From an uncultured Candidatus Actinomarina sp. (GTDB lineage: Bacteria; Actinomycetota; Acidimicrobiia; Actinomarinales; Actinomarinaceae), in assembly GCA_902526825.1 (NCBI GenBank), contig CABZMN010000002.1, forward strand, positions 90,265 through 154,264: DNA of 64,000 nucleotides. Reading direction: 5' to 3'. Made by a program: the position numbers and the translations under genes. Numbering within the stretch: the stretch's first letter is position 1; every line of letters starts with the position of its first letter. Shown here piece by piece: positions 1-64,000 of the stretch. The notes beneath the pieces are model-generated. The model saw only the letters and a program-made list of their open reading frames with translations, was not told where the DNA came from and did not search any database.

Positions 1-1
1 T

Positions 2-1429
2 TACGAAGTTAAAAAAATATCTGAGTGTCATCAATCTATTGGTCCAAAAACTTTAACACCAAATTCTCGTTTAGATCGATGGAGTGGAACTCACAATGCT
101 ATCTCTGATTGGCTACTTAATGAAGCAAATGATGAGGTTGCTATAAAGGTTGCAGAAGAAAACTTCCAATTTTATGACCCACTGCAAAGAAAAATTATGT
201 CTGAACTTTTTGAGCGATTTAGAAGTTTGGTTCCTAAGCCGTTACCTCAGGTAAATATTGATTTTTACAGACAAGAAATAATCAAAGAAATTGACGGTGA
301 AGAGAAGGGTATGTACACATCTTTTCAATATCAACTTGAAGATGAAGAAAATACTGAATATATAAAGCTTAAAGCAGGAGTCTCCGATGTTGAGGATATA
401 GACAGAGCTATTGTTGCAGAAACAAAGCTAGAGGGTGAAACTTTTCTAACTGCTCAGCTGATTCACGATGACTTTGATGAGATAAAGGAACCAGAAAAGT
501 CAAAAGAAATTATTGATAACTATTTCAGTATTATCAAAGAGTTTGAGACTAATAGAAAAAAAGCAACACCTGGTCTTCATTGCTATATGTGCTCTCGACC
601 ATCGAGGTGTGGTCAGTATCCTGTCGTAGATGGACAAGAAGCAAAGTCGAACAATAGGGGAATATTAATAAGTAAGTCAAACTTGCTAAATCTTGAGACT
701 TGTGAGAGATGGACGTCTTGGAGAGCACAATATGCAATACCAAAAGATATAGAAAACGAATCATTTGAAGCTGAACTTGGCCAAAAATTTCACTCATATT
801 CACAAAAGATGCTTGAAAAAAATAAAGATATCTTTGGAGATAAAGAAATTGAGAGATTAAAAAAGCTCCTCGTTGATGAAGAAGAAAAATTTGCATCTCA
901 GATACTCAAAAAATATGAGGAACTCATCCAAGCCTTAGATGCTGAAGTTGAAGATCAAAACGAGTTAGAAATTAAATTATCAGAGTATGGTCTTGGATTT
1001 TCAATATTAAAAGATGGAATAGTCTCAAATTCAAAAATGGAGTTAAGAGAGGATAAAGTCGCAGTAACATTCATGGGCCAGGCTGATCTTGTTGGAAGGT
1101 ACAAAGGAAAAGGTCTTGTAATTGAACTCAAAACAGGACAAGAAAGCAGTGATGACCTTACAGAGGCTGAATTATATGCACTTGGTGCAAAATTGTTACT
1201 CAAAGAGGACGAGGTCTACGTTTTTCATATATATACAAATAAAGATGGTGGAAAACTTAAGAAAAGAAAATTTGGAGAAAGTGAGTTTGATTCAATTATT
1301 AATAAATTCCAGGATAAAGCGCAGAGAATTGCTAATTGGAACCCTAATGATTCACTATCACCTTCATTTAATGTGGGTGATTGGTGTTCCAATTGTGACT
1401 ATCAAACTACATGTCCTGAATATAGATAA
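2..1429 (+). CDS. PD-(D/E)XK (RecB/AddB/Cas4-like) nuclease-domain protein with Cys clusters; 5' end lies outside the window
   Basis: The frame of ORF 197..1429 stays open back to base 2, so the gene is cut by the window edge. D...ExK core (QADLVGRYKGKGLVIELKTGQ). CX2CX5C at 581-610 and again at the C-terminus 1385-1414 (CSNCDYQTTC). Confidence 0.6.
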   Translation, partial: YEVKKISECHQSIGPKTLTPNSRLDRWSGTHNAISDWLLNEANDEVAIKVAEENFQFYDPLQRKIMSELFERFRSLVPKPLPQVNIDFYRQEIIKEIDGEEKGMYTSFQYQLEDEENTEYIKLKAGVSDVEDIDRAIVAETKLEGETFLTAQLIHDDFDEIKEPEKSKEIIDNYFSIIKEFETNRKKATPGLHCYMCSRPSRCGQYPVVDGQEAKSNNRGILISKSNLLNLETCERWTSWRAQYAIPKDIENESFEAELGQKFHSYSQKMLEKNKDIFGDKEIERLKKLLVDEEEKFASQILKKYEELIQALDAEVEDQNELEIKLSEYGLGFSILKDGIVSNSKMELREDKVAVTFMGQADLVGRYKGKGLVIELKTGQESSDDLTEAELYALGAKLLLKEDEVYVFHIYTNKDGGKLKKRKFGESEFDSIINKFQDKAQRIANWNPNDSLSPSFNVGDWCSNCDYQTTCPEYR

Positions 1430-1467
1430 GGTTTTAGTAAGAACTATATGAGAATATAATTAAATTG

Positions 1468-3729
1468 ATGGATTTATCAGTAACACCAACAAGTTTAGTT
1501 TCTTCAGTTTATGAAAAGTTAACGGAGAATATAAACAGTTTAAGGGCAAGAATAGATGCCCCGCTTACACTTGCTGAAAAACTTCTTTTTGGCCATGCAA
1601 CAGACATTTCATCTGTTTCTTTGAATAAAGGTGAAGATTATGGAGATTTTGCTCCAGACAGAGTCGCCATGCAAGATGCAACAGCTCAGATGGCTTTACT
1701 ACAATTTATGCAAGCAGATTTACCTGAAACAGCAGTGCCAACGACTGTGCACTGTGACCATTTAATTCAAGCATATGAGGGTGCGACTACTGATCTGCAG
1801 GTAGCAAACAAAACACACAAAGAGGTTTTTGATTTTCTAAGAACTGCTTCAGAAAAGTATGAAATAGGATTCTGGGGACCAGGAGCTGGAATTATTCACC
1901 AGGTTGTTCTCGAACAATATGCATTTCCTGGAGGAATGATGATTGGTACTGACAGCCATACACCTAATGCTGGAGGGTTATCAATGATTGCCATTGGAGT
2001 CGGTGGTGCAGACGCAGTTGATGTCATGGCTGGTATGCCATTCAATACGAAGATTCCAAGTTTGATTGGTGTTAAATTAACAGGATCATTGAGCGGTTGG
2101 ACATCACCAAAAGATATTATTTTAAAAGTAGCAGAAATTCTTACAGTTAAGGGAGCTACAAACGCAATAGTTGAATACTTTGGCGAGGGAACTCAAACTA
2201 TTTCAACTACTGGTAAGGCAACCATTACAAATATGGGTGCAGAAATTGGTGCAACATGTTCAATTTTTCCATACGATGAAAAAGGAAGCGATTACCTAAA
2301 AGCTACCGGTAGAGAAGAGATAGCTGAATTAGCAAACTCTAGAATGGACTTACTCACTGCTGATGAAGAAGTTTTAAAAAATCCGGAAAACTTTTTTAAT
2401 CAAGTTATTGAAATTAATCTTGATGAATTAGAGCCACATATTGTTGGACCGCACACACCTGATCTAGCAAGACCAATTTCTGGATTAAAAGAAGATGCAA
2501 ACACAAATGACTATCCACTTAAGATTTCAAGTGCATTGATTGGATCATGTACAAACTCATCCTATGAAGATATTGGAAGAGCTGCATTTATTGCGAGAGA
2601 AGCTGCAAAGCATGGTTTAAAAGCAAAGGTCCCTTTAATGGTTACTCCTGGATCTGAACAAACAAGAGCCACGATTGAGCGTGATGGCTATCTTAAAGAT
2701 CTAGAGGCTATTGGAGCAACAGTCCTTGCAAATGCATGCGGTCCTTGTATTGGTCAATGGAAAAGAGATGACATAAAAGAAGGGGAGAGTAATTCAATTG
2801 TTTCATCCTTTAATAGAAACTTCCCTGCAAGAAATGATGGCAACGCAGAAACGTTATCATTTATTGGATCTCCAGAAACAGTTATTGGACTAGCCCTTGG
2901 TGGCACACTAGATTTCAACTTTCTTGATGATACCCTAATAAGTAAAGATGGTGAAGAGATAACGCTCAACCCACCAATTGCAGATGAATTACCTGATAAA
3001 GGGTTTGAAGAAACTTTAGAGGGATTTATTCAACCTACACCAGGTGATGATGTAGAGGTGGTAATTGACCCTGAATCAAATAGATTACAAAGACTAACGC
3101 CTTTTGAAGCACCTAATGAGAGTGAATACGAATCAATGAGTGTATTAATGAAAGCAGAAGGAAAATGTACAACTGATCATATATCACCGGCCGGTAAGTG
3201 GTTGCAATTCAGAGGTCACCTAGAAAACATTTCTCAAAACTTATTTAATGGAGTAAATAATGCTTTCGCAGAAAATGCTGGCGATGGAGTAAATATTTTA
3301 ACAAAAGAAGTTGATACGTTACCAAACATTGCAAAAAATTATCATGCTGAGAATGTTAGCTGGGTTGCAGTCGGCGATGAAAACTATGGAGAGGGATCTT
3401 CAAGAGAGCATGCAGCAATGGAACCAAGATTTAGAGGTTGCAAAGTAGTTCTGGTTAAAAGCTTTGCAAGGATTCATGAAGCAAACTTGAAGAAACAAGG
3501 TATTTTGCCTTTAGTTTTTGATGATAAAAATGATTATGAAAAAATTGAACAATTCGACAAAATGACAATAAAGAGTCTTAGCGATATAAAAGTAGATACT
3601 CCAATCGAGATTGTCTTAGAGAAAGAAAATGGAGAGCAAGAAACTATTAAAGCTAATCACTCTTTATCTTCAGATCAGATATCCTGGTTTTTTGCCGGTT
3701 CTGCATTAAATTACATCAAATCTAAATAA
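1468..3729 (+). CDS. acn: aconitate hydratase, mitochondrial-type (about 750 aa)
   Basis: Motifs PDRVAMQDATAQMALLQF, DSHTPNAGG, IGSCTNSSYEDIGRAA, CGPCIGQW. The ORF track starts at TTG 1465; the ATG at 1468 is more likely. Confidence 0.93.
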   Translation: MDLSVTPTSLVSSVYEKLTENINSLRARIDAPLTLAEKLLFGHATDISSVSLNKGEDYGDFAPDRVAMQDATAQMALLQFMQADLPETAVPTTVHCDHLIQAYEGATTDLQVANKTHKEVFDFLRTASEKYEIGFWGPGAGIIHQVVLEQYAFPGGMMIGTDSHTPNAGGLSMIAIGVGGADAVDVMAGMPFNTKIPSLIGVKLTGSLSGWTSPKDIILKVAEILTVKGATNAIVEYFGEGTQTISTTGKATITNMGAEIGATCSIFPYDEKGSDYLKATGREEIAELANSRMDLLTADEEVLKNPENFFNQVIEINLDELEPHIVGPHTPDLARPISGLKEDANTNDYPLKISSALIGSCTNSSYEDIGRAAFIAREAAKHGLKAKVPLMVTPGSEQTRATIERDGYLKDLEAIGATVLANACGPCIGQWKRDDIKEGESNSIVSSFNRNFPARNDGNAETLSFIGSPETVIGLALGGTLDFNFLDDTLISKDGEEITLNPPIADELPDKGFEETLEGFIQPTPGDDVEVVIDPESNRLQRLTPFEAPNESEYESMSVLMKAEGKCTTDHISPAGKWLQFRGHLENISQNLFNGVNNAFAENAGDGVNILTKEVDTLPNIAKNYHAENVSWVAVGDENYGEGSSREHAAMEPRFRGCKVVLVKSFARIHEANLKKQGILPLVFDDKNDYEKIEQFDKMTIKSLSDIKVDTPIEIVLEKENGEQETIKANHSLSSDQISWFFAGSALNYIKSK

Positions 3730-4380
3730 ATGGATAGCATCTCTGACAAAGTTAAAAAGATAAGAGTTGAGTACGAGGACAAGCCACTTAATTTAGAAGA
3801 TCTCAATCAAGATCCATTAGAACAATTCAATACATGGTTTCAAATTGCTATCGACGCTGAAGTAAATGAGGCAAACGCTATGGCTATATCGACTATAACT
3901 CAAGAAGGAACACCAAGGTCTCGCTACGTACTGTTTAAAGATATTGTCGATGATAAATTAGTTTTTTATTCTGATTATCAAAGCAGTAAGGGTAAAGAGA
4001 TGGATAACAATCCAAATATTTCTGGATTATTCTTCTGGCCTGAACTCCATCGTCAAATAAGGCTTGAAGGTATTATCTCGAAGACTTCAGATGAAGTTTC
4101 TGACAATTACTTTGCCTCCCGTCCAAGAGGTGCACAATTGAGCGCAATAGCTTCTAGTCAAAGTTCTGAAATAAAAGGAAGAGAAACAGTTGAAGAGAAA
4201 ATTCAAGAATTAGAAAAAGAATTCAAAGGAAAAGATATACCAAGACCTGATAACTGGGGTGGGTATGCCATTGATATAAGTTTCTGGGAGTTTTGGCAGG
4301 GAAGAAGAAGCAGAACTCATGATCGCTTTATTTATGTTAAAAATGATAATTCATGGGAAATAACTAGACTATCACCTTAA
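3730..4380 (+). CDS. pdxH: pyridoxamine/pyridoxine 5'-phosphate oxidase
   Basis: About 216 aa. RSRYVLFK, RQIRLEGI, NWGGY and C-terminal HDRFIY motifs. The ATG directly abuts the acn stop codon. Confidence 0.88.
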   Translation: MDSISDKVKKIRVEYEDKPLNLEDLNQDPLEQFNTWFQIAIDAEVNEANAMAISTITQEGTPRSRYVLFKDIVDDKLVFYSDYQSSKGKEMDNNPNISGLFFWPELHRQIRLEGIISKTSDEVSDNYFASRPRGAQLSAIASSQSSEIKGRETVEEKIQELEKEFKGKDIPRPDNWGGYAIDISFWEFWQGRRSRTHDRFIYVKNDNSWEITRLSP

Positions 4381-4391
4381 GAAAAAGTTTT

Positions 4392-5060
4392 ATGAGAGAT
4401 ATCAAAATAACCAAGAATTTTATTAACTCTGAAAATACATCAGTTCTCTATGAGTCTGGAAATACAAAAGTTTTAATTACGGTATCTATCTCAGATAGAG
4501 TTCCACGGTGGCTTGAAAACTCAGACAAGGGTTGGCTAACAGCTGAATATAATATGTTGCCTGGCTCTTCTGATCAAAGAGTTTCACGAAAATCTTTTGA
4601 AGGGGGAAGGTCAAAAGAAATATCAAGACTAATCGGAAGATCACTTCGATCTGTATGTGACCTTGGAATATTAAATGGATACTCAATAACTGTCGACTGT
4701 GATGTTCTTGATGCAGATGGAGGAACAAGAACAGCATCAATCAATGGTGCATGGATTGCACTTAATGAGACTTTCAACAACCTTGTTGATCAAAAAAAGT
4801 TAGTTCAAAACCCCCTAACAAACCAAATTGCTGCATTGTCAGTTGGGATAGTTGATGGAGATTTCATTGCAGATTTAGATTATGAAAAAGATTCGAGTGC
4901 TCAAGTAGATTTAAATCTTGTACTAAATGACAAATATGAGATATTAGAAATTCAAGGAACTGCAGAGCAAAAACCATTTTCTAAAGAAGACTTAGATAAA
5001 CTTTTTGAAATGACCAAAGAAGAGGTCAATAAAGTCTTTGATGTACAAAAGAATGTATGA
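4392..5060 (+). CDS. rph: ribonuclease PH
   Basis: 222 aa. DADGGTRTASINGAWIAL motif. Classic rph-rdgB pairing. Confidence 0.9.
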   Translation: MRDIKITKNFINSENTSVLYESGNTKVLITVSISDRVPRWLENSDKGWLTAEYNMLPGSSDQRVSRKSFEGGRSKEISRLIGRSLRSVCDLGILNGYSITVDCDVLDADGGTRTASINGAWIALNETFNNLVDQKKLVQNPLTNQIAALSVGIVDGDFIADLDYEKDSSAQVDLNLVLNDKYEILEIQGTAEQKPFSKEDLDKLFEMTKEEVNKVFDVQKNV

Positions 5061-5629
5061 AAATCTTATTTGCGAGTAAAAATAAGAACAAGTTCAAAGA
5101 AATAAAAGAGATTTTTAAAGATTCAAAATTTGAAATAATATTCGATGATGACCTTGAAGATGTTGTTGAAGATAAAGATACTATCTTAGGGAACGCTCAA
5201 AAAAAATCAGAAGAAATTTTTCTCAAGCATAATATTCCTGTCCTTTCAGATGACTCAGGATTATTTGTAGAAGCATTAGGAAATCTACCTGGAGTCTCAA
5301 CTGCTCGATATGCAGGGGAGAATGCTTCAGACCAAGAAAACATCGAAAAGATGTTGAAAAATTTATCAGATGAAGAAAATAGAAAGGCTTTTTTTAAAAC
5401 GGTCATATATTTTTTTGACGGAGAAATCAGATTAGATACTGAAGGAACATTGAATGGTCAAATAACTACGACTCCCCGAGGTAACAATGGTTTTGGATAC
5501 GATCCTATTTTCGAAATAGGTGGATCAACCCTGGCAGAGTTAAGTTTTGAAGAAAAAACAGATATAAGTCATAGAAAAATTGCCGCTAAAAAAATGTGTG
5601 ATTTGTTAACAGATACTTTTGCAGAATAA
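5057..5629 (+). CDS. rdgB: non-canonical purine NTP pyrophosphatase (RdgB/HAM1 family)
   Basis: 190 aa. FGYDPIF and SHR motifs. ATGA overlap with the rph stop. Confidence 0.88.
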   Translation: MKILFASKNKNKFKEIKEIFKDSKFEIIFDDDLEDVVEDKDTILGNAQKKSEEIFLKHNIPVLSDDSGLFVEALGNLPGVSTARYAGENASDQENIEKMLKNLSDEENRKAFFKTVIYFFDGEIRLDTEGTLNGQITTTPRGNNGFGYDPIFEIGGSTLAELSFEEKTDISHRKIAAKKMCDLLTDTFAE

Positions 5630-5641
5630 ATATTTTTTGTG

Positions 5642-5669
5642 TAGACAAGCTAATAAACGAAACTATTAT
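5642..5669 (+). promoter_or_regulatory. candidate promoter: TAGACA, 16-nt spacer, TATTAT
   Basis: -35-like TAGACA at 5642-5647 and -10-like TATTAT at 5664-5669. The predicted TSS near 5676 coincides with the ATG of the mini-ORF, which would give a leaderless transcript. Hexamer match only. Confidence 0.3.
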
Positions 5670-5675
5670 GAATTC

Positions 5676-5702
5676 ATGATTAACTTCATAATTATTATTT
5701 AA
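5676..5702 (+). promoter_or_regulatory. candidate leader peptide mini-ORF MINFIIII (Ile-rich)
   Basis: ATG ATT AAC TTC ATA ATT ATT ATT TAA. Five of 8 codons are Ile, with four consecutive Ile codons before the stop. No Shine-Dalgarno is visible, which is compatible with leaderless initiation. It lies just upstream of the hairpins and terminator that precede cimA. Confidence 0.4.
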
Positions 5703-5727
5703 GGACAACGAACTTTTCGTTGTTACC
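5703..5727 (+). promoter_or_regulatory. hairpin 1 (candidate anti-terminator)
   Basis: ACAACGAA (5705-5712) pairs with TTCGTTGT (5716-5723) around loop CTT. G5703/G5704 could additionally pair with C5726/C5727, which belong to the terminator's 5' arm. Confidence 0.35.
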
Positions 5728-5751
5728 CTTGCGTTGCAGGGGTTTTTTTTT
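5726..5751 (+). terminator. rho-independent terminator / attenuator
   Basis: CCCTTGC (5726-5732) pairs with GCAGGGG (5736-5742) as 7 bp including one G-U, loop GTT, followed by nine T (5743-5751). It ends 12 nt before the cimA ATG. Confidence 0.7.
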
Positions 5752-5763
5752 GGAAGAAGAAGA

Positions 5764-7326
5764 ATGAAGATAGACATATTTGATACGACACTAAGAGATG
5801 GCTTTCAACAGGAGGGAATCTCCCCATCAGTAAAGGATAAATTAGCTATTGCTAAGTTAATTGACGAGTTGGGTGTTGATTATATTGAAGGTGGATGGCC
5901 TGGAGCATCACCTAAGGAAAAAGAGTTTTTTGATAAAGCAAAAAAAGATTTAAAGCTTGAGAATGCAAAATTAGTTAGTTTTGGTTCTACAAGAAAATTA
6001 AATGTAAAAGTTGAAGATGATCCACAAGTACAGGCACTTATTGATTCTGAAACAGAGTACGTTTGCATCGTAGGTAAATCATCTAATCTTCACATTACAA
6101 AGGCTTTAGAGACTGATGTAGACAGTGCGATTTTAATGGCTTCTGATACCGTTAAATATCTTAAAGATAATGGAAGAAAAGTTTTTTTTGATGCAGAACA
6201 TTTCTTTGATGGTTTGAAAGAGGATTCAGAGACTACTTTGAAAATTTTAGATGCAGTAGTAAAAGAGGGCGTTGATTGTTTTATATTTTGTGATACCAAC
6301 GGAGGAACACTTCCTCATGAAGTCACAGATCTTTTAACTCCAATAGTGAAAAAGTATCCCGATCAATCATTTGGCGTTCACTTTCAAAATGACAATGGTT
6401 GTGCAGTTACAAACTCTCTCGCTGCAGTGAACCTTGGTGTGGAACATGTTCAAGGGACTATGAATGGTTATGGTGAGCGTACTGGTAATGCAGACCTTTG
6501 TACTCTTATTCCTAACCTCTCTTTAAAAATGGACTTTGAGACAGTGCCTGAAAAGTCACTTCAAAAACTAACTCCTATAGCAAATCACATTGCGGAATTA
6601 GTTAATATCGCTATTGACTCAAGACATCCTTATGTTGGTTCATCTGCCTTCACACATAAGGCAGGACTTCATGCTTCTGGTATGTCAAAAGACAATACTC
6701 TCTATGAGCACATAAACGCTAGTCAGGTAGGAAACTACACAAGAACTACTGTCTCTGAGTTAGCTGGAAGAGCAAGTGTAATTACTAAAGCAAAAGAATT
6801 TGGAATAGAACTTACAAACGATGATGCAAAAAATCTTATTGAGCAAGTACAAGATCTTGAATATCAAGGGTTTCAGTTTGAGGCTGCTGATGGTTCTCTA
6901 TATTTATTAATGAAAAAGATCAAAGGAGAAGAGCCATCTTTTTTTAATTTTGAAAGCTTCAGAGTATATTCAGAAAGAAGAAACTCTGAAAACGTTGTTT
7001 CAGAAGCTGTTTGTAAAATATCTGTAAATGAAGAAAGATTCGTAACAACAGGAGAGGGAGTTGGTCCTGTCGATGCATTAAATAAAGCTTTGAAATCTGC
7101 CTTGAATAAGAACTATCCGGATGTAGATAAGATTAAATTAACGGACTATAAAGTGAGAATCATTGACTCTTCAGATGGAACTGAGGCAAAAACAAGAGTT
7201 CTTGTTGAATTTACAGATGGCGAGATAAATTGGAGCACTATTGGTGTTCACGAAAATATAATTAATGCATCTTGGAATGCTTTATGTGATGGCTTTAATT
7301 ATTATTTTATGGAAAGTTCATCATAA
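5764..7326 (+). CDS. cimA: (R)-citramalate synthase (LeuA-related, about 520 aa form)
   Basis: MKIDIFDTTLRDGFQQEG, EGGWPGASPKEKEFF, NDNGCAVTNSLAAV, GTMNGYGERTGNADL, plus a C-terminal regulatory domain. The ORF-track start at 5734 (TTG) lies inside the terminator. ATG 5764 is preceded by GGAAGAAG. Confidence 0.78.
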   Translation: MKIDIFDTTLRDGFQQEGISPSVKDKLAIAKLIDELGVDYIEGGWPGASPKEKEFFDKAKKDLKLENAKLVSFGSTRKLNVKVEDDPQVQALIDSETEYVCIVGKSSNLHITKALETDVDSAILMASDTVKYLKDNGRKVFFDAEHFFDGLKEDSETTLKILDAVVKEGVDCFIFCDTNGGTLPHEVTDLLTPIVKKYPDQSFGVHFQNDNGCAVTNSLAAVNLGVEHVQGTMNGYGERTGNADLCTLIPNLSLKMDFETVPEKSLQKLTPIANHIAELVNIAIDSRHPYVGSSAFTHKAGLHASGMSKDNTLYEHINASQVGNYTRTTVSELAGRASVITKAKEFGIELTNDDAKNLIEQVQDLEYQGFQFEAADGSLYLLMKKIKGEEPSFFNFESFRVYSERRNSENVVSEAVCKISVNEERFVTTGEGVGPVDALNKALKSALNKNYPDVDKIKLTDYKVRIIDSSDGTEAKTRVLVEFTDGEINWSTIGVHENIINASWNALCDGFNYYFMESSS

Positions 7327-7357
7327 AATTTTTATAATTACGTTAGGTAACTAAAAA

Positions 7358-9304
7358 ATGTCTGAAAAAATTGAAAATTTACTTGGAGAAGATAGAACTT
7401 TTGACCCTCCATCGCGCATTGTAGATAATGCAAACGCTACACAAGAATGGTTTGACCTAGCCAATCAAGACAGACTTGCTTACTGGCAAAAACAAGCTTT
7501 AGAGAGAATTACCTGGTACAAAGAACCCAAAGAGATTTTGGACGATTCAGATGCACCTTTCTATAAATGGTTTAAGGATGGAGAACTCAACCTTGCATAC
7601 AATTGTCTCGATCGACATTTAGAAACTGATAGAGACAGAATTGCTTTTTACTGGGAGGGAGAACCTGGAGACTCTCAAGAAATAACCTATCAAGATCTTT
7701 ATGAGAGAGTCTGTAAGCTTTCAAACGGCCTCAAAGAGCTTGGTGTTAAGAAAGGTGATAGAATCGCAATTTACCTTGGTATGACGCCTGAAATTGTCAT
7801 CTCCATGCTCGCATGCGCAAGAATAGGTGCCGTGCATTCTGTCGTATTCGGAGGTTTTTCTGCAGGAGCTCTAGCTGACAGAATTAATGATGCTGAAGCA
7901 AAAGTTGTAATTACAGCAGATGGTGCTTGGAGAAGGGGAGAAATAGTTCCTCTAAAACAGAATGTGGATGACTCCCTAAAGCTTACCGATCATATAGAGA
8001 GCGTAATAGTTGTAAAGAGAACTGAGAACGATGTAACCATGGTTGATGGCAGAGACTATTGGTATAGCGAACTTGTAGATAAGCAGGAAACTGATTGTGA
8101 ACCTGAAGTAATGAACGCAGAGGACATGTTATATATCCTCTATACATCAGGTACAACAGCTAAACCAAAAGGAATCGTCCACACACAGGCTGGATATCTT
8201 ACGGGTGTTACTACAACACATTCTGCAGTATTTGACATAAAGGAAGATGACATCTATTGGTGTGCTGCAGACTGTGGTTGGGTAACAGGTCATAGTTATA
8301 TTGTGTATGGACCTTTAGCAAACAAAACAACAAGCGTTATGTATGAGGGTGCACCAAACGCACCAGATGAAAAAAGATTATGGAGTATCGTTGAAAAATA
8401 TAAAGTAAATATATTTTACACTGCCCCAACTGCAATTAGAGCTTTCATGAAGTGGGGAGTTGAGCATCCGCAAGCACATGACTTAACGTCACTCAGATTG
8501 TTAGGTACCGTTGGTGAGCCAATTAATCCAGAAGCCTGGATGTGGTACCACGAAAACATAGGAAATGAATCTTGTGCGATTGTAGATACATGGTGGCAGA
8601 CGGAGACTGGTTCAATAATGATTACACCTCTGCCAGGCATTACGAGTACAAAACCGGGGTCAGCATGTGGTCCAATGCCAGGCATAGATGCAGTTGTTGT
8701 TGATGAAAATGGAAATGAAGTCTCAAAAGGTGAAGGGGGATATTTAGCAATCAAAACACCTTGGCCATCAATGCTTAGAACAGTATTTGGTGACGAGAAA
8801 AGATATATCGATACTTATTGGTCAAAGTATGACGGGATGTATTTTGCAGGAGATGGTGCAAAATATGATGATGATGGATACTTCTGGCTTCTTGGAAGAG
8901 TTGATGATGTTATGAATATCTCCGGCCATAGAATTTCAACAGCTGAGGTAGAGAGTGCGCTTGTAGCACATGAATCAGTTGCTGAAGCAGCTGTAATTGG
9001 GAGAGCTGATGAGATTTCTGGTGAGGCTATTGCCGCCTTTGTTACTTTAATTGGTGGTTACGAGGGAAACGAAGAGCTAATTTCAACATTAAGACAACAT
9101 GTAAGTGATAAAATTGGACCAATTGCAAAACCAAAAAGTATAGTTATAACAAATGATCTTCCTAAGACAAGAAGTGGAAAAATTATGCGAAGATTATTAA
9201 AAGATATATCTGAGGAAAGAAAACTTGGTGATGTCACAACATTAGCGAATGCAGATATAGTTTCAGAGCTCCAAACAAGATCTTCCGAGTCAAGCGATGA
9301 GTGA
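7358..9304 (+). CDS. acs: acetyl-CoA synthetase (AMP-forming)
   Basis: 648 aa. [18 protein letters not shown], and C-terminal [11 protein letters not shown]. Confidence 0.95.
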
Positions 9305-9785
9305 GAGAACTCATTCCTGGGACCCACCTAAAGACGTTGCAGAAACTCTATTAAATCTGGACAAAGAAGGTCGAAGAGAGTATTTAAGAGAACTACCACC
9401 AGACTCATCAGGCATTGGTTCATTAATGGGATTTTCAAAAATCGAAATAGATGATGACGGCCATACCTCTTTCTACTGTAAACCAGCGGAATATCACTAT
9501 AACCCAATTGGAAGTGTCCATGGAGGTCTTGCAGCCACACTTCTTGACTCATGCAACAGCATCTCAGCTCAATGTAATTTGGATAAAGGATTTATTGCTT
9601 TAACGACTGATATTAAAGTTAATTATTTAAGTCAGATAACTGTGGACACTGGTGAGATTGTAGCAACCGGAAGAATAGATAAATTAGGTAGAAAAGTTAT
9701 TTTTGTAACAGGAGAGCTAAGAGACATGAACGGAAAACTTTTAGCTACAGCATCATCCACTGAACTTGTTGTTCAGATTTTCTAA
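9297..9785 (+). CDS. PaaI-family hotdog-fold thioesterase
   Basis: 162 aa. [14 protein letters not shown] motif. Its start overlaps the acs stop by 8 nt. Confidence 0.7.
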
Positions 9786-9792
9786 CTATTTG

Positions 9793-9875
9793 TGCGGATG
9801 AGAGGACTCGAACCTCCACGAGCAAAGCTCACTAGATCCTAAATCTAGCGCGTCTACCAGTTCCGCCACATCCGC
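9793..9875 (-). tRNA. tRNA-Leu (anticodon TAG)
   Basis: The reverse complement folds as a cloverleaf: acceptor GCGGATG/CATCCGC, anticodon arm CTAGA-TTTAGGA-TCTAG, long variable arm, T-loop TTCGAGT. No encoded CCA. Confidence 0.9.
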
Positions 9876-9886
9876 TAAATGTCGCG

Positions 9887-9959
9887 TGGGTCGCCGGGGA
9901 CTTGAACCCCGAACCTGCGGATTAAGAGTCCGTTGCTCTGCCAATTGAGCTAGCGACCC
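9887..9959 (-). tRNA. tRNA-Lys (anticodon CTT)
   Basis: Reverse complement: acceptor GGGTCGC/GCGACCC, anticodon loop CTCTTAA, T-loop TTCAAGT. No encoded CCA. Confidence 0.9.
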
Positions 9960-10054
9960 TTTTTACAGATTAACTTAACTCATAATACTTAACTATAAAT
10001 TTTTTGATTTATTGTTTCCATAAAAGCGTTATCATGGAACAATAATTAGACGTG

Positions 10055-10129
10055 CGGGCTGTGGCTCAGCTTGGCTAGAGCGCCTGCTTTGGGAGCAGGA
10101 GGTCGTGAGTTCGAATCTCACCAGCCCGA
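10055..10129 (+). tRNA. tRNA-Pro (anticodon TGG)
   Basis: Acceptor CGGGCTG/CAGCCCG, anticodon arm CCTGC-TTTGGGA-GCAGG, T-loop TTCGAAT. Confidence 0.9.
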
Positions 10130-10134
10130 CTAGC

Positions 10135-10205
10135 GCGGGTGTAGCTTAATGGCAAAGCTCCAGCCTTCCAAGCTGGCTATGAGGGTTCGATTCCCTTCAC
10201 CCGCT
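10135..10205 (+). tRNA. tRNA-Gly (anticodon TCC)
   Basis: Acceptor GCGGGTG/CACCCGC, anticodon arm CCAGC-CTTCCAA-GCTGG, T-loop TTCGATT. Confidence 0.9.
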
Positions 10206-10211
10206 CGAGAG

Positions 10212-10285
10212 GCTCTCGTAGCTCAAATGGATAGAGCAACAGACTTCTAATCTGTAGGTTATAGGTTCGAGTCCTATCGAGAGCG
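10212..10285 (+). tRNA. tRNA-Arg (anticodon TCT)
   Basis: Acceptor GCTCTCG/CGAGAGC, anticodon arm ACAGA-CTTCTAA-TCTGT, T-loop TTCGAGT. Confidence 0.9.
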
Positions 10286-10289
10286 CCGT

Positions 10290-10368
10290 GGTGATCGTAG
10301 CTCAGTTTGGTTAGAGCGCCTGGTTGTGGTCCAGGAGGTCGCGGGTTCGAATCCCGTCGGTCACCCCA
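10290..10368 (+). tRNA. tRNA-His (anticodon GTG) with encoded G-1 and CCA
   Basis: G-1 at 10290 lies opposite C73. Acceptor GTGATCG/CGGTCAC, anticodon arm CCTGG-TTGTGGT-CCAGG. CCA at 10366-10368. Confidence 0.9.
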
Positions 10369-10386
10369 CCTTATTTAGGAGAACAA

Positions 10387-11703
10387 TTGAAATATAAAGT
10401 AAAGAATGCCGGTGATTTTGAAAAACAACTTGATATAAAAGTTGATTTCCAAGATCTTGAACAGTACAAGAATGAAGCAATAAATAAAATATCAAAAAAT
10501 TTGAATATTAAAGGGTTCAGACCTGGAAAAATACCAGCAAACATAGTTACCAGAGAGGTTGGAGAAGATGCAATCAATGAAGAGGCAATTGAGATGTATC
10601 TTCCAGAAAATCTCTTCACGATTTTAAAAGATGAAGAAATAAATCCAGCTACAAGACCGGTGATTAAAAAGATTGAGAAGAAAGATAAAAATTATGATAT
10701 CGAGGTACTAATTACTCTTTGGCCTGCACTATCAAAACTTCCTAAATTAGATCAAGAAGTTGAAGTTGAATCCATAAAACCTACAGATGACGAAATGGAT
10801 GATCAGATAGATAGAGTCCGATCACAATTTGCTGAAGTCTCAAAAGTTGAAAGATCCCTAGATAATGGAGATTATGGATTGGTCAATATTTCAGGAAGCA
10901 AAAATGGAGAGGAAGTAAAAGACTTTGTATACAACGATTACCTATACGAAGTTGGTACAAATATGCTAACCCAACAACTTGATTCAAAGTTGATTGGTGT
11001 TTCTCCAGGAGCAATTGTTAAATTTAACGATAATATTCCACAATTACAGCTAGAAGATGTTGAGATAACAGTTTTAGTGAAAGAAGTAAGGGAAAAGATC
11101 CTTCCTGACTTTACCGATGAATGGGTTTCTGACACGACAGAATTTGATGATATTAAACACTTAAGGGAAGAACTAGAAAAAAATATTGAGATGATAAAAA
11201 AAAGACAAGTTGCTTCTCAGTATCAAGCCGAACTAACAAATAAATTGATTGAAGAGGCCAAAATAGCCTTACCCGAACAATTAGTGATTGCTGAAATGGA
11301 TAGTATTCTTCAAAATTTTATTGCCGAGTTAGCTCAAAATAATATAAAAATGGAAGACTATTTTCAAGTCACTGGCTTAACTGAAGAAGCTTTAAGGGAT
11401 GATTTGAACAAGCAGGCAACAAGAAATTTAACAATGGTAGTTATATTGGATAAGGTTATTGAGGATTTAGATCTCAAATTGGAAAAAGAAGATACCGATC
11501 TTATCGAGGAACATTTAAAGACTCTGGAAAGTGATGATGAAGTTGAAATTACTACTCGTAGATTAAATTTAGAGGCTGAATCACTGAGAAATAAGGCTAT
11601 GTTACATGTTTTGAAGTCCGGAAGCTCAGTTGACCAAAATGGTGAAAAAGTATATCTTCAAGATGTGTACAATCAAGATACAGATATAAGAGAGGAAGAA
11701 TAA
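10387..11703 (+). CDS. tig: trigger factor
   Basis: GFRPGKIP ribosome-binding signature, and position upstream of clpP-clpX. The ORF-track start at 10324 overlaps tRNA-His. TTG 10387 is preceded by AGGAG (10377-10381). Confidence 0.85.
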
Positions 11704-11704
11704 C

Positions 11705-12322
11705 ATGAAAAAAGAGCCTTCAAATTATGTTGTACCTACAGTTATTGAGAACACAAATAGAGGCGAAAGAGCTTTCGATATTTATTCAAGGCTTTTAAAA
11801 GATAGAATAATATTTCTTGGTACTCCTATTGATGATGGAGTCGCAAACCTAATTATGGCACAGCTTTTACACTTAGAGTCAGAAGACCCTGATAAAGATA
11901 TCTACGTATATATAAACTCTCCAGGTGGCTCAATTACATCATTGTTTGCAATTTATGACACAATGAAATACATTAAGCCAGACGTTGCAACAGTCTGTAT
12001 GGGACTTGCTGCTTCAGCTGGTGCTGTTATTTTAGCTGGTGGAACCCCGGGTAAAAGATACTCACTTCCACATGCAAGAATTATGTTGCACCAACCAGCA
12101 GGAGGTGCTGAAGGAACCTCGAAAGACATTGAAATTCAAGCAAAATTGATTACAGATATGAGGAATCAAATTAATGGTCTTTTGGCAGATTTTACTAAGA
12201 AAGATATTGAGCAAATTTCAGTCGATACAGATAGAGATTTTTGGATGACCGCGCAAGAAGCGTTGGAATACGGTATAGTAGATGAAGTACTAACTCAAAG
12301 GGAGTTAGCAGACAAAAAATAA
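11705..12322 (+). CDS. clpP: ATP-dependent Clp protease proteolytic subunit
   Basis: 205 aa. [15 protein letters not shown] (active-site Ser), MLHQP (His). Confidence 0.95.
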
Positions 12323-12337
12323 CAACAGGGTAAGGTT

Positions 12338-13606
12338 ATGGCTAGCAAAGAATCATCAACTGATCCGTTAAAATGTAGTTTTTGTGGAAAATCACAAAAA
12401 CAAGTTATCAAGCTCATTGCTGGGCCAGGCGTTTACATTTGTGATGAATGTATTGAATTATGTGTTGAAATTATTGAAGAGGAAAAGGTAGAAACACTAG
12501 AGGCTACAAGTGAAACTCATCTTCCTCTTCCAAAAGAAATTGATCATGCTTTAAACGAATTCGTTATTGGTCAAACCGAAGCAAAAAAGACTCTATCTGT
12601 AGCTGTTTATAACCACTATAAGAGAATATACAAAGATGACGCAAAAAATGATGATCTTGAAATTCAAAAATCTAACGTTTTAATACTTGGACCAACTGGA
12701 AGTGGTAAAACATTATTAGCTCAAACTTTGGCAAAGATACTACAAGTACCTTTTGCCATAGCAGATGCTACAACATTAACTGAAGCTGGTTACGTAGGTG
12801 AAGATGTTGAAAATATTCTTTTAACCTTGATTCAAGCTGCAGACTTTGATATCAAGAAGGCTGAAAAGGGAATTATTTATATTGATGAAATTGATAAAAT
12901 TACCAGAAAGTCTGACAATCCATCAATTACAAGAGATGTCTCAGGAGAAGGTGTTCAGCAAGCATTACTTAAAATCTTAGAAGGCACCACAGCTCAAGTA
13001 CCTCCTCAAGGTGGAAGGAAGCATCCACAACAGGAATATTTACAGATAGACACCACAAATATTTTATTTATTGTTGGTGGAGCATTTGATGGTCTTGATC
13101 AAATAATTGGAAAAAGACTTGGAGATAACTCAATTGGGTTTAATACAAACCTGAATAATATTGATAAAGTTAATCAAAGCAAAATATTTGATAATGTTGA
13201 ACCAAAAGATCTGAGAAGATATGGATTGATCCCAGAGTTTATCGGAAGACTACCAGTTGTAACAAGTGTTAATGAATTAGACAAAGAAGCATTAATCAAG
13301 ATACTTGTTGAACCAAAAAATGCAATTACTAAACAATTTAAGAAAATTTTCGAGTTGGATGATGTTGAGCTTACGTTTACAGACGGTGCTCTTGAGGCAA
13401 TGGCCGAACTTGCTCTTGAACGAAAAACTGGAGCTAGAGGATTAAGGTCAATAATTGAAAAATTACTTCTTGATGAAATGTTTGAAGCTCCTTCAAGGAA
13501 AGATATTGAAAAAATCATAATTGATAAAGAAAATGTAATTGATGATATCCAACCAAAAATGGTTTTAAAACAAAGTAAAGACAAAAAAGACTCCAAACCA
13601 GCCTGA
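12338..13606 (+). CDS. clpX: ATP-dependent Clp protease ATP-binding subunit ClpX
   Basis: N-terminal zinc finger CSFCGK...CDEC, Walker [17 protein letters not shown]. Confidence 0.95.
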
Positions 13607-13610
13607 ATCT

Positions 13611-16208
13611 ATGCTTGAAGATTCATATGAGCCATTAAGCATTGAACAAAAATGGCAATCAGAGTGGGAATTAAAAAATCAATTCAAACCAGTTGAATCA
13701 GATAAGCAGTTTTCGATTGTAATTCCGCCGCCAAACGTAACTGGTTCATTACATATGGGTCATGCCTTAGAGCATTCAATAATTGATGTTATAGTCCGAA
13801 TAAAAAGACTCCAGGGATTTGAAACATTGTGGGTTCCTGGAACCGATCATGCAGGGATCATTACGCAACTACTTGTCGAAAACGAATTATTAGAGAAGGG
13901 TCTATCAAAAGAAGATATTGGTCGTGAGAATTTTATCTCCAAAGTATGGGAGTGGAAAGAAAAATCAGGTGAAAACATATCAGGACAGATGAAAAAACTT
14001 GGTATGAGTTGTGATTGGTCAAGAGAAAGATTTACGATGGATGAAGGTTTATCAGCAGCTGTTAGACAAGTTTTTGTAACCCTCTATGACTCTGGGTTCA
14101 TTTATAAAGGTTCAAGAATGGTTAATTGGGATACAAAACTAATGTCTGCAGTCTCAGACCTTGAGGTCAACCTTGAGGAACAAACAGGTAAACTCTGGAG
14201 TGTTAAATATAAATGTGGTGATGAATTTATCACAATCGCTACTACTAGACCAGAGACTATTCTTGCTGATACAGCCGTTGCGGTAAACCCTGAAGATGAG
14301 AGATATAAGAGCTTTATTGGAAAAACAGCAATTATCCCAATAGTGAATAGAGAGGTTCCGATTATTGCCGATGAATATGTAGATAAAGAATTTGGTTCTG
14401 GATGTGTAAAGATAACACCTGCACATGATTTTAATGATTATGAGATCGGCTTGAAACACGATCTAGAAGTCATATGTTGTATGAAGCTAGATGGAACAAT
14501 GTCCAATGATCATTTCATGCCGGATAATTATAAAAATTTAGATAGATTTGAAGCAAGAGACCAGATAGTGAATGAGTTATCTGAATTAGGCTTCCTTGTC
14601 TCCGCTGATGATCATGTAATCCAATTACCAAAAGGAGATAGATCAAAAAGCATACTTGAACCAATGATCACCGACCAATGGTTTGTAAAGACAAAAGAGT
14701 TGGCTGATAGAGGTATCGCTGAAGTTGAGAATGAAAATATGAAGTTTATTCCAAAAAATTGGGAAAAAACTTATTTTGAGTGGATGTACAACATACAAGA
14801 TTGGTGTATTTCTAGACAAATTTGGTGGGGTCATCAGATTCCGGCATGGTATGACGAGGATGAAAACATCTATGTAGCTACGACTGAATCAGAGGTTAGA
14901 GCAAAATATAAACTCTCAGATGATTTGAAATTATCGCAAGATAAAGATGTTTTGGACACTTGGTTTTCATCAGCCTTATGGCCATTCTCCACTCTAGGTT
15001 GGCCTGAGGAAAGTACAGATTTAGAGAAATACTATCCAACCTCATTATTAGTAACAGGTTTTGACATAATCTTTTTCTGGGTAGCCAGAATGATAATGAT
15101 GGGTCTGAATTTTAATGACGATGTCCCGTTCAAGGACATATTGATTCATGGGCTGGTAAGAGATTCTAAAGGTAGAAAAATGTCAAAGAGTTTAAAAAAT
15201 ACAATTGATCCATTGGAGCTATCTGAAAAACATGGTGCAGATGCATTGCGCTTCTCATTAATAGAGAAAGCAGCTCCAGGACAAGATGTTCCTTTTGATG
15301 AAGAGTGGACAATTGCTGCAAAGAAATTTGGAAATAAACTATGGAATGCTGCAAAGTTTGTTCACTTGTACTCCCCAGAAGAAAAAAGAAATGATGAAAT
15401 TAAAGAAATAACTTGTCCCGAAAACGTATGGATTACGTCTAGATTTGATGAAGTCTTAGCTGAATTTAATGAATTATTTGAAAAATATAAAATATCAGAT
15501 GCATATAAGCTAATTTACAATTTTGTCTGGTCAGATTTGTTTGATTGGTATTTTGAGTTTTCAAAAAACTTAATTGATGAAGAGAAATCAAAAGATGAGA
15601 CTATGTTTGTACTTAGAACTACATTTTTAAAAAGTATAAAAATATTGAATCCTGCAATGCCTCACATAACTGAAGAAATTTGGTCAACCTTTGAGGATGA
15701 TCTTTTAATAAATAACACTTGGCCTGAAGTTGAAGGCAAAGAGTTGAACCCTGATGCTAAAGACGTTGAATATTTGAAAGAAGTTATTTCTCAAATAAGA
15801 AATTTTAAAGTTACCTATCAATTTAAAAATAAAGAAATATTAAAACTTAATTACAGTAAAGATGTTAGCCCTTGGTTTACAAAACAGTTAGAAAACATTG
15901 GAAATATAGAATTAAATCTTAATTCATCAGAGGATAAAAATAAAAAACAAGTTGTTTTTCAATCAGGAAACTATGAATTTTATCTTCTAGCCGAAGACTA
16001 TATCGATATTGATGTAGAAATTAAAAAGCTAGACAAGAAAATTGAAGATCTCTCCAAAACACTAGCTGTCTCTAGGTCGAGATTAGAAAATGAAAAATTT
16101 ATCGAAAATGCAAAAGAAGAATTAATTGAAAAAGAAAAACAAAATGTTATTGAAGTTGAAAACGAGATAGAGCTACTAAAACAGACACGGGATCAATTCA
16201 GTGTCTAA
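13611..16208 (+). CDS. valS: valyl-tRNA synthetase
   Basis: 865 aa. PPPNVTGSLHMGHA (HIGH motif), KMSKS, C-terminal coiled coil. Confidence 0.95.
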   Translation: MLEDSYEPLSIEQKWQSEWELKNQFKPVESDKQFSIVIPPPNVTGSLHMGHALEHSIIDVIVRIKRLQGFETLWVPGTDHAGIITQLLVENELLEKGLSKEDIGRENFISKVWEWKEKSGENISGQMKKLGMSCDWSRERFTMDEGLSAAVRQVFVTLYDSGFIYKGSRMVNWDTKLMSAVSDLEVNLEEQTGKLWSVKYKCGDEFITIATTRPETILADTAVAVNPEDERYKSFIGKTAIIPIVNREVPIIADEYVDKEFGSGCVKITPAHDFNDYEIGLKHDLEVICCMKLDGTMSNDHFMPDNYKNLDRFEARDQIVNELSELGFLVSADDHVIQLPKGDRSKSILEPMITDQWFVKTKELADRGIAEVENENMKFIPKNWEKTYFEWMYNIQDWCISRQIWWGHQIPAWYDEDENIYVATTESEVRAKYKLSDDLKLSQDKDVLDTWFSSALWPFSTLGWPEESTDLEKYYPTSLLVTGFDIIFFWVARMIMMGLNFNDDVPFKDILIHGLVRDSKGRKMSKSLKNTIDPLELSEKHGADALRFSLIEKAAPGQDVPFDEEWTIAAKKFGNKLWNAAKFVHLYSPEEKRNDEIKEITCPENVWITSRFDEVLAEFNELFEKYKISDAYKLIYNFVWSDLFDWYFEFSKNLIDEEKSKDETMFVLRTTFLKSIKILNPAMPHITEEIWSTFEDDLLINNTWPEVEGKELNPDAKDVEYLKEVISQIRNFKVTYQFKNKEILKLNYSKDVSPWFTKQLENIGNIELNLNSSEDKNKKQVVFQSGNYEFYLLAEDYIDIDVEIKKLDKKIEDLSKTLAVSRSRLENEKFIENAKEELIEKEKQNVIEVENEIELLKQTRDQFSV

Positions 16209-17355
16209 TGAATTCAAGATATATCTAAATTCAAAAATAGGAAAAAGAAATAAAAATTTAGAAGTCCTAAATTCTTTTTTCGAAAGTAACAAACTTCAAA
16301 TTTTAAAGGAAAAGTCAATTTCTATTGTTGGTACTAATGGCAAAACATCCTCCGCATTCTATTTAAATGAAATTTTCACAAAGAATGATATCTCAACTGT
16401 TTTATTTACTTCTCCTCATTTGGTTGAGGTAAATGAGCGAATAAAGATAAACAATAAAGTAATTTCAGATGAAAAGATTTCATTTTACATGGATGATTTA
16501 AAACAATTTGAAACTGAAAATAATATTGAACTTGGATATTTCGAGTCACTTTTTCTTACAAGTTGTAAATTATTTTTAGAAAGCAAAGCTGATTATTTTA
16601 TTGTCGAGGCAGGCATTGGAGGATTATATGACACTACTTCGATACTAAATGTAGATACAGTCTGTATTACTAACGTAAATTACGATCATATGGAATTGTT
16701 AGGTGAATCGTTAGAAGAAATTTTCTATCAAAAAATCCAAATATCAGACAATCCAAAACGTATTATTTTTGGTGATTCAAATTTATATAAAGTTCATAAA
16801 ACTTATGTGCATGATAAGTTTGATTTAACTGATAAAGATATATATTTGAATGATTTACAGAGCCAAAACAAGATGAGTCTAAATTTTGGAACAGCTTTAA
16901 AAATATTTGAATCAATCACTACAAATTTCGACGAAGACAAAACCAGTAGTATAGAAAGCTATCCAAAAGTTCCAGGGAGGTTTGAAGAAGTCTCAAAAAA
17001 TCCTATAAAAATTATTGATGGAGCCCATAATGCTTCAAGCTTAGAGATATTAGTTACTTTTATAGAGGAGAACCATACAATAAGTGATTTTGATATATAC
17101 ATTGGTATGAAAAAGGGAAAAAATATTTTTGAATTTATGAATAAAATTTTCATGAAGAATTTTAATCAAATTTATCTTATTGAAAATGATTCATTTTTTG
17201 AACAAACTAAAACATCAGATTTTGAAAACCACTTTAATGCAAATGGACTTACCTATAAGGTAGCAACTATTGGTGATTTTTATACATCAAAGAATCCATC
17301 TATATTGACGGGAAGTTTATATTTAATTGGTACATATAAAAAGGAATATTCATGA
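16201..17355 (+). CDS. folC: folylpolyglutamate synthase / dihydrofolate synthase
   Basis: GTNGKTS P-loop and Mur-ligase-like layout. GTG start overlaps the valS stop. Actinobacterial valS-folC-ndk synteny. Confidence 0.8.
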   Translation: MSNEFKIYLNSKIGKRNKNLEVLNSFFESNKLQILKEKSISIVGTNGKTSSAFYLNEIFTKNDISTVLFTSPHLVEVNERIKINNKVISDEKISFYMDDLKQFETENNIELGYFESLFLTSCKLFLESKADYFIVEAGIGGLYDTTSILNVDTVCITNVNYDHMELLGESLEEIFYQKIQISDNPKRIIFGDSNLYKVHKTYVHDKFDLTDKDIYLNDLQSQNKMSLNFGTALKIFESITTNFDEDKTSSIESYPKVPGRFEEVSKNPIKIIDGAHNASSLEILVTFIEENHTISDFDIYIGMKKGKNIFEFMNKIFMKNFNQIYLIENDSFFEQTKTSDFENHFNANGLTYKVATIGDFYTSKNPSILTGSLYLIGTYKKEYS

Positions 17356-17750
17356 AAACTTTCTTTATGGTAAAACCAGATGGTGTAAAAAGAAATATTG
17401 TTGGTCAAGTGATTGACCGTGTTGAGCAAGAGGGATTTAAAATAACAAAAATGAAAATGATGACAATAACTACGGACCTTGCCGAACAACACTATGGTGA
17501 ACACAAAGATAAACCATTCTTCCAAGATTTAGTTTCCTTCATAACAAGTGGCCCAGTTGTAGCCATGGAAGTTCAAGGAGAAAATGCTATAAGTGAAGTT
17601 CGTAGAATCATGGGTGCTACAAACCCAGCTGACGCAGACCCAGGGACAATAAGAGCAGATTTTGCAACCAAACTAGAAGAAAATGTAGTGCATGGTTCTG
17701 ATTCAGAAGAGAGTGCTGAGAGAGAATTAGGCCTTTTTTTTAACAATTAA
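17352..17750 (+). CDS. ndk: nucleoside diphosphate kinase
   Basis: 132 aa. KPDGV and NVVHGSDS (catalytic His). ATGA overlap with folC. Confidence 0.93.
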   Translation: MKTFFMVKPDGVKRNIVGQVIDRVEQEGFKITKMKMMTITTDLAEQHYGEHKDKPFFQDLVSFITSGPVVAMEVQGENAISEVRRIMGATNPADADPGTIRADFATKLEENVVHGSDSEESAERELGLFFNN

Positions 17751-17794
17751 ATTTCTATTTAATTTGATTATTCAGTCTATTAATCTAGATATAC

Positions 17795-18838
17795 ATGGCT
17801 GGAATTAATTTAAGAAGATCGCTTTTTGGTGGTAACGATATCGCTATAGATTTAGGGACTGCCAACACTTTGATATATGTCAAAGGCGTTGGAATAATGG
17901 TTGATGAACCAACTCTAATTGCGGTAAATAAAGAGGATGGTTCAATCCTAACTGTTGGTGAAGAGGCTAAAAAACTTGTTGGTCGTGTTCCTGACTCAAT
18001 TAAATTAGTTAAACCCCTAAGAGATGGTGTGATTTCTGAAATAGATATGGCTGAAGAGCTTGTAAAAACCTTATTAACAAGAGCCATAGGAAGGTCATAT
18101 TCGAGACCAAGAATTGTTATGTGTGTTCCAAATGGTGTTACGAGTGTTGAGCAAAGATCAATCGAAACTGCAGCTCACGGAACAGGTGCTTCAGAAGTAT
18201 TTACAGTAGAAGAACCAATGGCAGCTTCAATAGGTGCAGGCCTTCAGATATATGAACCTTTTGGAAATATGGTCATTGATATTGGCGGTGGAACAACAGA
18301 AATAGCTGTAATTTCAATGGGAGATATAGTAAACGCTAACTCCATAAGAGTTGGAGGAGAGGATATGACAGACAGGCTCATTGAGTGGTTAAGAGCAGAG
18401 CATTCAATGTTGGTCGATGAAGGAATTGCTGAATCTCTTAAGCATGCTGTTGGGTCTGCATATCAATTTGATAAGGAGCCACAAGTAACTGTGACAGGTC
18501 GAGATATTGTCAAAGGTGTACCAAAACAAGTTCTATTGGAAGCATCAGATGTTAGAAATGCATTAAGTCCAGTTGTACAAGATATAATAGAAGCTATTAG
18601 AATTTCTCTTTCTCAAACACCACCTGCACTTGTTTCAGATATAGACAAACATGGTGCATGGTTGACTGGTGGTGGGTCTCTTCTTAAACAACTAGATAGA
18701 AAGATAGCTGAAGAACTTGGTATCCCTATAAATATGACAGAGGATCCATTAAGTACAGTTGTAGTTGGATCGGGTATTTGTTTAGAGAGGTTTGATGATT
18801 ACAATTCCGTACTCAAATCATCTCCAAAACCTAACTAA
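17795..18838 (+). CDS. mreB: rod shape-determining actin homologue MreB
   Basis: IDLGTANT and DIGGGTTE phosphate-binding motifs. Confidence 0.95.
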   Translation: MAGINLRRSLFGGNDIAIDLGTANTLIYVKGVGIMVDEPTLIAVNKEDGSILTVGEEAKKLVGRVPDSIKLVKPLRDGVISEIDMAEELVKTLLTRAIGRSYSRPRIVMCVPNGVTSVEQRSIETAAHGTGASEVFTVEEPMAASIGAGLQIYEPFGNMVIDIGGGTTEIAVISMGDIVNANSIRVGGEDMTDRLIEWLRAEHSMLVDEGIAESLKHAVGSAYQFDKEPQVTVTGRDIVKGVPKQVLLEASDVRNALSPVVQDIIEAIRISLSQTPPALVSDIDKHGAWLTGGGSLLKQLDRKIAEELGIPINMTEDPLSTVVVGSGICLERFDDYNSVLKSSPKPN

Positions 18839-18840
18839 AT

Positions 18841-19644
18841 ATGAAAGATGGCAATCTAAGAGTAAGAAATTATATTATTTATGTTATTTTTATATTGTTT
18901 TCCTTTTCTGTAATGATTTTGGACTTTTTTTCAAACCAAGAAATATCCTCAACTATTTCAAAAAGAATGAATTTTTTAATTCCTTCAAGCGTAAATTTTC
19001 CAGATTATTTGGAATTTTTTGATACTGAATTGTTCCAAACAAGAAATAATTTGATAAATGAAAACATACGTCTGAAGAATGAAGTTTTAGAATTAAGAAA
19101 ACTGAAAATCGAAAATGATATCTTGAAAGAAGAAATAGATGCAAACAAAAATCTTATCGAATCTGTTGACACCACAAACTATATTTATATAAAAACTACA
19201 GCATTCATTAAAAATAATGAAAATAAATATCTTGTATCAGGAGGTTATGATAAAAATTTTGAAAAGAACGACATTGTTATCAATGAAGAGGGCTTTGTCG
19301 TCGGATTCATAGATAAAATTTTTCAAAACCACTCTGAAATTGTTTTTTTAGACGATGTCGATTTTTCAATGCCAGGTTTAGATAGGTTTGGAAATGAATA
19401 TTTAATACAAAACAATGGAAGCCAATTGTCGGTATACACAACATCAGTAAATGAATTAACCGCAAATATTGACATCATATTTACGGCTTCTATATTTGAT
19501 CAGCCAGGAAGATTCCCTATTGTATCTCTATCAGATGCAAAAATCACAGTTGATGACAATAAAATAACTTCAATTATAGATTTAGAAGAAATAAGTTATT
19601 CCTTTACTGATATTTATATAGTTAAGACAAATGATTTACCTTAG
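18841..19644 (+). CDS. mreC: rod shape-determining protein MreC
   Basis: N-terminal TM segment, coiled coil (NIRLKNEVLELRKLKIEND), position after mreB. Confidence 0.75.
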   Translation: MKDGNLRVRNYIIYVIFILFSFSVMILDFFSNQEISSTISKRMNFLIPSSVNFPDYLEFFDTELFQTRNNLINENIRLKNEVLELRKLKIENDILKEEIDANKNLIESVDTTNYIYIKTTAFIKNNENKYLVSGGYDKNFEKNDIVINEEGFVVGFIDKIFQNHSEIVFLDDVDFSMPGLDRFGNEYLIQNNGSQLSVYTTSVNELTANIDIIFTASIFDQPGRFPIVSLSDAKITVDDNKITSIIDLEEISYSFTDIYIVKTNDLP

Positions 19645-20101
19645 AAATCTACTATCAATTATTGCTTTTGTTTTCTTGTTGTTCATTGAGTTATTAATTA
19701 ATACAATTTTGAATTTTGAATATTTTTTAATAATGCCATTTTTCATTGGGATGTTTGTAATTTCTACTCGAAGATTTTCTAATTTTTATATATCTGTATT
19801 TTTGATTGCTGGTATTTATTATGACGCATTATATTCTTCAAATATTCTAGGATTTTCGAGTGCTAAATTTTTAATATCAATTATTTTGATGAACTTTATA
19901 GTTGCAAATCAACAAAATAATACATATCTGGACTTTGCTACATTTACAGTAGGAATATTTATTTATAAATTCACATATTCATTTGAATATTTAAACCCTG
20001 AGTTTTTATATCAAATATTGATTTCATCTCTGGTCAATTACTTTTTATTTAGAATTTTGAACATTACCATAGGTAAAAATGTTCTTAAACAAAAGATATA
20101 A
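19631..20101 (+). CDS. mreD: rod shape-determining protein MreD
   Basis: 156-aa polytopic membrane protein between mreC and pbp2. Called mainly on synteny. Confidence 0.65.
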   Translation: MIYLRNLLSIIAFVFLLFIELLINTILNFEYFLIMPFFIGMFVISTRRFSNFYISVFLIAGIYYDALYSSNILGFSSAKFLISIILMNFIVANQQNNTYLDFATFTVGIFIYKFTYSFEYLNPEFLYQILISSLVNYFLFRILNITIGKNVLKQKI

Positions 20102-21917
20102 CCTCTTAGCACTATTTCTAATTGGTTTCTTTATATACATAGTTTCTTTCCTTTTTGATTTACAAGTTTTATCAAGGGATACGGCATTAAGTGCCATAGA
20201 CAACCAAACTACTGATACATTTTATATAACACCACCAAGAGGAGATATTTTTGATGACCAAAATGAAAGATTAGCAACTTCGTCTATGGAACCTCATCTT
20301 TTTCTAAATTTAATGAAAATTGATGAAAATAATATTGAGATTTATGAACAGTTCATTCAATATAATTTTCCTGATTTAGATCAAGATGACTTTAACAAAC
20401 TATTTATAAAAAGGAATAACATTGAAATTGTTGGAAATATATCTACTTTTTCTGCACTTGAGAGACAGAAGCTTCTCGAACTAGATGCATTTGTAATCTT
20501 TGATTTTCCAATCAGGAAATATAACTATGATAATTTAACATCTCATGTTATCGGATATGTTGGAAAGCCTACCTCAGATGATTTTGAAGAATTTCCACAT
20601 ACCAAAAATACATTACAAGTAGGTAAAAACGGTCTTGAGAAATATTATGAAAGTACATTAACGGGTATTCCAGGTGAAATTATTTTTAAGGGAAGTGAAA
20701 TATTGGAGTTCATACCTCCACAAAAAGGTAATGATATATCCATATCACTAAATATTGAAACCCAAAAGATTGTAAAAGAATCTCTTTTACAAGGAATTGA
20801 TCTCGCAAATGAAAATGAAGATACAAAGGATGAAGTAATTAGAAGTGCCTCAATTGTTATTGATGTAAATACAGGTGCAATAGTATCTATGGTTTCTTTA
20901 CCAGATTTTGATCCAAATCAATTCATTGATGGAATTTCAAATCAAGATTTTGAACAACTTAATCGAATACAAGCATTTAATAATTTTGCGATTCAGGGCC
21001 TCTATCCACCAGGCTCTGTATTTAAAGTTGTTTCTTATTGGCTTGCTGAAAATGAAGGACTTTTTCCAGAGGGCTTAAATTCAAGAAGAGGAAGAGTTGA
21101 CTGCCAAGGAAGCTTATCATTTGGATTTGATGATGGCTCTCAACAAGTGTATAGAGACTGGAAAGAAGAAGGTCATGGAAGAGTGAATTTAAGTTCAGCT
21201 ATGCAACAATCATGCAATGTATATTTTTGGGATATAGCGCTAAATATCTGGAGAATCTATGAAGGTACTCAAAATGAATCAATCTTACAAAATTATGCAA
21301 AAGACTTAGGTTTCGGTGAACTCACAAATATAGATCTTCCATTTGAAAGAAATGGAATAATACCTGATAGAGAAGTTTTTGAAGAATGGACAGTTTCACG
21401 TCCTGATTTAGTTAGACCAGAGGGATGGCTAGGTGGTGACCTCATGAACTTAATTATTGGCCAGGGTGCAATAACTGTGACACCTATCCAAGTAGCAAAT
21501 GCATATAAAACATTACTTACCTCAACTTCATCTAGTCCGTATTTCAATCTTGAAGCATCTGACAATTTTAAGTTAAGAAAATACAACGTATCTGAAGAAT
21601 TTATTAATTTCTTAAAAAATGATTTGAATTTGGTAACCAACAAAAACGGAACAGCGTATGCTGCATTTGAAGTAATGGGTAGAAAAGCAAATGATGTTGG
21701 TGGAAAAACAGGTACGGCTCAAAACCCAGGAGAAAAAAATAATACTTCATGGTTTGTTGGTATTGACTCTGTAAGTAATCCACAGCATGTTGTTGTTACA
21801 GTAGTTGAAGAAGGTGGTTCTGGAAGTGCAATCTCAGCACCAATTAGTAGAAGAATAATTCAGCATCTAATTGGCAGTGATCTAACTCCTGTAAGATATG
21901 GAGAGATTACTGAATGA
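20079..21917 (+). CDS. mrdA: penicillin-binding protein 2 (elongasome transpeptidase)
   Basis: SxxK (GSVFK), SxN (SCN), KTGTA motifs. N-terminal TM segment. Confidence 0.88.
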   Translation: MFLNKRYNLLALFLIGFFIYIVSFLFDLQVLSRDTALSAIDNQTTDTFYITPPRGDIFDDQNERLATSSMEPHLFLNLMKIDENNIEIYEQFIQYNFPDLDQDDFNKLFIKRNNIEIVGNISTFSALERQKLLELDAFVIFDFPIRKYNYDNLTSHVIGYVGKPTSDDFEEFPHTKNTLQVGKNGLEKYYESTLTGIPGEIIFKGSEILEFIPPQKGNDISISLNIETQKIVKESLLQGIDLANENEDTKDEVIRSASIVIDVNTGAIVSMVSLPDFDPNQFIDGISNQDFEQLNRIQAFNNFAIQGLYPPGSVFKVVSYWLAENEGLFPEGLNSRRGRVDCQGSLSFGFDDGSQQVYRDWKEEGHGRVNLSSAMQQSCNVYFWDIALNIWRIYEGTQNESILQNYAKDLGFGELTNIDLPFERNGIIPDREVFEEWTVSRPDLVRPEGWLGGDLMNLIIGQGAITVTPIQVANAYKTLLTSTSSSPYFNLEASDNFKLRKYNVSEEFINFLKNDLNLVTNKNGTAYAAFEVMGRKANDVGGKTGTAQNPGEKNNTSWFVGIDSVSNPQHVVVTVVEEGGSGSAISAPISRRIIQHLIGSDLTPVRYGEITE

Positions 21918-23014
21918 ATACGAGAAAAATAACTCTTTTAGGACCCCAGGGAACAAATATATTTATTTTATTGATTTTTCTTTTTTTTATTTTCATATCA
22001 TGGTTTACTCTTTATACACTTACAGATTTTGAAGGCCTTGAATTTGATGTAGATAATATTTTGACTCGACAAGTAGTTTTTTCAATAGCTTCAATTATTG
22101 TATTTTTCCTCCTTACATATTTATCGATAGATAATCTACAAAATTATGCCAATATTTTATTTTTTATAGTTGTTGGTTTGTTAGGTTCTTTATTTTTCAC
22201 ACAACCTAGATTAGGAGTACGTAGATGGTTCGATCTTGGACCAATTGATATACAACCATCTGAATTTGCAAAAGTAATCATTGTTGTTTTTGTTGCTAAC
22301 TACCTTTCACGAAATTTAAATAAAGGGATATTGATAGCTTTAATATTTGGAACAGTATTACTTATAAACTTTCAACCAGATCTAGGAACTGCGTTAATTA
22401 TTTCTTTTGTCTTTTTATCAATGTTGCTTCTATCCAACATAAAGTTACGATATATGTCACTCCTTTTTTTAATAGGAATATCCCTTTTTTTTATATTTTT
22501 AGAAATAGGATCAAGAGTTGAAAATATAAACATCGTCACTCAGTACCAAATAAGTCGGTTGAATGAGTTTTTCTCAGCCGATCTTGATTTTTCTCAATCT
22601 CAAAGTCGTTTATTAATTTCTAGTGGTGGACTATTTGGACAATATTTTGCTGCCGAAAATATTGAAAAGATATTTGTTCCAGTTGAGACAACAGATTTTA
22701 TCTTTGCAGCATATGCGTACAATTTTGGTTTTTTTGGGATTCTTTTCTTACTTTCTCTCTGGGGTTTATTGTTCAGTAGGCTTAGAAGAATCCTGACCGT
22801 CTCAGATTCGGATTTTGATAAGTTTGTAATTGCTGGTTTTATTGCATTACTATCTTTTCAAATAATTATTAATATATCAACTGTTGTTGGCTTAATACCT
22901 GTTACGGGCTTACCGTTTCCTTTGTTAAGCTTAGGAGGATCATCAATGGTCTCTATAGCTGTAATTTTTGGGATTACGAACAGAATATTTATAGAAAATA
23001 ACATCACAATTTAA
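21914..23014 (+). CDS. rodA: SEDS peptidoglycan glycosyltransferase RodA
   Basis: FtsW/RodA/SpoVE-type polytopic protein (PSEFAK, TDFIFA, PLLSLGGSS). ATGA overlap with pbp2. Confidence 0.88.
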   Translation: MNTRKITLLGPQGTNIFILLIFLFFIFISWFTLYTLTDFEGLEFDVDNILTRQVVFSIASIIVFFLLTYLSIDNLQNYANILFFIVVGLLGSLFFTQPRLGVRRWFDLGPIDIQPSEFAKVIIVVFVANYLSRNLNKGILIALIFGTVLLINFQPDLGTALIISFVFLSMLLLSNIKLRYMSLLFLIGISLFFIFLEIGSRVENINIVTQYQISRLNEFFSADLDFSQSQSRLLISSGGLFGQYFAAENIEKIFVPVETTDFIFAAYAYNFGFFGILFLLSLWGLLFSRLRRILTVSDSDFDKFVIAGFIALLSFQIIINISTVVGLIPVTGLPFPLLSLGGSSMVSIAVIFGITNRIFIENNITI

Positions 23015-23086
23015 TATTTAAAGCGTATTATTCTTTGACTATGAAGTTTTTTAGTATATTTTCACATCATAATTATGGAGGTTTTA

Positions 23087-24556
23087 ATGTTTGGTATTTT
23101 CAAAAAATCAAAGGTAATACGAAAGAGCGAAGATAAGTTTAGTAATACCGAGACTAAATGGTATAACGGACAAAAAGTAAAAATTAAATCTGGTACTTCA
23201 AAGTCCAGAAATAAAAGAGAAGACTACAGAAAATCTAACCGTCAAACTTGGTTTAAGGAGACTCCTTTACCAGTTCCTTTTGTTGATAAAAAACAAATGC
23301 TTATAAGTTTCAAAGGTGGCTCTTCTAAGATTGCTATTTTGGAAGGTGCAACATTAGTTGAATATTATACAGCAGAGGCTAAATCAAAATCCCTTGTGGG
23401 AAATATTTATCTCGGTAAGGTTAAAAATATACTTCCCGGGATGGAAGCTGCATTTGTATCTATAGGTGAAGAAAAAAATGGTGTTTTATATGTTGCAGAT
23501 GTATCTAATGCAAAGCGTAATTCGAAAATAGAGAACCTTTTAAAGCAAGAACAGGAAATTTTAGTTCAAGTTGTAAAAGATGCGATGGGTGAAAAAGGTG
23601 CAAGACTGACGGGACAAATTTCATTTCCCGGAAGGTACTTAGTGTTAATTCCTAATTCAAACACAAAAGGTATATCAAGAAGATTACCGGATGAGGAACG
23701 CAATAGATTAGATAAAATAATTAGAAAAATTAAGCCAGAAGGATTTGGAGTAATTGTTAGGACTGCTGCAGAGGGAGTAAGTGAAGACTCACTTAAGAAC
23801 GATATAGATAAATTAATCATTGAATGGGAAAAGACTTCTTCAAAAGATTCTGGAAGTTCTCCAGTTTTAATCCATGAAGAACCAGATATATCTATAAAAG
23901 TTATAAGGGAACACTTGAGCTCAAACTTTAAAAAATTATTGATTGAAAATAATGAAAAATTTGAAGACATAAAAAGCTATATTTCAGATACTTCACCTGA
24001 ACTAAATGAAATAGTTGAGAAATACTCTGATGATCTTGATCTTTTTGAAAGATATCATATCGAAGATCAAATAAAGAAAGCCTTAGATAGGAAAGTATGG
24101 CTTCCTTCTGGTGGTCATTTAATTATTGATAGAACAGAGGCACTAACAGTTATTGATGTAAATACAGGAAAGTTTGTAGGTAAAGACAGTCTCGAGCAAA
24201 CTGTTTTTGAAAATAACCTTGAAGCAGCTGAAGAGATTGCAAGACAGTTAAGACTCAGAGACATTGGTGGAATAATTGTCATTGATTTTATTGACATGGA
24301 AACACACAAGAGACAACAAGAACTGCTCAGTAAGTTCAAACAGGAATTAGCCAAGGATAAAACTAGAACACAAGTATTTGATATATCAAGGTTAGGTTTA
24401 GTTGAAATGACTAGAAAAAATGTTTCAGCAGGACTTATTGAAAGCTTTTCTGATGAATGTGAAGAATGTAATGGTAGAGGGCTAATCATTGGTGACATAT
24501 TTTCCAATAATTCAGTTGATACTGATTTACTTGAATCTGAAGCCGTAGTAGAGTAA
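23087..24556 (+). CDS. rne: ribonuclease E/G family endoribonuclease
   Basis: S1 domain GNIYLGKVKNILPGMEAAFVSIG, and VIDFIDM in the catalytic core. ATG 23087 sits 6 nt after a GGAGG that lies inside the ORF-track start at 23075. Confidence 0.85.
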   Translation: MFGIFKKSKVIRKSEDKFSNTETKWYNGQKVKIKSGTSKSRNKREDYRKSNRQTWFKETPLPVPFVDKKQMLISFKGGSSKIAILEGATLVEYYTAEAKSKSLVGNIYLGKVKNILPGMEAAFVSIGEEKNGVLYVADVSNAKRNSKIENLLKQEQEILVQVVKDAMGEKGARLTGQISFPGRYLVLIPNSNTKGISRRLPDEERNRLDKIIRKIKPEGFGVIVRTAAEGVSEDSLKNDIDKLIIEWEKTSSKDSGSSPVLIHEEPDISIKVIREHLSSNFKKLLIENNEKFEDIKSYISDTSPELNEIVEKYSDDLDLFERYHIEDQIKKALDRKVWLPSGGHLIIDRTEALTVIDVNTGKFVGKDSLEQTVFENNLEAAEEIARQLRLRDIGGIIVIDFIDMETHKRQQELLSKFKQELAKDKTRTQVFDISRLGLVEMTRKNVSAGLIESFSDECEECNGRGLIIGDIFSNNSVDTDLLESEAVVE

Positions 24557-24563
24557 TTGAGTT

Positions 24564-24890
24564 ATGAGTAAATATGCAGTTGTAAAAATAGGATCTTCTC
24601 AAGAGAAGGTAAGCGTTGGTGATGTTTTAACTGTGCCAGCTAACTTTAAAATAGAATCAAAAACACCAATACTAATGAGTGCTAGAAAAGGCTCATTGAT
24701 AACAGATGAAAAAAAACTTTCAAAGTATTCTGTTAATTTTGAACTTTTGGATGAAAAAAAGTCTAAGAAACTAAATATCTTTACCTATAAAAACAAATCT
24801 GGAATAAGAAGAAAATTAGGATATCGTGAAGATATAAAAATTGTAAAAGTAAAATCAATTTCAACCGGTAAAGGTGAGGAAGAAGAATAA
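24564..24890 (+). CDS. rplU: 50S ribosomal protein L21
   Basis: MSKYAVVKIGSSQEKV N-terminus. rplU-rpmA-obg synteny. Confidence 0.9.
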   Translation: MSKYAVVKIGSSQEKVSVGDVLTVPANFKIESKTPILMSARKGSLITDEKKLSKYSVNFELLDEKKSKKLNIFTYKNKSGIRRKLGYREDIKIVKVKSISTGKGEEEE

Positions 24891-25139
24891 ATGTCAAAAA
24901 CAAAAGCAGGTGGTTCAACTAGGAACGGAAGAGATTCAGAGTCTAAACGACTTGGTACAAAAGTTTTTGATGGCCAAAAAATCTCTGCAGGTTCTATCGT
25001 TGTCAGGCAAAGAGGAACAAAAATCCATCCAGGAAACAATGTGCAAAAAGGTGGAGATGATACTCTTTATGCCAAAGTAAATGGAACCGTAAAATATTCA
25101 ACCCGAAACGGAAGAAAACTAGTAAATATAATCCCGTAA
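24891..25139 (+). CDS. rpmA: 50S ribosomal protein L27
   Basis: [18 protein letters not shown] signature. Confidence 0.95.
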
Positions 25140-25143
25140 TGTC

Positions 25144-26337
25144 ATGTTTGTTGACACAATTCAAATTAATCTGTTATCAGGTAGTGGCGGTTCAGGCTCT
25201 GTAAGTTTTAGTTCTAAAAGTAGTAAAACCTCTCCAAATGGTGCAAATGGCGGTGACGGTGGATCAATTATTTTTGTTTCTGATTCTGGTGTATTTGATT
25301 ACTCAAACTTGAAGTCAAAAGGATCATTTAAAGCAGAAAACGGGGGAGATGCATCAAAAAATTTACAAAATGGTCCAAACGGAAAAGATATGTACTTAAA
25401 AATACCTATTGGGACATCTATTATTTCGGATGGAGAATTATTAGCTGAAATAATTGATGAAAATGTTGAATACAAGATATGTCAAGGTGGATTGGGCGGT
25501 AGAGGCAATAAAGATTTAATATCAAAAAGAAATCCAAACCCAGAAATTTGTGAATCCGGTGAAAAAAGAAGAAAAATTACTTTAGATCTCGAGTTAAGTC
25601 TTTTAACTGATGTAGCTTTAATTGGACTACCAAATGCTGGTAAGAGTTCATTAATCCAGACAATAACAAATTCAAATTCCAAAATTGACAGCTATCCATT
25701 CACAACAGTTAGTCCAAGTCTTGGAGTATATGAGAATAATAAAGAAATAGTTACAATTTGTGACCTTCCTGGTCTAATTGAGGGGGCAGCTGAGGGAACA
25801 GGTTTAGGCAAATCAGTACTTAGACATCTAAAAAATACAAAATTCATTATTTTTCTTCTAGATCCAGATAATTCCGAATACAACATTGAAGAACAAATAA
25901 AGCTATTAGAAAATGAAATTGAGACATTTAATCCAGAATTCAGAAATATTAAAAATTTAAAAATAGTTAATAAATCAGATTTAGATAAGACTGAAAAAAA
26001 CTATTTAAACATTTCTACTGTTACTGAAGAAGGAATAAGCGAATTACTTCAACAATTAAATGAAATATCATTTATAGAACTTAATAGGGTGAATAAAAGC
26101 TATGAGAAGATTTTTGTCGAAGCCGATGAATTCAACATTGAAGCAGATGAAGATGTTTGGAAAATTAGAGGAAGAAAAGCAGAAAAAATTACTAATCTTA
26201 AGGGAAATTCTCATGAAATATTAAATGAGATTTCATACCGATTTGAAAAGTCTTCCATATCTCACGAATTAATAAATCAAGGAATTAAGAAAGGGGATGT
26301 AGTAGATTTAAACGGACACGAATTTTCTTATGAGTAA
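25144..26337 (+). CDS. obg: GTPase Obg/CgtA
   Basis: MFVD... glycine-rich Obg fold and GLPNAGKSS G1 motif. Confidence 0.9.
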   Translation: MFVDTIQINLLSGSGGSGSVSFSSKSSKTSPNGANGGDGGSIIFVSDSGVFDYSNLKSKGSFKAENGGDASKNLQNGPNGKDMYLKIPIGTSIISDGELLAEIIDENVEYKICQGGLGGRGNKDLISKRNPNPEICESGEKRRKITLDLELSLLTDVALIGLPNAGKSSLIQTITNSNSKIDSYPFTTVSPSLGVYENNKEIVTICDLPGLIEGAAEGTGLGKSVLRHLKNTKFIIFLLDPDNSEYNIEEQIKLLENEIETFNPEFRNIKNLKIVNKSDLDKTEKNYLNISTVTEEGISELLQQLNEISFIELNRVNKSYEKIFVEADEFNIEADEDVWKIRGRKAEKITNLKGNSHEILNEISYRFEKSSISHELINQGIKKGDVVDLNGHEFSYE

Positions 26338-27388
26338 TAAAACTATAGTTATAAAAATTGGCACAAACACCTTGTTTGAAGAAGACGTTCTTCGAGATGA
26401 TGTTATTGATTCACTAGCTGTTTCAATAAATGAATTGAGAAAAGACGATATCAATTTTGTTATTGTCACATCAGGTGCAGTACAGTCTGGCGCAAATGAG
26501 TTAAATATATCAGAACGACCAAAAAACCTCAAGGAGTTACAGGTAGCATCTGCAGTTGGTCAAGTCAGTCTTATTAACAAATACAAGGAAATATTTAATT
26601 CTCATCAATTAAATATTGCTCAGGTTCTCATCTCAAAAAATGTACTGGAAGACAGAAACCAGTTCATTAACACTACAGAGGCTTTGAATGGTCTCATATC
26701 AAAGAATATTATTCCAGTGATTAATGAAAATGATGTAGTTGCAACGGAAGAGTTAAAATTTGGAGATAACGATAGGCTTTCAGCAATTGTCTCAATTTTA
26801 CTTAAAGCTGACAAATTGGTAGTAATTACAGATAAAGAAGGCTTATTTGATTCTGATCCTGAAAAGATTGAGGAAGCAAAAAAAATAGAAAATATTGAAT
26901 ACAATTCAGAGGAATTAAATGATCTTATTCCTAAATCCTCATCTGGAAAAGGTATGGGCGGTTTTTCAACAAAAATTATGGCAGCACAGATGGCGGGTTT
27001 TTCAGGAATCGAAACACAGATTATTTCATGGTCTCCGAATTGTATAAATGAGGTTGTAAAAGATTCAAAAATTGGCACAATCATTAAGCCATCAAAGAAA
27101 AATATAAAATTGAGAAAACTTTGGATTGCATTTGGTATGACAATTGATGGCGAGATTGTAATAGATGATGGTGCTATTGAAGCTCTTAAAGCTGATGCAT
27201 CACTTCTCTCAAAAGGCGTAATAAATGTAAATAAAAGTTTTGATGAAAACTCTGGTGTTGAAGTGAAAAGTTCAGAAAATGAATTAATTGCGAGGGGAGT
27301 GGTAAATTTTTCAAGTAAAGAAATTCAAGACTTAAAAGAGACTGAAAACACTGTAGTAATTCACAAAGATAATCTATTAATTCTTTAA
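26330..27388 (+). CDS. proB: glutamate 5-kinase (with PUA domain)
   Basis: IVIKIGTNTL, VTSGAV, FGDNDRLSA motifs. Confidence 0.9.
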   Translation: MSNKTIVIKIGTNTLFEEDVLRDDVIDSLAVSINELRKDDINFVIVTSGAVQSGANELNISERPKNLKELQVASAVGQVSLINKYKEIFNSHQLNIAQVLISKNVLEDRNQFINTTEALNGLISKNIIPVINENDVVATEELKFGDNDRLSAIVSILLKADKLVVITDKEGLFDSDPEKIEEAKKIENIEYNSEELNDLIPKSSSGKGMGGFSTKIMAAQMAGFSGIETQIISWSPNCINEVVKDSKIGTIIKPSKKNIKLRKLWIAFGMTIDGEIVIDDGAIEALKADASLLSKGVINVNKSFDENSGVEVKSSENELIARGVVNFSSKEIQDLKETENTVVIHKDNLLIL

Positions 27389-27427
27389 AAAATTTTACTT
27401 TCCAATAAATCAAATTATTCTTGTAAT

Positions 27428-28669
27428 GTGCTTAAAGAAATAGGTAAAAAAGCTCTTCTGGCAGCTGAAGAGCTAAAAACAATCGATACAGATACTAAAA
27501 ATAAAGTATTAAATGACATGGCGTCAAAACTAATCAATGATGCTGACGAAATTATTGACGCAAATAAGATTGATTTAGAAAATGCTAAACAATTAGAGTT
27601 AACTGCTGCTTTAACCGATAGATTAACTTTAAATAAAGAAAGAATTCAAGGTATGTCAGATGGATTAAAAAAGATAATACCTCTTGAAGATCCAGTTGGT
27701 AAGGTAACAGAATCTTGGACATCCGATGATGGATTGAATATAAATAAAGTACGTTCACCTTTTGGAGTAATAGGGATTATCTATGAAGCAAGACCAAATG
27801 TAACAAGTGATGTCTCAGGTCTATGTTTAAAATCAGGAAATGCATCTATACTTCGTGGCTCAAGTTATTGTTTAGATTCAAATCTAAAAATATTAAATAC
27901 GTTACAAAAAGCTTTAGAAAAAAATAATTTGTCCAAGAATTGCATACAGCTTATAGAGAGCAAAGACAGAGAGGATACAATAGAATTTATGAATATGACT
28001 GAGTACATTGATTTGATTGTCCCACGAGGCAGTAGAGGATTAATTGATACATTGGTAAATAACTCAAAAGTTCCATTTATTTTAGATGGTGATGGAAACG
28101 TACATCTTTATATACATGAAGATGCAAAAGAAGAGTACATGATTCCTATAGTTATCAATTCAAAGGTCCAAAGACCAGGAGTTTGTAATGCTTTAGAAAC
28201 TTTAATATTGCATAAGGATGTTTATAACAAAAATGGAGAAGAGATTATAAATGCCCTTGTAGAAAACTCGGTTGAAGTTTTTATTGATGAAAAAGCCAGT
28301 AATGATTTTCCAGATTTAGAAATTGCTAATGATGAGCATTATTCTACTGAATTTTTGGATCTCAAAATAGCAATAAAAATAGTTGAAAATGAAGATGAGG
28401 CAATAAAGCATGTCAATAAATTTTCTTCGGGCCATACAGAGGGGGTACTTACCGAATCTGAACAAATAGCCGAAAAATTCTCAAGCTCAATTGATTCTTC
28501 TGTGATATTTATAAATGCCTCAACAAGATTTACAGATGGAGAAATGTTTGGTTTTGGAGCTGAGATAGGAATAAGTACTCAAAAATTACATGTAAGAGGA
28601 CCTATGGGCTTAGAAGCATTGACGACAGAAAGATACGTAATTAATGGAAAAGGAACTGTCAGAGGATGA
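27428..28669 (+). CDS. proA: gamma-glutamyl phosphate reductase
   Basis: 413 aa. GVIGIIYEARPNVT and RPGVCNALETLILH (catalytic Cys). GTG start. Confidence 0.9.
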   Translation: MLKEIGKKALLAAEELKTIDTDTKNKVLNDMASKLINDADEIIDANKIDLENAKQLELTAALTDRLTLNKERIQGMSDGLKKIIPLEDPVGKVTESWTSDDGLNINKVRSPFGVIGIIYEARPNVTSDVSGLCLKSGNASILRGSSYCLDSNLKILNTLQKALEKNNLSKNCIQLIESKDREDTIEFMNMTEYIDLIVPRGSRGLIDTLVNNSKVPFILDGDGNVHLYIHEDAKEEYMIPIVINSKVQRPGVCNALETLILHKDVYNKNGEEIINALVENSVEVFIDEKASNDFPDLEIANDEHYSTEFLDLKIAIKIVENEDEAIKHVNKFSSGHTEGVLTESEQIAEKFSSSIDSSVIFINASTRFTDGEMFGFGAEIGISTQKLHVRGPMGLEALTTERYVINGKGTVRG

Positions 28670-29496
28670 ATAAAGAGGTAAGTATTAAAGATCTGGAAAG
28701 TGTAAGTTACTTTTCTAATGAAGATCTTGCAGATGTCGTTAACGCAGCAATATTTCTTAAGAAGCCATTATTGATTGAAGGTCCTGCTGGAACTGGTAAA
28801 ACATTTTTGGCGAAAGCAATTTCATCACTTTTTAATCTCGAGTTGATAAGACTTCAGTGTCATGAAGGAATTGACGAAGATAAGGCAGTTTATGAATGGA
28901 ATTATAAAAAGCAACTTTTAAGTATTCAACAAGATAAAAACGCAGAGAATCTTTTTGATGAAAAATATCTAATCAAGCGACCTATTCTCAATGCTTTAAC
29001 TGCTGATAAAGATAGTCTATTTCTTATTGATGAAATAGATAGATCAGATGAAGAATTCGAAGCATTGTTACTTGAAATTCTTGCAGAAAATCAAGTCACT
29101 ATACCTGAGTTTGGAACAATTAACGGAAATGATAATAGAATTACCATCCTGACTTCAAATGGAACAAGAGAGCTTTCAGACGCCCTGAAGAGAAGATGTA
29201 TTTATTTCTATCTTGATTTCCCTTCAATTGATATTGAATCTAAAGTTTTAATGAACAGTATTGAAGAAATATCAGAGGCTCAGGCAAAAAGCTATGCTTC
29301 TTTTATATCTTTTGTAAGAAAACTCAACTTAAACAAAATCCCATCATTAATCGAGTCTGTCGAGTGGGTAAAATATAACTTTTTAAATAAAAATAAGTCC
29401 ACAGCAGATAACTTAGGTGTGCTTTTAAAGGATAAGTCTGATCAAGAGAAGTACAAAGAACAAATTGAAAATGCAAATGAGCTCATTCAAGAATGA
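28666..29496 (+). CDS. MoxR-like AAA+ ATPase (CoxD-like)
   Basis: Walker A GPAGTGKT, Walker B LFLIDEIDR. 276 aa. ATGA overlap with the proA stop. Confidence 0.8.
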   Translation: MNKEVSIKDLESVSYFSNEDLADVVNAAIFLKKPLLIEGPAGTGKTFLAKAISSLFNLELIRLQCHEGIDEDKAVYEWNYKKQLLSIQQDKNAENLFDEKYLIKRPILNALTADKDSLFLIDEIDRSDEEFEALLLEILAENQVTIPEFGTINGNDNRITILTSNGTRELSDALKRRCIYFYLDFPSIDIESKVLMNSIEEISEAQAKSYASFISFVRKLNLNKIPSLIESVEWVKYNFLNKNKSTADNLGVLLKDKSDQEKYKEQIENANELIQE

Positions 29497-30838
29497 AATA
29501 GTTTCTTTTTCACAGTTTTGTAAAGAACAACAATTTTTTATATCTATTGATAAACTCCAAACTTATTTTGGATACATAGAATCAAAAAAAATCCAATCCT
29601 TTGAAGAAAAGATTAGGTATCTCTTTTTCCTGATTCCAAAAGACAAAGATGAAAAAGACAAACTTAAACATTTAATCTCAGAATATTTCAATTATAAATT
29701 TGAAGAAAGTACATCCTTCGAATTTAATTTTTTTGATGAATATGATCTCAATGAAAATTTTCAAGATGTCCTGATTAACAAGGAGAGTAGAGACATTGAC
29801 TTTTCTAAAATTGCAATAGAAATAATACAAGATTTTGAAAATCTAGACTTTTCTAGACCCGTTTCTAATGCTTATTGGCTAAATCAGCTTAAGAAAACGA
29901 AAGCTTATGAAGATATATTGAGTCTTTTTGATGTTCAATTTGAGGATTCTTTCAAGAATATAATTAATAATCTAAATAGAGAAAACTTCTCGAACTTTCT
30001 CGATTTAAAGTTGTTAGAGCTATTAAAAGAAGAGAGAAATAAAACAAGAGATGCCTATCAACCTTCTGAATTAGACAATAAAGATCAATTAAATGAGTTA
30101 GATTATCTTTATACAAATAGTGAGGAAAGGAAAAAACTACTTGAACAAACGTATGCACTTGGAAACAAACTGGCTATAAAATTTAAAAAGCAGATAAAAT
30201 TCTCAAACAAAGGAAATCTTAACTTAAGAAAAACTATAAGGAAGTCGATCCAGTCCGGTGGAGTTCTCCAAAATATTATTTATAAACCCAAGAATAAGAA
30301 AAAACCAAAGCTTGTAATTTTATGTGATATAAGTGGATCAATGGCACTTTATTCTCTTTTTGGACTTACATTACTCTATGGAATGGTAAGCAGATTCAAC
30401 TCAATAAAGTCTTTTGTTTTCATTGATGGAATTACTGAAGTAACAAAAGATATTAAAAAACTAAAAAAAACCGAGATAGAATCATTCTTAAAGAATTGGA
30501 ATAACTTTGTAAAACAAGATGGTCATTCTGACTATTCAAGAACTTTTGAAGAACTTGTTGATGAGGTAAAGAAAAGTAATGCTAACTATAAATGTCTGAT
30601 AGTCATTGGAGATGCTAGAAATAATTATCGTGATATAGACGAAGAACTAGTAAATGAAGTTGGTAAATCTTTCAAAAATATTTATTGGTTGAATCCTGAA
30701 AGACTTAAGTATTGGAACACGGGTGATAGTTTAATTAGAAAGTTTGATAGAGTTACCAACAATACATCTGAAGTTAGAAACTATAACCAAATGAAAGCCT
30801 TTGTTAACTCAATTGATTTTAAAAGAGATCTCAAGTGA
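29471..30838 (+). CDS. VWA-domain protein (CoxE-like)
   Basis: MIDAS motif VILCDISGSM in the C-terminal half. Paired with the MoxR ATPase. The start is uncertain (TTG 29465, ATG 29471 or ATG 29477), and all three overlap the moxR-like 3' end. Confidence 0.75.
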   Translation: MQMSSFKNEIVSFSQFCKEQQFFISIDKLQTYFGYIESKKIQSFEEKIRYLFFLIPKDKDEKDKLKHLISEYFNYKFEESTSFEFNFFDEYDLNENFQDVLINKESRDIDFSKIAIEIIQDFENLDFSRPVSNAYWLNQLKKTKAYEDILSLFDVQFEDSFKNIINNLNRENFSNFLDLKLLELLKEERNKTRDAYQPSELDNKDQLNELDYLYTNSEERKKLLEQTYALGNKLAIKFKKQIKFSNKGNLNLRKTIRKSIQSGGVLQNIIYKPKNKKKPKLVILCDISGSMALYSLFGLTLLYGMVSRFNSIKSFVFIDGITEVTKDIKKLKKTEIESFLKNWNNFVKQDGHSDYSRTFEELVDEVKKSNANYKCLIVIGDARNNYRDIDEELVNEVGKSFKNIYWLNPERLKYWNTGDSLIRKFDRVTNNTSEVRNYNQMKAFVNSIDFKRDLK

Positions 30839-31401
30839 ATAAGATTGGTGTACTGGGGGGAACCTTTGACCCTCCTCATGGTGCCCATTTAGAAATAGCC
30901 AGAAGGGCAATATCTCAATTTGGTCTGAACAAGGTAATTTTTATTCCTTCAGGAAATCCATGGCAAAAAAAAGATTCTACATCATTTCTTCATAGGTTTG
31001 AAATGACAAAAATATTAATCAAGGAATCTGAATTTTTTGAAATTAGCGATATAGAAAAATCTGAAGAAAATCCTTCTTATACTTACGAAACCTTACTTCG
31101 ACTGGACCATCCAAAAGAAGATTTGTATTTTATCTTAGGTTCTGACACAGCAATGAATATTAAAACTTGGAAAAACCACAGTAAATTATCTGAGCTTACT
31201 AACTTTTTAATTGCACTTAGAAGGGAAGACAATAATAAGACCTTAGAAGAGTACTTTCCATTCGAATATTCACTTATTGATGGGGAAAAAGTTGACTTAA
31301 GTTCAAGCACTATAAGAAATAAATTAAAAAGAAATGAGCTAAATGATGACGATTTATCAAAAGAGGTTTTAAATTATATAAAAGATAACAATCTTTATTG
31401 A
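30835..31401 (+). CDS. nadD: nicotinate-nucleotide adenylyltransferase
   Basis: GGTFDPPHGAHL motif. GTGA overlap with the preceding stop. nadD-rsfS synteny. Confidence 0.9.
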   Translation: MNKIGVLGGTFDPPHGAHLEIARRAISQFGLNKVIFIPSGNPWQKKDSTSFLHRFEMTKILIKESEFFEISDIEKSEENPSYTYETLLRLDHPKEDLYFILGSDTAMNIKTWKNHSKLSELTNFLIALRREDNNKTLEEYFPFEYSLIDGEKVDLSSSTIRNKLKRNELNDDDLSKEVLNYIKDNNLY

Positions 31402-31805
31402 AGTTTTTTCTTTATATCATCCAATTCAAGTTGCATTTCATCAAGTTTTTCTAAAACATCATCATTTGTGTGATGATCAACAAAATTTTGAATAAATTTA
31501 GCCGAAACGATTGCTGTTATTGTTGCAATTAGTCCTAATCCCAGCAACATAAGAGAACTTGCAACAACTCTTCCTAAAGTTGTTACTGGAGTAATATCAC
31601 CATAGCCAACAGTAGTAATAGTTACAAGAGCCCACCATATACCATCACCTAAGCTTTTAACACCAGGTTCTGATACATAAAAAAGATAGCCAAATAGCAA
31701 AATAAAAAATATTAAAGCAGCAAGTATGGTTCTCAATCGCCTGCTGTTAAAAAGTGTCTCTAATAAGCCAAAAAGGTTTCTAATTCTTGTCAACTCTCTC
31801 CTCAC
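31395..31805 (-). CDS. minimal two-TM potassium channel (KcsA-like) with C-terminal coiled coil
   Basis: Selectivity filter TTVGYGD between two hydrophobic helices. 136 aa. Confidence 0.85.
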   Translation of the reverse strand: MRRELTRIRNLFGLLETLFNSRRLRTILAALIFFILLFGYLFYVSEPGVKSLGDGIWWALVTITTVGYGDITPVTTLGRVVASSLMLLGLGLIATITAIVSAKFIQNFVDHHTNDDVLEKLDEMQLELDDIKKKLQ

Positions 31806-31851
31806 TCATAAGAATAGTGTCTTTATTTTTTACATGGTAACATATTTATAA

Positions 31852-32208
31852 GTGACTGAAAGAAAAACAGAATTTACAGACAACTTTTTCTTTGATAATG
31901 TCATAGATATTTTACTCATTCAAAAATGCACAAACATAAAAGCATTTAAGGTAGAAAAAAATAGTTTTTTTGATGTCGTTATTATGTGTAACGTTACATC
32001 GAATACTCAAATGGTATCATCTGTTAAAAAATTAAAAAATCTTGTGAAATCAAAAAATAAAAACTTTTTCTCTGAGGGTATTGATTCCTCTTGGGCATTA
32101 GTTGAATTCGAAGGTGTCGGAATACACTTTTTCACAGAGGAAGCAAGAGAATATTACAACCTAGAGGATTTATTTTTTGATAGTAATCTAATGCTTCAGT
32201 ACGGGTAA
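31852..32208 (+). CDS. rsfS: ribosome silencing factor RsfS (iojap)
   Basis: SWALVEFEGVGIHFFTEEAREYYNLEDLF signature. GTG start. Confidence 0.85.
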   Translation: MTERKTEFTDNFFFDNVIDILLIQKCTNIKAFKVEKNSFFDVVIMCNVTSNTQMVSSVKKLKNLVKSKNKNFFSEGIDSSWALVEFEGVGIHFFTEEAREYYNLEDLFFDSNLMLQYG

Positions 32209-32221
32209 TCTTAATTGTATT

Positions 32222-32294
32222 GGGGCTGTAGCTCAGTTGGCAGAGCACGTGCATGGCATGCACGGGGTCAGGGGTTCAAATCCCCTCAGCTCCA
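32222..32294 (+). tRNA. tRNA-Ala (anticodon GGC)
   Basis: Acceptor GGGGCTG/CAGCTCC with G3-U70, anticodon arm CGTGC-ATGGCAT-GCACG, T-loop TTCAAAT. Confidence 0.9.
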
Positions 32295-32303
32295 CAAACA
32301 AAT

Positions 32304-33548
32304 ATGAACTTAAAATATATAAGAGAAATATTTAATCAAACAAAAGATTTGATTGGCTCGCAATCCGGTATAGCAATTATTTCAATAATTCAAGTTCCAT
32401 ATGTTGTTAAGCAACTTGGACCTTCAAAATATGGAGCCGTTGTAATCTTGATTGCTGTAGCAAGTTTAATTTTTCGTGCCACACACTCAAATAACAGTGA
32501 CGCCCATCTATTAGCTTTAAAAGAAGGTAGGAGTTTTTCTACTGAGTCTTTATTTTTTAATTTACTTACAGGTCTAATTTCTTTTTTTATATGTATTTTG
32601 TTTTTTTCGAATTCAATTATTTTAAATTCATCTATTGGAGATTATTTTTCAGCAGAAATTCTAACTTCGAGCCTTATTTTATATCTTTGCTCTAGGGTTG
32701 TTCAAACATTCTCTGAAACTGCAAAGGCTCTTTTAATATATAAAAATGAATTAAGAAAATATTCATTTTTAGAATTCACAACAGTCTTTGTAAGATTTTT
32801 CGCAATAATAATCTTATTGTTTAATAATCCAAGTGTAGAAAATTTTCTTATTGCACAATCAATTTATGGTTTTACATATGGAATATTAGGTATTTTTCTT
32901 GTTTACAAATATGAAAAAATAATAAATATTAATTTTGTCAACTTAAAAGAATATTTTGAACTTATAAAATCCTCCTACAAAAAAATTAGATATGATCAAA
33001 TCATTGGGCTTGTTCCCCAGCATTTTGATGTAATATTACTCGGAATAATAATTGATATTCAAGCAGTTGGGATTTATCAGTTTGCAAAAAGATTAGTTGA
33101 GCCAATAAATTATTTAGTGGTTACTTTTAATCCATGGTTACAAAGTCAACTTAAAACTAAGCCAAATGAATTCAAAATAAATACCTTTTTTAAACAGATA
33201 CTTGTTCCAATATTTATATTTTTGGGATTGATGTATTCAATATTTGGGGATAAATTAATTTTAATTTTTGCAAATAGTGATTTTCTTAATTCTTATCAAC
33301 CAATGTTGATATTATTTATGGGTTTTTCAACCTATCTTTTGACATTTTGGATAAGACAATTGTTATTATTTAATGATTTGATTGAATATCACGCTTATGG
33401 TCGAATAATTTATTCACTAGTATTTTTAGTACTTGCTATATTTTTAGGAAAAGCATATTCAGCATCAGGAATAGCTACTGCTTTAAGTATTGCGATGATA
33501 TTACAAAAAGCTTTTGAATATTTAATTTATAGAAAAAAAATAAAATAA
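32304..33548 (+). CDS. polysaccharide flippase-like (Wzx/MOP superfamily) membrane protein
   Basis: About 415-aa polytopic protein at the head of a glycan cluster. The ORF-track start at 32253 overlaps tRNA-Ala, so the first ATG after the tRNA (32304) was used. Confidence 0.55.
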   Translation: MNLKYIREIFNQTKDLIGSQSGIAIISIIQVPYVVKQLGPSKYGAVVILIAVASLIFRATHSNNSDAHLLALKEGRSFSTESLFFNLLTGLISFFICILFFSNSIILNSSIGDYFSAEILTSSLILYLCSRVVQTFSETAKALLIYKNELRKYSFLEFTTVFVRFFAIIILLFNNPSVENFLIAQSIYGFTYGILGIFLVYKYEKIININFVNLKEYFELIKSSYKKIRYDQIIGLVPQHFDVILLGIIIDIQAVGIYQFAKRLVEPINYLVVTFNPWLQSQLKTKPNEFKINTFFKQILVPIFIFLGLMYSIFGDKLILIFANSDFLNSYQPMLILFMGFSTYLLTFWIRQLLLFNDLIEYHAYGRIIYSLVFLVLAIFLGKAYSASGIATALSIAMILQKAFEYLIYRKKIK

Positions 33549-33563
33549 TTTTCAAATTTATAG

Positions 33564-34940
33564 ATGATTAGTATTAATACGATGATAAAAAATATAAATT
33601 ATATTTCTATAATATTTTTTTCGATAACGTTAGTATTCTTAGATGCCTATCTGATATTTAATATTCCTCTTTCGTGGATAGGTCTATCTTTTTTGTTTTT
33701 AGTTTCTCTATTTAATCTCATTAAAAATAATGGTTTAAAAAACTTAAATAATATCTTTCTATTCTTAATTTTGATTTCAATACCACAATTTTTTCAATTT
33801 TTTACAGTACAACACAGTAGTAGTGATTTAATATATACATTTCTTAGATATTTCAATATCGTTTCTTTTGTTACTGTGTTTAGCTTTTCAATTCAAATAT
33901 TTAAAGATATTCCACGTATTAATTTTTTCAAATACATGAAATTTTTTATTTTATTATTTTCATGTGTATCAATATACATTTACTTTGCACAAATTTTTGA
34001 TTTATTTGAACCAGTAAGAAACAGGGAAAATACAAATCTGTTTGGTGACTCTTCACAGTCAACTTTCTGGTTGTCTCAACCTCATAGAGCAATGTCTACA
34101 TTTAGAGAACCAGTTTTCCTAATCACATTCTTTTTTCCTATTGTTCTTTCATATTTTTATTTAGATAAAAAGAATCAATTTTACTTTCCTTTTTTTACAG
34201 GCATTGCATTAGGACTTACGCGAAGTGATTATGTCAGATTATTTTGTATAGTTTTACTATGTTTTGTTATTTTTAATTACATCAAATCTAAAGAAGTAAT
34301 ATATTCTTTTCTAAGTTTGATTCTTTCAATAATGATTTTTTCAACTTTTGGAATTTTAGAATGTAATATAAACCCACAAAGTATTGACTGTCAAGATTAT
34401 CAAGAAGATCTTAAGAAAATAAACGACTCAGGAAAATTAAAAGTAAAGACTAACTCATCGAATCCAATTACAGAGTTAGATTCTGATCGTGTTGAAGTTA
34501 TTGAATATTTTATAACAAGTTTAAGAAGCTTAGAACCAAGTGGAGTAAGTCAGGTTAATTTAAATTATCAAAACTATCTAAAAACCAAAGTAAGTGAAAA
34601 TATGTATTTTACAAATAGAACTCTTCCATACTATTTGTTAACTAGATACAGTACGCTTGATTTTGGAACAGGTAATTATTCAACTTTAAAATTCACACCA
34701 AATGTTCAAAATTTAGTTATTTTTTATACTCATGCTTTTGGCTATGTTTTTCCTGCAATAGTTTTCTTATTAATTATCAACTTATTAATAAAAGATAAAT
34801 TTAGTACAAAGTCAATATTCTTTTTAATGATTCTAATGTTTATATCTATAAGCCCTATCGAAGAAGTAAACGCTTATTATGGTCTAGTATTGGGTTTCCT
34901 TTATCAGACTTTATTTAAGGAAGATTATGAAAGTTTATAA
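33564..34940 (+). CDS. polytopic membrane protein, O-antigen polymerase/ligase-like
   Basis: Many TM helices, a TRSDY motif resembling the SRG loop of Wzy_C proteins, and a soluble loop with a Cys pair. Weak assignment. Confidence 0.4.
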   Translation: MISINTMIKNINYISIIFFSITLVFLDAYLIFNIPLSWIGLSFLFLVSLFNLIKNNGLKNLNNIFLFLILISIPQFFQFFTVQHSSSDLIYTFLRYFNIVSFVTVFSFSIQIFKDIPRINFFKYMKFFILLFSCVSIYIYFAQIFDLFEPVRNRENTNLFGDSSQSTFWLSQPHRAMSTFREPVFLITFFFPIVLSYFYLDKKNQFYFPFFTGIALGLTRSDYVRLFCIVLLCFVIFNYIKSKEVIYSFLSLILSIMIFSTFGILECNINPQSIDCQDYQEDLKKINDSGKLKVKTNSSNPITELDSDRVEVIEYFITSLRSLEPSGVSQVNLNYQNYLKTKVSENMYFTNRTLPYYLLTRYSTLDFGTGNYSTLKFTPNVQNLVIFYTHAFGYVFPAIVFLLIINLLIKDKFSTKSIFFLMILMFISISPIEEVNAYYGLVLGFLYQTLFKEDYESL

Positions 34941-35997
34941 CTTTTCACCCGGTCCAGCAAAATTAGATACCTCTATTATTTCCAAATCTCAAGAAGCAAT
35001 GTTCAATTTTCAAAATACCGGTTTATCAATTTTAGAAATTGGTCACAGATCTAAAGAATTTGAAAAATTAATGAATTCTCTTCAGGAGAATATAAGAAAC
35101 ATTTTCAATGTTCCAACAAATTATTTCACATTATTTCTTCAAGGAGGTGCAACATTTCAGAATACGTTTATCGCTAACAATTTTGATATAAGAGAAAAAG
35201 ATTTAGGTTGTTTGGTAACTGGTACTTGGGGTAAGAATACTTTTGACGATTTTTCAAAAATTAGAGAAACAAAATTAATAGAACTTAGCCAAGATGAAAT
35301 AGAGAATTTTGTGGAGAATTCTGATGATTTTAAAAATGTTGATTATTTACACCTTACATCTAATGAAACAATTAACGGAGTGCAATTAAGAGAATTTAAC
35401 AAAATTAATCATGATTCATTACTGATTGATATGTCATCGGATATTGGTTCATATACGTTTGAATGGGACAACATAGCCTATATCTATGCAGGAGCACAAA
35501 AAAATATGGGTATTCCAGGTGTTTCAATATGCATTGGTGATGAAAAGCATTTAAATTCAGAGGGTAATTCAAAATACCTTAACATTGGACAATTAGTGGA
35601 AAAGAAATCTTTATTGAACACACCTCCTACTTTCTCAATATATGTCCTAAAGCTTGTCACTGATTGGATGATTGAAATGGGAGGAATTGAATACTTTGAA
35701 GAGAAATCAGTTTCACAATCATCAAGAGTGTATAAACAATTAGAAAGTTATAAAAACTTTCTAAATTTACCTGTTTGTGACTATTCAAAGAGTAGGTCAA
35801 ATATAATTTTTAAATTTAAAGATAATGATTTAGAAAAGAAATTTCTTCATGAAGCAGGAGAAAAAGGCATCCTTGGACTAAATGGACATAGAAGTGAGGG
35901 AGGTATAAGAATTAGCCTTTACAATTCAATTACAGATGAGATGGTTGATTATTTGTCCGAATTTATTGAACAATTCTTTACAAACAATGGTAGATAG
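34927..35997 (+). CDS. serC: phosphoserine aminotransferase
   Basis: NFSPGPAKL, GHRSKEF, GAQKNMG (PLP Lys), GGIRISLYN motifs. Confidence 0.88.
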   Translation: MKVYNFSPGPAKLDTSIISKSQEAMFNFQNTGLSILEIGHRSKEFEKLMNSLQENIRNIFNVPTNYFTLFLQGGATFQNTFIANNFDIREKDLGCLVTGTWGKNTFDDFSKIRETKLIELSQDEIENFVENSDDFKNVDYLHLTSNETINGVQLREFNKINHDSLLIDMSSDIGSYTFEWDNIAYIYAGAQKNMGIPGVSICIGDEKHLNSEGNSKYLNIGQLVEKKSLLNTPPTFSIYVLKLVTDWMIEMGGIEYFEEKSVSQSSRVYKQLESYKNFLNLPVCDYSKSRSNIIFKFKDNDLEKKFLHEAGEKGILGLNGHRSEGGIRISLYNSITDEMVDYLSEFIEQFFTNNGR

Positions 35998-36637
35998 TAA
36001 CTTCACCAATTATCAATTTGAAAATTATGATGTTGAGGGTCTAAAACTTGAAATTAATTTTTTGGAGCATGATTCAATCAAGATAAAGACGCATGAGAAA
36101 ATTAATATACCGATTGAAAACAAAGTCAAAGAATCTTTTGAACCACTTTTATTTGGGATTGATATGAATTTAAAAAATATTAAAAATGTAAATGATTTAA
36201 ATGAAAAGAAAATGATATTGCTAGACGGACATCATCGATATGATTACTTAAAAAGAAATAAAATTGATAAATCAATTGATATAGTTCTAATTTCAATTGA
36301 TGATGTGAAGATTCTTTCTTACCCATCTTATTTAACAATTGAAAAAAAAGAATTTGTTGAGATTCTAAAAAATTATAATTTTTCGAATAATGCTTCATCA
36401 AATTTTTTTGTTTCTCTAGATGAAGTAAAATTTTTTAATAGTGAAATTAAAGATATTTATGAACTTTATGAATTTAAAAATTTTTGTTATGAAAATGACT
36501 ATATAATTTCAGGTATCGATGAAAGTCAGGGTGATGATAAAATAACTATAAACTTTACCCCTATAAAAGTTTCTGAAATTATAGAAAATGACTCTCTGTT
36601 TCCACCAAAATCAACATGGATAACGCCAAGATTATGA
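35987..36637 (+). CDS. short DUF1015/ParB-Srx-like protein of unknown function
   Basis: LLDGHHRY motif (36224-36238) and C-terminal [14 protein letters not shown] 35987 overlaps the serC stop by 11 nt. The ORF-track start at 35936 is less likely. Confidence 0.45.
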   Translation: MVDSNFTNYQFENYDVEGLKLEINFLEHDSIKIKTHEKINIPIENKVKESFEPLLFGIDMNLKNIKNVNDLNEKKMILLDGHHRYDYLKRNKIDKSIDIVLISIDDVKILSYPSYLTIEKKEFVEILKNYNFSNNASSNFFVSLDEVKFFNSEIKDIYELYEFKNFCYENDYIISGIDESQGDDKITINFTPIKVSEIIENDSLFPPKSTWITPRL

Positions 36638-37740
36638 AAATTTGTCATGTTATTAATTCTCTAAACAGGGGAGGTGCCGAATCTCATTTATTGGATTTAA
36701 TTAACGCACAGCTGGGTGCTGGTATGAACGTCCAGGTAACTGTTATTGGTGAAGATGGTTCTGAATCTTATTCAATCGAAAATGAATTACTTAAAAATGG
36801 CGTTAATGTAACGAGACTTAATGGTCCAAGAATGTTCAATTTATTCTCATATTTTTCGATGTATTCAAAATTCAGAAACGAAGAATTTGATATTATACAC
36901 TCACATCAACCTCGCAGTGATTTTATGGTTTACAGAATAAAAAAATATTTATCAAAAAAAAGTAAATGGATTGTTAGTGTTCACGGAAAATATGACACAT
37001 ATCTAGAAAAAGATAGTTTAAGTAACAATCTCAGAAAATATTTTATGAAGAGACTCTCCAAACATTGGGAATCTGCTTCTTCAATTATCGCAATTTCTGA
37101 TGAAGTAAAAAGTTGGATTAATAATCTTAATCATAAACTGAATGTTATGGTCATACCTTATTGGATAGATATTAAAGATTTGGAAACTTTTGAAAAAAAA
37201 GAATCTATAACTCTTGGATTTCTAGGAAGATTGAATGTGAACAAAGGTATAGAAGACTTAATTAATGCAATTAATTCAGAACAGCTGATATCTCTAGATT
37301 TTAAATTATTGATTGGTGGGGTTGGTACCCAAGAGTATTTAGAAAAATTAAAAAATATGATCGAACAAGAAAATATTAAAAAAGTAACTTTTCTTGGATA
37401 CATCGAAAATAGAGAAAAATTTTTCAATGATATAGATATTTTTGTATTTCCTTCTTTTTCAGAGGGCCTAGGTTTGGTTCTTCTGGAAGCTATGAGTTTC
37501 TCAAAGGTTTGTATAACAAGAAATATTTTGCCAATGACAAATTATATAGACCAAAATTCAGGTTATTTATTTGATAATGTGAATGGACTTTCAGATTCAA
37601 TAGCCTCATCTATTCAAGATTTAGAAAACGATATTGAATCAATACAAAAAAAATTGTTTATTATTGAAAAGAAATTAGAAAAATCAAGTAAGGATAATAT
37701 ATTTCCAGAACTAATAAAAGTATATGAACAATCAGTTTGA
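36634..37740 (+). CDS. GT4-family glycosyltransferase
   Basis: [17 protein letters not shown]-terminus and [12 protein letters not shown] (EX7E). ATG 36634 forms an ATGA overlap with the upstream stop. An alternative ATG lies at 36616. Confidence 0.8.
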
Positions 37741-40162
37741 ATATAAAAAAATAGAAAAGAAATGGCAAGATCATTGGGAAAATAGTGAAACTGTTAAGTG
37801 TGACTTAGAATCTGATAAACCAAAATTTTATAACCTTTGTATGTACCCATATCCCTCTGGCGATCTGCATATGGGACATATAAGGAATTATACGATCGGT
37901 GATGTTATTACTAGATATAAACAAATGAATGGTTTCAATGTTTTGTCTCCTATGGGCTGGGATTCATTTGGTCTTCCTGCCGAAAATGCAGCAATCAAAA
38001 CTGGTATTCATCCAAGAGAATTTACGGAAGAAAGAATTGCTAATATGAAATCTCAAATTATCAGATTAGGTTCTTTATATGATTGGGATAGGGAGGTTGC
38101 AGCCCACTCTATTGATTATTACAAATGGACTCAATATCTTTTTATAAAACTATTTGAAAATAATTTGGCTTATAAAGAGGACGCTCCAGTAAATTGGTGT
38201 AATTCATGCAGAACAGTTCTAGCTAATGAACAAGTTATAGAAGGCTCTTGTGAGAGATGCGATACAGCTGTCGAACCAAAAAATTTAAACCAATGGTTTC
38301 TGAAAATATCAGAATATTCTGAAGAATTATTAGAAGGCCTTGATGAGATTGGTGATTGGCCGGAAAACGTGAAGACGATGCAAAGAAACTGGATTGGAAA
38401 ATCTGAAGGATCTCAGTTTGAATTAAACATAATTGGAACAGATCTTACTTTCGATGTTTTCACAACAAGACCTGATACATTGTTTGGGATGACTTTTGCT
38501 GTTATATCTCCAGAGCACGAATTAATAAATCAAATTATGGAACAATCCGATAAAAAAGATGAGATACAAAATTATTTAGACTCAATTGTAAATAAGTCAG
38601 AATTCGAAAGAATGTCTATTACAAAAGAAAAAACCGGAGTAGATACCACTTTGAAAGTTACGAATCCAATCACAAATGTTGAAGTACCTTTATGGATAGC
38701 AGACTATGTTCTTGTGAACTATGGAACTGGTGCGATTATGGCAGTCCCAGCTCACGATGAAAGAGATTATGAATTCGCAAAAAAATACAATATTGAAATC
38801 AGACAGGTAATTATTGATAAAGAAAAAACAATAAATGTAGACAATGAAGCCTTTACAGGTAATGGAGTCCTTATCAATTCTGGAGACTTCAATGAGTTGA
38901 ACTCTCACGAAGAAGCAAGTAAAAAGATAAATGACTTTTTAGTAAAAAATAAGATTGGCGATGAAAAAACAACATATCGTTTGAGAGATTGGTTAATCAG
39001 TAGACAGAGGTATTGGGGCTGTCCAATTCCATTAATCAATTGTGATGACTGTGGATTATTACCAGAAAAATATGAAAATTTACCAGTATTACTTCCAGAA
39101 ATTAAAGATTATATAAATACAGATGGATCTCCTTTGTCCAAGAGCAAAGACTTTGTTGAAACTGATTGTCCAAAATGTTCTAAGAAAGCTCTCCGTGAAA
39201 CTGACACCATGGATACTTTTGTAGATTCATCCTGGTATTACATGAGATTCTTAGATCCAAAGAACGATAATGAACCTTTCGAATCTGATTTTATAAATGA
39301 ATGGTTACCGGTTGATCAATATATAGGTGGTGTTGAACATGCTATTCTTCACCTTCTTTATTCAAGGTTTTTTGTAAGAGCCTTGAGGGATCTTGGTTTT
39401 ATGAAAATTGATGAACCATTTCATAATCTTTTTTCTCAGGGGATGATTAACTTTGGTGGGGCAAAGATGTCAAAATCAAAAGGAAATATTGTTGATCCAG
39501 AATCATATTTTGCAACTCATGGGGCTGACGCATTAAGATTATATATTCTTTTTATGGCACCTCCTAGCGATGGGGTTGAATGGAATGATGGTGGTATAGA
39601 AGGAACTAAGAGATTCTTAAATAAGTTCTGGGATAATATGGTCAAAATTATTGATCAAAAAGACACCTCTGATACTTTTAAGTCAAATGATGAAGAAATT
39701 GAGAGAAAAATTAATCAAACAATAAAATCTATTACTCAACATCTTGAAAAATTTGAGTTTAATACAGCGGTATCTGATCTTATGAAATTAAACAATGACT
39801 TAAGCGATTATCTCAAGGAAGATAATACGATTCAAATAGATCTAAAAGATTCAATTTTACGAAATATATTAATCCTTTTATACCCAATGTCCCCCCATAT
39901 TGCTTCGGAAATATTCCAAGATTATTTTGATAGGGATATAAGTCAGGAGAAATGGCCAACCTTTGATGAAACAAAACTAGAGAATCCTGTTTATGAACTC
40001 GTGATTCAAATAAATGGAAAGAAGAGGCACGCATTAATTGTTAACACAGGAATTGAAGAAGATGAAGTTAAAGAAATTTGTACTACTAATTTTGATATTG
40101 ATTTTTCAAATGCCAAAAAAGTAATATTTATTAAAGATAAATTAATTAATATAGTTCAGTAA
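37724..40162 (+). CDS. leuS: leucyl-tRNA synthetase
   Basis: 812 aa. [11 protein letters not shown] (HIGH motif), KMSKS. Confidence 0.95.
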
Positions 40163-40840
40163 GTGACAAAGTTAATAATTACAGAAAACTTAATTTCAGA
40201 TATCAACCAAATAAAATCTGAAATAAATATCGATGAAAGTATTGTATCAATTTCTCAAGAAGAATTTACCGCGAACAATACTGCAGCTTTATTCCAAAGT
40301 GATAATTTCCAATTTGTATCAGATAGTTTCGTAACATACAGTGATTTAAAAAAAATTAATTATGATTTTAAAGAAAAATATATTTTTCAAGTTAAAAAAA
40401 ATAATTTAAAAACATTCTCAGCTGTTGCTGAATTAATTGAAACACATTATCCAGAAAACAAAAAAAGTACTGAGATTTACCCTTGGGACTTGGTAAATAT
40501 TATTTTTTCAAAGCAAAAAAAATTAACAAATGAAATTATTGATAAATTCTGTAATGACGAGACAGTATTTAGACAATTCATGTCGTATTTCAACAAAGAG
40601 CTTCAAAGATTGTTATTAATTTATAAATACGATGAAAAAAAAGTCGCAGAAGTACTTTCTGAAAAAGTAGATTACAAGTATGAGCTTGCTCAAAAAAGAA
40701 GAGACAAGTTAAATGTCATAGATTTAGAAAATTCTTTAAGTATGATTTATAAGATCGAAAAATTAAATACTAATTCGTCATTTAATCAAGAAAATGCAAA
40801 ACGTTTTGTGGTTTCTATAAAAAATCTACTACAGTTTTGA
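40163..40840 (+). CDS. hypothetical protein, possible shortened DNA polymerase III delta subunit
   Basis: No motif recognised. It occupies the holA slot between leuS and rpsT/lepA of actinobacterial synteny but is only 225 aa. GTG start immediately after the leuS stop. Confidence 0.35.
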   Translation: MTKLIITENLISDINQIKSEINIDESIVSISQEEFTANNTAALFQSDNFQFVSDSFVTYSDLKKINYDFKEKYIFQVKKNNLKTFSAVAELIETHYPENKKSTEIYPWDLVNIIFSKQKKLTNEIIDKFCNDETVFRQFMSYFNKELQRLLLIYKYDEKKVAEVLSEKVDYKYELAQKRRDKLNVIDLENSLSMIYKIEKLNTNSSFNQENAKRFVVSIKNLLQF

Positions 40841-41065
40841 AATTCGGGATTTATTTCTATCTCTATAATTTTTAGTTATTATACCGTTGGAATAAGCTCT
40901 ATCTAAATTTTTGATTACAGTATCTTTCTGTTCTTTTTCAACATCACTTTCCGAATTTAATATAGCTTTAATAGATGATCTTAGAGCTGTTTTTTTGTTC
41001 TTATTTCTAAGATTTTTCTTCTCGTCTTGTCTAATTCTCTTTTTTTGGGATTTAATATTTGCCAT
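40829..41065 (-). CDS. rpsT: 30S ribosomal protein S20
   Basis: MANIKSQKKRIRQDEKKNLRNK N-terminus. 78 aa. Confidence 0.93.
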   Translation of the reverse strand: MANIKSQKKRIRQDEKKNLRNKNKKTALRSSIKAILNSESDVEKEQKDTVIKNLDRAYSNGIITKNYRDRNKSRISKL

Positions 41066-41104
41066 CTAAAACCTCTTGGTATATAAGATAATAACTTATT
41101 AAAG

Positions 41105-42883
41105 ATGTTAACAAATAAAAATATAAGAAATATTTCGATTATTGCACATGTTGATCATGGTAAATCTACTTTAGCTGACAGGCTTATTGAATTATCTGGA
41201 TTAATTACTCCTGGTGATCATAATGACCAAATTCTGGACAACATGGATCTTGAGAGAGAAAGAGGTATTACCATTAAATCTCAACCGATAAGATTAATCT
41301 TTGATGATTTAGTTATAAACTTAATTGATACACCCGGACACGTAGATTTTTCTTATGAAGTTTCCAGAGCTTTAATTGCTTGTGATGGAGCATTATTACT
41401 TGTAGATGGAACAAAAGGTGTACAAGCTCAGACTTTTGCACATTCCTATGCAGCTATTGAAGCTGGATTAGATATTATTCCTGTCATTAACAAAATAGAT
41501 TCTGTTGATGCTGATATATCAAATGTATCTCAACAAATACACAATCTAATTGGTTCTAAGGATGAAGAAATTTTCAATATTTCTGCAAAAACTGGAGATG
41601 GAGTTCCAGAACTTATATCAGAAATTCCAAACTTAATAACTGCTCCAATTGAGAAATCCGATAAGGTAAATGCACTAATTTTTGATTCATACTTTGATTC
41701 TTACAAAGGAGTTGTAGCTTCAGTAAGGGTATTTGGTGGCGAGATTAAAAAAGATATGAATTTAAAACTTGTTAATTCAGGATTTAAATTTGATGCAAAT
41801 GATATCGGATATTTTGATTTGAACTTGCAGAAATCTGATAGTTTAAACTTTGGCGAAGTTGGATACATCGTTACTGGTGCTAAAGATTTATCTCAAATAA
41901 GAGTTGGAGACACTTTAGTCACTGGAGAAGATGAGAAGCCAATAATATTGTCAGAATATGAAGAATCTCAACCTACAGTTTTTTCGAGTATATTTCCTTC
42001 AGACTCTGATGATTTTACAAAACTAAGGGAATCGTTGGATAAATATGTATTAAATGATGCAAGCTTTGTTTTTGAACCAGAAACCTCTTCTGCCTTCGGA
42101 TTTGGATTTAGATGTGGATTTTTGGGCCTTTTGCATTTAGAGATTGTTATTGAACGATTAGAGAGAGAATTCGACCTATCTCTGATTGTGACCCCACCAT
42201 CAGTAGAGTTTAAGCTTATAAGGAATAATGACGAAGAAAGAGTTATAAGAAACCCATCTATTCTTGATGAATATACTGATATAAAAAAATTACAAGAGAG
42301 AATTTGTGAAGTAGATTTATTATTTCCAAAAGAGTATCTTGGCGCAATTTTGACGCTCTTAAATGATAAAAGAGGCATACAGGAAGATCTAACTTACCTA
42401 AGTACGACAATGGTCAAGCTTAAATATAAGCTACCTCTGCTAGAGCTAGTCTCAGGATTTTATGATTCACTTAAATCTATCTCACAGGGTTTTGCATCAA
42501 TTGACTATAAAATTTTAGGATTTGAAGACGGAAGTTTGGTCAAACTAGATATTCTTGTTAATGGTATGGTGGTAGATTCATTTAGTTCGATTCTTTCAAA
42601 AGACAGTGCAGAATATGTTGGGAGAAATAGGGTAAAAAAATTAGCTGATCTAATCCCACGTCAACAATTTGATATACCAATTCAAGCTGCGATAGGTTCA
42701 AGAATTATATCTAGAGAAACTGTAAAAGCCCTCCGAAAGGATGTTACTGCAAAACTATATGGAGGAGATGTTACTAGAAAGAGGAAACTTTTAGAAAAGC
42801 AAAAAGAAGGTAAGAAAAAGATGAGAAGCATTGGAAGGGTAGAAGTACCCAAAGAGGCCTTTAAAGAGTTTTTAAAACAATAG
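41105..42883 (+). CDS. lepA: translation elongation factor 4 (LepA)
   Basis: IIAHVDHGKST, DTPGHVDF, and C-terminal LepA-specific domain. Confidence 0.95.
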   Translation: MLTNKNIRNISIIAHVDHGKSTLADRLIELSGLITPGDHNDQILDNMDLERERGITIKSQPIRLIFDDLVINLIDTPGHVDFSYEVSRALIACDGALLLVDGTKGVQAQTFAHSYAAIEAGLDIIPVINKIDSVDADISNVSQQIHNLIGSKDEEIFNISAKTGDGVPELISEIPNLITAPIEKSDKVNALIFDSYFDSYKGVVASVRVFGGEIKKDMNLKLVNSGFKFDANDIGYFDLNLQKSDSLNFGEVGYIVTGAKDLSQIRVGDTLVTGEDEKPIILSEYEESQPTVFSSIFPSDSDDFTKLRESLDKYVLNDASFVFEPETSSAFGFGFRCGFLGLLHLEIVIERLEREFDLSLIVTPPSVEFKLIRNNDEERVIRNPSILDEYTDIKKLQERICEVDLLFPKEYLGAILTLLNDKRGIQEDLTYLSTTMVKLKYKLPLLELVSGFYDSLKSISQGFASIDYKILGFEDGSLVKLDILVNGMVVDSFSSILSKDSAEYVGRNRVKKLADLIPRQQFDIPIQAAIGSRIISRETVKALRKDVTAKLYGGDVTRKRKLLEKQKEGKKKMRSIGRVEVPKEAFKEFLKQ

Positions 42884-42884
42884 T

Positions 42885-43517
42885 ATGCACACCCCTACAG
42901 TTTTTGATTCAAAAATATTAGATACTTTCAAAGAGTTACAACTTTCTGATGAAAAATTACATCATTTAAAAAATGTTTTGAGGATTAAAGATATGGATGA
43001 AATAAAGATATCAAATGGGAAAGGAAAAATTTATTTTGGAAACTTAAAAGGAAATGTTGTTTCATTAAAATCTAATCAAGAATTTGAAAGAAAAAATGAT
43101 ATTGATGTATTTATTTCTTTCATTCAAGATAAAGATAGGCTTCGTTTTATTGTTGAAAAATTAACGGAGCTATCTGTAAGTTCAATTAATTTCGGCCCTA
43201 CAGATCATTCACAAAAAATAAAAGTTGATTTAGATAAGTTTAATATGTGGTCTATCTCAGCAGTAGAGCAATCAGGAAGCGCATTTAAACCAGATATATT
43301 TATTTCAAATAATTTGGATTTTGAAAAATTTAATCACGGTCTAGATATTACTGGTAAACATATTAAAGAAAACAACAGTATGAAAAACATAGCTATTGGC
43401 CCTGAAGGTGGCTGGTCTAATAACGAGAAAGATAAATTTAAATACTTATCAAATATTGGTGATTTTACCTTAAGAACAGAGACAGCCTCAATACTTGGTG
43501 TATCCTTATTGATGTAA
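42885..43517 (+). CDS. rsmE: 16S rRNA (uracil1498-N3)-methyltransferase
   Basis: IAIGPEGGWS motif. 210 aa. Confidence 0.8.
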   Translation: MHTPTVFDSKILDTFKELQLSDEKLHHLKNVLRIKDMDEIKISNGKGKIYFGNLKGNVVSLKSNQEFERKNDIDVFISFIQDKDRLRFIVEKLTELSVSSINFGPTDHSQKIKVDLDKFNMWSISAVEQSGSAFKPDIFISNNLDFEKFNHGLDITGKHIKENNSMKNIAIGPEGGWSNNEKDKFKYLSNIGDFTLRTETASILGVSLLM

Positions 43518-43525
43518 AATATAAT

Positions 43526-43867
43526 ATGGAAGAAAAATCAGTATTTGAGATGATTCTAAATAAAGAAATAGAATCAGAAATAATTTACGAAGATGACGAT
43601 GTATTTTCAATTCAAGACATAAATCCTGTTGCTAGAATTCATCTACTAATAATTCCCAAAAAAAGAATAAATACAATAAATAATTTATCTGATGAGGACA
43701 CATTGTTAGTTGGAAAGATTATACAAGTAGCTAAAGATTTAGCAAAAAAATATGAAATAGATGAGAGTGGCTATAGATTAATATTTAACACTAATGATGA
43801 TGGTGGACAGACTGTTTATCATATACATCTCCATTTAATTGGAGGAGAAAAATTGAAGGCTTTCTAA
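43526..43867 (+). CDS. HIT-family nucleotide hydrolase
   Basis: Histidine triad HIHLHLIGG. 113 aa. Confidence 0.88.
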   Translation: MEEKSVFEMILNKEIESEIIYEDDDVFSIQDINPVARIHLLIIPKKRINTINNLSDEDTLLVGKIIQVAKDLAKKYEIDESGYRLIFNTNDDGGQTVYHIHLHLIGGEKLKAF

Positions 43868-44799
43868 TGGTTGTTGAAAAAGTCATACCTAATAATATTG
43901 AATTAATTAATTTGTTTGGAATTAATGACAATAATTTAAAATATATAAAAAAAATTTTTCCGGCATTAAAAATTAATGCGAGGGGAAACATTCTTTATAT
44001 AGATGGAAACAAGGATAGGGTAGAAAAACTAGTCAGTTTAATCGATGAAATGGTTGCTCTAAATCAAAATAATCAGACTGTCGACATACCTGATATCGAA
44101 CTTTTGATGAATATGAATGGGACATTAAATGGTAATGGAAAAAAATTAAGCACAATAAGCATTACAAATAATAAGTCCATAAAAGTTAAAAATGTGAGTC
44201 AATACAAATATATAGAAACAATTATGAATTCAACTGTCACATTTGGGGTTGGACCTGCTGGAACAGGAAAAACATTTTTAGCAGTTGCTAGTGCAGTAAA
44301 AATGTACTCTGAAGACCAGATAAAGAAAATTGTTCTTACTAGGCCAGCAGTAGAAGCAGGAGAAAAATTGGGATTTCTACCTGGTGACTTATCTCAAAAA
44401 ATTGATCCCTACTTGGTACCATTATTTGATTCTTTAGAGTACTTTTTTGGTAATGAAAACCTGGAGTATTTAATCGAAAAAAGAAATATTGAAATCGTTC
44501 CACTTGCTTACATGAGAGGTAGAACTTTAAACAACGCATGTATTATTCTTGATGAAGCACAAAATGCCACCTCAGGACAAATAAAAATGTTTCTAACAAG
44601 ACTAGGAGAGAATTCTAAAGTAATTATCACCGGTGATGAATCACAAATAGATCTTTATAATACTGATAACTCAGGTCTAAAAAGAACAAGAAAAGCACTT
44701 TCTAATATTGATGAAATATCTGTCATGGAATTTGATAATGCTGATATTGTCAGAAATCCTATTGTTTCAAAAATTTTAGAGGTATTTCCAAAAAAATAA
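43867..44799 (+). CDS. phoH: PhoH-like ATPase
   Basis: GPAGTGKTFLA, ILDEAQN. phoH-pgpH-ybeY synteny. Confidence 0.9.
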   Translation: MVVEKVIPNNIELINLFGINDNNLKYIKKIFPALKINARGNILYIDGNKDRVEKLVSLIDEMVALNQNNQTVDIPDIELLMNMNGTLNGNGKKLSTISITNNKSIKVKNVSQYKYIETIMNSTVTFGVGPAGTGKTFLAVASAVKMYSEDQIKKIVLTRPAVEAGEKLGFLPGDLSQKIDPYLVPLFDSLEYFFGNENLEYLIEKRNIEIVPLAYMRGRTLNNACIILDEAQNATSGQIKMFLTRLGENSKVIITGDESQIDLYNTDNSGLKRTRKALSNIDEISVMEFDNADIVRNPIVSKILEVFPKK

Positions 44800-46973
44800 T
44801 GAGAAATTCCTTTTCTTTTGGTGTAAAACTTTTATACATTACAATTTTCGGTGGTTTAGTGTGGTTTATTTCATTCTCAATATTTCCTGAAAATCAAGTA
44901 ATAAAAATAAGTATTGGGGAGGAATCACCTTCAACATTTGTTGCTCCAAAATATATAGAAATTGTGGATGAAGAGCAAACTGATGAAAATATCGCCAAAG
45001 CTGTTGATTCAGTTAATCCAATATATTCAATAAATTCAGATCTTAATCAAACGGTTTTAAATGGAATTACAAGTATGTTTCTGACAGTCATTGAGGCAAG
45101 AACAGAAGAAGTCCTAGTATCAAGTGATCAAGATACAGTTGGTGAGAGTACGGAACCAGTAGTTGAGGTTGTTGAGTTAAATAAAATTCAGCAGATAGAA
45201 AAAATTGCAAGTTCATTATTGTTCTCAACAATTTCAACTGCGAATATCGAAGTCCTTGTTGAGATATCAAATTATGATTTATTAAACAAAACAGGATATC
45301 TTTCTCAGTTAGAACTTGAGGCAAAAAGCTTAGCAAGTGACATTCTCCAAGTTGGTATCAACAATGATAATTTAAATCAAACAAGACAGAATCTTGTATC
45401 AAATCCACCATATTTAGATCTATCAAGTGAGTTATTCGCATTAATCCCAGAAAGTAGATTAAGATCTTCTGTTGCAGAATTAATAGCAGAAAATTTAACA
45501 GTCAATCAAAAACTTGAACAAGAACTATGGGATGAGCAAAAACAAAAAGTTGCAGATTCAATTGATCCTGTAATTATTAAATATTTTGAAGAGGACATAG
45601 TAGTTAGTGAGGGTGAAAAAATTAACCCTGTCCAATACAACGCACTAGATAATTTTGGATATTTATCAGGGGAGTCAAGGAGTATACAAACTGCAGCAAT
45701 ACCAATAATCTTTTCAGTTTTTGTTCTAATTTATTTCTTATTGTGGAGATTTAAAGATTCTATGTGGAACAATAACAATCAATTTTTATTGTTATTAACA
45801 CTAATACTTATTTCATCAATATTTTTGAGAGGTATTTCATATTTTTCTCAAAGTTTAGACTTAAATTATTTGAAATATGCTGTTCCAATTTCTTTTGTAG
45901 GTGTAGTTTCGGCTGTTTTACTAAATTTAAGAGCAACACTTATTTTGTCACTTTCAAGTTCATTGTTAGCTCTTGCTGGTGGAGGAAACATAGGTCTTGT
46001 TGCTATGGGAGCTGTACTTACAGTTGTACCTTCAATATTTCTCTCAGAGGATATAGACAGAATTACTTTGAGGCAAAGAATAATTTACATTACCTTATCT
46101 CAACCAGTAGTCGCTTTTGGAATATTCTTTTTCTTAAGAGAAAATTTCAGCTTTGTTGAAATTTTTGTATCTTCTTTACTAGGAGGGTTAGTCGGTAATT
46201 TAGCAGCATTTTCACTCATAAATTATATTGAATTGGCATTTAGATTAACTACAAATTTTAGGCTTTCAGAAATTGCAGATAGAAACCACCCAGGACTTAG
46301 ATATTTAGAAGAAAAAGCTTTAGGGACATTCAATCACTCCCTTGTCGTTGGAACACTTGGGGATAGGGCAGCAAATCTCATAGGTGCAAATTCACAACTA
46401 GTAAGAGCTATGGCCTATTTTCACGATTTAGGAAAAACTGAAAACCCGTCAATGTTTGTAGAAAATCAGTTTGGATCAAGTAACCCACATGATAATTTAT
46501 CTTCAAATGAATCAGTAGAAATTATCAGATCACACGTGACAGATGGTGTGAAATTAGCCAAAAAATTCAAAATCCCTGAAGCAGTTTACAGAGGGATAAT
46601 CGAACACCACGGTGATTCAGTGATGAGGTATTTTTATGAAAAAGAAAAACTTACAAACCCAGAAGTCACAAAAGATGATTTTAGACACCTTGGAGAAAAG
46701 CCAAGTTCAAAAGAAACTGTAATTTTAATGTTTGCAGACGCTCTGGAGGCAGCATGTAGAGCAAGATTTCAATATGAAGATGCCGATGTAGATAAAATAT
46801 CTAATTTAGTCAATGAAATTTTTGAAGAAAAGATCAACGATGGTCAATTACTGAATGCGCCCATAACTTTCCAAGATCTTGAAAAAATTAAACAGTCATT
46901 TCAAGCAAGCTTGGAAGGACTTTATCATCAAAGAGTTTTGTACCCAGAATTCACAAAAGATGAAGAAGAATAA
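44799..46973 (+). CDS. 7TM-receptor HD-domain phosphohydrolase (PgpH/YqfF-like)
   Basis: Extracellular domain, seven TM helices, and an HD domain (FNHSLVV, YFHDLGK, EHHG). Confidence 0.82.
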   Translation: MRNSFSFGVKLLYITIFGGLVWFISFSIFPENQVIKISIGEESPSTFVAPKYIEIVDEEQTDENIAKAVDSVNPIYSINSDLNQTVLNGITSMFLTVIEARTEEVLVSSDQDTVGESTEPVVEVVELNKIQQIEKIASSLLFSTISTANIEVLVEISNYDLLNKTGYLSQLELEAKSLASDILQVGINNDNLNQTRQNLVSNPPYLDLSSELFALIPESRLRSSVAELIAENLTVNQKLEQELWDEQKQKVADSIDPVIIKYFEEDIVVSEGEKINPVQYNALDNFGYLSGESRSIQTAAIPIIFSVFVLIYFLLWRFKDSMWNNNNQFLLLLTLILISSIFLRGISYFSQSLDLNYLKYAVPISFVGVVSAVLLNLRATLILSLSSSLLALAGGGNIGLVAMGAVLTVVPSIFLSEDIDRITLRQRIIYITLSQPVVAFGIFFFLRENFSFVEIFVSSLLGGLVGNLAAFSLINYIELAFRLTTNFRLSEIADRNHPGLRYLEEKALGTFNHSLVVGTLGDRAANLIGANSQLVRAMAYFHDLGKTENPSMFVENQFGSSNPHDNLSSNESVEIIRSHVTDGVKLAKKFKIPEAVYRGIIEHHGDSVMRYFYEKEKLTNPEVTKDDFRHLGEKPSSKETVILMFADALEAACRARFQYEDADVDKISNLVNEIFEEKINDGQLLNAPITFQDLEKIKQSFQASLEGLYHQRVLYPEFTKDEEE

Positions 46974-46976
46974 ATA

Positions 46977-47420
46977 TTGAAAATTGTTTTTAACGGTTAT
47001 TTTTATAAAAATGAAAAATTAAAAGTAGCCCAAGCTGTAAAAATTTTTTCTAAGAATTTCAAAATATCAAGAAATTTTCATTTTACGGTTCATTCTCTAA
47101 ATGAAAGTGAATCAAAAAAATTAAATAAAAAAACATTTAACAAAAACAAGCCAACAGATGTTTTGTCTTTTCCTTTATACAACGACATTGAAGCTATAAA
47201 TCAATTAGATGAAAGTATGTATGAAGATATGGGTGATATGTTCATTTGTCGAAATGTTATTAAAAAGAATGCAGAAATCTACGATAAAGATTTTGTTGAA
47301 GAACTACAATATATTGTAATTCATGGGCTTTTACATTTAATTGGTTACTCACATGAAAAAAATGACAAATTAAAGACGTATGAATCAAAACTTATGAAGA
47401 AAATTTGGAATGAATCTTAA
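46977..47420 (+). CDS. ybeY: rRNA maturation endoribonuclease YbeY
   Basis: HGLLHLIGYSHE zinc motif. TTG start. Confidence 0.88.
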   Translation: MKIVFNGYFYKNEKLKVAQAVKIFSKNFKISRNFHFTVHSLNESESKKLNKKTFNKNKPTDVLSFPLYNDIEAINQLDESMYEDMGDMFICRNVIKKNAEIYDKDFVEELQYIVIHGLLHLIGYSHEKNDKLKTYESKLMKKIWNES

Positions 47421-48108
47421 GGATATAAATCTTAATCACATTGCCATAATTATGGATGGTAATGGTAGATGGGCAACCAACCAGGGATTAGAGAGAACAG
47501 CAGGACATGCTGCTGGTGAATTCTCACTTTCACGTTCAATTGATTGGGCACTTAAAAACAATCTGGAATGGCTAACGGTTTATGCTTTTTCAACTGAAAA
47601 TTGGTCAAGGTCCGAAGATGAAGTTGATTTTTTAATGTTTTTTAATCGTGATATTTTAACCAGGAGAAGAGAAGAATTTAATGATAAAGGTGTCCGATTT
47701 CATTTTATTGGTGATTTAGAAGACAATAGAATTCCTGATGAAAATAAATTTCTGATGAATGAAACTGAACAATTGACCAAGAACAATAAAAAGTTGAATC
47801 TTGTATTTGCATTTAACTATGGTTCAAGAAAAGAAATTCATGATGCTTATACAAAATTAAATAAAAATGCTATTGATCAATTAGATGAAGAATCATTTCG
47901 AGCTAATTTATTATTACCTGAAATGCCAGACCCAGATTTATTAATACGTACAGCAGGGGAGAAGAGAGTAAGTAATTTTCTTCTCTATCAATTAAGCTAC
48001 ACTGAGCTTATGTTTGTGGATACTCTATGGCCTGATTTTGATGAAAAAGAATTAGATTCGGCCGTTGATGAATTTCAGAATAGAGTAAGAAAGTATGGAA
48101 ATGCCTGA
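47410..48108 (+). CDS. uppS: undecaprenyl diphosphate synthase
   Basis: IAIIMDGNGRWA, and RTAGEKRVSNFLLYQLSYTEL. Confidence 0.93.
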   Translation: MNLKDINLNHIAIIMDGNGRWATNQGLERTAGHAAGEFSLSRSIDWALKNNLEWLTVYAFSTENWSRSEDEVDFLMFFNRDILTRRREEFNDKGVRFHFIGDLEDNRIPDENKFLMNETEQLTKNNKKLNLVFAFNYGSRKEIHDAYTKLNKNAIDQLDEESFRANLLLPEMPDPDLLIRTAGEKRVSNFLLYQLSYTELMFVDTLWPDFDEKELDSAVDEFQNRVRKYGNA

Positions 48109-49384
48109 AGAAATATTTGACAAGGTTGTAAAAATTGCTCAATCAAGAGGATTTGTATTTAATGCTTCATCAATATATGGAGGATTAAGAAGTTCTTATG
48201 ATTACGGCCCATTAGGAGTACTTCTTAAAAATAATATAGAAAAGATGTGGTGGAAAAGTATCAGTAATTTAGAAGTTGAAATTTATCCAATAGATACTGC
48301 CATTATACAATCAAGCGATGTTTGGAAAGCATCGGGTCATGTAGGCGAATTTACCGATCCAATGGTTGACCATAAACCTACAGGTGAAAGATTTAGAGCT
48401 GATCAGGTACCAGATCATATTAAGAAAGAGGAATTAACGGAACCACGTCAATTCAACTTGATGTTTCAGACAAACATTGGCCCTGTTGAAAATGAAAACT
48501 CAACTGTTTATTTAAGACCAGAAACTGCACAAGGCATATTTGTAAATTTTGAAAATGTTCTGAGAACAATGAGAGCAAAAATACCTTTTGGAATTGGAAA
48601 TATTGGAAAGTCATTTCGAAACGAAATTACACCTGGACAATTTATTTTTAGGACAAGAGAGTTTGAACAAATGGAGATTGAATTCTTTTGTGATGAGAGT
48701 GAAGAGGACAAATGGTTTGTTTATTGGATTGAAAATAGACTTAATTGGTACAAAAACCTGGGTATTCCTGAAAATAAATTAAGAATAAGAGAACATGATG
48801 AATCTGAACTAGCTCATTATGCTAAGAAAACATCAGATATTGAGTTTGAATATCCTTGGGGATGGGGTGAACTTGAAGGAATTGCCAATCGAGGCAATTA
48901 TGATTTGAATGCTCATCAAGAAAGTAGTGGTAAGGATTTGAGATATTTTGATCCAAATAGTGATAACAAATTTACTCCATCTGTTATCGAGCCTGCTGGA
49001 GGCCTTACTCGTACTTTATTTGCGGTTTTACTTTCATTGTATGAAGAAGAAGAACTAGAAAAAGAGGTAAGGACTCTATTTAAATTTAAATTTGACCTCG
49101 CTCCAATTCAAATTGGGATTCTGCCATTAAGTAAAAAAGAAGAATTAATCGAAGTATGTAATTCTATTAAATCTGAACTGGGTCCATATTTCAGAACAGA
49201 AATTGATGTAACTCAATCTATTGGGAAACGCTATAGAAGACAGGATGAAATTGGGACTCCTTATTGTATAACTGTAGATTTTGAGACATTAGAAGACAAG
49301 GCCGTAACTGTACGAGATAGAGATAGTATGTCACAAGAGAGAATTAAAATCGAAGATATAAAAAGCTATTTTGACAATATGTAA
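48095..49384 (+). CDS. glyQS: glycyl-tRNA synthetase (class II, single-chain dimeric type)
   Basis: RGFVFNASSIYGG, YLRPETAQG, FRNEITP, GLTR motifs. Confidence 0.9.
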   Translation: MEMPEEIFDKVVKIAQSRGFVFNASSIYGGLRSSYDYGPLGVLLKNNIEKMWWKSISNLEVEIYPIDTAIIQSSDVWKASGHVGEFTDPMVDHKPTGERFRADQVPDHIKKEELTEPRQFNLMFQTNIGPVENENSTVYLRPETAQGIFVNFENVLRTMRAKIPFGIGNIGKSFRNEITPGQFIFRTREFEQMEIEFFCDESEEDKWFVYWIENRLNWYKNLGIPENKLRIREHDESELAHYAKKTSDIEFEYPWGWGELEGIANRGNYDLNAHQESSGKDLRYFDPNSDNKFTPSVIEPAGGLTRTLFAVLLSLYEEEELEKEVRTLFKFKFDLAPIQIGILPLSKKEELIEVCNSIKSELGPYFRTEIDVTQSIGKRYRRQDEIGTPYCITVDFETLEDKAVTVRDRDSMSQERIKIEDIKSYFDNM

Positions 49385-51015
49385 TGGGAATCTCAAAACA
49401 ATCAATCGACGACTTAAGAAATAGATCTAAAATAAGTGATTTTATTCTCAGTTCTACAACTGGAAAATTAAGAGGTAATAAAGGTATGGCTCTTTGCCCT
49501 TTTCATGGTGAAAAAACTGCAAGCATGAGTTTTACAGATGAAGATAATTTGTTTCATTGTTTTGGCTGCAAAGAAGGTGGAGATATTTATAAGTACATTC
49601 AATTGATAAATAATGTTGAATTTCAAGAATCAGTTGAGATTGCTGCTGAAAAGTATGGATTTAATCTCGCATACACCGATTCAAAGTTTGAGAGTGACCA
49701 AAAAAATCTTATTGGATCAATGAGTAAAATTCATAATTTTTTTATTAACAATATGAAAGAAGGTAAAAGCTCTCAATCAATAGATTATTTAAAGTCGAGA
49801 GATTTAGACGGAACAGACATAAAAGAATTTCGAATTGGCTTTGCTGAAAGGGATGAAAAAAGTACAAATGAGTTTTTTAAAAAAAACAATCTAACAAAAA
49901 CTGATCTGAAAAGTCTTGGATTATTGAGCGAAAGAGGAAATTTTTTATTTAAAAATAGAATAATTTTTCCAATAACAAATTTAAGGAATGAAACAGTTGG
50001 TTTTGGTGGAAGAGCATTAGATGATTTTGGTCCAAAATATATAAATACAGCTGAATCTTCAATTTATCGAAAAAACAGATCGCTCTATTTTACAAGTGAG
50101 TTTTTATCGGATTTGAAAAAGAAAAAGTTTGTTATTTTAGTTGAAGGATATTTTGATGTAATTGCATTTAATAAGCTTGGCTTTAATAATGTTGCATCAC
50201 CATCGGGTACTGCTTTAACGGTTCAACAAATTAATTTACTTTCTAGATATACAAAAGAAATTTATCTGTGTTTTGATAATGATGAAGCAGGAGATACTGC
50301 AACGAAAAAGGTTCTTGAAATTAAAAATAATCAGCCATCAGAAATTAATTTTTTCAAACTAAATCTTCCTAAAGAGTTTAAAGATATCTCAGAGCTTTAT
50401 GAAGGTGGTATTAGTGATATCAATAAAATTATAAATGAAAAGGAAGATCTTGCTGAATTCTGCATCAATAAAATAATTGATACAGATAATACAAAAAAAA
50501 CTTTTCAGGAATTTAAACAAATATCAAGTTTTCTAAGTCCATTAGAGAAAGATTTAGCTATTGGATATCTGAGTAAAAAAATAGGTATTACCAAAGAGGT
50601 ATTAATTAATGAATTAAATTATCAGTCAGACAATGAGCCATTATCCCAAAATGAAAATTCTTCAAGACAAATAAAACATATTGAAACGTTTCAAGATATT
50701 TTAATTGCGGAAATAATTAAACAGGATTTTGATATTGAAGAGGAAATTGACTTATTAATTAATTTAAATCTTGAATTTAAAACATTAATTGATGAGCTTA
50801 AAGCTAATAAAAATGGTAATGAATTCGAAAAGTATGAAAATATTTCTTATTCAGATACCCAACTTAAAGAGTCTGTAGCCAGGCTTTATATTTATTATTC
50901 TGATATAAAAATTGAAAATTTAATTAAAGAAATGGATGAGTCTAATGACTTAACCTTGTTAGAGGACTTAGAAGATCTTAAAAAGAAAATAGAATTTTAT
51001 CAGAATACTCTTTAA
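49384..51015 (+). CDS. dnaG: DNA primase
   Basis: Zinc ribbon CPFHGEKTASMSF...FHCFGC, and TOPRIM (VEGYFDV, DNDEAGD). Confidence 0.92.
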   Translation: MGISKQSIDDLRNRSKISDFILSSTTGKLRGNKGMALCPFHGEKTASMSFTDEDNLFHCFGCKEGGDIYKYIQLINNVEFQESVEIAAEKYGFNLAYTDSKFESDQKNLIGSMSKIHNFFINNMKEGKSSQSIDYLKSRDLDGTDIKEFRIGFAERDEKSTNEFFKKNNLTKTDLKSLGLLSERGNFLFKNRIIFPITNLRNETVGFGGRALDDFGPKYINTAESSIYRKNRSLYFTSEFLSDLKKKKFVILVEGYFDVIAFNKLGFNNVASPSGTALTVQQINLLSRYTKEIYLCFDNDEAGDTATKKVLEIKNNQPSEINFFKLNLPKEFKDISELYEGGISDINKIINEKEDLAEFCINKIIDTDNTKKTFQEFKQISSFLSPLEKDLAIGYLSKKIGITKEVLINELNYQSDNEPLSQNENSSRQIKHIETFQDILIAEIIKQDFDIEEEIDLLINLNLEFKTLIDELKANKNGNEFEKYENISYSDTQLKESVARLYIYYSDIKIENLIKEMDESNDLTLLEDLEDLKKKIEFYQNTL

Positions 51016-51038
51016 TACATACTATTATTAATTTGCTA

Positions 51039-51111
51039 TCCGAGGTAGCTCAATTGGCAGAGCAGCGGACTGTTAATCCGTTGGTTGTGGGTTCAAGTCC
51101 CACCCTCGGAG
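51039..51111 (+). tRNA. tRNA-Asn (anticodon GTT)
   Basis: Acceptor TCCGAGG/CCTCGGA, anticodon arm GCGGA-CTGTTAA-TCCGT, T-loop TTCAAGT. Confidence 0.9.
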
Positions 51112-51170
51112 CAAAATTTTCTAAGTATCTATCAATAACTAGTCTATAATTACCTTTGAAGAGGAGGAAT

Positions 51171-51461
51171 ATGTCAGAAGCTTTAGATTTTGTAAAACAA
51201 AATGCAGAAGGAAAAGATCTTAGTGTTCTACCAGGATCAATTAAATGGGTTGTAGATTCACAAATAGTATTTATGAATCCAGATAATGGTGAAATTACTG
51301 ATGATGATGTTGAAGCAGCCTGCACTATTACCACAGACATGGAAACTTTTAAGGGAATGTACGATAAATCCGTAAGTCCTCAAGCAGCTTTCATGACAGG
51401 TAAATTAAAAGTAGAGGGTGATATGGGAATAGCACTCAAGCTTCAAACAGTAATTAATTAA
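51171..51461 (+). CDS. SCP-2 sterol/lipid-carrier-like protein
   Basis: C-terminal FMTGKLKVEGDMGIALKLQ signature. ATG 51171 is preceded by GAGGAGG. The ORF-track start at 51156 is less likely. Confidence 0.75.
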   Translation: MSEALDFVKQNAEGKDLSVLPGSIKWVVDSQIVFMNPDNGEITDDDVEAACTITTDMETFKGMYDKSVSPQAAFMTGKLKVEGDMGIALKLQTVIN

Positions 51462-51466
51462 CTTTT

Positions 51467-51540
51467 GGGCCTGTAGCTCAGTTGGTTAGAGCAACGGACT
51501 CATAATCCGTCGGTCGCAGGTTCGAGTCCTGCCGGGCCCA
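51467..51540 (+). tRNA. tRNA with CAT anticodon (elongator Met or lysidine-modified Ile2)
   Basis: Acceptor GGGCCTG/CGGGCCC, anticodon arm ACGGA-CTCATAA-TCCGT, T-loop TTCGAGT. G1-C72 pairing argues against an initiator. Met versus Ile2 cannot be settled by eye. Confidence 0.85.
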
Positions 51541-51542
51541 CT

Positions 51543-53534
51543 GTGTTAGATGGAATAAAATTGCAAAACTTAAATGCAAAGAAAATAGGGCTAGCTATTT
51601 CCATTTCAATGTTAATTCCTCCTAATTTTGGATTTAATATTTTTGGAATAAATCTAGAAGACTTACCTCTCATTATTTTATTTTTTTTATTAGTACAAAA
51701 TAAAATAAAAAACCTTGAAGTAACTAATTTTGATAAATACTCAGTATTCTTTATATTATTTTTTACTATTTACTCAAGCAGTTTTAACAAAAATTTTGAT
51801 TTGATAAATCAGACTAATTTAAGATTTTATTTTTACTTTACAATTAGTTATTTAATTGTTGATTATACGAGAAATTCAAATTTTAAAGTTATTGAAATAT
51901 TTGATCAACTTTGGATTGTGATGTTGGCAAATTTATTGTTAATAATATTAAAAATTCAACTTCCGGGAACGATAGATGGATGGATATTAAGTAATAATAG
52001 TTTTTTTCTATTTCCTACTGGTAGACTTGGTGGTTTTCAAGGAGGTGGACCAAATGTTATAGGTATAATCTGTGTTTTATATTCCTTAGTATGTCTTTCT
52101 AAAATTATGAGTTCAAAATCTAAACTACAATACCTTTTTGTAAATAAATTTAATAGTGTACTTTTAATAATTTCTTTTTTAAATTTATTTCTAACATATT
52201 CACGTGGCTCATATATAGCTCTAGTTATCGGTTTTTTAGTTCTTATTACTTTAGAAGATTCAATTTCAAAAAATCGAAAGTATATTCTTTTATTATCATT
52301 ATCCTCACTTATATTAATAGGATTATTTCTTGCTCCTTCAATTCTCTTAAAACAATCAAACAGATCATATTTAAGTTCATTAGCAATTAACAACTTAGAA
52401 CTATTTAAAGGAACTGGTGGAGGGTTTTATATTAAAGAAGTCTATAAAGATTATCTGATATCTTTTGATGAACAATTTTTAATCGAAAATTATAATTTTT
52501 CTTACAAAGATGAGGACACTCCACTACATGATGATAAAAATTTAGAAATATCTAATGAATACGTTGAAGGTTATTTGAAACTAAAATTTGTGTATAAAAA
52601 AGGATTTTTTCCAAGATCAGTTGTAAGTTTTTTTTATTCAAATAATGAAAATGAATGGAATCAAATTGGAGGAAATTTTTCAATCGGAACAGTTATAGAT
52701 TTAATTCAAAATGATTCATATTTTGAAGTTGGAGGCTGGGCTGATGGACAATCTCCTGATGATTCTTATTTGGATGGTTTCATTAACGAAGTAGAAATCA
52801 ATATATCTGACAATAAATCTAAATATGTTATTAATGAAGTAAATAGAGATTTAGAATATAATGTTTTTCTTTCATCCTCGGATAATTTTTATAACAATAA
52901 AAATGATGGCCCGCTTGATTATGAGGAGAAAGGTTTAAAACTTTTGAGACCCAGAAGTTACTGGGTTGCCCTGCCAAATAAAAATGATATTTCACGAAGT
53001 GATTTTGAGATAATACTCAAACTCTCTTTAAATGATATACCGAAAGGGAATGAGACTTTGTTTAGTCAAAGTTCAATAATTAATAATACTGAAAAAACGA
53101 ACGATCAATCTTGGAAATGGTCAATTGTAGATGGGAGAATGTTTTTCTTTTGGATAGAGAATGTTGATGATGGTTATGTTAACTATCTCGGTGGTCAAAG
53201 TCTAAGGTCAGAGAAATTAATTATCAACGATCAACAATTTGATAAAACAGACTCAGAATTTACTATATCCCAATATGATGAAATCACTACATCACATAAT
53301 GGTTTTTTAACAATGGCAGTAGAGTATGGTGCCGCAATAGTTATCTTGATAGTTTCTTCATTGATTTTCTTAATTTATAAGAATTTAAATAAAGAGAATA
53401 AAGTCCAATTAGTTTTGATTGCCTCCATGGCCAGTCAAAATTTAACTAATGACTTAATTTATGCTCCCGATGTTGCAATTTTGTTTTGGATAATACCCTT
53501 TTGCTTCCTTAGCAATGTTGTTATGAATCGATAA
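51543..53534 (+). CDS. O-antigen ligase/polymerase-like (Wzy_C) membrane protein with LamG-like insertion
   Basis: TM helices plus YSRGSYIALVIG loop motif and SHNGFLTMAVEYG near the C-terminus. About 290 soluble residues lie between them and contain YLDGFINEVEI (LamG/ConA-like). GTG start uncertain. Confidence 0.6.
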   Translation: MLDGIKLQNLNAKKIGLAISISMLIPPNFGFNIFGINLEDLPLIILFFLLVQNKIKNLEVTNFDKYSVFFILFFTIYSSSFNKNFDLINQTNLRFYFYFTISYLIVDYTRNSNFKVIEIFDQLWIVMLANLLLIILKIQLPGTIDGWILSNNSFFLFPTGRLGGFQGGGPNVIGIICVLYSLVCLSKIMSSKSKLQYLFVNKFNSVLLIISFLNLFLTYSRGSYIALVIGFLVLITLEDSISKNRKYILLLSLSSLILIGLFLAPSILLKQSNRSYLSSLAINNLELFKGTGGGFYIKEVYKDYLISFDEQFLIENYNFSYKDEDTPLHDDKNLEISNEYVEGYLKLKFVYKKGFFPRSVVSFFYSNNENEWNQIGGNFSIGTVIDLIQNDSYFEVGGWADGQSPDDSYLDGFINEVEINISDNKSKYVINEVNRDLEYNVFLSSSDNFYNNKNDGPLDYEEKGLKLLRPRSYWVALPNKNDISRSDFEIILKLSLNDIPKGNETLFSQSSIINNTEKTNDQSWKWSIVDGRMFFFWIENVDDGYVNYLGGQSLRSEKLIINDQQFDKTDSEFTISQYDEITTSHNGFLTMAVEYGAAIVILIVSSLIFLIYKNLNKENKVQLVLIASMASQNLTNDLIYAPDVAILFWIIPFCFLSNVVMNR

Positions 53535-54654
53535 TCGAGTTTTGTTTTAAAAGTTCAGATATTTTTTTGCTCATTACAAGTACTTGCCGTCCATCCTCGA
53601 GTGTAAGGAAATCCACTGGTGTAGTTAGCTTATTTACCTTATTGAGATCAACACCTCTGAAATCCCATAAAATATCAACAGCTTTATTTATTGTTATATT
53701 TTCATCAATTGTAAAAGAGTTTTCTAGAGCGTTTATAAAATTATTAAGTTCGTTGACAGATTGGAAGTCTTTCAATTCTTTAATTAATTGAATAACAACA
53801 TATTGTTGTCTTTCTATTCTTGTTAAATCACTTACACCTCTCATGAGTTCCCAATTAGAAACATCATTACCTTCTTCATCTAGAATTTTTTCACCAACTA
53901 AAACTTCTGTCGATCTTGAAACTATCCAGTTCAATGTTGTTAAACCTGATACTACCTGACAACCTTTTTGAAGTTCAAAACTGAAACCTTCCCTTTGAGT
54001 TTTATCAACACAAATTTCTACTCCATCAACTGAGTCGATAATTTCCTCAAAACCTTCAAAATCAAAACTCGCAAAATGTTGAACTTTTATACCTGATATA
54101 CTGTAAATTGCCGCTGCTAAATTTTCAGCTCTTCCACCACAATTATTTTTTATATAGGATGCATTAATTCTCTCGATTTTGCCAGTACAGCTATTTTTAA
54201 TCAATAGGTCTCTCGGAAATGATAACAATGTTATTTCACCATTCTCTTTATTTACTAGTCCTACAATTATTACATCTGCCCTTTTACCACTTACATATCC
54301 TCTAGTTTCTGCAATTTTTTCAGATCTTTCATCAGAGCCAATTAGTAAATAAGCTTCTAAATTTAAAATTTCACTTTCAAATTTGTTATTTTCCAATATT
54401 TCTTCAATTTTTGACACCTCTTGTTGTGATATAACTAAAGGTAATTCTTCAGAGTTATCAGATTCAGAGCCGTTTTCAGCTAATTGTGATGAATTATCAG
54501 GTAATGTGGTAGTTGTCACTCCTTCAATAATGTTATTTATGACCTCTTGATCAAATTCCTCTGTTTCGAAATTTGGTAAAAAGACAAAAAGAGTAATTGC
54601 AGCTGTTCCAATAATTAAAATGAATAATAGAGTGTATTTATTAAAAATATTCAT
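53521..54654 (-). CDS. LytR-CpsA-Psr (LCP) family glycopolymer-to-peptidoglycan ligase
   Basis: N-terminal TM segment, then GSDERS...GKRADVIIVG...LLSFPRDL core. Confidence 0.82.
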   Translation of the reverse strand: MNIFNKYTLLFILIIGTAAITLFVFLPNFETEEFDQEVINNIIEGVTTTTLPDNSSQLAENGSESDNSEELPLVISQQEVSKIEEILENNKFESEILNLEAYLLIGSDERSEKIAETRGYVSGKRADVIIVGLVNKENGEITLLSFPRDLLIKNSCTGKIERINASYIKNNCGGRAENLAAAIYSISGIKVQHFASFDFEGFEEIIDSVDGVEICVDKTQREGFSFELQKGCQVVSGLTTLNWIVSRSTEVLVGEKILDEEGNDVSNWELMRGVSDLTRIERQQYVVIQLIKELKDFQSVNELNNFINALENSFTIDENITINKAVDILWDFRGVDLNKVNKLTTPVDFLTLEDGRQVLVMSKKISELLKQNSIIDS

Positions 54655-54695
54655 AAGTTATCAAATTACATACTATAACAAACTATTCTTTAAGT

Positions 54696-55409
54696 GTGCA
54701 GAATATTAAATGTGTTATTGCAGCTGGTGGACTTGGCACACGTCTTCAAAACTTTAGGAACAACAATTCAACAAAGATTTTATTTGAAGTTTTAAATGTA
54801 CCTATGATAAATCGTCAAATACAGCAATTAAATAGTTGGGGGTTTGAAAATTTTGTAATTATTACTAATCCTGAATACTCAGCTCTTATTAGAGAAGCTG
54901 TAACGAAAGCCTTTTCAAATTTTAACATTGAATTTGCTATACAAGATGAACCAAAGGGTATATCACATGCACTACAACAGGCAGAAAATTTTGTAAAAAA
55001 TGAAAAATTATTCTTTGTCTTGGGAGATAATTTTTTTGAGAATAATCCTCTTGAAGGATTTAATTTAAATCAATTCCACTCAGGTGCTTTTATCTTTACA
55101 AAAATGGTTGATAATCCTGAAGAATTTGGAGTAGCTCAAATGGATCAAGATGGAAATGTAATATCAATCGAAGAAAAACCAGAAATGCCAAAATCAAATG
55201 ATGCAGTTGTTGGCGCTTACATGTTTGATGAATCTGTCTTTGAAAAGATATCAATACTCCAACCGTCAGCAAGAGGCGAATATGAAATTACTGATTTATG
55301 CAACTTATATGTCAATGAAAAAAACTGTAAAAATTCTTCAATTGATGGTTGGTGGATTGATGCAGGAACGCCTGAAAGAATAATTGAACTTGAGGATAAA
55401 TTAGCTTAA
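54696..55409 (+). CDS. sugar-1-phosphate nucleotidyltransferase (RmlA/GalU-like)
   Basis: AAGGLGTRL signature and GDNFF. 237 aa. GTG start. Confidence 0.75.
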   Translation: MQNIKCVIAAGGLGTRLQNFRNNNSTKILFEVLNVPMINRQIQQLNSWGFENFVIITNPEYSALIREAVTKAFSNFNIEFAIQDEPKGISHALQQAENFVKNEKLFFVLGDNFFENNPLEGFNLNQFHSGAFIFTKMVDNPEEFGVAQMDQDGNVISIEEKPEMPKSNDAVVGAYMFDESVFEKISILQPSARGEYEITDLCNLYVNEKNCKNSSIDGWWIDAGTPERIIELEDKLA

Positions 55410-56441
55410 TACTTTCAATTTTATTGATATAAAATATGCTAGAAAATAAAGAATAAACAAACCTCCAATAAGTAAATATGATATTTGTGTAGGTGTAAAG
55501 ATTGAAAGATAAATTAATCCAAAAGTTGCAAGACTGTAACTTAAGAATATTGTAAGAACCTTTTTTTCTGAAAATCCTTTGGCAAGTAATCTATGTGAGA
55601 TATGGTCTGTTCCACCAATAGTTGGGGATTTTCCGATACTAATTCTATAAGTTACCACAACAAGAAAATCAATAAGTGGTACCGAAAAAATTAACAGTAT
55701 TGGGCTAAGTGTAGATGTATAAACCGTTATATTTTCTGGAAGCCAATTATATAAGATACTCATAAATCCTAAGCAAAAACCGATAAATAAACTGCCAGAA
55801 TCTCCAAAATATAATTTTGCTGGCGGAAAATTGAAAAATAAAAAGCCACCAATTGCACAAAGTAGAAGAATAGAAATATCTGTTAGCTTATATTGGTTTA
55901 AATAATTTGTTAAGACCGCAATCTGTATGCAAATAGCTGAGGATACAACTACGGCAAGTCCATCCATATTATCTATAAAATTTATGGCATTCATTATTAA
56001 CATAATCCAAATTGTTGAAACTATAAAATTTAAAGAATTATCAAATTCCACTCCAATTAGCGATTCAAAATTTATAAAAATATTCAAGTTATACAGGGGT
56101 ATGTAAACAATGATTGTTTGAAAGATGAATTTTATATACCATTTAAAATTATACAGATCATCAAGCAAGCCAATAATTGAAATTACTACAGCAAAGAAAC
56201 CAATGTATAAGAAATTACTTTCTGCCTGTCCTAGAAGCCTTGTTGATATCAAAAATGCAATTGAACATGCAATACCACCAAATGGTGGTACGTATTTAGA
56301 AGAAAGTCTTTCTTCATTTTTTCTTTTACTTGGTGTAAAGTTTTTTGTTCTTTGAAGAGTTATCCAATTAAAGAAGATAGATAATAAAATTGTTGCAATT
56401 GCTGCACTTGTCAATGAGACTTGAAAGTTAGATAAATTCAC
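55401..56441 (-). CDS. polyprenyl-phosphate HexNAc-1-phosphate transferase (WecA/TagO/MraY family)
   Basis: Polytopic protein with GLLDDLY, NAINFIDNMDGLA and GDSGSLFIG motifs. Confidence 0.85.
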   Translation of the reverse strand: MNLSNFQVSLTSAAIATILLSIFFNWITLQRTKNFTPSKRKNEERLSSKYVPPFGGIACSIAFLISTRLLGQAESNFLYIGFFAVVISIIGLLDDLYNFKWYIKFIFQTIIVYIPLYNLNIFINFESLIGVEFDNSLNFIVSTIWIMLIMNAINFIDNMDGLAVVVSSAICIQIAVLTNYLNQYKLTDISILLLCAIGGFLFFNFPPAKLYFGDSGSLFIGFCLGFMSILYNWLPENITVYTSTLSPILLIFSVPLIDFLVVVTYRISIGKSPTIGGTDHISHRLLAKGFSEKKVLTIFLSYSLATFGLIYLSIFTPTQISYLLIGGLFILYFLAYFISIKLKVLS

Positions 56442-57609
56442 TTTTGTAGCTTTCGATCTCTTCTCTTAAAAATTGATAAATTTTATTATATGCAGTTGCT
56501 ATTTTGACAGATGTATAATTTTTATTTATTAATTCTCTATTGTATTGAGCACCGTTACCAAAAAAAATATTTTGTGCATTATCTAAAAAAACATCATTAT
56601 TGATAATCTCATTAAGTTTTTCTTTAAATTCTCGTATGTTATTTTCATCTACAAAAAAAGAATTACTAAATTTTGAGCCAAGCTCTATTGTTCCAGGTAT
56701 ATTATTTGATAAACATATCAATCCTATGTACAAAGACTCTAGAAGTATTCTTGAGGATCCCTCATACTTTGACATAACGATATTTATATCATAATTGTGA
56801 AGATATTTCTTGATATCAATATGACCCAAATAATTTATATATTTGTTATTTTTTATTTCATCCAGCTGAGATTTACTTAGTGAATCTGGATTTCCTTTGT
56901 CTACATCTCCAGCTAAAAAGAATTCAAAATCTGAATCTTTCATTAAATTAGCTAGCTCAAGATATTCAAATATACCTTTGTCATTAATTAACCTTGTAGC
57001 CATAATTATTTTTAAATTTGAGTTTCGGTATTCTTTTTTTATTTCAAGTCCCTTTACGGTAATCCCAGAAGTTGGAATTATGTAAGATTCACCAATGTAT
57101 TTTGAATAGGTGTTAAAAGTTTTTTGGTCCTCTATGTTTTGATACATCAAAAAATCAAAATTTTTATTAATTAGACGTGTGATAAAAAAACTTAAAAATA
57201 TTTTTAAAATCTTCGCTTTAAAGTTATCGCTAAATAGATAACCTAAACCAGTTATAGTCAAAATATTTTTTGTTTTATTATTTCTAAAAAGATTTGCAAA
57301 AGCAAAAAGGAGGCCAGATTTTAAAGTAAATACATGAACAATATCTTCAGAATTTAAATTTTTTATTATCTTTCGTAGATTTTTAATTCCCCAAAAGTCG
57401 AAAATTTTATCTCTATCAATGTTCCAATCAATTGTTTCTTGATAGTAATTTTTAAGCTCTATTTCATTTTCATTAATAGGACAAATTGCCATAAATTTTG
57501 AGTTATTGATATTGGACACAATATCTTTTCTTGATCGGGTTAATATCCAATCCCAATGTGCTAAATAAACAATCATTAATAACATTTTAAGTGTTAAAAT
57601 TGTTAACAT
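56428..57609 (-). CDS. GT4-family glycosyltransferase
   Basis: C-terminal SKYEGSSRILLESLYIG (EX7E). The start may be an internal Met (MLLMIVYLAHW), which would widen the divergent spacer to ugd. Confidence 0.65.
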   Translation of the reverse strand: MLTILTLKMLLMIVYLAHWDWILTRSRKDIVSNINNSKFMAICPINENEIELKNYYQETIDWNIDRDKIFDFWGIKNLRKIIKNLNSEDIVHVFTLKSGLLFAFANLFRNNKTKNILTITGLGYLFSDNFKAKILKIFLSFFITRLINKNFDFLMYQNIEDQKTFNTYSKYIGESYIIPTSGITVKGLEIKKEYRNSNLKIIMATRLINDKGIFEYLELANLMKDSDFEFFLAGDVDKGNPDSLSKSQLDEIKNNKYINYLGHIDIKKYLHNYDINIVMSKYEGSSRILLESLYIGLICLSNNIPGTIELGSKFSNSFFVDENNIREFKEKLNEIINNDVFLDNAQNIFFGNGAQYNRELINKNYTSVKIATAYNKIYQFLREEIESYKSEFI

Positions 57610-57617
57610 TGCATAAT

Positions 57618-58820
57618 ATGAACATTGTCATCATAGGTACAGGGTATGTAGGCTTAGTTACTGGAGTAGGGTTGGCAAGTCTAGGTAATACCGTTGATTT
57701 TATTGATTTAGATGAAAATAAAATTGAAGATCTCTCTGATAAAAAAATTACTTTTTATGAGCCTGGACTTGAAGAATATTTTAATGATGATCAAACATTC
57801 AAAAGAATGTCTTTCTCTTCAGATTATACAAGCATTAAATGGCATAACATTGATATTGTTTTTGTGTGCGTTCAAACACCAAACAATATTGAAACAAATT
57901 CTGTAGATACAAATTTTTTAGAATCTGCCATCAAAGAAATAAAAAATGTAAATAATAGTGACTTAGTAATTACTGTAAAATCTACAATTCCTCCATACGA
58001 GATAGAAAAGGTATGTGAGAAAGTTGGTATGGATTCAAGCAAATTAACATTCAACCCAGAATTCTTAAGAGAGGGTTCAGCTGTTGAAGATTTCTTCAAG
58101 CCAGATAGGATTGTTCTTGGTGGGACTGACAGTGAAAAACTTATCAAATTAAAAGAGCTTTACAGCGGCTTTGACTGCGAGATTATTATTACTGATTCGA
58201 TTAGCTCTCAATTGATTAAATATCTTTCAAATACTTATCTTCCACTTCGATTATCTTTTGTAAATGAAGCAACAAGGTTAATAGACTATTCTGGAGGAAA
58301 TTTAGATGATGTTTTAAAAGGTGTTGGTCTAGACAATAGAATTGGACAGCATTATTTTAGACCCTCACCTTCTTGGGGTGGCTCATGTTTTCCAAAAGAC
58401 CTCATAGAAGTTAATAATTTTTTTGATAATGATAAATTAAATCTTCCAATAATCTCAAATATATTAAATTCAAACGATATTCACGCAAATTGGACTTCAG
58501 AAAACATTAAAGAATTGTATGAATCAAAAAAATTAGATGGAGTAGTTCTTATTGGTGCAGCATTTAAAGAAGATACAGATGATTTGCGAAACTCACCTAC
58601 AACTGAAGTATTAAATATTCTCAAAAGTTCTATTGAAAACGTAATTGTTTTTGATGAAATAATAAATAATGAAGGTATAGTGAAATTTGATTATCTTGAA
58701 AGCCTTAAAACTCCTCACCTCTTTGTTCTGATGTATCCTGTAAATGAGTCAACACTCGATAGATTAAATAAAATTATTGAAGATTCTAACTCTATAACTT
58801 ATATCCCATGGTCGCTATGA
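57618..58820 (+). CDS. ugd: UDP-glucose 6-dehydrogenase
   Basis: MNIVIIGTGYVGL Rossmann motif and catalytic GGSCFPKD. ATG 57618 rather than the ORF-track start at 57591. Confidence 0.88.
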   Translation: MNIVIIGTGYVGLVTGVGLASLGNTVDFIDLDENKIEDLSDKKITFYEPGLEEYFNDDQTFKRMSFSSDYTSIKWHNIDIVFVCVQTPNNIETNSVDTNFLESAIKEIKNVNNSDLVITVKSTIPPYEIEKVCEKVGMDSSKLTFNPEFLREGSAVEDFFKPDRIVLGGTDSEKLIKLKELYSGFDCEIIITDSISSQLIKYLSNTYLPLRLSFVNEATRLIDYSGGNLDDVLKGVGLDNRIGQHYFRPSPSWGGSCFPKDLIEVNNFFDNDKLNLPIISNILNSNDIHANWTSENIKELYESKKLDGVVLIGAAFKEDTDDLRNSPTTEVLNILKSSIENVIVFDEIINNEGIVKFDYLESLKTPHLFVLMYPVNESTLDRLNKIIEDSNSITYIPWSL

Positions 58821-59755
58821 ATATTGTGATTACTGGCGGATCTGGATTTGTTGGATCTTATTTAAGTGAAAGGCTTATTAATGATGGACACAATCTTATA
58901 GTCGTAGACAATCTTTTAACAGGTTCTACAGAAAATATAAGAGATTTAATGGACGATAAAAATTTTTCATTCATCGAACATGATGTTCAGAATCATATTG
59001 AAATTGAAAACAAAGTTGACTACGTTTTACATTTTGCAAGCGCAGCATCACCAAAAGCATACACTGAGCATCCCGTTAATACACTTAAAGCAGGAAGCAT
59101 TGGAACACTCAATACATTAGGTTTAGCAAAAAAACATAATTCCCAATATTTATTAGCTTCAACTTCAGAAGTATATGGAGATCCTTTAATTAGTCCTCAA
59201 AATGAAGAGTACTGGGGTAATGTCAATCCTAATGGTGAAAGAAGTATGTATGATGAAGCAAAAAGGTTTGCAGAAGCTGCAGTTGCTACTTACTCAAGGT
59301 CATATGATATAAAAGCAAAAATTGTAAGAATCTTCAATACTTATGGACCGAGAATGCAATTAAATGACGGTAGGGTAGTTACCAATTTTATTTTTCAGGC
59401 TCTTCAAGATAATAATATTACAATTTACGGAGATGGGTCACAAACAAGAAGCTTTTCATATGTTGAAGATACTGTAGATGGAATAATTTCACTTATGCAA
59501 TCAAATGAATATGATGTTTTTAACATCGGCAATCCTAATGAAATTACAGTTTTAGAATTAGCTCAAAAGATAATTGAATTAACAAATTCAAAATCAGAAA
59601 TTGTATTTAAATCTTTACCAAGCGATGATCCAAAACAAAGAAAACCCGACATATCTAAAGCAAAATCTAAACTTGGTTGGGAACCTAAAGTTAATCTAGA
59701 AGATGGCTTAATAAAAACTATTGATTGGGTTGAATATAAACTAACTACAGAATAG
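58817..59755 (+). CDS. uxs: UDP-glucuronate decarboxylase (UDP-xylose synthase)
   Basis: TGGSGFVGS, STSEVYGDPL, YDEAKR, RIFNTYGPRM, DGRVVTNF, YGDGSQTRSF. ATGA overlap with the ugd stop. Confidence 0.85.
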   Translation: MNIVITGGSGFVGSYLSERLINDGHNLIVVDNLLTGSTENIRDLMDDKNFSFIEHDVQNHIEIENKVDYVLHFASAASPKAYTEHPVNTLKAGSIGTLNTLGLAKKHNSQYLLASTSEVYGDPLISPQNEEYWGNVNPNGERSMYDEAKRFAEAAVATYSRSYDIKAKIVRIFNTYGPRMQLNDGRVVTNFIFQALQDNNITIYGDGSQTRSFSYVEDTVDGIISLMQSNEYDVFNIGNPNEITVLELAQKIIELTNSKSEIVFKSLPSDDPKQRKPDISKAKSKLGWEPKVNLEDGLIKTIDWVEYKLTTE

Positions 59756-60788
59756 ATTTTATTCTTTCATCAAGAGTTTCGAGTGATTCTATTTTGATTT
59801 CATCTTGACTATATTTTATTATTTTAGAAAAATCTTTTTCATTTAATTTTTCAATTGAAGATATAACCTCAGCAAGACCTACTGGGCCATTATTAAATTT
59901 GAAGAAATTTACATATTCCTGAGGAAACAATTTATCATAATCGCTATTTCGGTAAAAATTTAAAATTCCACTAACTGTAGTTTCAAGTACACTTTTATCA
60001 TAATTACCTTCTGAAGTTTGATTGATATGAAAATTTACATTTTCTAAATATTCTTTTAAATTATTGTGAGGCACAACACCCTTAAAAACTACATTATTGA
60101 ATGATTTATATTTCTGCTTAAGTTGTGATAAATATTTTTTGTCATTACTTGTAGCCGGTCCTCCAATAATGTAAATTATATTTTTTGAGTAGATACTTTT
60201 AAGAAACCCATCAATTGACTCTTCGATTTTTTTTGATTTTGAAATTCTACTCAGAATCAAAAAATTAAAATTTTTGAAATCAGGTTTTTTTTCAACAAAA
60301 TAATTAAAGTTAATTGCCTGTCCTATAACATTAATTTTTTTACTCTTTATTGGAAATGAATTTTCAGTAGAGGTGATTATTTTATCGACTAAATATTTAC
60401 TTAGATAAAGGGTTATTTTCTTTGATAATTCATTTGGTCCTGGATGTGCATACCACAACACATTTGGCGTCCCTTGCTTTTTAAGCAAATAAAAGGCCAA
60501 AATACTTAATAATGGTGACATATGTGACAAACAATAATTATAAGAATTACTTTTTAATTGATCTTTTAAGATTGTAATTACTTTAAAAACTCTAAAGAGT
60601 TTGAGTCTTGTATTTTTTACCTCATATACATTTACATTCTCATTTAGTGTCGAAATATCTCCCTTATTTAGTGTAATGACATCAACGTTATCGTAATTAA
60701 TTGAAAGTGCATTTACCCAAGATATAGCAAATCCTAATGATGTATCTTTGGAATCTGTTGATATATTTAATACGAGAACTTTTTTCAT
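59745..60788 (-). CDS. glycosyltransferase (GT1/GT4-like)
   Basis: C-terminal half has a SEGNYDKSVLETTVSG (EX7E-like) motif. Located inside the glycan cluster. Confidence 0.5.
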   Translation of the reverse strand: MKKVLVLNISTDSKDTSLGFAISWVNALSINYDNVDVITLNKGDISTLNENVNVYEVKNTRLKLFRVFKVITILKDQLKSNSYNYCLSHMSPLLSILAFYLLKKQGTPNVLWYAHPGPNELSKKITLYLSKYLVDKIITSTENSFPIKSKKINVIGQAINFNYFVEKKPDFKNFNFLILSRISKSKKIEESIDGFLKSIYSKNIIYIIGGPATSNDKKYLSQLKQKYKSFNNVVFKGVVPHNNLKEYLENVNFHINQTSEGNYDKSVLETTVSGILNFYRNSDYDKLFPQEYVNFFKFNNGPVGLAEVISSIEKLNEKDFSKIIKYSQDEIKIESLETLDERIKSIL

Positions 60789-61927
60789 TTATTTTCGTCC
60801 TTAAGTAATTTTTCAAAAAGATTTTTATAAAGCTTTAATGTATTTGTAAAGTCGTATTTTTCAAAGACGAAATCTCTACCTTTTTGCCCCTTAATATTTG
60901 CTATATCTTTTTGACTAATAATTTCTACAATTTTTGATTTAATACTTTCCTTAGTTACGGGTAAATCTAATACATATCCTATATCTTCATTTTTTAAAAT
61001 CTCTTTACATTCTCCGACAGGAGTAGACAAAACTGGTATTGCAAAACTCATTGCCTCAAGGAAAGAATGTGGTAATCCCTCATAATTAGATGCTTGGATG
61101 TAAATATCACTATTCAAAAAAACATGATTAATATCTTCTCTTTTTAGTTTTCCATGAAAAATAATATTGTTTTTGTTTTTAGAATTCAACGAAATCCTTT
61201 TTAGTTTATCTAATTCAGGACCCTCCCCAACAATATTTAAATTAATTAATGGATTGTTCAAATCCGATACAGCTTCAATTATTTTATTTATATTTTTATG
61301 TGTGACCAGTCTTGATACAGTAGTTATATTTATTTGATCGTGTTTAAATATTTTTGCACCCTCCACTGGTATATTTACACCATTACTTATGTTCTGAATC
61401 TTATTTTTAAACCCTAGATTTAGAATAAAATTTTTTAGGTGATGAGATGGTGTAATTATGATATCAGAATTTTTAATACTGAAGTTTCGAATTTTTTTTT
61501 GAAATGCTATTGATATTCCATTATTCTCTTCTTGAAAATCATCAAAGTTTTTAGATGTCTTCAATTTGTTGTAAGCTCTTTCCCAAACAGGGTCACCAAC
61601 AATTTTTCTGACAACCTTCTTTTTTATAAAGAAATTTGCAATTGTAACCTCAGTGCCAAGTCCGTTTACAAATATTAGATCTTTATTTTTTCCTAATTTA
61701 TAAATTGTGAAGATTGTTTTTATCCAACGATAGATTATCGGTAAATTTCTATTAATTCTTGTCACAGACAATTTATCTTCTATATTTAAATTTATATGAT
61801 CAGATAAAGTCAAGATTTCTATTTCGTATTTGAGTTCATCCTGAAAATATTTTGCAATTTTTGGAACAAAAGTTGCAGGTCCGCCAATATCCGGAGGAAA
61901 TATTCCTACAGTTACTAATACCTTCAT
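60785..61927 (-). CDS. GT4-family glycosyltransferase
   Basis: N-terminal GIFPPDIGGPATF and C-terminal YEGLPHSFLEAMSFAIPV (EX7E). Confidence 0.8.
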   Translation of the reverse strand: MKVLVTVGIFPPDIGGPATFVPKIAKYFQDELKYEIEILTLSDHINLNIEDKLSVTRINRNLPIIYRWIKTIFTIYKLGKNKDLIFVNGLGTEVTIANFFIKKKVVRKIVGDPVWERAYNKLKTSKNFDDFQEENNGISIAFQKKIRNFSIKNSDIIITPSHHLKNFILNLGFKNKIQNISNGVNIPVEGAKIFKHDQINITTVSRLVTHKNINKIIEAVSDLNNPLINLNIVGEGPELDKLKRISLNSKNKNNIIFHGKLKREDINHVFLNSDIYIQASNYEGLPHSFLEAMSFAIPVLSTPVGECKEILKNEDIGYVLDLPVTKESIKSKIVEIISQKDIANIKGQKGRDFVFEKYDFTNTLKLYKNLFEKLLKDENK

Positions 61928-61934
61928 AATTTAT

Positions 61935-62897
61935 TTAATTTTGTCTTTTAAATTCGACAATTTCTTTAATCATTGTTTGGATATCGTAACTTGGTCTCAT
62001 ACCAGTCGCTTTAACAATTTTGTCAATATTTGGTGTACGTCTAGTAGGATCTTCAAACTTATCACCAAACACATCTTTATGACTTAAGAATTTGATTTCT
62101 GAATTTGAACTCGTTGTGTCAATAATTAATTGTGCCAAATCTTTTATAGATATTTCATTGGTTTGCCCAATATTATAGATTTCTCCATAACTTTCTAATT
62201 CAGAAAGTTTAATAAAATAATCAATCACATCTCCAACCCATGTAAATGATCTTGTTTGAGATCCGTCACCGTGGATAATTATATCCTTATTTTGTAATGC
62301 AGATTCTATAAATCTTGGTACAACCATTCCATAATCAGAAACCTGATTTGGACCTATTGTATTGAAAAGCCTTACTATTATTGGTTTTAGATTCCCTGCT
62401 TCGAATTCTGATAAAGCTAAGAATTCATCAATCATTTTTGAAACAGCGTAAGACCATCTTAATTTTGTAGTAGGTCCGATCAAACTTTTTGTTTCTTCAT
62501 CCCAACTTTCTTCTTTTGAAGTTCCATAAATCTCCGAAGTCGAAGTTATCAACACCGGAATATTATTTACTTTGCATGCTTCAAAGACAATATGTGTCCC
62601 TTGAATATTTGTTAACAAAGAATCACTCAAATTATCCATTATGTATTGAACACCTACTCCAGCTGCTAGATGAAAACAAAAATCATAGCCTTTAAACTTA
62701 CTATTTAGATCTTCAATATCTTCAAGTTTTGACTCAATTAAATGTACTTTAGAGGAATCATGAAGATTTTCTTTTTTGCCAGTTGAAAAATCATCAATTA
62801 CTAATATTTCTTCAGCACCATCATCTAGCAATCTTTTTACAAGGTTTGAACCTATAAAACCTGCACCTCCAGTAACGATTATTTTATTCATTGACAT
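61935..62897 (-). CDS. NAD-dependent sugar-nucleotide epimerase/dehydratase (extended SDR)
   Basis: TGGAGFIGSNL, catalytic YAVSK, GDGSQTRSF. Substrate not assignable by eye. Confidence 0.75.
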   Translation of the reverse strand: MSMNKIIVTGGAGFIGSNLVKRLLDDGAEEILVIDDFSTGKKENLHDSSKVHLIESKLEDIEDLNSKFKGYDFCFHLAAGVGVQYIMDNLSDSLLTNIQGTHIVFEACKVNNIPVLITSTSEIYGTSKEESWDEETKSLIGPTTKLRWSYAVSKMIDEFLALSEFEAGNLKPIIVRLFNTIGPNQVSDYGMVVPRFIESALQNKDIIIHGDGSQTRSFTWVGDVIDYFIKLSELESYGEIYNIGQTNEISIKDLAQLIIDTTSSNSEIKFLSHKDVFGDKFEDPTRRTPNIDKIVKATGMRPSYDIQTMIKEIVEFKRQN

Positions 62898-63867
62898 ATA
62901 CCAATTCTTTTAGATAATTCTCGTTTTCTTCGTACCATAAAACTGTTTTTTCGATACCTTCTTGTATATGAGTTGTTGGTTTCCAGCCAATAGTTTTTTT
63001 TATATTTTCTAGGTTTGGACGAACCACGTCAGGATCTTTATATGCACGTTCTAAGTTTTCAATATTTGCATTTTTTCCTGAAAATTCTTCAATTAAATTT
63101 ATAACTTCGTTGAGTGAAACTGTAATATTAGAACCAACATTAAATGTATGTGAGTTTTCTAAACCCGACATTCGTCTGAGTGCATCGACAACATCTTTAA
63201 TATATGTAAAAGATCTTTGCTGTTCTCCATTCCCAAAAACTCTTACTTTTTCTTCATTTATTATCCAATGAATAAATCTTAAAATTGACATATCTGGCCT
63301 TCCATATGGTCCATATACTGTAAAAAATCTAGAAATTATTAAGTTTGTATTTGTGTCTTCAAGAATTATTTTTGACAAAGATTCCCCAGATAATTTTGTA
63401 CTTGCATAAACAGAAGGGGGTTTTATTTTTTCATCTTTCTCTTCAACCATTAAATTTTCACCACTGTCACCATAAATTGATGATGTTGATGCAAGAATTA
63501 TTTCAGGAATATCTTTTTCTTTACAAAAATTAGCAACATTGGCAGTTGCGTATGTATTGTCCTCTATGTAACTCTGTGGATCTAAAAAACTTTGTCTTAC
63601 TCCTGCTCTTGCCGCCATATGGTAAATTGTCGATATATCATATTTCTTTATTTCGTTAAGACTATCCTTTTGACTTAAGTTGCTATTAAAAAATGTAAAA
63701 TTATTATTTTTATCTAATTTTTCAAGTCTTTTTTGCTTTAGCTTGATATCATATGCTGAATTTAAAGAGTCAATACCTATTACTTGTATATCTGTCTCTA
63801 ATAGAGAATTTGATAGATGAAAACCAATAAAGCCGGAACAGCCTGTAACTACTACTTTTTTATCCAC
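62884..63867 (-). CDS. UDP-glucuronate 4-epimerase-like SDR
   Basis: TGCSGFIGFHL, YASTK, and RFFTVYGPYGRPDMS, which is characteristic of UDP-GlcA 4-epimerases. Confidence 0.72.
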   Translation of the reverse strand: MDKKVVVTGCSGFIGFHLSNSLLETDIQVIGIDSLNSAYDIKLKQKRLEKLDKNNNFTFFNSNLSQKDSLNEIKKYDISTIYHMAARAGVRQSFLDPQSYIEDNTYATANVANFCKEKDIPEIILASTSSIYGDSGENLMVEEKDEKIKPPSVYASTKLSGESLSKIILEDTNTNLIISRFFTVYGPYGRPDMSILRFIHWIINEEKVRVFGNGEQQRSFTYIKDVVDALRRMSGLENSHTFNVGSNITVSLNEVINLIEEFSGKNANIENLERAYKDPDVVRPNLENIKKTIGWKPTTHIQEGIEKTVLWYEENENYLKELVYVNE

Positions 63868-64000
63868 TTAATACATGCTAACAAAACTAATTATTATTCT
63901 TTAAAAAGATTTAAATACTATATATAAGTATTTATTGGTTAATATCTTTATTGATGGGGGTTAAAAATAAATAGGCTTAAAAGCTTTTCGCCTTTATATG

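Follow-up and report, generated by a model that had tools for sequence, protein, structure and literature searches.

How is a biosynthetic gene expressed when an intrinsic terminator lies directly in front of it, and to what would such a terminator respond? The question is raised by a 64-kb stretch of DNA (hereafter the window; 31% G+C) from a Candidatus Actinomarina-like genome of the class Acidimicrobiia, in which the (R)-citramalate synthase gene, cimA, is separated from the upstream rdgB/Ham1 ORF by a 134-nt intergenic region. An original prediction, made from sequence alone, read this region as a compact, possibly leaderless attenuator consisting of an Ile-rich mini-ORF and two hairpins, H1 and the terminator T. 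On computational evidence only, this core claim is supported, and the element is very likely a real, previously undescribed and probably leaderless Ile attenuator.

Coordinates of the genes and leader parts are collected in Table 1. The cimA product was assigned with TIGR00977, for which the citramalate synthase cut-off is 450 bits, and contains the Pfam domains HMGL-like, HCS_D2 and LeuA_dimer. Since the gap between cimA and acs is only 31 nt, cimA, acs and the thioesterase gene (7358..9785) are inferred to be co-transcribed, probably as one unit; linkage of cimA to acs was seen only in four Actinomarina-type genome loci. The leader element is one of few non-coding stretches in the window, and two seeming intergenic gaps elsewhere apparently contain small ribosomal protein genes.

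Table 1. Genes and leader parts around the cimA start, in window positions.
Feature	Position	Strand	Remarks
rdgB/Ham1 ORF	5057-5629		end at 5629, upstream of cimA
-35-like hexamer TAGACA	5642..5647	+	kept in 12 Actinomarina-type relatives
-10-like hexamer TATTAT	5664..5669	+	ends 6 nt before leader ATG
Leader ORF MINFIIII* (ATG ATT AAC TTC ATA ATT ATT ATT TAA)	5676..5702	+	homologous ORFs in relatives
Four-Ile-codon run (ATA ATT ATT ATT)	5688..5699	+	presumed sensing codons
Hairpin H1, 9 bp, loop CUU	5704..5724	+	begins 2 nt past stop codon
Intrinsic terminator T	5725..5751	+	8-bp stem 5725-5743, loop GUU, nine T 5743-5751
Purine-rich 12-nt stretch GGAAGAAGAAGA	5752..5763	+	between T and cimA start
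cimA, (R)-citramalate synthase	5764..7326	+	presumed regulated gene; TIGR00977 639.5 bits; start ATG 5764
acs (acetate-CoA ligase)	7358-9304	+	downstream of cimA
Hotdog thioesterase gene	9297-9785	+	downstream of acs

All five direct observations of the original prediction held. The rdgB end and the cimA start were confirmed, the latter by the TIGR00977 match, as was the mini-ORF with four Ile codons before its stop. The predicted terminator, with CCCTTGC (5726-5732) paired with GCAGGGG (5736-5742) and followed by nine T ending 12 nt before the start codon, gained an eighth pair, A5725-T5743, and folds at -11.6 kcal/mol (z = -3.4), or at -11.1 kcal/mol as scored in the family survey. The second hairpin, with its core at 5705-5723, extends to 5704-5724 when a G-U pair is counted (-9.1 kcal/mol, z = -4.3), leaving a spacer of 0 nt between H1 and T. 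The promoter (TAGACA-16 nt-TATTAT) held as a sequence match, agreeing at 10/12 positions and being the top plus-strand promoter match in the first 14 kb; its usual start position falls on A5676, which is a predicted start without 5'-end data. No promoter can lie downstream of T, because the 12 nt that remain before the cimA ATG are too short for one.

Within the window, T is the sole strong intrinsic-terminator match, the remaining matches being weak and at chance level, and no further attenuator-like elements were found in the 64 kb. A repeated or mobile element was ruled out, as no repeat copies of H1 or T were found elsewhere in the window and both are unique there. Taken alone, the window is weak evidence, since DNA of 31% G+C is rich in Ile-codon runs and promoter-like hexamers: a run of four Ile codons ending at a stop has an expectation of 0.28 per 64 kb and turned up at least once in 24/100 shuffles, and promoter-like sites were not in excess (41 found, 44.7 expected from shuffles). 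These figures are what favors one rival explanation, namely that there is no attenuator, that T merely ends an acn-pdxH-rph-rdgB operon, and that the mini-ORF and promoter arose by chance, since neither the in-window Ile run with its stop nor the promoter-like matches are significant.

That rival is contradicted by the comparative data and is all but excluded. The same layout was found in 63 distinct cimA upstream regions from genomes and metagenomes spanning 32-73% G+C, always in the order promoter, Ile-rich ORF, H1 starting from the stop codon and, 0-7 nt further on, T, so the original prediction passed the comparison of orthologues: relatives keep the Ile run, H1 with compensatory changes, T and the promoter. 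Upstream neighbor genes differ among loci in identity and orientation while the element stays with cimA, and the nearest long upstream ORF lies on the opposite strand in about half of the loci (ORF calls are rough in high-G+C DNA). It is the combination of parts, and its retention in relatives, that makes the element non-random.

The leader ORF is 7-14 codons long in the 63 distinct loci, and its Ile run lies 0-2 codons ahead of the stop in all of them. Most members have three consecutive Ile codons, with two in a minority; we estimate that DNA of 65% G+C would contain three ATH codons in a row at about 1e-5 per position. Ile makes up 33.5% of leader residues (52 distinct leader peptides from relatives) vs 4.5% in CimA. 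The Ile codons themselves vary (ATC, ATT, ATA) and the amino acid is constant; ATT accounts for 30% of Ile codons in the leader vs 6.7% in the adjacent cimA coding sequence (p = 3e-10, not corrected for shared ancestry).

The promoter is likewise kept, with TTGAC[N] replacing TAGACA at -35 in 46/65 distinct leader regions and CATACT as the -10 hexamer in 42/65. The spacer between the hexamers is 17 nt in 50/65 and 16 nt, as in the window, in 10/65. In 54/65 the end of the -10 hexamer and the leader ATG are 6-10 nt apart, which leaves no room for a Shine-Dalgarno sequence. Translation of the leader ORF from a leaderless transcript starting at about A5676 is likely, with both the start site and translation inferred; in high-G+C members the -10 ends 8-12 nt before the ATG, and for them a strictly leaderless transcript and one with a 5' UTR of 2-5 nt are equally likely.

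H1 begins within -2 to +6 nt of the stop codon's first base in 62/63 relatives, and the H1-T spacer is short and tight (0-7 nt, median 2, sd 2, ≤4 nt in 55/63), unlike the distance from T to cimA, which varies from 13 to 73 nt across the family (sd 14.5). T is kept in all 63 relatives as ACCCUYC...GGGU followed by a U-rich tail, with interrupted U-tracts in high-G+C members (mostly 4-6 U in the first 8 nt), and family means are -16.2 kcal/mol for H1 and -15.2 kcal/mol for T. H1 covariation was counted by script on per-sequence hairpins, without building a covariance model, since the loop varies in length and MAFFT alignments misalign H1; RNAalifold on those alignments recovered T and only part of H1. 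Among 37 sequences, 32 distinct H1 5' arms were present, and 7.95/8 positions paired when the arms came from the same sequence vs 3.39/8 when they were taken across sequences. Sequence conservation of the H1 3' arm exceeds what pairing by itself demands. H1 as a DNA operator was considered and rejected, as H1 contains G-U pairs and, in 31/37 sequences, is more stable in the sense than in the antisense strand, both of which indicate an RNA structure. Searches with Rfam 15 returned only tRNAs at the gathering score in the window (best E = 0.97 around the element) and only tRNAs in ten representative relatives; a T-box is excluded by this null result and by the size of the intergenic region.

Since dozens of related bacteria share the Ile ORF, the hairpin and the terminator, the arrangement was read as a switch for isoleucine synthesis. 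It is very likely that the cimA leader is an Ile-responsive leader-peptide attenuator, all support for this being computational and the response to the amino acid not having been measured, and equally likely, as inferred from the conserved layout, that its effect is to turn isoleucine synthesis on when isoleucine is scarce.

The effect of ribosome position on H1 was calculated from folding energies. Mean H1 stability was -16.2 kcal/mol in free RNA and -15.9 kcal/mol when the first Ile codon was in the A site, falling to -11.7 to -6.0 kcal/mol on the last Ile codon and to -2.4 to -1.3 kcal/mol at the stop codon. Ribosome position therefore sets the state of H1, folded during a stall on the Ile codons and unwound at the stop codon, as shown by spacing and energy calculation only; this part of the original prediction, that stalling leaves the first hairpin intact and arrival at the stop melts it, fits the conserved spacing. 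Its further claim, that an intact H1 weakens the terminator, failed in constrained partition functions, in which the RNA was masked at up to 13 ribosome positions in 37 members: the pair probability of T was 0.97 in the window, and about 0.96 in the family, under every mask, the exceptions being L032 and L037, where the alternative fold is still a hairpin beside the U-tract. H1 and T coexist in the minimum-energy fold of every member, and neither fold requires shared bases. No classical antiterminator sharing bases with T was found with the ribosome masks in the 37 members.

A rival that keeps the same Ile-sensing leader ORF is the minimal-overlap antiterminator of the original prediction, in which the stop-codon region (U5700-G5704) pairs with C5727-G5731, extending H1 and stealing the bottom pairs of T. 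In its favor, the extended hairpin is the minimum-energy fold of nascent window RNA lacking the 3' arm of T, at -11.0 kcal/mol, whereas H1 alone reaches -9.1 kcal/mol; pairing probability at the start of the T 5' arm is 0.45-0.57 in the window, L001 and L003; and an overlap of 3 nt has precedent in the "boundary trinucleotide" proposal for Corynebacterium glutamicum ilvBNC (PMC11857589). Against it, once the 3' arm of T has been made, H1 together with T (-20.7 kcal/mol) is more stable than the extended hairpin (-10.1 to -12.5 kcal/mol). The predicted pairing of G5703/G5704 with C5726/C5727 mostly failed, being worth only about 2 kcal/mol in nascent RNA and restricted to some members of the Actinomarina clade: the nearest relatives (L081 and L082, CimA 98-99% identical) have A in place of G5704, the GG is missing in L083, L084, L089 and L090, and the extension is absent from high-G+C members. 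Before its 3' arm exists, T has a 5' arm that is largely single-stranded across the family (mean paired probability 0.23, exceeding 0.5 in only 2/36 with the ribosome on an early Ile codon), so sequestration of this arm in the nascent transcript was rejected as weak and not conserved. In addition, the stop codon itself supplies the 5' strand of the extension and would be covered by a ribosome stalled beyond the first Ile codon of the run. This rival is considered unlikely.

Because H1 and T do not compete and T is unaffected by the masks, any weakening of T by H1 probably does not act through base-pair overlap. The preferred reading is a ribosome-mediated transcription attenuator in which H1 blocks T sterically, and as a complete explanation we regard it as no more likely to be right than wrong. 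It would sense charged tRNA-Ile, on whose supply cimA expression would depend. The promoter would start the transcript at or beside the ATG of the 8-codon leader ORF, and a 70S ribosome would load on the transcript 5' end without a Shine-Dalgarno sequence. With Ile-tRNA plentiful, the ribosome would be at the stop codon while RNA polymerase transcribes T, where it would unwind the H1 5' arm and leave single-stranded slack upstream of T, allowing T to fold in the RNA exit channel and terminate transcription 12 nt before cimA. With Ile-tRNA scarce, the ribosome would wait on the Ile codons, just short of H1, and H1 folded against the base of T would hinder completion of the terminator hairpin, giving read-through into cimA and probably acs. 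Suppression of T by H1 would then be a steric tug-of-war and not a competition for base pairs.

The analysis shows that the parts exist and are conserved, that H1 covaries, and that the spacing links ribosome position to H1 state; the most inferential step of all is that H1 suppresses T. The term tug-of-war is taken from riboswitches (Bushhouse, Fu and Lucks, bioRxiv 2026) in which a stable structure lies 0-4 nt upstream of a terminator without overlap, and in which read-through rises when the upstream structure is stabilized and falls with a longer spacer. The cimA family is alike in that H1 abuts T, without overlap and within 4 nt in most members, and differs in that a ligand stabilizes the aptamer of the riboswitches, whereas in the cimA leader the ribosome would destabilize a simple hairpin. 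In the same preprint a plain upstream hairpin was clearly effective only on the weakest terminator tested, and then modestly, larger effects requiring ligand-bound aptamers or a pseudoknot, and T hairpins are not weak, either here (-11.6 kcal/mol) or in the family mean given above. Nor are there expression, 5'-end or 3'-end data for any member. Tug-of-war coupling of H1 to T is thus put forward tentatively, as an inference that we hold slightly more doubtful than not. A bolder reading, that this is an antiterminator-free attenuator in which a translating ribosome and not a ligand lifts the hairpin block, deserves similar reserve, and we lean a little against it.

If the steric reading is true, termination depends on translation and an untranslated transcript would read through, so that the default would be ON; this is the reverse of classical superattenuation, and repression would need efficient leaderless initiation. 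Loss of the start codon and insertion into the spacer give opposite predictions under the classical and the tug-of-war mechanisms. It would also be the first leader-peptide case of the tug-of-war mechanism, none of this type being described in the preprint of Bushhouse, Fu and Lucks, and the mechanism would be spread widely through an entire bacterial class, the abundant marine Actinomarina among them.

A second rival with the same Ile leader ORF leaves the state of H1 to be read by an unseen factor or through a kinetic effect: H1 could be a pause hairpin synchronizing polymerase and ribosome, or termination at T could depend on NusA/NusG or on single-stranded RNA upstream of T. Points in its favor are the position of H1, which is that of the pause (1:2) hairpin in classical attenuators, the imperfect, interrupted U-tracts of high-G+C members, the assistance that NusG gives to mycobacterial RNA polymerase at suboptimal terminators (PMC3993855), and the conservation of the H1 3' arm beyond pairing needs. 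However, a pause alone cannot give two outcomes at T from two ribosome states, no factor-binding motif was identified, and the U-tract of the window is perfect (nine U) and should need no factor. This explanation is likewise judged unlikely.

Less likely still, and in our view very unlikely, is that the leader ORF acts post-transcriptionally through translation or mRNA stability, with T as either a partial terminator that acts constitutively or the 3' end of a small RNA. Such a rival can point to the leaderless Cys short ORFs of mycobacteria, which work at the level of translation (bioRxiv 10.1101/834739), and to the many actinobacterial leaders without attenuator components (Seliverstov et al., PMC1262725). 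Against it, no conserved structure hiding the cimA ribosome-binding region is predicted, a hairpin and U-tract lie between leader and cimA in every member, and the tight H1-T spacing is left unexplained. Two ways past the leader stop were also set aside. Frameshift bypass at hungry Ile codons was rejected, as the +1 and +2 frames close early in L001 and no alternative frame past the stop is consistently open. Frame 0 is open through T in four low-G+C sequences (estimated chance about 0.3 per sequence), and read-through of the stop into T was rejected because starvation supplies no reason for it.

The preferred reading, an Ile-codon transcription attenuator, can be set beside several known systems. 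Like the enterobacterial trpL, hisL, leuL, thrL and ilvL leaders, the cimA leader has a short ORF with codons for the end product and a terminator before the first biosynthetic gene, and by inference ribosome position would likewise choose between termination and read-through; unlike them, it has no base-sharing antiterminator, no region 1 and no Shine-Dalgarno sequence. H1 occupies the place of the 2:3 antiterminator, being masked when the ribosome is at the stop codon, but it abuts the terminator instead of overlapping it.

Closer in phylum (Actinomycetota) and pathway (branched-chain amino acids) is ilvBNC of C. glutamicum, a species in which leaderless leader peptides drive attenuation (PMC11857589) and whose ilvBNC peptide also lacks a ribosome-binding site. 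The leuA and trp genes of C. glutamicum also have leaderless leader-peptide attenuators. The ilvBNC model has an overlap of just 3 nt between antiterminator and terminator (PMC11857589). Its three hairpins (anti-antiterminator, antiterminator and terminator) do share bases, and its 15-codon peptide mixes Ile, Leu and Val codons, whereas the cimA leader has two hairpins without conserved base sharing, and its codon run beside the stop is purely Ile.

The ilvB leaders of Corynebacterium, Mycobacterium and Streptomyces (Seliverstov et al. 2005, PMC1262725) similarly place branched-chain codon runs near poly-U terminators, and were described as missing classical attenuator components, with a terminator present and no recognizable antiterminator. 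Their leader ORFs overlap the terminator hairpin, whereas that of cimA ends about 25 nt before T with H1 in between. That study covered other actinobacterial genera and another gene, with 0 occurrences of "citramalate synthase" in its text. Mutation of the candidate regulatory codons of Streptomyces coelicolor ilvB had no effect, as cited there (PMC1262725), and actinobacterial leader ORFs beside terminators are therefore not always functional attenuators. Mycobacterial poly-Cys short ORFs (bioRxiv 10.1101/834739) are also leaderless and actinobacterial, have product codons near the 3' end, and release downstream biosynthetic genes from attenuation on starvation; they act translationally, through a long duplex that sequesters the Shine-Dalgarno sequence, and have no intrinsic terminator, whereas the conserved output element of the cimA leader is a canonical terminator.

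No leader peptide for cimA was found in the searchable literature, and within that literature this would be the first regulatory element described for isoleucine synthesis by the threonine-independent (citramalate) route. Its host group is among the most abundant and most streamlined marine bacteria. A sensor hairpin that abuts T and shares no bases with it makes the missing-components puzzle of Seliverstov et al. 2005 testable, and the sequence family, with at least 63 distinct members across the whole range of G+C content sampled, could serve as the basis of a covariance model for annotating Acidimicrobiia genomes. Many of its high-G+C members carry Thr codons ahead of the Ile run, an arrangement that recalls thrL.

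All of the sequence features that the original prediction had described upstream of cimA were present in the window, and its interpretation of them as an isoleucine attenuator held in essentials, on strong comparative evidence. These features, including a hairpin beginning near the leader stop codon (H1) and an intrinsic terminator just upstream of cimA (T), are listed in the table.

Features of the cimA locus in the window
Feature	Position	Description
rdgB/Ham1 ORF	end 5629	upstream of leader
Promoter-like sequence	5642-5669	TAGACA-16 nt-TATTAT
Leader ORF	5676-5702	ATG ATT AAC TTC ATA ATT ATT ATT TAA, encoding MINFIIII and stop
H1	5704-5724	9 bp, -9.1 kcal/mol, z = -4.3
T stem	5725-5743	8 bp, -11.6 kcal/mol, z = -3.4; followed by nine T to 5751
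cimA start	5764	ATG; equivalog TIGR00977 (citramalate synthase) passed, 639.5 bits vs cut-off 450
Acetate-CoA ligase	7358-9304	downstream of cimA
Hotdog thioesterase	9297-9785	downstream of acetate-CoA ligase

Across the whole 64 kb, T alone was a strong match to an intrinsic terminator; the remaining matches were weak and as frequent as in shuffles, and no further copies of H1 or T were found elsewhere in the window. Taken alone, neither the Ile run (with 0.28 occurrences of four Ile codons and a stop expected per window at 31% G+C) nor the promoter match (41 promoter-like sites in the window vs 44.7 in shuffles) was significant.

The nearest CimA proteins were from uncultured Candidatus Actinomarina (77-91% identity, one-genome-per-species contigs), with a second tier from Acidimicrobiia metagenome-assembled genomes (~50-57% identity), and the region preceding cimA in these relatives, in genomes reaching 73% G+C, had the layout seen in the window, which was the decisive finding. 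Since genomes of 73% G+C keep the A/T-rich Ile run, the run is not a by-product of composition. A metagenome scan using the first 200 CimA residues as query yielded 31 extra loci, nine of them further low-G+C variants, giving totals of 52 distinct leader peptides and 63 distinct leader regions; in this comparison, which the original prediction had suggested as a check, the Ile run, a covarying H1 and T were kept in 63 distinct regions. Leader peptides, each followed by a stop codon, included MKKIIIII (loci L001, L003), MKIIGIIIM (L002), MFIPDNTIIIE (L006), MRPYDLGIIIR (L007), MNGPATSIIIII (L022) and MTEPRTPIIIP (L052). The gene upstream of the element varied (rdgB in the window and L005, another gene in L001-L003), and the upstream ORF was often on the opposite strand in relatives, high-G+C ORF calls being rough; because the element stays with cimA whatever lies upstream, T is not merely the end of the upstream operon. 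Five metagenome-assembled genomes labelled Armatimonadetes, Verrucomicrobiales or Acidobacteriota (L031, L040, L052, L053, L058) had the leader architecture and an Acidimicrobiia-like CimA (~50% identity), for which mis-binning, loose labels or horizontal transfer are possible explanations.

The -10 hexamer was CATACT in 42/65 leader regions and the -35 hexamer TTGAC[N] in 46/65 (TAGACA in the 12 Actinomarina-type regions), with a spacer of 17 nt in 50/65 and a distance from the -10 end to the leader ATG of 6-10 nt in 54/65 (6 nt in the window). As no Shine-Dalgarno sequence fits before this ATG, the transcript is inferred to be leaderless or to have a 5' UTR of a few nt, on promoter-ATG spacing and without 5'-end data. 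The leader ORF spanned 7-14 codons across relatives, with an Ile run of 3-5 codons (2 in a minority) ending 0-2 codons before the stop, and Ile made up 33.5% of leader residues vs 4.5% in CimA proteins. The Ile codons of the run varied (ATCATTATC, ATCATCATT, ATCATCATC, ATAATTATTATT) and the amino acid was constant. In high-G+C members, the rarer ATT accounted for 30% of leader Ile codons vs 6.7% in the adjacent cimA coding sequence (Fisher p = 3e-10, without correction for shared ancestry), with about one ATT among the Ile codons of almost every leader; use of rarer, wobble-read codons is typical of attenuator leaders. Bypass of the leader stop by frameshift or read-through was considered and not supported.

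Thr was the second most enriched leader residue (19.3% vs 6.1% in CimA; e.g. L121, L145, L155, L035) and made up 36% of the three residues that immediately precede the run of Ile (e.g. MTGSGTTTTTIIIT, MARTTTTIIIIE). Joint sensing of Thr and Ile, as in thrL, may be the reason, or possibly neutral decay of Ile codons, which is conceivable because ATC and ACC are one transition apart.

Counted from the first base of the stop codon, the start of H1 fell between -2 and +6 nt in 62/63 regions; +2 was the most common position and makes the G of UAG the first paired base. Its sequence depended on lineage (ACAACGAA/UUCGUUGU, GGCGCACACG/CGUGUGCGCC, GGCGUCCACC/GGUGGACGCC, GGCAUAGGG/CCCUGUGCC and others), with 32 distinct 5' arms in 37 sequences; among these 37, 7.95 of 8 positions paired within a sequence vs 3.39 of 8 between sequences. 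H1 contains G-U pairs, and the sense strand outfolded the antisense in 31/37 sequences, which together with the covariation identifies H1 as an RNA structure; a DNA operator was rejected on the G-U pairs and the strand preference. T had the consensus ACCCUYC...GGGU followed by a U-rich tail. In high-G+C relatives, the stretch after T was conserved beyond the need for a U-tract, with recurring UUUCAUUUGG, UUUUCUAAUUGG and UUCUCUAUCCGGAG.

H1 stability was computed at successive ribosome positions, assuming that the ribosome keeps mRNA single-stranded to 9-12 nt past the first base of the A-site codon, a figure known from ribosome footprints and helicase position. Mean values for the 63 members were -16.2 kcal/mol without a ribosome (window -8.0), -15.9 to -15.4 kcal/mol with the run's first Ile codon in the A site (window -8.0), -11.7 to -6.0 kcal/mol with its last Ile codon there (window -3.1 to 0), and -2.4 to -1.3 kcal/mol with the stop codon there (window 0). 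By this calculation, H1 is folded during the wait for Ile-tRNA and unwound after the ribosome passes the run, so the predicted position logic, in which a stall leaves H1 intact and a stop-codon ribosome melts it, held and was conserved across members. In classical attenuators, the positional counterpart of H1 is the 2:3 antiterminator, masked by the stop-codon ribosome, and not the 1:2 hairpin.

The conserved features match a leader-peptide transcription attenuator in three defining traits: an ORF with regulatory codons, a terminator ahead of the gene and, by calculation, an RNA structure that depends on the ribosome; a further trait, a mutually exclusive antiterminator, is lacking. On established knowledge, CimA is assigned to the pyruvate (citramalate) route to isoleucine, and the element very likely signals the supply of charged tRNA-Ile to the enzyme that opens this route, all evidence being computational. 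The leader has similarities to the leaderless peptides known from Corynebacterium and to the Actinobacteria cases of a leader plus terminator with components missing noted in 2005 (PMC1262725), and is new relative to known systems in gene, taxon and two-hairpin layout. No Rfam family matched the window or ten representative relatives, and no paper tying citramalate synthase or Acidimicrobiia to a leader peptide or attenuator was found in the limited literature collection searched.

H1 and T shared no bases, and every member had both in its minimum-energy structure. Masking of 5' RNA (up to 13 successive positions) did not weaken T (pair probability ~0.96, window 0.97), with the exception of L032 and L037, where the alternative was still a hairpin beside the U-tract. 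Before the T 3' arm exists, the first bases of the T 5' arm were mostly free (mean paired probability 0.23, with the ribosome on an early Ile codon). The predicted extension of H1, in which G5703/G5704 pair with C5726/C5727 of the T 5' arm, held in part, for the nascent RNA of the window (UAAGG:CCUUG around H1, -11.0 vs -9.1 kcal/mol), and failed once T was complete, losing to H1 plus T by ~10 kcal/mol. Most stalled ribosomes would cover the 5' strand of the extension, which is formed by the region of the stop codon; the nearest relatives have A in place of G5704, and high-G+C members lacked the extension. The predicted base-pair link between H1 and T had no support beyond a few close relatives. 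A rival coupling that keeps the Ile sensor and relies on a very small overlap of bases, like that of C. glutamicum ilvBNC (PMC11857589), is considered unlikely.

In L032 and L037, ~30-55 nt past the leader stop, the H1 3' arm (CCCUGUGCC) nearly repeats the T 5' arm (CCCUGCGCC), and therefore the T 3' arm pairs with the H1 3' arm when the H1 5' arm is masked; the two hairpins could have arisen by tandem duplication, which they resemble. In the MKKIIIII leaders (L001, L003, L085-L088, L091, L092), an A7 run of two Lys codons (codons 2-3) is predicted to pair with the T U-tract, enclosing both hairpins; a translating ribosome would cover this run.

The H1-T spacer was 0-7 nt (median 2; <=4 nt in 55/63 regions), in contrast to a T-to-cimA distance varying from 13 to 73 nt, and this tight constraint indicates an adjacency-dependent mechanism. 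Beside it, two further rivals that keep the Ile sensor, coupling that depends on a pause or a factor, and control acting after transcription, are rated unlikely and very unlikely, respectively. In tug-of-war transcriptional riboswitches, a design found in ~10% of natural ZTP riboswitches, a structure adjoins the terminator without sequence overlap, its stabilisation raises read-through, and this effect vanishes with a longer spacer; the authors explain it by steric competition for the exit channel of RNA polymerase (Bushhouse, Fu and Lucks, bioRxiv 2026 preprint). The cimA leader fits the design, with the difference that a ligand stabilises the structure there and a ribosome removes it here, and a ribosome-gated tug-of-war attenuator is therefore proposed. 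Folded H1 with a stalled ribosome right behind it would hinder completion of T, so that cimA is transcribed; a stop-codon ribosome would unwind H1, leaving ~10-15 nt of single-stranded slack in which T forms and transcription ends. If the model is true, untranslated transcripts would read through. This ribosome-gated tug-of-war is the favoured coupling, inferred without termination data and judged slightly more apt to prove wrong than right. As further cautions, besides the read-through of untranslated transcripts that the model entails, a plain hairpin clearly affected only the weakest terminator tested in the same preprint, and candidate regulatory codons of Streptomyces coelicolor ilvB were mutated without effect (cited in PMC1262725).

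Acetate-CoA ligase and hotdog thioesterase genes lay behind cimA in 4/4 Actinomarina-type genomes (L001, L002, L003, L005) and in 0/76 other genome loci. Acetyl-CoA is a co-substrate of CimA, so acetate activation may likewise be under the control of the attenuator. The gene array of the window is very compact and nearly all on the plus strand. Directly after the thioesterase gene is a cluster of six tRNA genes (9793-10365, two minus and four plus strand), overlapping the start (10324) of a mechanically listed trigger factor ORF. Two apparent intergenic gaps among listed ORFs of >=100 aa appear to be occupied: from sequence alone, 24892-25141 (+) looks like a gene for ribosomal protein L27, following L21, and ~40840-41066 like one for S20 on the minus strand.
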